Part shown: positions 1-34,304 of the stretch, in pieces
Position numbering within the stretch: position 1 is the first letter of the stretch
Layout: every line of letters starts with the position of its first letter
Virus record (IMG/VR): IMGVR_UViG_3300020397_000005
Coordinates: 1-34,304 of that record
DNA: 34,304 bases
DNA from: a virus
Taxonomy: Duplodnaviria > Caudoviricetes
Reading direction: 5' to 3' (one strand)
Program-made: the position numbers and the translations under genes
The notes under the pieces: generated by a model
Database searches by the model: none
Told to the model about the DNA's origin: nothing
Seen by the model: the letters and a program-made list of their open reading frames with translations, nothing else

Positions 1-55
1 GCAATGATGGATAGAATCAGCAAGCAAAGGAGCAAAAGGTAATGGCAGCACCAGC
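1..55. repeat. 55-bp terminal direct repeat (copy 1); circular-assembly overlap
   Basis: Bases 1-55 are identical to 34250-34304. The repeat lies inside coding sequence and 55 is a common assembler k-mer size. Confidence 0.95.
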
Positions 56-245
56 AAAGTATCAGAAGATGTTCGGAGCTAGTCGAGCAAATAAAATTTA
101 CAAGCGCGGCTTGGGTGCGTATTACTCAAGCGGTTCGAGGCCGAAAATGTCGGCTCATGCCTGGGCTGTTGCCAGGTTAAAAGCTCATGCGAAGGGCAAA
201 GCAACAGTTAAAAAAGCAGACGGTGATTTATTTAGGAGAAAGTAA
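42..245 (+). CDS. Small basic protein resembling the C-terminal half of DUF5824-like proteins
   Basis: Motif KIYKRGLGAYYSSGSRPKMSAHAWAVARL. Start overlaps (TAATG) the stop of 34106..34291 across the circular junction. Family name is from recall. Confidence 0.7.
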   Translation: MAAPAKYQKMFGASRANKIYKRGLGAYYSSGSRPKMSAHAWAVARLKAHAKGKATVKKADGDLFRRK

Positions 246-370
246 TGCCATTCCAAAAGTATAGTGCTAAACAAAAGAAGTTAGCAGCCGTTGCCGGAGA
301 TCCTAAAAAGATCGAGGCAGTTGATTTAAAAACTATTGCAAAGAAACGTATGAAGAAGAGGAAAAAGTAA
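245..370 (+). CDS. 41-aa Lys-rich microprotein (not in ORF track)
   Basis: MPFQKYSAKQKKLAAVAGDPKKIEAVDLKTIAKKRMKKRKK. TAATG overlaps at both ends; AGGAG upstream. Confidence 0.75.
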   Translation: MPFQKYSAKQKKLAAVAGDPKKIEAVDLKTIAKKRMKKRKK

Positions 371-489
371 TGCCTTACGGTAAAGGAACATATGGATCTA
401 AAGTTGGTAGGCCTTCGAAAGCTGCAAAGAAAGATCCTAAATTAAAAAAAGCAGCCATGAAAAAAATGATGGCTGCTAAAAAGAAGTAG
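370..489 (+). CDS. 39-aa Lys-rich microprotein (not in ORF track)
   Basis: MPYGKGTYGSKVGRPSKAAKKDPKLKKAAMKKMMAAKKK. TAATG coupling; GAGG upstream. Confidence 0.75.
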   Translation: MPYGKGTYGSKVGRPSKAAKKDPKLKKAAMKKMMAAKKK

Positions 490-496
490 TTAGTTT

Positions 497-874
497 TTAG
501 GTAAGTCTGGGGCTTCTTGGCCCTCCTTTTGTTCTACCATCTACAAACTTGATCTTATGTTTTTTGGCGATGGTCTGCACATTTTGAGTCGAGACCCCAA
601 ACTTTCGGCTCACTTCGGCTTGGGATAACCCATCCTTTGCCATTTGAATATAGGTATCTACACCACCAGGAACCTTACTAATACCAGTTCCGTTACTAAT
701 ACTTTGCTGGGTAGGCCAGTTGACATTGTACTTATTGATCAACTTGGTCATGTAAGTCAAAGAGATGTTTAGCTCCCTGGCTCCTTTGATCCTGGAGATT
801 CCGCGCTTGCCATACTTCTCCAAAAAAGCAGCTTTCTCTTTCTCCTGTTTATCGATTAGTTTTTGCCAAGTCAT
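497..874 (-). CDS. Helix-turn-helix DNA-binding protein (two HTH-like segments)
   Basis: ISRIKGARELNISLTYMTKLI and LSQAEVSRKFGVSTQNVQTIA. Confidence 0.7.
   Translation of the reverse strand: MTWQKLIDKQEKEKAAFLEKYGKRGISRIKGARELNISLTYMTKLINKYNVNWPTQQSISNGTGISKVPGGVDTYIQMAKDGLSQAEVSRKFGVSTQNVQTIAKKHKIKFVDGRTKGGPRSPRLT
509..530 (+). terminator. Possible weak terminator ending the plus-strand unit
   Basis: GGGGCT-TCTT-GGCCCT followed by CCTTTT, just past the point where the two transcription units converge. Confidence 0.25.
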
Positions 875-1608
875 TACTTCACCTGTTTCTGAATGTTGTC
901 ATGCTCGAAGTCGAGCGCTGCTTTACTTACATCTGGTAGATCGAGTAAACCTTTGATAGCGATCTCAGTTGTGTGCCGGACTGTTTCTCCCAGTTTGTCC
1001 AGGTTATCATAGTTTGCCAGGATCAATTCGATCTGTGTCTTTCTGGATCTTTTCTTCTCCTGGTAAAGTGTAAGGGTTGCCAACAGTTCAGTGCTAAACA
1101 TTCCAGCGGTGCTGAGAATATCTTTGAACTCCCCATTGTGCCATAGTAACCGCCAACCTTCCTTTGGTTCCTCCTGCACTGGTTTCTGGGGCTGTACGCT
1201 CATATCAATCTCAGGCTTCTTTTTCTTTGGCTTTTCCTCCGGTGCATCTGGCAGATCTTCGCCCTGGTAAATGTATAAACCCAAACCATGCATGGCTATT
1301 GCTTTCACGAAGCAGCGCATCCTGGCCTTGTTAATTGCTTGTGCATCTGGATTTTTGATAGCTTGCATTGTATTGTTCATAACAGCTAACCACATTGTAT
1401 GCGTTACGCCATCGATTGTGACACTGCATCGAACCTCTCGGGTGTTGTCTGGATAAACAAGATCCTCGAGTAATTCATAAGACGCGCTCTTCACGCTGTT
1501 CTGAACGTGCTTCCAGGCATCTGCCCAGGACAAGTAATCATACTTGCCCTTCTTTTCTTTATCGTCATTTACATTTAAAGACGAAAGTGTTTGCCAAGTT
1601 TTATTCAT
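874..1608 (-). CDS. Sak-type single-strand annealing recombinase (DUF1071-like)
   Basis: EKKGKYDYLSWADAW...MWLAVM...INKARMRCFVKAIAMHGLGLYIYQGEDLP signature. Confidence 0.85.
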   Translation of the reverse strand: MNKTWQTLSSLNVNDDKEKKGKYDYLSWADAWKHVQNSVKSASYELLEDLVYPDNTREVRCSVTIDGVTHTMWLAVMNNTMQAIKNPDAQAINKARMRCFVKAIAMHGLGLYIYQGEDLPDAPEEKPKKKKPEIDMSVQPQKPVQEEPKEGWRLLWHNGEFKDILSTAGMFSTELLATLTLYQEKKRSRKTQIELILANYDNLDKLGETVRHTTEIAIKGLLDLPDVSKAALDFEHDNIQKQVK

Positions 1609-2090
1609 TTTAACCTCACATTGATTGATTGATTGCCTGGCCTTGGTCTGGCTCCTGGCACTGGTTCGCCATCATCCAGGATCTTTTTGATTGCCTGGAT
1701 ATCTGGTTTGATCGTTGTTATTTTCAGCTGACTTGGCACCTGGGCCTCATCAACTATCTCAACAGACCATCGCGGTTTCGTAATGCTGACAGTTGCCAGA
1801 GCATGGGGTACTTTCTTTACACCCATAGAAGTGAGCAGCTGCAACATCACTTGCCTGGTTGCATCTTGTCTGTCTCCCAGGACAGTCGCACGTTTTCGAT
1901 ATACATCGATCAGTTCCTTGACTGCTTTCTCCTGGGCTTTGAGCTCCTGGTCTTGCTCGATTAGCTTGCCCAGGACATCCATTGCATCTGTCTCACCATC
2001 GAGAGTGTCCAGGAATGTGTCCTCATCATCTCCGCACATTTCCCTGATGCTGTCAGACATACGCCTGATCTCTTCGTATTTAATATACAT
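1605..2090 (-). CDS. Siphovirus Gp157-family protein
   Basis: Coiled-coil N-terminus (FLDTLDGE), C-terminal KPDIQAIKKILDDGEPVPGA...SINVR; adjacent to the recombinase. Confidence 0.85.
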   Translation of the reverse strand: MYIKYEEIRRMSDSIREMCGDDEDTFLDTLDGETDAMDVLGKLIEQDQELKAQEKAVKELIDVYRKRATVLGDRQDATRQVMLQLLTSMGVKKVPHALATVSITKPRWSVEIVDEAQVPSQLKITTIKPDIQAIKKILDDGEPVPGARPRPGNQSINVRLK

Positions 2091-2415
2091 ACTGCCATCC
2101 TTTCTCTGTTATTTGCCAAACAATCTCAGTGTTGCCAAATTCATTCTTGCGCCTAACTTCTGTATCAACAATGCAATTTAATTCTTGCAATTCTGTTAGG
2201 CGTGGCCTTACGCTGAGAATAGATAGCCCGAGGTTCTTTGCAATTTCACTGCCTGTCACAGATTGATCCAACTGTGCCAACCCGCAAAGAATTTGTAACC
2301 TCCTCCCTGTTACCCTCGAGGCCACCTTGTGCGCTGCCGCGACTTCCGTATCCGGTCCATCGCGGTGGTGCATCTTTTTAATTTCTACCTGGTCAATCAT
2401 TTGCCTTCCTTCCAT
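2080..2415 (-). CDS. Winged-helix DNA-binding protein
   Basis: PDTEVAAA...TGSEIAKNLGLSILSVRPRLTELQELNCIVDT..RRKN..G..EIVW. Confidence 0.75.
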   Translation of the reverse strand: MEGRQMIDQVEIKKMHHRDGPDTEVAAAHKVASRVTGRRLQILCGLAQLDQSVTGSEIAKNLGLSILSVRPRLTELQELNCIVDTEVRRKNEFGNTEIVWQITEKGWQYVY

Positions 2416-2588
2416 TCTTCATAACCTTTACTCATAGCTGCTAACCCTCGATTAATTAAATTGCGCTCATTTTTTATAAAACTATCAGCAAATTCATCTG
2501 CCATAATATCAACAACGTGACTATCCAAGGCTTGCGAACAAGCCCAATATTGTTTTTCAGTCAGTTCGACTTTTATCTTTCTACTCAT
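2397..2588 (-). CDS. Hypothetical protein
   Basis: GAGGAAG upstream; tiles within the early operon. Confidence 0.65.
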   Translation of the reverse strand: MSRKIKVELTEKQYWACSQALDSHVVDIMADEFADSFIKNERNLINRGLAAMSKGYEEWKEGK

Positions 2589-2724
2589 CTTCTTCCTCCT
2601 CTAATCCAAAGAATCTCATTACTATTTCATCATTGTCTTGCTCGAAGTCTGTAAGCCTCTCGCAATCAATCTTGGTAGGTTTCAGTGCGCTATGTATCAG
2701 CGCAATCAATTCTTCCTTATCCAT
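2581..2724 (-). CDS. 47-aa acidic hypothetical protein (not in ORF track)
   Basis: MDKEELIALIHSALKPTKIDCERLTDFEQDNDEIVMRFFGLEEEEDE. GGAG upstream; fills an operon gap. Confidence 0.65.
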   Translation of the reverse strand: MDKEELIALIHSALKPTKIDCERLTDFEQDNDEIVMRFFGLEEEEDE

Positions 2725-2809
2725 ACAAAACTCCAGCTATTACTAACCACATATAGAGCGTTCCGAACAAACAGATCGCTCCGACTATTGCCTCAATCCA
2801 ATCTCGCAT
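2717..2809 (-). CDS. 30-aa single-transmembrane microprotein (not in ORF track)
   Basis: MRDWIEAIVGAICLFGTLYMWLVIAGVLYG, with a strong GAGGAGG Shine-Dalgarno. Confidence 0.65.
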   Translation of the reverse strand: MRDWIEAIVGAICLFGTLYMWLVIAGVLYG

Positions 2810-2970
2810 TGGTCCTCCTCTACTTCTGATATTGCTACGAAACATTCACTGAACTCTTGCAGAGCAAGCAGCTCGTTCTGTTTTTCCAAGGCAGCCTGGC
2901 GAGTCTGAAACTCGCCGATTGTCCTGGCTCCATGTTCACAAAGTTTATAAACGATATATTTCAGTGTCAC
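2785..2970 (-). CDS. Hypothetical protein
   Basis: GTGA overlap with the upstream gene; GGAG upstream. Confidence 0.6.
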   Translation of the reverse strand: MTLKYIVYKLCEHGARTIGEFQTRQAALEKQNELLALQEFSECFVAISEVEEDQCEIGLRQ

Positions 2971-3443
2971 ACTCCCATCATTGCTGTTAAGTCTAGCACC
3001 TCGGGCGCATCCGGCTTTCGCTCGTAGTGCCAGGGCGCATCATCGTAGCCTGGCATCTTTCGGATCATATGGCCGATAAAGTCTTGTATGTGCCACTCTC
3101 CAATGTATTTGCTGTCATGTTTAGCCTCGAACCAGTTGTCATGTTCGCAAGCCTGGTATCTAAAACAGTGGGCGATCTTTATAAGATCGATCGGTTTTAA
3201 CTCTGGGTCGGGCCTGGTTGCTTCCCTGGCACACTGCGCTCGATACGCGATCAAGCTACATCCACCACTCATAAGATCCCACTCACCTGGATACCTGGCC
3301 TCGATGCTTTCAAAGTTAGCGTTGGCAAGAGCTACCGCCATTTGCTTAGGGTCCCTCCTGTGCCCCCTGATGGTTACCCCGGCTCGGCTCATTGCATTGG
3401 CTAGAACACCAATGTGTTCTGGGTTACATACATATGCACTCAT
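2967..3443 (-). CDS. Hypothetical early protein
   Basis: 158 aa, AGGAGG SD, TAATG coupling; motifs ANFESIEARY and CFRYQACEH. Confidence 0.8.
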   Translation of the reverse strand: MSAYVCNPEHIGVLANAMSRAGVTIRGHRRDPKQMAVALANANFESIEARYPGEWDLMSGGCSLIAYRAQCAREATRPDPELKPIDLIKIAHCFRYQACEHDNWFEAKHDSKYIGEWHIQDFIGHMIRKMPGYDDAPWHYERKPDAPEVLDLTAMMGV

Positions 3444-3679
3444 TACATTTCCTCCTGGTCATATTTGTTGTGCCACTGGGCGCAAGCGGCTGCATCTGAA
3501 AGGTTGGTCAACCTTCTGCCCTGGAACCAAGTCCAAGTGTTTCCGGTGGTCGCATGGACAACCTGGTATTCCATGTTGCCTACATGGTGGACCTGGTATT
3601 CTCCGCAGCTGTATTTGTAATCAGCTGCAAAGTTTTTTTCGTGATTGTTTTTCATGATATCGTACAAGCTAACTTGCAT
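3443..3679 (-). CDS. Hypothetical protein (start corrected to ATG at 3679)
   Basis: GGAGGG SD and TAATG overlap with the upstream gene favour a MQVSLYDIMK start. Confidence 0.65.
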   Translation of the reverse strand: MQVSLYDIMKNNHEKNFAADYKYSCGEYQVHHVGNMEYQVVHATTGNTWTWFQGRRLTNLSDAAACAQWHNKYDQEEM

Positions 3680-3936
3680 TATCCCTCCGCGATGTATAAG
3701 CAACCAGGATTTTGCCACTCGGCATACAAGCCATTCTTTTCTAAGATCTCGTTGATCTTGTGATTGACACCGAAATGATCGAGCAAGCTGCAACCATCCT
3801 GGCCATACTCCCAGTAGTCAGCCCAGGTTGTCTCGTAGTTATCCTCGGCACTGATGAACACGCCGTCCTCATTTTCGAAAACTGGTGCACCAATCTTTTT
3901 AAGCTGATTGAAAGCTGTTCGGTAGTTCCTTTTCAT
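3679..3936 (-). CDS. Hypothetical protein
   Basis: GGAGG SD; C-terminal LEKNGLYAEWQNPG. Confidence 0.75.
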   Translation of the reverse strand: MKRNYRTAFNQLKKIGAPVFENEDGVFISAEDNYETTWADYWEYGQDGCSLLDHFGVNHKINEILEKNGLYAEWQNPGCLYIAEG

Positions 3937-4209
3937 TTAGGCCTCCATTTCGTAAACAGGTAAACTATCGTAATCCTCGAAGGTCATGTCCAACTGTGCG
4001 TTGTGCATCCCGGCATCATCCTTCCAGGCAAACACGACCCTCATCTCAGTGTCGTTGTGTACCATGTCAAAAGTGATGGGGAAGTTGGCACCATAAGGTA
4101 AGCCCAAGACGCACTCATCAGTCAAAGCTCTGTTGAACTTGTGTTCGATGGCGCTGTCATTTAAGGCGAAGATCCAATCGTAGGGAATGAACTTGATTTT
4201 CTTGGTCAT
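3937..4209 (-). CDS. Hypothetical protein, first gene of the leftward operon
   Basis: AGGAG SD; lies downstream of the leftward promoter. Confidence 0.75.
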   Translation of the reverse strand: MTKKIKFIPYDWIFALNDSAIEHKFNRALTDECVLGLPYGANFPITFDMVHNDTEMRVVFAWKDDAGMHNAQLDMTFEDYDSLPVYEMEA

Positions 4210-4237
4210 TTTTACTCCTAAACAATTAACTTACAAC

Positions 4238-4266
4238 TTGATAGTAATACTGATACCGGATAACGT
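4238..4266 (+). promoter_or_regulatory. Rightward sigma70-type promoter overlapping the leftward one
   Basis: Plus strand TTGATA-N17-TAACGT. Confidence 0.55.
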
Positions 4267-4269
4267 CAA
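4241..4269 (-). promoter_or_regulatory. Leftward sigma70-type promoter
   Basis: Minus strand TTGACG-N17-TACTAT. Confidence 0.75.
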
Positions 4270-4278
4270 GCGGTATCA
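4251..4278. promoter_or_regulatory. Palindromic operator candidate
   Basis: TGATACCG-N12-CGGTATCA, a perfect 8-bp inverted repeat overlapping both promoters. Confidence 0.65.
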
Positions 4279-4298
4279 CATAAAAAAAGGTAAAAAAA

Positions 4299-4577
4299 AT
4301 GGTAAAACGTAAGCAAGTCATTGAAAACAATGAAAACTTAATTAATTTTACCACCAGGATTTCGAGTCGAATAAAGAAAAAACTGGTGGATTACTCAGAG
4401 AAACATGGTCAATCCCAGGCAATGGTCATCAGTGAATTGATTGATACTCACCTTCCAGACCAGGAAAAACCAGAAATAAGCCTGGCACCAGCTCCCTACC
4501 AAGAAGAAGACCCTTCCGAGGATCGTTTGGCTGCTAGGAAAGAAATGATTGATTGGCTTCGATCGCATGAGAATTGA
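4299..4577 (+). CDS. Ribbon-helix-helix (Arc/MetJ/CopG-like) regulator
   Basis: INFTTRIS beta-strand, helix, G-Q-S turn, helix (QAMVISELIDTHL). Confidence 0.7.
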   Translation: MVKRKQVIENNENLINFTTRISSRIKKKLVDYSEKHGQSQAMVISELIDTHLPDQEKPEISLAPAPYQEEDPSEDRLAARKEMIDWLRSHEN

Positions 4578-4980
4578 TGTCTGGATGATCGGTCAGCCGA
4601 TCGGCAAAGGCCGCCCCAGGTTTACCAGGCAAGGCAGAGCATACACCCCAGCAAAAACCAAAGATTATGAAAAGCGCCTGGCAGCTATCGCCAGCGATAA
4701 AATGGTGGAGCTCGGGCTCGATCCCATCACCGCACCCTGCAAGGTTCATATCCTGGCACAGTTCGAAGTTCCTAAATCCTGGACAAAGAAGCGCACAGAG
4801 GCCGCCTGGAGAGCCGAAGTGTTTCCTGGTAGGCCAGATATCGATAATGTGGTTAAGATCGCCCTGGACGCTCTCAACGGCGTTATGTTCGAAGATGATG
4901 CCCAGGTGTACCAGGTAACAGCTCATAAGAAGTATGGTGATCCAATGATTTTAATAACAATAGAGTGGGAAAATGGGTAA
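4567..4980 (+). CDS. rusA: RusA-like Holliday junction resolvase
   Basis: PIGKGRPRF...YTPAKTKDYE...RPDIDNVVKIALDALNGVMFEDDAQV; ATG at 4567 preferred. Confidence 0.92.
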   Translation: MRIDVWMIGQPIGKGRPRFTRQGRAYTPAKTKDYEKRLAAIASDKMVELGLDPITAPCKVHILAQFEVPKSWTKKRTEAAWRAEVFPGRPDIDNVVKIALDALNGVMFEDDAQVYQVTAHKKYGDPMILITIEWENG

Positions 4981-5212
4981 CAAAAAGTCAAAAAAACAGT
5001 TTAGAAACTCTTTCGAAAAAAGATATCCAGAGGTTGATTTTCAAAAAGACGATTGGATGCTGGAGGTTCTTAAAATTTGCAAAAAGCATTTGGACAATAA
5101 TCCTGACGATTTTCAAGCCAGGTTTGATGTTGGGATGATTAAAATTTGTCATGAATTTAGCATGGCAATAGATCAACGGTTTAAAAAAAGAAATGTTACC
5201 ACCAAAAGCTAA
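4973..5212 (+). CDS. Hypothetical protein
   Basis: 79-aa ORF overlapping both neighbours; AT-rich. Confidence 0.6.
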   Translation: MGNKKSKKQFRNSFEKRYPEVDFQKDDWMLEVLKICKKHLDNNPDDFQARFDVGMIKICHEFSMAIDQRFKKRNVTTKS

Positions 5213-6032
5213 GAACCAGGATCTCAGAAACTATTCAGTGATTCCAATCCAGGCAGCTATGGATAAGCGGCTACATGGTACAGCTGCGCTCTCTCTCCTG
5301 GTTGTGATCTGTACTTACACAGATCAGCTGGGAGTAACCTGGGTAAGCCAGGACAGACTAGCTGTTGACCTGGGAGTTTCCAGGACTGCGATTGCCAAAC
5401 AGATGAGAAGGCTGCGCGACCTGGGATATATCGTCTACGCGAAAAAGAGATCCAAGTACCAGAAGACAACCAGTGTCCGAGTTGTATTCCCATCAGCTCC
5501 CGAGGATGAAGATGAAGCCAAAGCAAACCTAACAGCTGCATCACAGATTGTCCTGGAAGAAACCAGGCAAGCAGCCGCCGAGGAACAAAAGCAACAGTTT
5601 CTCAAGACATTTAAACTTAATAAAAAGCCTGTGGATAACTCTACCACCTGTGACCCCCAGAGGTCACACCTACCTGTGACTTCCAGAGGTCACACAGAAC
5701 GAGACAATAGAACGTATAATAATAATATATATAATGATGAAGCTAGACGTTTTTCTGCATTGTTTTTAAAAATATGTAATGAGTATGGAACACCCAGGAA
5801 TGTTAATGATCGAGACATTTTAGTAATTGCCAGGTGGATCAGGGAAGGGCTGACAATGAAGGTCTGGTCTGAAATACTAACAAACCATGCTACATATTGT
5901 TATAAGAATAGGCGCGATCTAGCCAGGGCAATAGGATATTTCCAGGTGCCAGTATCAAAAGCCCTGGGCAAATCAAGCAACCCCCAGGTCGACCAGGCAA
6001 TCCAGGGAATTGTCAGAAATACCAGGTCATAA
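5193..6032 (+). CDS. Putative replication initiator with N-terminal winged HTH (lambda O-like organisation)
   Basis: TWVSQDRLAVDLGVSRTAIAKQMRRLRDLGYI HTH; central linker carries iterons and a DnaA box. Confidence 0.75.
   Translation: MLPPKAKNQDLRNYSVIPIQAAMDKRLHGTAALSLLVVICTYTDQLGVTWVSQDRLAVDLGVSRTAIAKQMRRLRDLGYIVYAKKRSKYQKTTSVRVVFPSAPEDEDEAKANLTAASQIVLEETRQAAAEEQKQQFLKTFKLNKKPVDNSTTCDPQRSHLPVTSRGHTERDNRTYNNNIYNDEARRFSALFLKICNEYGTPRNVNDRDILVIARWIREGLTMKVWSEILTNHATYCYKNRRDLARAIGYFQVPVSKALGKSSNPQVDQAIQGIVRNTRS
5630..5740. other. Putative replication origin
   Basis: Consensus DnaA box TGTGGATAA (5630-5638); two 24-bp repeats ACCTGTGACYYCCAGAGGTCACAC (5646-5669, 5672-5695); AT-rich tract about 5711-5740. 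Confidence 0.75.
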
Positions 6033-6094
6033 TGTTCTATTTGCGACATCGGTCCTATCAAATCTGCTAAGTCATTGTTTTTAAACAGCAACGC

Positions 6095-6122
6095 ACTTCG
6101 CATAATCTATATTATGTTAAAT
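6095..6122 (+). other. dif-like XerC/XerD recombination site
   Basis: ACTTCGCATAA-TCTATA-TTATGTTAAAT versus E. coli dif GGTGCGCATAA-TGTATA-TTATGTTAAAT. The XerD arm is identical and the site is intergenic. Confidence 0.9.
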
Positions 6123-6245
6123 GACGCAAAACACCACCCTTGGCCCCCCACCCCACGCGCTGTATGTGTAGTGTCCCACATAAATATTTTCTGGATTTTT
6201 CCCAAAAGAAATGCGATACCAGAAAAATAATAGGAAGGAACTAAA

Positions 6246-6500
6246 ATGAAAAAAATGTATAATGTTGTTCAGGGTCAGCCACGCTATAATGATCCTACAA
6301 AAAGTGATTGGATACAGCTTGGCGTTGCCTGGGATGATAGTAAGGGGATGCGCATCAAGTTAAATGCGTTACCTTTACCTAACAAAGAAGGTGATGTTTG
6401 GGTGAGTTTATTTCCGAAGGACGATAAGTTTCAAGGATCTGATCAATCTAGCCAGCATAATTCTCAGGCTAATGATTTTGATGATGAGATACCGATTTAA
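6246..6500 (+). CDS. Small single-stranded DNA-binding-like protein
   Basis: Beta-rich core (WIQLGVAW...IKLNALP...VSLF), flexible linker and SSB-type acidic tail DFDDEIPI. Confidence 0.7.
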   Translation: MKKMYNVVQGQPRYNDPTKSDWIQLGVAWDDSKGMRIKLNALPLPNKEGDVWVSLFPKDDKFQGSDQSSQHNSQANDFDDEIPI

Positions 6501-6916
6501 TGGCTAGAACCAGGCAAACACCTATAGGCCGCTTTGGTGGTGTTAGGGTTGCCCAGCGCAGGGTTAAGACCAGCGCGACATTAGAGCAGAATAAGGAAGC
6601 TGTTGCCCAGGAGTTGATTGCCCTGGGCACGACTTCCATTACTGAGATTATGAATTTAGATGGCACGATGAAGAACCAGGAGGATATTCCTGATTATGCG
6701 TTAAGAGCTATCAAAAGGATCACGCCTATGCCGGATGGTCGGGTTGCTGTTGAGATGCACGATAAGGTTTCGGTGCTGCGTGTTCTGGCAAAAGCAGCTG
6801 GGTTTCTGGATAGTCCGGACAAAGAGAGCGATAAGCCCTCGATTGTTGGAATTAATATGAAAGGTCCGGAAACGACTGAATATGAGGTAATCGATGAGCA
6901 AGACGGCAAGACTTGA
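6500..6916 (+). CDS. terS: Terminase small subunit
   Basis: AVAQELIALG...AIKRI...VEMHDKVSVLRVLAK pattern; upstream of TerL. Confidence 0.7.
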   Translation: MARTRQTPIGRFGGVRVAQRRVKTSATLEQNKEAVAQELIALGTTSITEIMNLDGTMKNQEDIPDYALRAIKRITPMPDGRVAVEMHDKVSVLRVLAKAAGFLDSPDKESDKPSIVGINMKGPETTEYEVIDEQDGKT

Positions 6917-7082
6917 GGTTGCGATCTATATGCTCGAGGAACGAATAAAATCCCTCGAGGGTTCATTGAGAGAGATTAGGGATACGGCCAAGGTGTATAA
7001 TGATGTCGAAGAGTCCTGGCATATTGAACAATTAGCAGATAAAGCATTGCAGGAAAAAAATGAGCGCGATCCCCAGTCTTGA
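6894..7082 (+). CDS. Hypothetical coiled-coil protein
   Basis: GAGG SD; lies between terS and terL. Confidence 0.6.
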   Translation: MSKTARLEVAIYMLEERIKSLEGSLREIRDTAKVYNDVEESWHIEQLADKALQEKNERDPQS

Positions 7083-8583
7083 TTTAAACTTTGAGAACAG
7101 CCCGACAGTTTGGAAGTTTTTACATGATGAAAGTTTCGTTAGGGGCTTGATGGGTCCGGTAGGATCTGGTAAGTCCTATGGTTGCGCAGCTGAGATAATG
7201 TTAAGGGCAGTGAAGCAAAAGCCTAGTCCTCGAGATGGTATTCGTTATTCGCGTTTCGTTATCGTCAGAAATACATATCCCGAGCTGCGCACCACAACTA
7301 TTAAAACCTGGCAAGAGCTTTTTCCCGAGGATGTGTGGGGTGGTATGCGCTGGCAACCACCTATATCGCATCATATTAAGATCCCCACCAGGGATGATAT
7401 CCCAGGCATCGATTGTGAGGTCATATTTATGGCGTTATCTTCTCCGCAAGACGTCAGAAAATTATTGTCATTGGAACTCACTGGTGCCTGGGTCAACGAA
7501 GCCAGGGAGCTGCCGAAGGCGGTGATTGATGGATTGACGCATCGAGTCGGTCGATATCCTACAAAATCTGATGGCGGTCCTACCTGGTATGGCATTTGGA
7601 TGGATACTAACCCTCCTGATAGCGATCATTGGTGGCATGAGGTAGCAGAAAAGCATCCGATCAAAGGATCTTATCCCTGGACGTTTTTCAGACAACCTGG
7701 CGGTGTTTTACAAGCTTCGCCTGATGAAGTGCCGGATGATAACCCTGACGCCCAGGGCTTTGTGTTTTCTGGAGCAAAATGGTGGCGCATCAATGAAAAT
7801 GCTGAAAATGCTAATAATCTGCCACCAGGTTACTATCAACAGCTGCTTGGTGGTAAAAACGCAGATTGGATTCGATGTTATGCCCAGGGAATGTATACAT
7901 TTGTCCAGGAGGGTAGACCAGTTTGGCCGGAGTATGACGATGAGCTTATGTCCGGTGATGTGGAGGTAGATCCGTATTATCCAATACAAATCGGTGTAGA
8001 CTTTGGGCTTACGCCAGCTGCTATCTTTGGTCAGCGTACCCAGGGCGGTGCCTGGAAGGTTTGTGATGAGCTAGTGACTTTTGATATGGGGCTCGAGCGA
8101 TTTGGACAAGAACTCCTAGGAAGAATAGCAGAACGATATTCTAAGCATGAAATACTGATATGGGGAGATCCGGCTGGTAACAAACGCGATGAGATCTATG
8201 AAGTAACAGCGTTTGATCATCTCAGATCCCTGGGATTTAAGGCGCAACCTACAGATAGCAATGCTTTCCAGGTAAGACGCGAGGCCGGAGCTTCCCCAAT
8301 GTCCAGGTTGGTGAGCGGTAAACCAGGACTTATTGTTGATAAAAAATGTTTGCGGCTGCGCAAATCACTCAGCGGTGGATATTTTTTCAAAAGGCAAAGC
8401 CTGGGCGCTGGTCAGGAAAGATTTAAAGATGCGCCCGTCAAGAACGAACATTCGCACTGTGGCGATGCTTTTGGCTATCTTATGCTAGGCGGTGGTGAGC
8501 AAAGACGTTTACGGAGAGGCTCGTATGGCACGACTTTCCAACAGGGGTCATATACTGCAAGTAGCGAGTTTAACGTGTTCTGA
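7060..8583 (+). CDS. terL: Terminase large subunit
   Basis: Walker A GPVGSGKS, Walker B GAWVNE, MDTNPP, RNase H-like GVDFG...WGDPAG...HCGDAFGY. Confidence 0.96.
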   Translation: MSAIPSLDLNFENSPTVWKFLHDESFVRGLMGPVGSGKSYGCAAEIMLRAVKQKPSPRDGIRYSRFVIVRNTYPELRTTTIKTWQELFPEDVWGGMRWQPPISHHIKIPTRDDIPGIDCEVIFMALSSPQDVRKLLSLELTGAWVNEARELPKAVIDGLTHRVGRYPTKSDGGPTWYGIWMDTNPPDSDHWWHEVAEKHPIKGSYPWTFFRQPGGVLQASPDEVPDDNPDAQGFVFSGAKWWRINENAENANNLPPGYYQQLLGGKNADWIRCYAQGMYTFVQEGRPVWPEYDDELMSGDVEVDPYYPIQIGVDFGLTPAAIFGQRTQGGAWKVCDELVTFDMGLERFGQELLGRIAERYSKHEILIWGDPAGNKRDEIYEVTAFDHLRSLGFKAQPTDSNAFQVRREAGASPMSRLVSGKPGLIVDKKCLRLRKSLSGGYFFKRQSLGAGQERFKDAPVKNEHSHCGDAFGYLMLGGGEQRRLRRGSYGTTFQQGSYTASSEFNVF

Positions 8584-9065
8584 TGAGCCTTATACAGCTT
8601 CCTACGTTTAAAATGAGGCCGGATGAGCAAATCGTGCCGCTACAATTCAATCATCTTCTCAACTTAGAGCTCGGGCCGCACGAAAAAGAATATGCCAGGA
8701 ATATACCAGGGTATTTAGATTACGTTTATGAAAATTCTGAACAGGGTTGGAGCTGGGCGGCGATCGGTCGAGGCAAGGTTATTTGTGTGTTCGGTGTTCG
8801 AGATATTTGGCCTGGCGTAGTCGAGGCCTGGTTTTTACCAGGAGAAGGATTAGAAAATCACGCCAGGTCAACTTTAACAGGGGCCAGATCCTTATTAGGG
8901 GAGATAATTGGTCAATCCGGTGTCAGAAGGATGCAAATTTTTGTAAAATCACAACATATGGTAGCATTAAGGTTTGCCAAAGCACTATATTTTGAGGTAG
9001 AGTGTGAACATAGAAAGTTTGGCCCAGAGGGGGCTGACTATTATTGTATGGTAAGGTTTGAGTAA
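8583..9065 (+). CDS. GNAT-fold acetyltransferase-like protein
   Basis: VICVFGV..IWPGVVEAWF...VRRMQIFV...ALRFAKALYFEVE...RKFGPEGADYYCMVR. Confidence 0.75.
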   Translation: MSLIQLPTFKMRPDEQIVPLQFNHLLNLELGPHEKEYARNIPGYLDYVYENSEQGWSWAAIGRGKVICVFGVRDIWPGVVEAWFLPGEGLENHARSTLTGARSLLGEIIGQSGVRRMQIFVKSQHMVALRFAKALYFEVECEHRKFGPEGADYYCMVRFE

Positions 9066-9293
9066 ATGAGCGGTATTTTTGGAAAAAAGAAAAAGCCAGC
9101 GCCAGCGCCAACACAAGCAAAAAAAGTTATTTCGCGCCAAGAGCAAAGAGCTGAAGCTCAAGAAACATCAGAAATGCAAGGCGCACAAAGACGTAGGCGA
9201 TTATTGCGATCTGGTGGTATGAGATTATTATTCTCACCTCTTAGGCAAGAAGGCCCAGGAATAGACGAAATTAAGAAAACACTTGGCGGCTAG
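9066..9293 (+). CDS. Small basic virion-associated protein
   Basis: Position before the portal; G-rich start, coiled coil, Arg run, KTLGG end. Confidence 0.65.
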   Translation: MSGIFGKKKKPAPAPTQAKKVISRQEQRAEAQETSEMQGAQRRRRLLRSGGMRLLFSPLRQEGPGIDEIKKTLGG

Positions 9294-9295
9294 TC

Positions 9296-9748
9296 ATGGC
9301 TAAAAAAGGATTTTCTTTTTTTTCGACTAAACCCAAAAATATATCTGAGGGCTATGCTCAATATACTGGAATGAAAATAGCAGCTGGAGCTGGTGGGCCT
9401 GGCAGCGAAAAGTTTACCGCAAGTAAAAAAAGTACATTTGGTTTTAAGCAAGCCAAAGACGATTTACTCATGGATCTAGGAATTAAACAAAAAGGCATAG
9501 ACTATTATGCCAGACTAGATGATAGGGTCGAGCGCAGTAAACAGGCGATGGAAGATATGAAAGAACGCCGCCGTAGAAAAAATAGACGCAAACCAAAAGG
9601 TGAAACTGCTGCGGAGCGAGAGGCAAGATTAAAACGAGAAGCTCTAGCTAAAGAAAGAGCCGAAGGCCAAAAGAAACGTAAGAAATTTTATAAAGAGAAA
9701 GGCGAAAGATTAGCAAATCTAAAAGCTAAACTTTTGAATTTAGCATGA
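9296..9748 (+). CDS. Lys/Arg-rich hypothetical protein
   Basis: 150 aa with a basic coiled-coil C-terminal half. Confidence 0.7.
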   Translation: MAKKGFSFFSTKPKNISEGYAQYTGMKIAAGAGGPGSEKFTASKKSTFGFKQAKDDLLMDLGIKQKGIDYYARLDDRVERSKQAMEDMKERRRRKNRRKPKGETAAEREARLKREALAKERAEGQKKRKKFYKEKGERLANLKAKLLNLA

Positions 9749-9936
9749 CAAAAATTAAAGAAGATCCAAGAGTATTTAGTAAGGTTGAGGCAGACCCGAA
9801 AAGGGCAAGAAACGAGAAGGGTCATTTAGTCGCGGATGACCCTTCTACTCCTGAAGTAAATGAAGCTTGGGAAGGCGGCAAGGCTCCAAAGAAAAAGGCA
9901 AAACCTCGTGGTAAAAAAAGCACATCAAAATCCTAA
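9745..9936 (+). CDS. Small hypothetical protein
   Basis: ATGA overlap; RARNEKGHLVADDPSTPEVNEAW motif and Lys-rich tail. Confidence 0.7.
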   Translation: MTKIKEDPRVFSKVEADPKRARNEKGHLVADDPSTPEVNEAWEGGKAPKKKAKPRGKKSTSKS

Positions 9937-10198
9937 AGGCGGTTTAAACGCCGCTGGTCGGGCCTTCTTCAAACGGAAAACAGGATCGAACCTTAAACCT
10001 CCGGTGAAGAAAGGCGATAACCCTCGCCGAGCGTCCTTCCTGGCTAGAATGGCGGGGAACTCTGGGCCGGAGCGTGATAGTAAGGGGAGACCTACAAGAT
10101 TGCTCCTATCCCTCCGCGCCTGGGGTGCTTCCTCAAAAGCGGATGCCAGGAAGAAAGCAGCGGCTATAAGTAAACGAAACGAGAGTAGAAATGCCTAA
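9908..10198 (+). CDS. Basic protein, DUF6321-like
   Basis: GGLNAAGRAFFKRKTGSNLKPPV...RRASFLARM...LSLRAWG. GTG start at 9908 preferred. Family name is from recall. Confidence 0.7.
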   Translation: MVKKAHQNPKGGLNAAGRAFFKRKTGSNLKPPVKKGDNPRRASFLARMAGNSGPERDSKGRPTRLLLSLRAWGASSKADARKKAAAISKRNESRNA

Positions 10199-11750
10199 AT
10201 TAAATGTAAAAGAAGTTATGGGGCGTGAGGCAAAAGCACAGGCTCGAAAAGATGAATGGCGTACAATCTATGAAGATTGCTATGAGTTTGCTTTGCCACA
10301 GAGAAACTTATACAATGGCTATTACGAAGGCAAAACTCCAGGCAAAAACAAAACACAAAGAGTTTTTGATAGTACAGCTGTTAATGCAACAAAGCGTTTT
10401 GCCAATAGGATGCAGTCCGGTCTTTTCCCACCTATGCGCAAATGGTGTAGACTAGAGCCAGGATCAGCCGTTCCAGAAGAAGAGAAAGAACGAGCGCAAG
10501 AAATATTAGATGCGTATGTTGATATTATGTTTGATCAGCTACGTCAGACTAGTTTTGACCTGGCAATGGGTGAGTTTCTCCTAGACCTTTGTGTTGGCAC
10601 AGCGGTTATGATGATTACGCCAGGCGATGAGGTCACGCCTATTCGTTTCTTAGCTGTGCCACAATACCTGGTTGCAATTGAGGAAGGTGCATACGGAACG
10701 ATTGATAACGTATATCGTAAGCTAAGAATAAAAGCAGAAGCAATACAAAGAGAGTTTCGTGACGTTCAGATAACTCCAGAGCTTCAGACAGCTATTGATG
10801 ACAAGCCACATGAAGAGCTCGATCTGTTTGATGCAATCATTTTTGATCAAGAAACTGGTCGTTATCATTATCATGTAGTTTGGCCGTACAAACAGCAAGA
10901 GCTAGTCTACAGAGAGATGGACAGTAGTCCGTTTATTGTAGCCAGGTTTAGTAAAACAGCTGGTGAAGTTTATGGTCGAGGTCCGTTGATTGATGCGATT
11001 GCAGACATAAAAACTCTTAACAAAACAAAAGAATTGATATTGAAGAACGCAAGTCTTTCGATATCTGGTGTATTCCTTGCAGCCGATGATGGTGTTCTCA
11101 ACCCACAGAATATCAAAATTCAACCAGGTGCAATTATCCCAGTCGCTCGTAATGGTGGGCCGCAAGGCGCATCCCTGGCTCCTTTACCCCGAGCTGGGGA
11201 TTTTAATACAAGTCAGATTGTTATTCAGGATCTGACAATGAACATCAAAAAGATTTTAATGGATGATAGTTTGCCGCCAGACACAATGAGCGCCAGGTCA
11301 GCAACAGAGATCGCTCAGCGCCAGCGTGAGCTGGCTACAAACTTAGGGTCTGCCTTTGGTCGATTGATGACGGAAATTATGATACCACTTATTTCCAGGA
11401 CTTTGTATGTTTTAGATCGCCAGGGTTTTATTCGTATGCCGCTCAAGGTCAATGGCGTTCAGGTTAAGGTTGTGCCAGTGTCACCACTAGCAGAAGCGCC
11501 AAAGATGGAAGAGGTAAACCAGCTTCTTAATTTTATGCAGATTGCTAATGTAATGGGACCAATGGGCCAAACATCACTTAACATATCTAAGATAGTAGAT
11601 TTCATTGCTGAAAAGATGGGTATCGATGCTCGATTGCTGAATACACCAGAAGAACAAAAGACAATGTTAGACCAGATGCAGCAAGCTATGATGGCTGAAC
11701 AACAGCCAGAAATGCCAACAGATGAAACTGTGGCTGGAGCGATGCAATGA
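10191..11750 (+). CDS. Portal / head-tail connector (T7 gp8-like)
   Basis: FDSTA...LDLCVGTA...GEVYGRGP...SATEI...LGSAFGRL...VSPLA; 519 aa. Confidence 0.95.
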   Translation: MPKLNVKEVMGREAKAQARKDEWRTIYEDCYEFALPQRNLYNGYYEGKTPGKNKTQRVFDSTAVNATKRFANRMQSGLFPPMRKWCRLEPGSAVPEEEKERAQEILDAYVDIMFDQLRQTSFDLAMGEFLLDLCVGTAVMMITPGDEVTPIRFLAVPQYLVAIEEGAYGTIDNVYRKLRIKAEAIQREFRDVQITPELQTAIDDKPHEELDLFDAIIFDQETGRYHYHVVWPYKQQELVYREMDSSPFIVARFSKTAGEVYGRGPLIDAIADIKTLNKTKELILKNASLSISGVFLAADDGVLNPQNIKIQPGAIIPVARNGGPQGASLAPLPRAGDFNTSQIVIQDLTMNIKKILMDDSLPPDTMSARSATEIAQRQRELATNLGSAFGRLMTEIMIPLISRTLYVLDRQGFIRMPLKVNGVQVKVVPVSPLAEAPKMEEVNQLLNFMQIANVMGPMGQTSLNISKIVDFIAEKMGIDARLLNTPEEQKTMLDQMQQAMMAEQQPEMPTDETVAGAMQ

Positions 11751-12004
11751 GTTCGGCTGAAGGCTGGGAAGGATTATCTCAGGCTCAGGCGGAGCCGCAG
11801 AAAGCGGACGATTTAGATATACTGTATGGACAGTTATTTAAGTCACAGGAAGGCCAAAAGGTGCTAAGTCATTTGAGGCAGATAACAATTGAACAACCAT
11901 CCTGGTTTCCTGGGGAAGATCCAAGCCAAGGTTACTTTCGAGAAGGTGCGGCTGATCTTGTCCGGTTAATTATAAAAAGGGTGGATAGGAGCGATAATGT
12001 CTGA
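11747..12004 (+). CDS. Bbp19-like small protein
   Basis: LFKSQEGQKVLSHL...FREG motif; directly after the portal. Confidence 0.75.
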   Translation: MSSAEGWEGLSQAQAEPQKADDLDILYGQLFKSQEGQKVLSHLRQITIEQPSWFPGEDPSQGYFREGAADLVRLIIKRVDRSDNV

Positions 12005-12770
12005 AGAAACAGAAAACGTTGAAACACAGGAAGCAGATGCGCCGTTAATTAACGTAGATGCAAAAGAAGAAGAAACACAAGCAGAGGCACCTATGCCTTT
12101 GCATGATGAGCCAGAAGAACAGGAACTATCAGAAGAAGATGATGATGAAGTTTTTGAGCGGCCTGATTACTATCCAGAAAAGTTTTGGGATGACGATGGG
12201 CCGGACGTTGAAAAGCTTGCGAAGAGCTATGCAGAGTTGGAGAAAGCATTTAGATCCGGCAAGCATAAAGCACCGGAAGGTGATTACGATGTTTCGGATT
12301 TGGTTGATCGTGGCCTCGATTTGGAAGATCCGGCTGTTGCGGTATATCAGGATTGGGCTAAACAATATGGTGTTTCACAGAAAGCGTTTGAGGACTTGGC
12401 TGGTCAAATTCTGGAGATGAATGGCGAACAGGCCGAAGATATTGAATATGATCGAAGAGTTGAAATGCAAAAGCTTGGCAACAATGCCCAGGAAAAAATT
12501 AACTTTCTCGAGCGCAACATCAAAGGAGCCGATCTGAACAATGCAGAGAAAGAGGCTCTAAGCATGAGTATCAATAGTGCTGATAGTATCAATGCTTTGA
12601 CCAAACTTATCCAGGGATACACAAATGAAAACATCCCTATCAAACCTGTTGTCTCAGAACCAGAAATGACAGTTACCGATCTTCAGCAAGCTATCGCAGA
12701 TCCTCGATGGCAGACTGACGCGGTGTGGCGAACTAAGATCGAAAAGAAGTGGATGGATGCAAACAACTAG
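11997..12770 (+). CDS. Capsid scaffolding protein
   Basis: Very acidic; RPDYYPEKFWD...LAKSYAELEK; between portal and capsid genes. Confidence 0.85.
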   Translation: MSEETENVETQEADAPLINVDAKEEETQAEAPMPLHDEPEEQELSEEDDDEVFERPDYYPEKFWDDDGPDVEKLAKSYAELEKAFRSGKHKAPEGDYDVSDLVDRGLDLEDPAVAVYQDWAKQYGVSQKAFEDLAGQILEMNGEQAEDIEYDRRVEMQKLGNNAQEKINFLERNIKGADLNNAEKEALSMSINSADSINALTKLIQGYTNENIPIKPVVSEPEMTVTDLQQAIADPRWQTDAVWRTKIEKKWMDANN

Positions 12771-12776
12771 ATGTTG

Positions 12777-12805
12777 TTGCAATGTATGTCGTTTGCGTGT
12801 ATATG
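12777..12805 (+). promoter_or_regulatory. Candidate promoter for the capsid gene
   Basis: TTGCAA-N17-TATATG; similar to 25656-25684. Confidence 0.35.
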
Positions 12806-12811
12806 TGGTGT

Positions 12812-12913
12812 AACGGATAACCGCTTCGCGGCCTGTTTATGTGGTGAATCCACTGGTGGGCGCGGCCACTACCGCGCAAGCGACCGCCCGATTACATCGG
12901 CTAACGGTAAGCG
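12812..12913 (+). ncRNA. Putative structured cis-regulatory RNA in the capsid 5' leader
   Basis: GC-rich intergenic segment with four predicted hairpins, two with NUAA bulges; unclassified. Confidence 0.55.
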
Positions 12914-12948
12914 TTTTATAATGGAAACCTTAAAAGGAGGCTTCTGCT

Positions 12949-13782
12949 ATGGCGCAGAACGTAACAACGGCCTTTGTAACACTATTCGATCAAGAAGTGA
13001 AACAGGCCTATCAAGGCGAAGCACTGCTTCGCGGCACTATGAGAACACGCACAGGTGTTCAGGGAAACACAGTTAAGTTCCCAAAAATTGGTAAAGGCGT
13101 AGCAACGGTAAGGGTACCCCAGACCGATGTGACACCTCTAAACGTCACCTATTCTCAGGTGACAGCAACTATGTCTGATTTTATCGCAGCTGAATATTCT
13201 GATATCTTTCATCAGTCACACATCAACTTTGATGAGCGCCGTGAACTGGTGCAAGTTGTTTCAAAAGCGATTGCAAGACGTATGGACCAGCTTTGCATTG
13301 ATGCTCTTAATGCTGCTTCATCACCATCAACTGTTGCTACGTCAATCGGTGGTGCTGGCACAAACATGAACATTGAAAAGCTTCGTGCAGCTGCCAAAGC
13401 TCTAAACGACAAGAATGTACCAGCTGAAGGGCGTCATTTGTTAATGCACTCTTCCCAGCTTGATGCGTTGCTTGGTGAAACAGAAGTGACTTCCGCAGAC
13501 TTTGCAACAGTAAAGGCGCTTGTTCGCGGCGAGATCAATTCGTTCATGGGCTTTAACATAATCACTATGGGTGATCGTGATGAGGGTGGTGTTCCAAAAC
13601 CATCTACTCGTTCATGTTTTGCATGGCACGAAAGCTCAATGGGTTATGCTGAAAGCATCTCACAAAAGAGTGAGGTTAACTACATACCTGAAAAAACATC
13701 TTTCCTAGTCAGCTCAATGTTCTCGGCTGGCAGTGTAGCGATCGATGACGAGGGTATAGTAAAAATTAGCTGTACTGAGTAA
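12949..13782 (+). CDS. Major capsid protein
   Basis: AGGAGG SD; FVTLFDQEVKQAYQ...FPKIG...AIARRMDQL...GEINSFMGF...GSVAIDDEGIV. Confidence 0.92.
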   Translation: MAQNVTTAFVTLFDQEVKQAYQGEALLRGTMRTRTGVQGNTVKFPKIGKGVATVRVPQTDVTPLNVTYSQVTATMSDFIAAEYSDIFHQSHINFDERRELVQVVSKAIARRMDQLCIDALNAASSPSTVATSIGGAGTNMNIEKLRAAAKALNDKNVPAEGRHLLMHSSQLDALLGETEVTSADFATVKALVRGEINSFMGFNIITMGDRDEGGVPKPSTRSCFAWHESSMGYAESISQKSEVNYIPEKTSFLVSSMFSAGSVAIDDEGIVKISCTE

Positions 13783-13794
13783 GGAGACTGACAC

Positions 13795-14073
13795 ATGGCT
13801 TTTTCAAGTACAAATTTTGCAACCATCGGAGCGTCAAAGAAAGGTAATGCACCTTCTTTATACTCCTATCAAACCGCTGATACTATTGCGACAGTAAACA
13901 CTGAGGGTTATTTCAATGACTTATCAGATACTCTCGCAGTTGGCGATTTAATCTATGTTGTTTCATCCACTGGCGGCACTCGCGTTTCTACACTAACGCA
14001 AGTTCTTTCAAACACTAGTGGTGTTGTTGACGTTGCAGACGGAACAACATTAGCAGCAACAGACGGTGACTAA
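13795..14073 (+). CDS. Small virion protein (possible capsid decoration)
   Basis: AGGAG SD; lies between the capsid gene and its terminator; YQTADTIATVNTEGYFN. Confidence 0.65.
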   Translation: MAFSSTNFATIGASKKGNAPSLYSYQTADTIATVNTEGYFNDLSDTLAVGDLIYVVSSTGGTRVSTLTQVLSNTSGVVDVADGTTLAATDGD

Positions 14074-14081
14074 TTAAATAT

Positions 14082-14106
14082 GGGGCTGGGTAACTGGCCC
14101 CTTATA
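14082..14106 (+). terminator. Hairpin terminator after the capsid genes (probably leaky)
   Basis: GGGGCTGG-GTAA-CTGGCCCC with a GNRA loop and a weak TTATA tail. Confidence 0.6.
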
Positions 14107-14123
14107 CACATTGGAGGGTTGTG

Positions 14124-14741
14124 ATGGCCGTAGGTGATACAGATTTATCTATTTGTTCAGACGCATTAATCTTGCTGGGGGCCGCGCCCCTTTCTTCGTT
14201 TACAGAAGGAACAGATACCGCTCAAGCTTGCGACCGATTATACCCAGATTTAAAAAATACATTACTAAGTACCTATGTTTGGTCTTGGACACTTGCCAAA
14301 ATACAGCTTCAAAGATTATCAACAACACCAGTAAACGAATGGGAATATGCCTATCAGATGCCAGGAGATGATTTAACTGGTGCATTGGCTGTATTTGAAA
14401 ATGACAGTACAGCACAAAGATCTGTTCGTTATGGCTGGGAGATATATGGCGATCAGCTCTACACAAATATGGAAACGGTTTACATTGATTATCAACAAAC
14501 CATCACTGAAGCTAAGATGCCTAATTATTTTGTTCGTTTGCTTAGAACGGCACTAGCAGCTGAACTAGCCATTGTTATTACAGACCAAGCTTCAAAAGCA
14601 GATTATTTTAGAGCGTTAGCGTATGGAAGCCCTGCAGAGAACGGTCGGGGCGGTCTAATGCGTGAGGCGATGAATATAGATGCAAGAGGTCAGTCAACAC
14701 AAATTGTCGAGGACTATTCGCTAATACAAGTGAGGCAGTAA
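14124..14741 (+). CDS. Tail tubular protein A / adaptor (T7 gp11-like)
   Basis: ICSDALILLGA..LSSF...WSW...WEYAYQMPGD; GGAGG SD. Confidence 0.88.
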   Translation: MAVGDTDLSICSDALILLGAAPLSSFTEGTDTAQACDRLYPDLKNTLLSTYVWSWTLAKIQLQRLSTTPVNEWEYAYQMPGDDLTGALAVFENDSTAQRSVRYGWEIYGDQLYTNMETVYIDYQQTITEAKMPNYFVRLLRTALAAELAIVITDQASKADYFRALAYGSPAENGRGGLMREAMNIDARGQSTQIVEDYSLIQVRQ

Positions 14742-16940
14742 ATGCGCGTAACTCAGTTTCAAACAAATTTTTCTGTTGGTGAACTAGATCCGCTATTACG
14801 AGCCAGAACAGATCTATCACAGTATCAAAACGCTTTAGAAGAAGCGACAAATGTTATTATACAACCTCAAGGCGGTCTGAAGCGTAGGGATGGCCTAAAG
14901 TTTATTTATGATTTTGGCTCAAGCTTTACAGATTTTAAACTGATACCGTTTGAGTTTAGCGTTACCGATAGTTATCTTTTGGTCCTGGTTGTGGGCCGTA
15001 TTTATGTATTTAAGAACGGTACATTGCAAACAAACATAAATTCATCAGGCAATGATTACATAGCAGCTACAGATATAACAGCGGCCATGCTTGACGAGTT
15101 AACATTTACACAGGCTGTTGATACGCTTATTCTATGCCATGAGGATTTACAGACCAAAAGGCTTGTAAGAAATACTGACACAAGTTGGACATTAGAAAAC
15201 TTACCATTAACAAACATACCCCAGTATGCATATGCGTTTCTTACTAACCAACCAAATTTTACAATTACACCCAGCGCAGTATCTGGCAACATTACTATCA
15301 CAGCCTCAAGCGTAACAACAGATACCGGAACTGCCCAAGCTGGGGGATATGATACTATTACATTAAAAACCACAACAAGCTATACATCTGATGATGATCC
15401 AAACGGTATGTTTATTACACTCACATCCGGCACAGGATCAGGGCAGACTAGGCATATAGAGGACTATGTGGCCTCAACAAAGATAGCTACGGTATATCCG
15501 GCATGGGATACGCAGCCAGATGCAACAACAGGCTATAAGGTTGAGGCGTTTGCCCCAACAACCGTTGGCGAATATGCCCAGGTTACAAGCACATTTGGCA
15601 GGGCCAGATATGTAGAATATGTAAGCGCAACAGTAATGAAAGCGGTAACAGAAGTGCCGTTCTTTGACACAAGCGCTGTTGTGGCTGGTAACTGGGAAAG
15701 TGAGCATGGCTATGAAGATGTCTGGTCAAACACTAGAGGCTGGCCTAAATCAGCAACGTTTCATGAAGGCCGATTATATTTTGGTGGCTCAAAGTCCAGG
15801 CCCAATACAATATGGGGATCAAAGTCTATCGATTTCTTTAACTTTAATCCTGGCAGTGGTCTTGATGACGAAAGTGTTGAAGCAACTATAAACACAAATC
15901 AGCTAAACAGTATTGTAAATGTCGTTGCTGGCGCTGATCTAAGAATATTTACCACTGGCGGTGAGTTTGTTGTTATTCAATCAGAGGATGCTCCGGTTAC
16001 TCCAGCAGACTTTTTGATACGTCCACAAACAAGATTGGGATCTAAACCAGGTGTGCCAATAGAAGATCTCAACGGTGCGTCTGTATTTGTTCAACGGCAA
16101 GGTAAATCGGTTAACGCATTTCAATTTGGGTCAAATACTAACTCATACCAAGTGCAACAGATATCTGTGCTTTCATCGCATCTTATAAAAAATCCTGTTG
16201 ATATAGCTGCTCGAAGATCAACGTCTACAGACGAGGCTGATCGATTGTTTCTTGTTAATGGCGATGATGGGTCAATGTCAGTTTACTCTATTCTTGTTGG
16301 GCAAGAGGTTATAGCGCCCAGTCAATTTACAACAGATGGACAATTTATCGCTGTAGCAACAGAAATATCTGATACCTATTGTATTGTAAAAAGAACAGTA
16401 GATTCATCAAATAAATATTTTTTAGAAAAGTTTGACGAAACTATAACCACAGATAGCGCTAAGACTGGAGGAGCGGCCTCCTCAGTAACAATGAACCATT
16501 TAGAGGGTAAAACCGTTGAGGTTGTTCGTGATGGCATTGTGGAGCCAACTCAGACAGTTCCGGCCAGTCCTTATACAATTACGTTTGCAAGCGCAGCAAC
16601 AACAGACTTCCAGGTAGGATTAGAATATACAGTCCAGGCAAAGACAATGCCAACAGAGCCAGTGCTCAATTCTGGTTCTGTGCAAGGCGTCAAAAAGCGT
16701 ATTGTTCAAGTTGATGCACTTCTTAACGAAACAAAAGATCTTGTAATAAATGGCAAACAAATATCATTTAGAAATCTAGGTGTTGGGGTTTTAGATAAAC
16801 CTGTTCAGGCATTTACTGGACTAAAAACAGCGCATGGTATTCTAGGATACAGTGCTACCGGACAAATAACATTAACGCAAAACGTTCCTTTGCCTATGAC
16901 TGTATTGGGCTTGGAATATAAATTAAGTGTAGGGAATTAG
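14742..16940 (+). CDS. Tail tubular protein B / nozzle (T7 gp12-like)
   Basis: QTNFSVGELDPLL..R.D...PQGGLKRRDG...GWP..ATFHEGRLYFGG. Confidence 0.9.
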   Translation: MRVTQFQTNFSVGELDPLLRARTDLSQYQNALEEATNVIIQPQGGLKRRDGLKFIYDFGSSFTDFKLIPFEFSVTDSYLLVLVVGRIYVFKNGTLQTNINSSGNDYIAATDITAAMLDELTFTQAVDTLILCHEDLQTKRLVRNTDTSWTLENLPLTNIPQYAYAFLTNQPNFTITPSAVSGNITITASSVTTDTGTAQAGGYDTITLKTTTSYTSDDDPNGMFITLTSGTGSGQTRHIEDYVASTKIATVYPAWDTQPDATTGYKVEAFAPTTVGEYAQVTSTFGRARYVEYVSATVMKAVTEVPFFDTSAVVAGNWESEHGYEDVWSNTRGWPKSATFHEGRLYFGGSKSRPNTIWGSKSIDFFNFNPGSGLDDESVEATINTNQLNSIVNVVAGADLRIFTTGGEFVVIQSEDAPVTPADFLIRPQTRLGSKPGVPIEDLNGASVFVQRQGKSVNAFQFGSNTNSYQVQQISVLSSHLIKNPVDIAARRSTSTDEADRLFLVNGDDGSMSVYSILVGQEVIAPSQFTTDGQFIAVATEISDTYCIVKRTVDSSNKYFLEKFDETITTDSAKTGGAASSVTMNHLEGKTVEVVRDGIVEPTQTVPASPYTITFASAATTDFQVGLEYTVQAKTMPTEPVLNSGSVQGVKKRIVQVDALLNETKDLVINGKQISFRNLGVGVLDKPVQAFTGLKTAHGILGYSATGQITLTQNVPLPMTVLGLEYKLSVGN

Positions 16941-16942
16941 AT

Positions 16943-17377
16943 ATGGGTGGTTTTGCAGCTCCAGCAATGATGATAGGGTCAGCGGTTTCTGCTTATGGTA
17001 AAATACAAGCTGGCAAAGCTGAAGAAAAAATGTATGATGCTAAAGCTTCTGAGACATTAATCCAGGGCGATGCGAGAGCGGTTGCGTATAAGCAACAGGG
17101 CGCTGATGTTTTAGCCAGGTTAAATGAAAACTTAGCCACTCTAATTAATAGATCTGGCTCTGTTGGCGCTGGAAGTATTAGCGCAATATTCAATGCTAAT
17201 GTAGCAACGGCTTCAAAAGATTATGCTACGGCTCGAGACAACGCTATACTTGAAAAAGAATATGCCATCAATCAGGCTGATCAATATACACAAGCCGGAG
17301 ATGCTGCTCGAAAATCTGCAACTATTTCAGCTATTGGAACGCTTGCCGGAGCTGCTTATAGATATGGAACTTTATAA
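16943..17377 (+). CDS. Internal virion protein (gp14-like position)
   Basis: Ala/Gly-rich with hydrophobic ends; synteny. Confidence 0.7.
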   Translation: MGGFAAPAMMIGSAVSAYGKIQAGKAEEKMYDAKASETLIQGDARAVAYKQQGADVLARLNENLATLINRSGSVGAGSISAIFNANVATASKDYATARDNAILEKEYAINQADQYTQAGDAARKSATISAIGTLAGAAYRYGTL

Positions 17378-19944
17378 TGGCTAGATTACCAAGATTAAGA
17401 AGCGCTGGAGTACAAGCTGCTATTCCTAGAAGTGTAGATTTTGCTGGGCTTCGAGGGGAGGCGGCAGTAGGTCAAACTATATCACAAACGTTTGATCAAA
17501 TGTCTAATTTTCTCTACAAGACTGCACAGAAAGAAGCTGTAAGATCTGGTATTGAAAGGGTAAGAACAGAGGGAGCGCAGCCAATACTCGAGGCAATGAA
17601 AGCCCAGGGTGGTCCAAGAGGTCTTGAAGAAGAAACTGCTTATGAAGCTGCAAACAAAATAGCTATTGCAGAAATACAAACAGAAGCAGAATTAGAAATT
17701 GCAAAAATTTTAACAGATGGTCAAAACAATAAAACGCCATTTAGCTCAATACAGTCACAACTAAAAAGTGTTTCTGACGGTTTTCCGGCAGCGCTATCAG
17801 ATATCGATCCGGTATCAGCTGCAATGTTAAGAACAAATCTTCAAGGCAAAACAGAAAAAGCAGGGCTTAGATATTCTGAATTTTGGTCTAAAGAAACATT
17901 AAGAACTTTAAAAGAAAGACAAAATATAGCGGCTGCAAATAAAGCAGAAACTATAATTGGTAATGCTAGTGTTGCAGGGTTTGACCCAAAAGAACTAGAA
18001 AAAGATATAACAGAAGCCGCTACAGAATTAAAAGATCTAGGCGTTAGGCCAAACGATTTAACTACCTGGTCAGAAAACGTAAGAGAAGAAGCGTTAAAAA
18101 ATAACATATTGTTTGATTTTTATCAAAAAGATCTTAGCGAACAAGAGGAGTTTATAAACGATATAAAATCTGGCAAAACAACTTTACCAGGTATGGATTT
18201 TGAAACGAGCATACGTTTTATAAATGGATTGTTATCACCAGAGTATAACAGAAACAAAAGAGCGGTAGAGGCTCAATCTACGTTTATAATTAACAGGGTA
18301 GAAGATCTCGAAGATGTTTTAGAAAATGGTGGACAGATTGATCAGGAAGAACTTGCTAACTTATTGTCTGACTCATCAAATGTAATTAATTATGACGAAG
18401 GGGCATCCTCTACAGCTGCAAGAGGACTGCAAGATACAAGTAATTTCTTCGGTGAACTAAGAACTAAATCATTAGCTGAACTAGAGGCATATGTAACAAA
18501 TCTTGAAACAAATGGTTTTGATGGCACTTTAGACACGCCAGAAGAAGTTACCAGGGTAAAACAAGCGCAAAACTTTCTTACCAACATGAGAACACAAGTT
18601 AATGATAATCCTATGGGTTATGCAGCTAAAGTAGGCCTAATCAAAAGAAATGAAATTATTACTGTTGATGAAGATAGTAGATTACAAATTGACCAGGGCG
18701 CTCTTACCGAAAGATTAAAACAGGCAACAGTTGTTGCAAGAGAATATGGATTAGCAAATCCTCCTGTCTTTTTTAAAGATGAAATTAATCAACTAGGTTT
18801 AGCCTTAGAAAAAGCTGAAGGCGCTGTTAAGCTTGATATATTAGGTATGCTTTCAACTATTGGCGAAAGCAATGGCGAGGTTCTTACCCAATTATCAGAA
18901 TATAATAAAAGTGATGCGTTAATTGGTGGCCTTGTAACAATGGGATCTACGCGAGCTGCAACCCTGGCAGTAAATGGTATGGACCGATTAAAGAATGATT
19001 TAACACCGCCTGGATTTACAAGCACAAACACTGACCCAGTATTTTTAGATGTTGTTGGCAAACATATGTTTAACGCTCCAATACAGCAATCAGCAATTAA
19101 AGATGTAGCTAAAGCTATCTATACAGAGCTTGCTGCTCAACAAGGTTTAGGAAATTGGAAAGATAACACCGATGAAGCTGTTGCGCTTTATGAGCAAGCC
19201 TTACAATTAGCTTCTGGTCAGCGCAAAGTAATGACTGACACAGGCGAAGTTATTTATGGGGGTATGCAGCCAGTAAGAGAAAAGATGACTTTTATTCCTC
19301 CAAATATGACAGCTGCCGATATGGAAAAGGTTATTGCTAATTTAAATCCAGCGTCAATAGAAGCTATCACAGGTCAAAAAATAGACCCAGCTTATCCAGA
19401 AAAAATTAAAGAAGAAGAAACCTATAAGTTAATTTTTGCAGGAGGCAATCAATACTATATTTCAAATGTAGAAGATGTTGATAGGTTTGGCGATGATGTT
19501 CCTGTTTTAGATGTTGATGAGTCAACCATATTATTTAATCCAATGGACTTCTTGCAACCTATGCCCGAAATACCAGGGCCAGAAGTTAAAAGCGAAGTAG
19601 TGGGAACTATAAATCTTTCTGATGCTTTTTCTGATCCTGTCGATAAACCAGACCTTACAACAGCTCAAGACCCAACGGTAGAAAGAGGTCAACAACCAAA
19701 ACAAAGATTTGCTTTTGAGGCTGCCCTGGGCGCAAATACAAAACAAACAAAAAAATTAAGAAAAGAACTTAACGAGGGTTTACAATCTGGAAAGCTAAAT
19801 GAGGCAAGTACAGTTAGATATTTAGAATCATTGCCAGAGCCAGGCGATGATAATTTTGATGCAGATCTTTATACAAAATATGCCGATTTTATAATTGATG
19901 GTGGTAGCTTAACATACGCACAGTGGTTGAAAACTCAACAATGA
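17377..19944 (+). CDS. Large internal virion (ejection) protein
   Basis: 855 aa, helical composition; synteny after the gp14-like gene. Confidence 0.7.
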   Translation: MARLPRLRSAGVQAAIPRSVDFAGLRGEAAVGQTISQTFDQMSNFLYKTAQKEAVRSGIERVRTEGAQPILEAMKAQGGPRGLEEETAYEAANKIAIAEIQTEAELEIAKILTDGQNNKTPFSSIQSQLKSVSDGFPAALSDIDPVSAAMLRTNLQGKTEKAGLRYSEFWSKETLRTLKERQNIAAANKAETIIGNASVAGFDPKELEKDITEAATELKDLGVRPNDLTTWSENVREEALKNNILFDFYQKDLSEQEEFINDIKSGKTTLPGMDFETSIRFINGLLSPEYNRNKRAVEAQSTFIINRVEDLEDVLENGGQIDQEELANLLSDSSNVINYDEGASSTAARGLQDTSNFFGELRTKSLAELEAYVTNLETNGFDGTLDTPEEVTRVKQAQNFLTNMRTQVNDNPMGYAAKVGLIKRNEIITVDEDSRLQIDQGALTERLKQATVVAREYGLANPPVFFKDEINQLGLALEKAEGAVKLDILGMLSTIGESNGEVLTQLSEYNKSDALIGGLVTMGSTRAATLAVNGMDRLKNDLTPPGFTSTNTDPVFLDVVGKHMFNAPIQQSAIKDVAKAIYTELAAQQGLGNWKDNTDEAVALYEQALQLASGQRKVMTDTGEVIYGGMQPVREKMTFIPPNMTAADMEKVIANLNPASIEAITGQKIDPAYPEKIKEEETYKLIFAGGNQYYISNVEDVDRFGDDVPVLDVDESTILFNPMDFLQPMPEIPGPEVKSEVVGTINLSDAFSDPVDKPDLTTAQDPTVERGQQPKQRFAFEAALGANTKQTKKLRKELNEGLQSGKLNEASTVRYLESLPEPGDDNFDADLYTKYADFIIDGGSLTYAQWLKTQQ

Positions 19945-22900
19945 TACAGTTTGATAAACCTAACAAATTGACATTAAGAGATCTGCAAGGGTTATCAAAG
20001 CCAGTTACCAGGTTCGAAGAAAATTATAGTGCTGCTAGAAAAAAATCGCAGTATTTAGATCAATCTCAAAGTAGAGATAGAATATTGCAAGATTTATGGG
20101 ATCCTATTGTAGAAGAGCTAAGTGAGCTATTTCCTAATGAAACATTTGTAGATCCAGGCTCTTATATAAATAGAGGTTTGTTTTCAACAACTGCTACACC
20201 AGGAAAAGCTAGAGCTGATTATGAATGGAGAGCGTCACAAATTCTTGGGTTCTTAAATGAAAACCAGGAAATAATACCGGATCACTTAAAAGGTATTACT
20301 CTTGAAAGTCTTGAGGATCTAGCTTCAGAAAGAGCAAAAGCAGCTAAAGAATACAATGATGAGATATCGTCTAGGGCTGTTGGAACAAGTGGTCAAGTTG
20401 GTCAATTTCTAGGGCAAGTTGTAGGAGTTGTTGAGGATCCTCAAATTCTAAGCACGTTACCATTAGGGCTAAGCTCAAGAAGTTTAATGAAGTTAGCTTT
20501 CTTCGAGGCATCATTAGGAGCCGGAATTACAGCCATGAGTGAAGCTTCTGTTAAGCAATGGTACGAAAAACAAGGATATGATTATACCTGGAATGATTTT
20601 ATTAGAAACGTAGGGTTTGCGGCAGCTGGTAGTGCGGCATTACCTGTTGGTTTTAGAGTGACTGTTAATACTGCTAGAGGTGGTTTTAACGTCTTAGCAA
20701 AAGCTGGAAAGGCAAATAAAGATAGCCAATTCTTAGAAACTGCAGCCAGGGAAGCTGAAGAGTTTGAAGCTGACAATCCGTTTGTAGATAGTCAATTTGC
20801 CAGATCCCAAGCAGAACATAATAATCGAACAACAGAAGCTGATGCAGCCGTTTTCAATAATAAAGCTCCAGCTATGCCGGATGAAGCTACAATACAGCCA
20901 ACGCCAGAAATAATTGCTTCATCTACTGATAATTTAAATGGTGTTATGTTTTCCGTTCCAGCCAGAAATGCTTTGATTGATGCAAAGAGATTTCAGTTTA
21001 AAGAGGGTGGTGATGAGTACGGTGTAACCGAAAGGCTGCAAGGTGTTACAGAGTGGGATGATGTAAAGGCCGGAACAGTTATCTTTTGGGAGGATGTTGA
21101 TGGCAAGATATTCGTAGCAGATGGACATCAAAGAGCCGGACTAGCTAAAAGAATAATGGATCAAGATCCTAGCCAGGACATTAACCTGGTTGGTTATAAG
21201 TTGCGTGAAGTTGATGACATAAGCGCAGAAAAGGCTCGAGTGATAGCAGCTACAGCAAACATTGCCCAGGGAACAGGTACAGCTATCGATGCAGCAAAAA
21301 TACTTAGAGTTGAACCTGGCAGATTATCTGAGCTACCTCCTCGATCAACATTAGTAAGACAAGCAAGGGATCTTGTAAAACTAAGTGACGATGCTTTTGG
21401 ATCTATCGTTAATGGTGTAATACCGCCAAACTATGGTGCTATAGTTGGCAGATTAATTGATGATCCTGACAAGCAACAAGCAGCTATCCAAGTTTTAGCA
21501 AGGTCTGATGCTGCAAACGCTTTTCAGGCAGAAACCATTGTTCGCCAGGTAAATGAGCAAGATTTAGTAAATGAAGTACAAACTGGCCTGTTTGGTGATG
21601 AGGTGCTTGCGGAAAGTTTATTCCTAGAACGTGCCAGGGTATTAGACAGAACGTACAAAATACTAAGAGAAGATAAAACAGCATTTGAGAACTTGAGCAA
21701 AAATGCAGATCGCATTGAGGCCGAGGGAAACAAACTAGAGAAAACTAGAAACCAGGAAAGGGCAAATCAAAATGGCAAAGCGATCACGCTCCTCCAGGCG
21801 CTTGCAACGAGAAAAGGAGAGCTTAGCGATGAACTCTCAGCGGCAGCAAGAACAGCCAGGGAAACAAACAACTATGCGAACGCAGCAAGAGGATTCGCCG
21901 AGTCTGTCAGAAGAGGAATTGAGCGAGGCGATTTTGATCGGGCAGAAGTTGGCGATGTTAGACGCACTTTCGATGATGCGCCGAAAAGCCGCCAAGACGC
22001 GATTGAAGATGAGCCAAGCTTAGAGGGCTTCGATGAGCCATCTGGTAAAGCAGCTGAAGATCAAACAGACCAATTAGTAACTAATACTTTTAGAGAAATG
22101 GATGAGGCGCAAGAGCCTAACTCATTAGCTAATTTAAAATTTTTGCTTGGAACCAATCCAACAAGAGAACAAATTAATAGCCATCCGGCAGTTGTAAATG
22201 CGCTTAGAGAAATGGAGTCGCGTCCAGAAACAATAAATGCGCCAAATTATAATTCAACAGAGTGGCATCAAAGTAGGACTTATAAAATTGACGGTGAGGA
22301 AGTTGTTGGAACTAAATCAGCTATGGTCAAATTTGAAGAGCAAGCTGAAACTCTGGCATATAAAGAGCTTGGGTTAGACCCAGGAACAATAGCCAGGAAT
22401 AAAGAGGTTACTATTATTCTAGGCCCACCAGCTGCCGGAAAAAGCACTATTGCGAATGAGATAGCTGTAGCTAACAGATCTGCAATATTAGATAGTGATG
22501 AAATTAAAAAAACATTACCAGAGTTTGAAGGTGGTAAAGGAACTGGTGCCGTACATGAGGAAAGTTCTAGTTTATCTAAGATGCTGCAAGACATAATGAT
22601 AAGTCGTGGCACAAATATCACACTGCCTAAAGTTGGTCATAGTACGTCTAGTATTCGTAAAGCGGTATCACTATATAAAGAGAAGGGGTATAAAGTCCGA
22701 TTACTGTCAATGGATGTTACCCCAGAAAATGCTGTCAACAGGATGCTTGGTCGTTTTGTTGAGACAGGTAGGTTTATACCATTATCATATTTAGATTCTG
22801 TTGGCACCAAGCCAGCTGAAACATTTAGAGTATTAAGAGAGGAGAACGCAGCCGATGGCTATGCCAAAATCGACAACAATGGTGGATTCAAAGACCCCAA

Positions 22901-23180
22901 AACAGTCTCAGAAATCTCAGGAGACAACCCCCTCAAAGGATCCAGGTTTGATATTCCTTCGGGTGGAAGAACAGGACCTGGAGCTCTCAGACGCTCAAAA
23001 AGCGATAGTGAAAGAATTGAGTTCGGGGTAGAAGAGTCTGAGCTTGACCTGGAGATCCCTGTTGATCTTAGAGTTGAAGGTGAGAGCATAGTTACTCAAA
23101 CAAGAACTTTACGAGACGTTAAGGCTGAACTCGATGCAGAGGACGCTTTAATTAATAGATTAGGGGTTTGCTCAATATGA
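19941..23180 (+). CDS. Polyvalent internal virion protein with ParB-like and zeta-toxin-like P-loop kinase domains
   Basis: IFVADGHQR (DGHQR 21120-21134); IILGPPAAGKST (GPPAAGKS 22422-22445)...ILDSDEIKKTLPEF...VHEESS...RF..TGRFIP. ATGA overlap supports a start at 19941. Confidence 0.8.
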   Translation: MIQFDKPNKLTLRDLQGLSKPVTRFEENYSAARKKSQYLDQSQSRDRILQDLWDPIVEELSELFPNETFVDPGSYINRGLFSTTATPGKARADYEWRASQILGFLNENQEIIPDHLKGITLESLEDLASERAKAAKEYNDEISSRAVGTSGQVGQFLGQVVGVVEDPQILSTLPLGLSSRSLMKLAFFEASLGAGITAMSEASVKQWYEKQGYDYTWNDFIRNVGFAAAGSAALPVGFRVTVNTARGGFNVLAKAGKANKDSQFLETAAREAEEFEADNPFVDSQFARSQAEHNNRTTEADAAVFNNKAPAMPDEATIQPTPEIIASSTDNLNGVMFSVPARNALIDAKRFQFKEGGDEYGVTERLQGVTEWDDVKAGTVIFWEDVDGKIFVADGHQRAGLAKRIMDQDPSQDINLVGYKLREVDDISAEKARVIAATANIAQGTGTAIDAAKILRVEPGRLSELPPRSTLVRQARDLVKLSDDAFGSIVNGVIPPNYGAIVGRLIDDPDKQQAAIQVLARSDAANAFQAETIVRQVNEQDLVNEVQTGLFGDEVLAESLFLERARVLDRTYKILREDKTAFENLSKNADRIEAEGNKLEKTRNQERANQNGKAITLLQALATRKGELSDELSAAARTARETNNYANAARGFAESVRRGIERGDFDRAEVGDVRRTFDDAPKSRQDAIEDEPSLEGFDEPSGKAAEDQTDQLVTNTFREMDEAQEPNSLANLKFLLGTNPTREQINSHPAVVNALREMESRPETINAPNYNSTEWHQSRTYKIDGEEVVGTKSAMVKFEEQAETLAYKELGLDPGTIARNKEVTIILGPPAAGKSTIANEIAVANRSAILDSDEIKKTLPEFEGGKGTGAVHEESSSLSKMLQDIMISRGTNITLPKVGHSTSSIRKAVSLYKEKGYKVRLLSMDVTPENAVNRMLGRFVETGRFIPLSYLDSVGTKPAETFRVLREENAADGYAKIDNNGGFKDPKTVSEISGDNPLKGSRFDIPSGGRTGPGALRRSKSDSERIEFGVEESELDLEIPVDLRVEGESIVTQTRTLRDVKAELDAEDALINRLGVCSI

Positions 23181-25666
23181 CGTTTAAGAAGTGTATAAGC
23201 GATGGTGTAGCAGCCGGAGAGATTACCCAGGAAAAAGCCGATGAAGTATTAAACCTTTTCGATGAATTGTTTGAGCAATACAACAGGCAACTTGGCCCTG
23301 GTCCTGCAACATCTAAAGCAAGTATTGATGCTGCTAACGTAATGAAAAAACAGGTATTGGAGCGCAAACGTAGAATGATGCTCCAGGCACAAACTTGGAA
23401 AAGAATAACACTAGATTTAGAAAACTACAGAACAGCTGGAACTAAGCAACCAAGAAAAGATAAGGCTGCCCTGGCATTGTTCGAACAAGACGATGGATCT
23501 AGGTTTCTTAGCATAGCGCAAATAGAAAAAGCTATTAACAGAAGTGCGACCAGGAAAATGGATAAAGTCCTGGCAACTTTTAGAAGAGATTTGACTGGTC
23601 GAGTAAGAAACAAAGCCAAGCTCGAAAACATGATACGAGAAACATTTGTTCCTGGAAGCACAAGAGATGCTTCAGCCAGGGAACTTGCCCAGGGCTGGCA
23701 AGAGGCAGCTGAGTATTTGCGTAAACGCTTCAACGCTGCCGGAGGTGCTATTCCAAAAAGATCTGATTGGGGTTTACCTCAACAGCACTCTAGCGTGAAA
23801 GTACGCCAGGCTGGATATCAAACCTGGAGAAACAAAATTACACCAATGCTTGACCTGGAAAAAATGGTTGATCAGCAAACAGGCCTGACGTTTTCTCCGC
23901 AAAAGCTAGAAATAGCATTAAGAGATGTTTACGAAACAATTAGCACTGACGGTATGAGTAAGATTAAGCCAAGTGGTAGACCGTCTGGGCAAAAGGCAAT
24001 GGCTAATCAACACGCAGAACATCGATTCTTGGTATTTAAAGATGCTGATACCTGGATGAAATATAACGATGAGTTTGGTAACAGCAATCCGTTTGACGTT
24101 ATGATTGGTCATATCAGTAATATGTCCAGGGATATTGCATTTATGGAGCGTCTTGGCCCTAATCCAATGGCAACCAAAAATTTTGTAAAAGATACTTTAC
24201 TTAAAGAAAGTGCAAACGATCCTAAAGCCGTAGATCGTGCAAGAGTTGCCGGACGAAAAATGGATGAACTTTATAACATTCTTCGAGGAACTCATAATAC
24301 GCCAGTGCATGGGGTGCTTGCCACAACCTTGGCTGGTACTCGACAGTTATTACAATCAGCTCAACTTGGGGCTGCATCGATCTCAGCGATTACTGACGTA
24401 AACTTTCAGCGTATTGCCAGGGCAATGAACGGTTTGCCACAAACCAACACGCTTAGAGCATACTTAAAAGCCTTGTCTCCGCTAGGAGCTGAAGAAAAGG
24501 GAAGGTTAGCGATACGCTTAGGATTAACTGCCGAAGGTTGGTCATCGATCGCTTCAGCGCAAATGAGATACACTGGAGATATAACAGGGCCAGAAGTTAC
24601 CAGGAGAGTAGCCGATTTTGTTATGAGAGCTTCTTTACTATCTCCAATGACACAAGCTGGAAGGTGGTCATTTGGTATGGAGTTCCTGGGAACATTGGCT
24701 GACAATGTGGGAAAAAAGATTGATGAGTTACATCCTTCATTAAAAAAATCTTTAGAAAAATATGGTATAGGCTCTGACAAGTGGGATATTATGCGATCGA
24801 CAGAACTATACGATTATAAGGGCGCAAAGTTTTTAAGAGCTGAGGACATTGAGTTTAGAGATGATATAGATCCAAAGCTTGCTAGGGAATTAGCTACTAA
24901 TCTTATGGCGATGGTAGAAACAGAAACAAACTTTGCCGTTCCTTCTACATCTATCAGGGGTCGAGCTGCTTTGACTGGAGATATTCCACCTGGAACATTT
25001 TCCGGAGAAATGGTTCGATCGTTCGCAATGTATAAAAACTTTGGTGTTACCCTGGTAAATACACATATTCTTAGATCAGCTGCTACGCCTGGAGCTATGG
25101 GAAAAGGTAAAGCTTTTACAAACCTAATTATAAGCACCACCTTGATGGGTGCTTTGGCTCTTCAACTAAAAGAAATGTCTAAAGGCAGAGATCCTAGGTC
25201 AATGGATACTGGAGAGTTTTGGGGTGCTGCTTTTCTACAAGGTGGTGGTTTAGGTATTTACGGAGATTTTCTCTTTGCAGATCTTAATAGATTTGATCGA
25301 GGCTTGGGAGAAACTATAGCAGGGCCAGTAGCTGGTTTTTTAAATGATGTCAAAAATTTAACAGTAGGTAATATCTTCGAAGCTATCCAGGGTGAAGATA
25401 CAAAGGCAGCAAGCGAGTTAATTTCGTTTGCTCAACGATATACGCCTGGTGCAAGTATCTGGTATATGCGATTAGGGCTCGAGAGATTAATATTTGACCA
25501 GGCTAAATTATGGGCTGATCCGGAAGCCAGGACAAAAATGAGGCGTATTCAAAGAAAGTATCAAAGAGAGTACGGACAAGATTTCTGGTGGCAACAAGGG
25601 AAAACGCTACCGGATCGTAGACCGGATGTAACCGAAGCAAATGTCAATAGATTATTTGGAATGTAA
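23177..25666 (+). CDS. Large internal virion protein (gp16 / Bbp10-like)
   Basis: DWGLPQQH, HRFLVFKDADTWMKY, DIAFMERLGPNP, FLQGGGLGIYGDFLF motifs; ATGA overlap. Confidence 0.8.
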   Translation: MTFKKCISDGVAAGEITQEKADEVLNLFDELFEQYNRQLGPGPATSKASIDAANVMKKQVLERKRRMMLQAQTWKRITLDLENYRTAGTKQPRKDKAALALFEQDDGSRFLSIAQIEKAINRSATRKMDKVLATFRRDLTGRVRNKAKLENMIRETFVPGSTRDASARELAQGWQEAAEYLRKRFNAAGGAIPKRSDWGLPQQHSSVKVRQAGYQTWRNKITPMLDLEKMVDQQTGLTFSPQKLEIALRDVYETISTDGMSKIKPSGRPSGQKAMANQHAEHRFLVFKDADTWMKYNDEFGNSNPFDVMIGHISNMSRDIAFMERLGPNPMATKNFVKDTLLKESANDPKAVDRARVAGRKMDELYNILRGTHNTPVHGVLATTLAGTRQLLQSAQLGAASISAITDVNFQRIARAMNGLPQTNTLRAYLKALSPLGAEEKGRLAIRLGLTAEGWSSIASAQMRYTGDITGPEVTRRVADFVMRASLLSPMTQAGRWSFGMEFLGTLADNVGKKIDELHPSLKKSLEKYGIGSDKWDIMRSTELYDYKGAKFLRAEDIEFRDDIDPKLARELATNLMAMVETETNFAVPSTSIRGRAALTGDIPPGTFSGEMVRSFAMYKNFGVTLVNTHILRSAATPGAMGKGKAFTNLIISTTLMGALALQLKEMSKGRDPRSMDTGEFWGAAFLQGGGLGIYGDFLFADLNRFDRGLGETIAGPVAGFLNDVKNLTVGNIFEAIQGEDTKAASELISFAQRYTPGASIWYMRLGLERLIFDQAKLWADPEARTKMRRIQRKYQREYGQDFWWQQGKTLPDRRPDVTEANVNRLFGM

Positions 25667-25684
25667 ATAAATGTATGGTATAAA
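25656..25684 (+). promoter_or_regulatory. Candidate promoter for the tail-fibre module
   Basis: TTGGAA-N17-TATAAA with an extended -10 TG. Confidence 0.4.
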
Positions 25685-25709
25685 ACAAACAAATCAACGG
25701 AGTATATAG

Positions 25710-26321
25710 ATGGCCGATATTCCAATTAACAATGTAGCAAGGCGTGTACAGTTTACTGGTAACACTGGTACTGGACCATTTGCTTTTAATTTCAACATCT
25801 TAACTAACAGTGATCTCGTTGTTTACAAGAACACTACTCAGCTCACACTAACAACTGACTACACTGTATCTACAAACTCAAACGGTACCGGAACTATAAC
25901 ACTGGTATCATCACTTGTGACATCGGATGTATTAACGCTAATCGGTGCAAGAAACTTAGAACGAACAACAGACTTCGTAACAGCTGGTGATTTGCTGGCG
26001 TCTAGTCTTAACGAACAGCTCGATAGCCTGGTTATTATGGCTCAACAGCTCGATGAAAAGATGGATCGAGCGCTCAAAGTAAATATTGGCGATGTTATTG
26101 ATAGCTTAGAACTTCCGTTAAAAGCAGATCGGCTTGGAGGAGTGTTAGCCTTCAACGAGGTTACTGGTAATCCAGAAACAAAATCACTCACTGGTTTGGG
26201 TACGATTACTATTCCGGTGCCAGTATTGCAGGGTGGTACTAACGCAACTACTGCGGAGGCTGCTCGAACAAATTTAGGAACTACTGAGGAAGCTGAAGTT
26301 TTAGCTTTGGCCTTAACATAG
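25710..26321 (+). CDS. Short tail-fibre anchor protein (T7 gp17 N-terminal-like)
   Basis: QFTGN.GTGPFAFNF.I...LTLTTDYTV...LNEQLDSLVIMAQQL; no receptor-binding C-terminus. Confidence 0.8.
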   Translation: MADIPINNVARRVQFTGNTGTGPFAFNFNILTNSDLVVYKNTTQLTLTTDYTVSTNSNGTGTITLVSSLVTSDVLTLIGARNLERTTDFVTAGDLLASSLNEQLDSLVIMAQQLDEKMDRALKVNIGDVIDSLELPLKADRLGGVLAFNEVTGNPETKSLTGLGTITIPVPVLQGGTNATTAEAARTNLGTTEEAEVLALALT

Positions 26322-26330
26322 GAGAAAAAT

Positions 26331-26777
26331 ATGGCAAATGATGCTTCAGTAACAATGACCGCTACGGTCTTACCTGATGAGATTGCAAAAGCTATCTCTG
26401 GTACAATCACTGTCAGTCCAGCGGATGCTAATGACAAGTGGTATTACAAACTAACTAGCGTATCAAACTCATCAACAGATTTGATTGCTGGTTATTTCAC
26501 AGATTATACAGCGGTAGATGACGATACTGCTCCAACAGCTGTAGCCACTGGCGATAAGGTAAAGTTTTTGTTTATCAAAAATACAGATACCGCAAATGAC
26601 ATTCACTTTGTTATTGATGCTGGTACAGCGTCAACAAGCATTGCTGATGGGATTAAAGTATCTGCTGGTAATTCAGTAGCACTTGAGCTTCCAAATACAA
26701 CGGTAGCTGACATTCATGCTATTTCATCTACATCAACAGTAAATTGTGTTGTGGCTGCTTTGATAGACGATGTGTAA
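26331..26777 (+). CDS. Beta-rich structural protein (tail accessory)
   Basis: AGGAG SD; Ala/Thr/Ser/Asp-rich. Confidence 0.6.
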   Translation: MANDASVTMTATVLPDEIAKAISGTITVSPADANDKWYYKLTSVSNSSTDLIAGYFTDYTAVDDDTAPTAVATGDKVKFLFIKNTDTANDIHFVIDAGTASTSIADGIKVSAGNSVALELPNTTVADIHAISSTSTVNCVVAALIDDV

Positions 26778-26788
26778 GGAGTTAGATA

Positions 26789-27100
26789 ATGGCTAACACA
26801 TTTACCAGACACGTTAACACAAATGTAGGTATGACATCGGTAACGATGTACACAGTAGCCTCTAGCACAACTACAGTTATTATGGGTTGTCATGTTGCTA
26901 ACCTTACATCGAGCGCAATTACTGTAACGCTTACAGCAGCTGGGGCAACATTAGCCAAAGATGTTTCTATACCAGCTGCTTCAGCATTGGATGTATTGAA
27001 TGGCAGTAGAGTTAATCTTGTAGCAACAGATACGGTTACACTTGTAAGTAGTGCGCCAGTTAGTGCTGATGCTATTCTCAGCATAATGGAGAGGACCTAA
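26789..27100 (+). CDS. Small beta-rich structural protein (MANTF-type)
   Basis: AGGAG SD; YTVASSTTTVIMG..VAN...LAKDVSIPA...LSIME. Confidence 0.65.
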   Translation: MANTFTRHVNTNVGMTSVTMYTVASSTTTVIMGCHVANLTSSAITVTLTAAGATLAKDVSIPAASALDVLNGSRVNLVATDTVTLVSSAPVSADAILSIMERT

Positions 27101-27513
27101 TGTCATTTAGATATATAGGCGCATCTCCAGCAGAAGCGACAGGTAGTTTTACTAGCTTAACTGCAACAACAATAACTACAAGCACAGCGGTTGCTGGCAC
27201 AGAAACAAATGCAACTGCTACTGGCAATCTAACGTTAGATTTTAGTGCTAATCAGAATTTTATTTTAACACTGACTGGCAATCTTACTTTAGATAATCCA
27301 ACAACTGAGATTGTCGGGCAGTCTGGTTTTATAGTGTTTATTCAAGATAGCACAGGAGGCCGCACAGTAAGTTTAGATACAGATTATGAAGTTTCAGGAG
27401 GTGGTGGTTCTTTATCATTATCTTCAGCAGCCAGCGCAACGGATATAGTGCCGTATGTCACTATGGCTGATGCTCGTATTTTATTAGGCGCACCACAGTT
27501 AGCGTTTGCATAG
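27100..27513 (+). CDS. Tail-fibre-associated protein
   Basis: LDFSANQNFILTLTGNLTLDNPT..GQSG.I.FIQDSTGGRTVS motif. Confidence 0.7.
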   Translation: MSFRYIGASPAEATGSFTSLTATTITTSTAVAGTETNATATGNLTLDFSANQNFILTLTGNLTLDNPTTEIVGQSGFIVFIQDSTGGRTVSLDTDYEVSGGGGSLSLSSAASATDIVPYVTMADARILLGAPQLAFA

Positions 27514-27522
27514 GGGAAATAT

Positions 27523-30500
27523 ATGTCAGGCCCATTTGGTTCACAGCAATGGATGTATGCAAGCGGTGGGTTTTATCCCTTTGAGATAAACAACTCTCTA
27601 AAGTTTGAGGATGGTGATAGTCCGTACCTAAGCAGAACGCCAGCAACTACTAGCGATAAAACAACATGGACATTTTCAACTTGGTTTAAAAGAGGAAATA
27701 TTAATGCAGATTGTATGATTTTTTCTGCATCTTCTAATTCAACTAATTTATTTTATCTACAAGCAAGAAAAGATAGCAATAGTAATGTAGTAACTGTTAC
27801 TTGGAGACAGGGAAGTAGCACTACAAGAGGGCTTACAACTACTGCAGTATTTAGAGATCCATCAAGTTATTATCATGTTGTTTTAGCTTGTGACACAACT
27901 CAAAGTTCAGCATCTGATAGATTAAAACTTTATATAAATGGTTCTGAAGTAACTTCATTTTCTCTTGATAATAGAAGCACCATTCCTCAAAGTTCAAATT
28001 TAATTGTAAACAGTTCAAACGCCCTACATACCATTGGGGCATATTCTTATTCATTAAGTGCTTATTATGATGGCTATTTAGCTGAAGTAAACTTTATTGA
28101 TGGTACTGCCCTAGACCCATCTAGCTTTGGAGAAACCAAAGAAGGTATCTGGATACCCAAAGACCCAACAGGTTTGACCTACGGCACCAATGGTTTTCGT
28201 TTACCTTTTACAGCAACAACAACCGCTAACGGTTTTAATACAGTTACTTATGAGGGAACTCACCCAACACAACAAAGCGTAGAAGGTGTGGGATTTCAAC
28301 CTGATTTTGTTTGGGTAAAAGAAAGAGATGGTACTGCATCTCATGGACTATTTGATAGTGTAAGAGGGGTAGAAAAAAGATTAAAATCCCAAGCAACTGA
28401 TGCAGAAGCAACATCATCAAATAGTGTAACATCATTTCATAGCGATGGTTTTACCGTTGGAAATAACACTGGCGTAAACAGTGATGGAAAAGACTATGTT
28501 GCATGGTGTTGGGGCGGTGGCACTAACGATAAAACATACACTGTAACTGTTGTTGATGACAGTGGTAACAAATATAGATTTGATGGACATGGGACAAGTT
28601 CGATAGCTCTTAATCTTACTGAGGGCGCTACCTATACATTTAACTATCCATCTGCTCACCCACTTAGATTTTCCACAACGTCAGATGGTACGCATGGCGG
28701 TGGATCAGAATATACCACTGGTGTTACTCACGTAAGCGATACTCAAACAACATTTACTGTACCTTCTGGTGCGCCAGTTTTATATTATTATTGTTCTATC
28801 CACAGCGGCATGGGCGGCCAAGTAAATACCAACACAACAGATGGACCTACTCATGCAGAGGGGACAATACTTTCAAGAACAAAACCAAATGTTGACTATG
28901 GGTTTAGTATTGTTTCTTACACTGGTGATGGCACTAGCAACAATGCAAGAATTGCACATGGTTTAAATTCTGCACCAGAAATGATTATTGCAAAAAAAAG
29001 AAGTGGTACGTCAAATTGGTGGGTTTATCACAAAGATTTAAACGGTGGTACAGACCCATACCATTATTATTTACTTTTAAATAGTACGGATGCTGAAGGT
29101 GACAGATCAGGCTCAACAAATAAAGTATGGGGTACATCTAATCCAGATGCAGACACTTTTGGTGGTGGATTATTTGGGCCTAACGGATCAGGAACTAAAA
29201 TAGCGTATTGTTTTCATAGTGTTGATGGCTATTCAAAGGTAGCAAGCTACACTGGTAACGGATCTGCAACAGGCCCGACAGTTGAGCTTGGATTTAGACC
29301 AGCGTTTCTTTTCGTAAAATCAAGCAGTCTTGCAAAAAACTGGTACATTGTTGACAATACAAGAAGCCCTTCAAATATTGTTAATGATTTTTTAATTCCA
29401 GATTTAAGCAATGCAGAAGCTACATCAGATTTTTGCGACTTCACTTCTACTGGCTTTCAGATAAAAAGCTCAAGTACATCTATAAATAGTTCTGGCGATA
29501 CCTACATCTACCTAGCCATAGCTGACACAAGGGACGCACTGTTTACCTCAGACGCATCTGGCAATGGCAACAACTGGGATGCTAATAATTTACAGCACAG
29601 CGATGTTATGCCTGACACTCCGACTGATGGGTTTGCTGTTTTAAACGGTATCACATCTGGAAGTAGTGTTGGCACTTTGACCGAAGGTAACTTGCAATAT
29701 CAAGGAGCGTCTAGTCAATGGGAAAGTAAAGTATCTACTATTGGGGTAAGTTCTGGCAAGTGGTATTATGAAGTAAACCCAATATCTGGATCATCATCAC
29801 AAGGTATTTTCTATGGCATAATTAATATGTCTGATACTTACCTACTCTCATATCTAGGAAACTATGGTAACTCTTGGGGTTACTATGGATTAAATGGTGC
29901 AAAATATAACAATGCGGCAGGAGTAGCTTACGGTGCTACTGTAGCTGATGGTGACATAGTAGGTGTTGCTCTTGATGTAGATGCTGGGACACTTACGTTT
30001 TATAAAAATGGTGTGTCTCAAGGCGTTGCTTATTCTGGTTTGTCTTTAGGTGGTAGTTACGACACAGAATGGTTTCTGGGTTTGTCTTGTTATGGAACAG
30101 CAAAGGCTGCTATAAACTTTGGACAAGACAGTAGTTTCTCAGGTAGACTTGTCGCTCAAGGCAATGCAGATGATAACGGCAAGGGTGACTTTTACTACGC
30201 ACCACCGTCAGGGCATCTAGCTCTTTGCAATGCTAACCTACCTGATCCAGCTACCGATCCTGCTGCTGGCAACCCCCCAGAAGATAATTTTAATACTGTG
30301 CTGTATAGTGGAACAGGAAGCACAATAGATTTAAACAATGTTGGATTTCAACCTGATTGGGTTTGGATAAAACAAAGAAACCAAGCTAACGAACACGCTT
30401 TGTTTGATAGCATTAGGGGTGGACAAAAGCAGCTATATTCTAACCTTGCTAATGCTGAATACGCTTGGACAACTGGTATTACGTTTGATAGTGCTGGCAT

Positions 30501-31272
30501 TGATATCAGCGCAGATACTCATCAGTATAATGCTTCAGGAAGAACTTATGCGTCATGGCACTGGAAAGCTGGCGGTACTGCTGTTCCAAATGAAGATGGA
30601 GATATTGACACAAACGTATCTGTCAATGATGATGCTGGTTTTTCTATAATAAGTTATACTGGTAATGGCTCAAGTTCTATACAAACAATAGGTCATGGTT
30701 TATCTACAAAACCAGATTTAGCGTTAATCAAAGCTAGAAATCAAAGCTATAATTGGATGGCTCTTTTTGATTGTTTAAATGGTTCTTTTGATTACATCCA
30801 AGGTTTAAATACAACTGCTGTTGCTGCAAATTATTCAGGCACTTTTGCAAATGCAAGCACACTTACGTTGCTTGCTAGTAGTGGAAATGTAAACGGATCG
30901 GGTGAAGATTATATCTGTTATTGTTTTGCATCAAAAGATGGCTTTAGCAGAATGGGTCAGTACATTGGAAACGGTAGTTCTAATGGGCCGTTTATGTACA
31001 CTGGGTTTAGGCCAGCATTTGTTATGGTAAAAGCAGCAACAGGTGCTGTTCAGCACTGGTGGATGTTTGATAATAAGAGAGAGGGTTATAACGTAGACAA
31101 TGATGCTCTTTATGCAAACCTTAATAGTACAGAAGGCACATCAGACGTAATAAATTTTTATTCAAATGGTTTTAAGATAATAAATTCTTCAGCTGCAGTG
31201 AATGGTTCTAATGTTAACTATCTTGTTATGGCCTTTGCAGAACAACCTTTTAAATACAGTAACGCACGATAG
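27523..31272 (+). CDS. Large tail fibre / receptor-binding protein (LamG/ConA-like, SPRY-like, two internal repeats, cupredoxin-like insert)
   Basis: WTFSTWFKRG...FRDPSSYYHVV (LamG); SGKWYYEV...GDIVGVALDVDAGTLTFYKNG (SPRY); VGFQPDxVWxK repeat twice; YYYCSIHSGMGG. Confidence 0.85.
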   Translation: MSGPFGSQQWMYASGGFYPFEINNSLKFEDGDSPYLSRTPATTSDKTTWTFSTWFKRGNINADCMIFSASSNSTNLFYLQARKDSNSNVVTVTWRQGSSTTRGLTTTAVFRDPSSYYHVVLACDTTQSSASDRLKLYINGSEVTSFSLDNRSTIPQSSNLIVNSSNALHTIGAYSYSLSAYYDGYLAEVNFIDGTALDPSSFGETKEGIWIPKDPTGLTYGTNGFRLPFTATTTANGFNTVTYEGTHPTQQSVEGVGFQPDFVWVKERDGTASHGLFDSVRGVEKRLKSQATDAEATSSNSVTSFHSDGFTVGNNTGVNSDGKDYVAWCWGGGTNDKTYTVTVVDDSGNKYRFDGHGTSSIALNLTEGATYTFNYPSAHPLRFSTTSDGTHGGGSEYTTGVTHVSDTQTTFTVPSGAPVLYYYCSIHSGMGGQVNTNTTDGPTHAEGTILSRTKPNVDYGFSIVSYTGDGTSNNARIAHGLNSAPEMIIAKKRSGTSNWWVYHKDLNGGTDPYHYYLLLNSTDAEGDRSGSTNKVWGTSNPDADTFGGGLFGPNGSGTKIAYCFHSVDGYSKVASYTGNGSATGPTVELGFRPAFLFVKSSSLAKNWYIVDNTRSPSNIVNDFLIPDLSNAEATSDFCDFTSTGFQIKSSSTSINSSGDTYIYLAIADTRDALFTSDASGNGNNWDANNLQHSDVMPDTPTDGFAVLNGITSGSSVGTLTEGNLQYQGASSQWESKVSTIGVSSGKWYYEVNPISGSSSQGIFYGIINMSDTYLLSYLGNYGNSWGYYGLNGAKYNNAAGVAYGATVADGDIVGVALDVDAGTLTFYKNGVSQGVAYSGLSLGGSYDTEWFLGLSCYGTAKAAINFGQDSSFSGRLVAQGNADDNGKGDFYYAPPSGHLALCNANLPDPATDPAAGNPPEDNFNTVLYSGTGSTIDLNNVGFQPDWVWIKQRNQANEHALFDSIRGGQKQLYSNLANAEYAWTTGITFDSAGIDISADTHQYNASGRTYASWHWKAGGTAVPNEDGDIDTNVSVNDDAGFSIISYTGNGSSSIQTIGHGLSTKPDLALIKARNQSYNWMALFDCLNGSFDYIQGLNTTAVAANYSGTFANASTLTLLASSGNVNGSGEDYICYCFASKDGFSRMGQYIGNGSSNGPFMYTGFRPAFVMVKAATGAVQHWWMFDNKREGYNVDNDALYANLNSTEGTSDVINFYSNGFKIINSSAAVNGSNVNYLVMAFAEQPFKYSNAR

Positions 31273-31281
31273 GAGAGATCA

Positions 31282-31785
31282 ATGCCTTGGAAATATAGTG
31301 GACGAGTTATTAAAGTTGGTCGATCTTGGACTGACAACGATGGCATCAAGCATCCATACAACTGGAACAATTGGTCAGCTGATGAGAAGGCAGCAAAGGG
31401 TTTGACATGGGAAGATGACCCAGCCCCATATGATAATCGTTTCTACTGGGATGCTGATACACCAAAAGCTTTAGATGATGTAACTAAAGATGGTGAAACA
31501 ACGCTTGGCCTTAAGTCTACATGGAAAGCTATTATTAAAGAACAGGCAAATGGATTGCTACAGCCTACAGATTGGATGGTCGTTAAGGCATCTGAGGTTG
31601 CTGATTATTCTGTGCCTAGCCAGATCTCTACAGATCGAGCAGCTATACGCACTGCTTCAAACACAATCGAAACATCAATAACAAATGCTTCTGATCATGC
31701 TGCATTCATGGCTTTGTTTGATCAACCAGTAGATAGCGATGGCAACCCAACAGGAAACCCACCCATAGCAGATTGGCCTGATTGA
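31282..31785 (+). CDS. Tail-fibre assembly / chaperone-like protein
   Basis: ANGLLQPTDWMVVK...RAAIRT...WP C-terminus; follows the fibre gene. Confidence 0.7.
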   Translation: MPWKYSGRVIKVGRSWTDNDGIKHPYNWNNWSADEKAAKGLTWEDDPAPYDNRFYWDADTPKALDDVTKDGETTLGLKSTWKAIIKEQANGLLQPTDWMVVKASEVADYSVPSQISTDRAAIRTASNTIETSITNASDHAAFMALFDQPVDSDGNPTGNPPIADWPD

Positions 31786-32186
31786 TGGATCTGCCCAAAG
31801 TAAATATCGCCGTTGCTGCTAGTGCGGTCGTGGCTATTGTATCTACTGTGGGCGGTGGTATTTGGTATGCTTCTCAGCAAGCGTCTGTGATTGAAAGCCT
31901 GACAGAACAGGTCAATGTCCTTACCATTGAAAACAATGCAACGGACAGAACAAATCTTATCAGAGATGTAGAGAGAAACCAGGAGAACATTCAGGAGCTA
32001 ATCGATATTCTGGCTGAGTTTTATGAAGATATGGAAGATGCTGACAATGAGATCTGGGATGATGTTGAGATGATCAATGAGGATCTTGGGGGCATGGCTG
32101 CTCACATGATGGAGATTATTAAATTACAATCCAGGGTGGCTATCTTGGAGAAGACAGTAGAGTTTACTCGTAAAGATGGAATGTAA
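31782..32186 (+). CDS. Membrane-anchored coiled-coil protein
   Basis: N-terminal hydrophobic helix then an acidic coiled coil. Confidence 0.65.
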   Translation: MMDLPKVNIAVAASAVVAIVSTVGGGIWYASQQASVIESLTEQVNVLTIENNATDRTNLIRDVERNQENIQELIDILAEFYEDMEDADNEIWDDVEMINEDLGGMAAHMMEIIKLQSRVAILEKTVEFTRKDGM

Positions 32187-32188
32187 GT

Positions 32189-32647
32189 ATGGAAGTATTT
32201 ACGATCCTCGCGGGAATTAAGTCAGGTTTAGCCGCTGGCAAAACAATAGCTAGTTTATCAAAAGAGATTGGCAATTTCTTCGATGCAACAGATCAAGCTA
32301 AAAAAAAGTTACAGAAAAAAGGTATCAGTAGTTCAGACGTTAACTCGATTGCAATGGATCGATGGGCTAAAGAACAGGAAGCTGCCCAGGCTGAAGAAGA
32401 GCTGCGCGAGTGGGTATGTAACAACCTGGGCAAAAGCAAATGGGATCAGCTTCTCCGCATAAGAAAAGAAGTATTGCAAGAGAAGCGCGAGATGGAAGCT
32501 AGGCTGCGGCGTGAGGCTATAGAACGGCAAGAGCTGATGATAACCATAGTCGGAATTTTTGTGCTGCTTGTGTTTACGTTTGTTGGCTCTACGGCCTATC
32601 TGCATTATATGGGGTGGCTAGACATAAGGGATTATATGCCATGGTAA
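32189..32647 (+). CDS. Hypothetical protein with C-terminal TM helix
   Basis: Coiled coil followed by MITIVGIFVLLVFTFVG. Confidence 0.7.
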   Translation: MEVFTILAGIKSGLAAGKTIASLSKEIGNFFDATDQAKKKLQKKGISSSDVNSIAMDRWAKEQEAAQAEEELREWVCNNLGKSKWDQLLRIRKEVLQEKREMEARLRREAIERQELMITIVGIFVLLVFTFVGSTAYLHYMGWLDIRDYMPW

Positions 32648-32832
32648 TGTATGCTTTAGTTTGGTTTCACTTTGTTCGGACAGATCATTTGCAATATTAT
32701 TTGCTGGATACTTACCCTGACCAGGAGGCTTGTGTAGTTGAAAGAGATAAGGCTAAAGTCTTAGTTACTTCCAATGATATGATCTTAGAATGTATTTTGT
32801 TAGATGAGGATAGTCGAGGTAAAGAGAAATAG
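32647..32832 (+). CDS. Small hypothetical protein with two Cys
   Basis: TAATG coupling favours a MYALVWFHF start. Confidence 0.55.
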   Translation: MYALVWFHFVRTDHLQYYLLDTYPDQEACVVERDKAKVLVTSNDMILECILLDEDSRGKEK

Positions 32833-32920
32833 GTTTGTTGTGTACGCAGAAGATGGTAAAGTAATAATACAAACGAGTGACCTTAGAGTTGCCAGGAGAT
32901 TTTTAGATGCCGAAAGCTAA
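32804..32920 (+). CDS. 38-aa hypothetical protein (not in ORF track)
   Basis: MRIVEVKRNRFVVYAEDGKVIIQTSDLRVARRFLDAES bridges the gap between neighbours. Confidence 0.45.
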   Translation: MRIVEVKRNRFVVYAEDGKVIIQTSDLRVARRFLDAES

Positions 32921-33212
32921 GTATGATTTAAATGACAATGGGAAGATAGATCCCGAAGAGCGTGAGATTATGCTCGAAGACAGGCGTAGGATCATGGTTG
33001 ACCAGGACGCCAAGAGAGATGCACAAAGACGTATGGCCTGGTTTAGTTTGACAGGAATGTTATTGTTTCCCTTCGGTGTAGTTTTCACAGAATGGATGGA
33101 GCTGCCGCAAGCCTCGGTGATGTTGTCCAGCATGAGTAATATTTATTACGTTTCGATAGCTGCAATCGTTGCAAGCTATTACGGTTTCACAAACATGGGT
33201 GGTAAAGAATAA
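32907..33212 (+). CDS. Two-TM holin-like protein with an EF-hand-like loop
   Basis: DLNDNGKIDPEE loop followed by two hydrophobic helices; in the lysis cluster. Confidence 0.65.
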   Translation: MPKAKYDLNDNGKIDPEEREIMLEDRRRIMVDQDAKRDAQRRMAWFSLTGMLLFPFGVVFTEWMELPQASVMLSSMSNIYYVSIAAIVASYYGFTNMGGKE

Positions 33213-33601
33213 TGATCGGACAATTATTAGGGCCAATATCTCAGCTGGCTGGCACCTGGTTAAGCGGTAAGGTTGAAGAGAAGGCTGCACAGAACAAGGT
33301 AAAGGTAGCCAAGGCAGAAGCGGAAGCGGCCATAATGGTGTCAGCTGCTACGAGCGAGGCCGAGTGGGATCGCATCATGGCTAACGCCAGCGCTAACTCC
33401 TGGAAAGACGAGTGGTTAACAATCTTGTTTAGCATACCTTTGATACTCGCCTTCTGTGGAGATTGGGGAAGGGGCATAGTGTCGGAAGGCTTCGCCGCTT
33501 TGGAGGCTATGCCGAGCTACTATCAATATACCTTGGGAGTAATCGTATCAGCCTCTTTCGGTGTGAGAGCGGCCACTAAATTTTTTGGAGGCAAAAAATG
33601 A
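33212..33601 (+). CDS. Holin-like membrane protein (GTA 3TM holin-like)
   Basis: SWKDEWLTILFSIPLILAF...GFAALEAMP..YQY.LGVIVSASFGVR; directly upstream of the endolysin. Confidence 0.7.
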   Translation: MIGQLLGPISQLAGTWLSGKVEEKAAQNKVKVAKAEAEAAIMVSAATSEAEWDRIMANASANSWKDEWLTILFSIPLILAFCGDWGRGIVSEGFAALEAMPSYYQYTLGVIVSASFGVRAATKFFGGKK

Positions 33602-34116
33602 AAGACAACTTTGAGAAATCATTAGAGATGTTATTGCATCACGAGGGGGGCTTCGTAAATCACCCAAAAGATCCTGGAGGTGTAACGAACCTGGGAGTTA
33701 CCAAAGCAGTTTATGAGAAGTGGGTCGGTCGGGAAGTATCAATCGAAGAGATGAAAGATTTGACGCACGAAGATGTTGCTCCGATCTACAAGAAAAATTA
33801 TTGGGATAAGTTAAGGGGTGATGATTTACCTGGTGGTCTGGACTTCGCAGCATTTGATTGGGGGGTAAACAGCGGAACCGGACGCCCAGCAAAGGTTATG
33901 CAACGCTACATTGGGGCTGCTCAAGACGGTGCCATAGGGCCAAAGAGCTTGACGTTGATTGCTGAGAATGATCCAGGCAACATCATTCAGTACTTGTATG
34001 AACAGCGTCAGAAGTTTTACGAACGGCTCAAGACGTTTGATACATTTGGCAAGGGTTGGACTAGACGCAACCAAGAAACATTGAAGGCAGCTTTGGAGAT
34101 GGCTAATGAAGCGTAA
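33598..34116 (+). CDS. Endolysin, glycoside hydrolase family 108
   Basis: HEGGFVNHPKDPGGVTNLGVT, FDWGVNSG, DGAIGPKS, FGKGWTRR. Confidence 0.93.
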   Translation: MKDNFEKSLEMLLHHEGGFVNHPKDPGGVTNLGVTKAVYEKWVGREVSIEEMKDLTHEDVAPIYKKNYWDKLRGDDLPGGLDFAAFDWGVNSGTGRPAKVMQRYIGAAQDGAIGPKSLTLIAENDPGNIIQYLYEQRQKFYERLKTFDTFGKGWTRRNQETLKAALEMANEA

Positions 34117-34291
34117 GTTTGCACCAGTTCCAAAGGATAAGAAGTCTGGCATACCCAAGAAATATGTGAAGGGTTCCAAAGATCCTGATGCTACCAGGAG
34201 AGAGATCCTTCGTACCAGGGCATTGTATAAAATGGGTAAGCTTACCCCAGCAATGATGGATAGAATCAGCAAGCAAAGGAGCAAAAGGTAA
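34106..34291 (+). CDS. Small basic protein resembling the N-terminal half of DUF5824-like proteins
   Basis: GIPKKYVKG...REI..TRALYKMGK; stop overlaps the start of 42..245 across the junction. Confidence 0.7.
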   Translation: MKRKFAPVPKDKKSGIPKKYVKGSKDPDATRREILRTRALYKMGKLTPAMMDRISKQRSKR

Positions 34292-34304
34292 TGGCAGCAC
34301 CAGC
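34250..34304. repeat. 55-bp terminal direct repeat (copy 2)
   Basis: Identical to bases 1-55. Confidence 0.95.

What the first reader, a model, noticed from the sequence alone, without database searches (positions are those of the whole stretch)
6095..6122. Chromosome-type dif site in an integrase-less tailed phage
Seen: ACTTCGCATAA-TCTATA-TTATGTTAAAT, 62 bp after the initiator gene. The XerD arm matches E. coli dif at 11/11, the inner XerC arm CGCATAA is intact, and the central hexamer differs by one base. The genome has no recombinase. Known: XerCD acts at dif and is hijacked by IMEX elements (CTXphi, VGJphi, TLC) and by plasmids. Inference: the phage uses host XerCD to resolve genome multimers or to integrate at the host dif. 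With ori, rep and the RHH switch, this would be a compact cryptic-temperate or phage-plasmid module in a phage that looks lytic. The site may also help identify the host.
Basis: partly seen in the sequence, partly recalled or inferred. Interest (0 to 1): 0.85.

Follow-up and report, generated by a model that had tools for sequence, protein, structure and literature searches.

The report
IHF-dif module replacing a phage resolvase
This marine tailed phage has no recombinase gene but, like most of its close relatives, keeps a near-exact copy of the bacterial chromosome-untangling signal (dif) with a predicted site for the DNA-bending protein IHF 14 bases away, just ahead of its packaging genes, so it likely borrows host enzymes to join or separate copies of its own DNA rather than to enter the host chromosome.

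Summary
The site is real: 24/28 identical to E. coli dif, in a complete 34.3-kb MEP301-like podophage without integrase, resolvase, XafT or ParA. It lies between rep and an ssb-like gene in 71 of 83 distinct family gaps, always with rep upstream; no host junction was found. Arms are nearly invariant, the core varies (21 types in 46 sites) and both orientations occur. New here: an IHF consensus (recalled) sits 13-14 bp outside the site in 42 of 61 flanks, and a C-run/A-tract follows. The same module precedes terminase genes in other phages; two cultured phages hold dif inside their terminal repeats. On the TerL tree, basal relatives carry a small serine resolvase and no dif; two lineages have dif and no resolvase; some have neither. 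Best reading (0.55): host XerC/XerD recombine two copies of the phage's own site (end-joining or multimer resolution). Integration at host dif remains (0.22): a distant relative is a prophage at dif, but with its own XerC-like gene. The site does not name the host. The scan reported dif and dif+IHF beside terminases before, on other DNA; my paper searches found no description.

The parts
6095..6122 (+). dif-like site: XerC arm 6095-6105, core TCTATA 6106-6111, XerD arm 6112-6122
   Evidence: conserved in 71 of 83 family gaps
6068..6080 (-). IHF-consensus-like 13-mer (one mismatch to the recalled WATCAANNNNTTR), 14 bp outside the dif on the rep side
   Evidence: 41 of 61 distinct flanks at offset 14 and 1 at 13; background 0.0009 per position; 2 of 44 host difs
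6136..6194 (+). C-run followed by CACATAAATATTTTCTGG A/T tract; family-wide, also in dif-less members; inferred packaging or genome-end signal
   Evidence: a C-run follows 19 of 24 IHF-dif modules of other phages
5193..6032 (+). replication initiator (lambda O-like, N-terminal HTH)
   Evidence: PHROG replication initiation protein E 8e-9
5630..5695 (.). likely origin inside rep: DnaA-box-like 9-mer 5630-5638 (-) and two 24-bp palindromic direct repeats 5646-5669 and 5672-5695
   Evidence: sequence; function inferred
6246..6500 (+). SSB-like small protein (acidic C-terminal tail; label inferred, PHROG unknown function)
6500..6916 (+). terminase small subunit
   Evidence: Pfam Terminase_2 E 1.7e-5; 47% to MEP301 TerS
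7060..8583 (+). terminase large subunit, 66.7% to Methylophilales phage MEP301
4549..4980 (+). RusA Holliday-junction resolvase (present in dif-bearing and dif-less members)
874..2090 (-). Sak annealing protein and Gam-like end-protection protein: a homology-based route that could make the site dispensable

Best explanation
The 28-bp site is a chromosome-type dif with a fixed-distance IHF-like site beside it, and it likely lets host XerC/XerD recombine two copies of the phage's own site, either joining the redundant ends of the incoming genome into a circle or cutting replicating multimers back to circles, a job that a phage-encoded serine resolvase may have done in the ancestor. Shown: the site, its conservation pattern, the IHF spacing, the position before the packaging genes, the resolvase/dif distribution. 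Inferred: XerC/XerD and IHF binding; that both partners are phage copies (core free to drift, orientation free); that IHF bends the DNA to set up the synapse without FtsK, as accessory proteins do at cer/psi; that the C-run/A-tract marks the genome end, so the site would lie in a terminal redundancy; that RusA or replication finishes a half-exchanged junction.
For: (1) In 46 distinct sites the arm positions CG.ATAA and TTATGT.AA are invariant or nearly so while the core has 21 types; among 52 close pairs the inner 4 core bases differ 19%, arms 7%, flanks 4% (flanks were the selection criterion); 8 of 12 clusters of near-identical flanks hold more than one core. (2) Orientation 23 '+': 48 '-', mixed among phages with 96-98% identical TerL. 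(3) 71 of 71 dif-bearing gaps have rep upstream, no host DNA; no loose end at the site among those listed in 4 runs. (4) IHF-like 13-mer at 13-14 bp in 42 of 61 flanks; across IMG/VR the spacing is discrete (XerD side 14 and 19, XerC side 13 and 19-21). (5) 35 of 62 hits of the exact module are other phages; 11 of 16 examined have terS and/or terL next to it. (6) Phage EdH4 has a dif at 170-197 inside a 459-bp terminal repeat and vB_PpS_SYP at 134-161 inside a 351-bp one. (7) All 8 resolvase-bearing loci that cover the gap lack dif, as do MEP301, L127 and L131; resolvase bearers are basal and a 30-row clade (100/98) holds 26 dif-bearers and no resolvase; L077/L078 keep the YqaJ module of resolvase bearers but have a dif variant and no resolvase. 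(8) No XafT-type gene (0 of 5) and no gene that co-occurs only with dif in 19 early regions.
Against: The genome ends of this family are unknown; Logan contigs over the site show no doubled depth (contigs are a poor measure). At least one relative with its whole early region in view has neither dif nor resolvase (L339), and 10 of 83 gaps lack the site, so it is dispensable and the either/or is not strict. The resolvase-to-dif change is two events on a tree, and the small resolvase has no shown function (PMC8024684 passage doubts it is functional). dif travels with the rep allele, not with TerL (L058 vs L048). The IHF match is missing in 14 of 21 '+'-oriented flanks. Gokushoviruses have variable cores yet integrate (PMC7062461 passages). 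No activator of XerD is evident; KOPS-like 8-mers are at chance level (2).
Confidence: 0.55

Rival explanations
1. The site is an attP: the phage integrates at the host dif with host XerC/XerD (VGJphi- or gokushovirus-type IMEX), needing pairing only next to the XerC cut.
For: A distant family member (TerL 68%) is a ~35.3-kb prophage flanked by a 16-bp dif repeat in a Hyphomicrobiales MAG contig. The first core base is T in 45 of 46 and the last A in 46 of 46 sites, like chromosomal difs and unlike many second, plasmid-like copies in Rhodobacteraceae. VGJphi integrates with a core mismatched on the XerD side (PMC4246890, PMC5357621 passages); gokushovirus cores vary. Divergent early/late layout with an RHH-like gene.
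Against: That prophage has its own XerC-like recombinase and a degenerate XerD arm, at a different place in the genome. No junction in 71 gaps (many are virome contigs, so the test is weak). No TerL relative above 69% in the GTDB representative scan (21 hits; first scan none) and only 47-49% capsid hits in 401 Rhodobacteraceae genomes. Second core base differs in 4 of 12 close pairs. No XafT.
Confidence: 0.22
2. XerC/XerD and IHF bind but do not recombine: the complex organises the genome end for packaging, or brings a decatenating topoisomerase to replicated circles.
For: Core drifts freely, binding arms do not; the module sits at the packaging start in several phage groups; IHF acts at lambda cos (recalled).
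Against: The 6-bp spacing and the T..A core edges are kept, as a cleavable site would need; the complementary distribution with a resolvase points to recombination.
Confidence: 0.12
3. Dimer-resolution site of a plasmid-like prophage (phage-plasmid).
For: O-like initiator with internal repeats and a DnaA-like box; RHH-like regulator; mechanism overlaps with the best explanation.
Against: No ParA-family gene in 0 of 5 near-complete records; no other partition or addiction genes among 49 ORFs; the module occurs beside terminases and in terminal repeats of other phages.
Confidence: 0.06
4. A crossover point at which co-infecting phages swap the replication and packaging modules.
For: Identity between the window and L021 begins at the dif (6097) and runs through terS, while rep is 60% identical.
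Against: Other mosaic borders fall at the C-run (L058 vs L048); differing cores would block exchange; such swapping would be a by-product and hardly keep the arms invariant.
Confidence: 0.05

Closest known systems
Chromosomal dif (XerC/XerD/FtsK), E. coli type
   Same: 11-6-11 layout, 24/28 identical to E. coli dif; same arms as Rhodobacteraceae and Burkholderiales sites
   Different: On a phage; core variable among close kin; fixed IHF-like neighbour (2 of 44 host difs have one); no KOPS bias
Plasmid Xer sites cer (ColE1) and psi (pSC101)
   Same: Host XerC/XerD on the element's own multimers with an accessory protein beside the core (PMC5357621 passages)
   Different: Accessory site looks like IHF, not PepA/ArgR/ArcA; arms fully canonical; beside packaging genes of a tailed phage
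P1 loxP/Cre (recalled, no call)
   Same: Site-specific recombination between two phage copies for circularisation and dimer resolution
   Different: No phage recombinase; host enzymes would be used; ends of this phage unknown
IMEXs: VGJphi, TLCphi, GGI, dif-type gokushoviruses and DJR phages
   Same: dif-like site in an integrase-less mobile element
   Different: Those are filamentous, tailless or islands and are seen integrated; TLC and GGI have a degenerate XerD arm; here both arms are canonical and no integrated close relative was found
MEP301-type phages (PMC8024684)
   Same: Gene order and TerL 66.7%
   Different: MEP301 has a small serine resolvase and YqaJ/ERF and no dif; the window has Sak/Gam, no resolvase and IHF-dif

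Membership tests
dif-like XerC/XerD site | 11-bp XerC arm, 6-bp core, 11-bp XerD arm matching host dif | tested here: met
dif-like XerC/XerD site | XerC/XerD bind and recombine it | not testable with these tools
   needs binding and recombination assays
IMEX (integrates at host dif with host XerC/XerD) | No recombinase of its own | tested here: met
IMEX (integrates at host dif with host XerC/XerD) | Integrated form flanked by hybrid dif sites | tested here: inconclusive
   none in 71 gaps, GTDB scans or 401 Rhodobacteraceae genomes; host genomes are poorly sampled; only a distant relative with its own recombinase is integrated
TLC-type IMEX | Degenerate XerD arm | tested here: not met
   XerD arm 11/11
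TLC-type IMEX | XafT activator (taken as DUF3653/PF12375, recalled) | tested here: not met
   0 of 5 records at E<=0.1
CTX-type IMEX | Two inverted attP sites folding in ssDNA | tested here: not met
   single site in a dsDNA phage
cer/psi-type plasmid resolution site | Accessory sequence bound by PepA with ArgR or ArcA | not tested
   no ArgR/ArcA scan run; an IHF-like site is present instead
Phage-plasmid | Partition system and stable extrachromosomal carrier state | tested here: not met
   no PF13614 ParA-like gene, 0 of 5; carrier state not testable
P1-type end-joining site | Site lies inside the terminal redundancy | tested here: inconclusive
   ends unknown for this family; met in EdH4 and vB_PpS_SYP records
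MEP301-type phages | At least 40% of genes shared with MEP301 (paper's criterion) | not tested
   only TerL, TerS, rep and gene order compared

The most novel reading that the evidence does not exclude
Many tailed phages, including lytic ones, carry a cis-only IHF-dif module at their genome end and use the host's chromosome-resolution recombinases, with IHF as a new accessory factor and without FtsK, to circularise and resolve their own genomes; in MEP301-like marine podophages this module displaced the phage's own resolvase gene at least twice.
Probability: 0.3. Interest if true: 0.85.

Novelty: new variant of a known kind. Interest (0 to 1): 0.66.

Why it matters
Xer hijacking is described for filamentous, tailless and satellite elements and for plasmids. 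A fixed IHF-dif module at the packaging start of tailed phages would add a host-dependent route to circularise or resolve phage genomes, a possible new Xer accessory protein, and a reason why host xerC/xerD/ihf state could affect lytic infection. It is directly testable, since E. coli phages with dif inside the terminal repeat are in culture. It also warns that a dif in a phage genome should not be read as a sign of lysogeny or as a host label.

Tried and rejected
Host from the site alone: rejected; arms match 130 of 401 genomes around a Rhodobacteraceae MAG and 43 of 61 around a Polynucleobacter MAG. Six of the phage cores also occur in Rhodobacteraceae, but I had picked 14 of those loci for matching, so this is no test; a 60-genome follow-up gave nothing clearer. 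Rhodobacteraceae is only a weak guess (one rep homolog at 62% in a Paracoccaceae MAG). Strict either/or of dif and resolvase: rejected. Diversifying selection on the core: not supported; 19% difference is of the order of the rep coding differences in the same pairs. Contig ends near the module (19 of 240 loci within 150 bp of an end) as a sign of genome termini: rejected, several start at G/C runs, likely assembly breaks. KOPS: chance level. The 47.7-kb record G026 is a partial duplication/chimera of phage DNA, not a prophage. G290:C9 and G351:C191 are distant phage contigs without a dif palindrome in the parts fetched. Hodr and MEP301 have no site of this type by PWM. The cultured phages Barba2A, phiITL-1, 4MG and PsaM_M1 have dif-like sites but no IHF match at 13-14 bp. 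No promoter, terminator or Rfam family above threshold in the gap. 27 metagenome loci could not be searched whole. Look-up for relatives in earlier findings was empty.

Full report
Observation. The 28-mer ACTTCGCATAA TCTATA TTATGTTAAAT is at 6095-6122 on the + strand, 62 bp after the stop codon of ORF 5193-6032. It is the only match in the window at up to 3 mismatches and none appeared in 100 shuffles. The E. coli chromosomal site fetched here differs at 4 of 28 positions: three outer XerC-arm bases and one core base. The window is a complete circular record of a podophage whose closest cultured relative by TerL is Methylophilales phage MEP301 (66.7%). No integrase or resolvase was found among 49 ORFs or in six frames. 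Contigs from two other studies span the site.

Conservation. In 80 TerL relatives from IMG/VR the site, where present, lies between rep and an ssb-like gene. A downstream family motif (C-run plus CACAWAAATATTTTC) gave a sample independent of dif: 66 viral and 79 metagenome contigs, 94 distinct gaps. Of these 83 have rep upstream: 71 carry a canonical site, 2 an ambiguous or one-base variant, 10 none. Of the other 11, three are divergent relatives with a variant dif, six look like chance motif matches and two are too short. In 46 distinct sites the inner arms are invariant or nearly so, the core has 21 types with T first (45/46) and A last (46/46), and orientation is 23 to 48. Among 52 close pairs the inner core differs 19%, arms 7%, flanks 4% (pairs were chosen on flank identity). 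This is the pattern of a protein-bound site whose core need not match a fixed outside partner.

A missed part. Reading outward on the rep side, a 13-mer within one mismatch of the IHF consensus (recalled) starts 14 bp from the site in 41 of 61 distinct flanks and 13 bp in one, against 0.0009 per position in the window and 2 of 44 host difs. It is present in 35 of 40 '-' and 7 of 21 '+' flanks. In the window it is 6068-6080. Across IMG/VR (scans stopped at 120 rows each) the spacing is discrete: XerD side 14 (50 contigs) and 19 (22); XerC side 13 (28) and 19-21 (82). Of 62 contigs with the exact 14-bp module, 35 are other phages; 11 of 16 examined have terS and/or terL beside it, most from one terminase family, and 19 of 24 distinct modules are followed by a C-run within 130 bp versus 1 of 24 upstream. 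Phage C72C1 has the same three parts right after terS. The element therefore goes with the packaging start, not only with rep.

Terminal repeats. The repeats are as deposited; I did not check how they were determined. The ends of the window's family are unknown, and contig depth over the site is not doubled (weak).

Resolvase versus dif. MEP301 has no such site but a small serine resolvase (PMC8024684 passages). PF00239 was found in 3 of 50 selected records, all dif-less, and PF00589 in 0 of 50 (50 of the 80 loci, mostly fragments). All 8 of 15 resolvase-bearing loci that cover the gap lack the palindrome; so do distant members L125, L127, L131. On a 46-row TerL tree resolvase bearers are basal; a 30-row clade (100/98) has 26 dif-bearers, 4 dif-less tips and no resolvase; L077/L080 are a second lineage with a different dif type, and L077/L078 keep the YqaJ module but lack the resolvase. 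Against a strict rule: L339 shows the whole early region with neither, and dif follows the rep allele rather than TerL.

Integration. None of the 71 sites borders host DNA, although many come from viromes. GTDB scans found no close TerL and 401 Rhodobacteraceae genomes gave two capsid hits at 47-49%. One distant member is integrated: about 35.3 kb between 16-bp repeats that are the left part of an alphaproteobacterial dif, full site at one end and degenerate XerD arm at the other, with host genes on both sides; it encodes its own XerC-like recombinase and the small resolvase. So the family can reach dif, with another anatomy. TLCphi and GGI have degenerate XerD arms and VGJphi needs pairing only on the XerC side (PMC5357621, PMC4246890 passages); gokushoviruses integrate despite variable cores (PMC7062461 passages). 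No XafT-type domain (the Pfam label is recalled), no dif-specific gene and no ParA-type gene were found.

Host. The arms fit Rhodobacteraceae (commonest core TCAGTA) and Burkholderiales (commonest TGTATA) alike; the window's core is in neither printed list (9 matches were not listed). A rep homolog at 62% lies in a Paracoccaceae MAG. The host is not established.

Mechanism. Most likely host XerC/XerD bind the site, IHF bends the DNA beside it, and two phage copies recombine: the two ends of a terminally redundant incoming genome, or repeated units in a multimer. Both partners share the core, so core sequence and orientation are free. Sak/Gam recombination offers a second route, which would explain losses. 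Binding, catalysis, the role of IHF and the position of the ends are all inferred. I put this at 0.55, integration at 0.22, binding without recombination at 0.12, phage-plasmid 0.06, module swapping 0.05.

Literature and earlier notes. Ten searches of the held library; those aimed at this idea (listings only) returned filamentous, tailless and plasmid cases, and the three with IHF or terminal repeat plus XerC terms returned none. Passages were read in PMC8024684, PMC12715192, PMC7901474, PMC5357621, PMC9226527, PMC7062461 and PMC4246890; no supplements were opened, and subscription papers are largely outside the library. P1 loxP/Cre and IHF at lambda cos are recalled. This scan noted dif in integrase-less tailed phages in 44 findings and dif with IHF beside packaging genes in freshwater phages; these are unchecked leads, not support. 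What this locus adds is the family-wide 14-bp IHF spacing that survives flipping of the site, the resolvase-to-dif replacement on a tree, and a relative integrated at dif with its own XerC-like gene.

Verdict. Real, conserved, and best read as a host-Xer site for the phage's own DNA; new variant of a known kind; interest 0.66.

Noticed in passing
G051:C36:63502-98856 (L174, L176, L173; L125): MEP301-type prophage inserted at the dif of a Hyphomicrobiales MAG; phage-side XerD arm degenerate (TLC/GGI-like); carries a XerC-like tyrosine recombinase (L174:6610-7521) and a small serine resolvase.
   Followed up: partly
window 6136-6194: C-run/hairpin plus A/T tract, conserved in the whole family including MEP301 and after IHF-dif modules of other phages; candidate pac or end signal.
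   Followed up: partly
window 19923-23180: 1085-aa virion-module protein with a zeta-toxin-like kinase domain (Pfam E 6e-19, residues 827-987) and a weak GNAT match; possibly an injected protein.
   Followed up: no
window 4973-5212: 79-aa ORF between rusA and rep that close relatives lack (contigs skip 4970-5191 in three runs); other relatives insert methylase-like or other genes at nearby spots.
   Followed up: no
L146, L150, L166, L169, L170: Many Rhodobacteraceae genomes have second dif-like sites with cores such as TGAAGT, often on small contigs: possible pdif-like plasmid modules in roseobacters.
   Followed up: no
L077:8175-8202, L080:514-541, L199, L259, L315: Divergent family members carry other dif types (XerD arm TTATGGAGC or XerC arm CCGATAA); L199, L259, L315 and L077 keep an IHF-like site at 13-14 bp, L077/L080 also a DnaA-like box upstream.
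   Followed up: partly
L350, L351, L353, L354: Cultured tailed phages Barba2A, phiITL-1, 4MG and PsaM_M1 have unannotated intergenic dif-like sites; 243 phage records match the 4MG site.
   Followed up: partly
L658:1-60: The Venkman (OM43 phage) record begins with an IHF-consensus-like 13-mer and DnaA-like boxes, without a clear dif.
   Followed up: no
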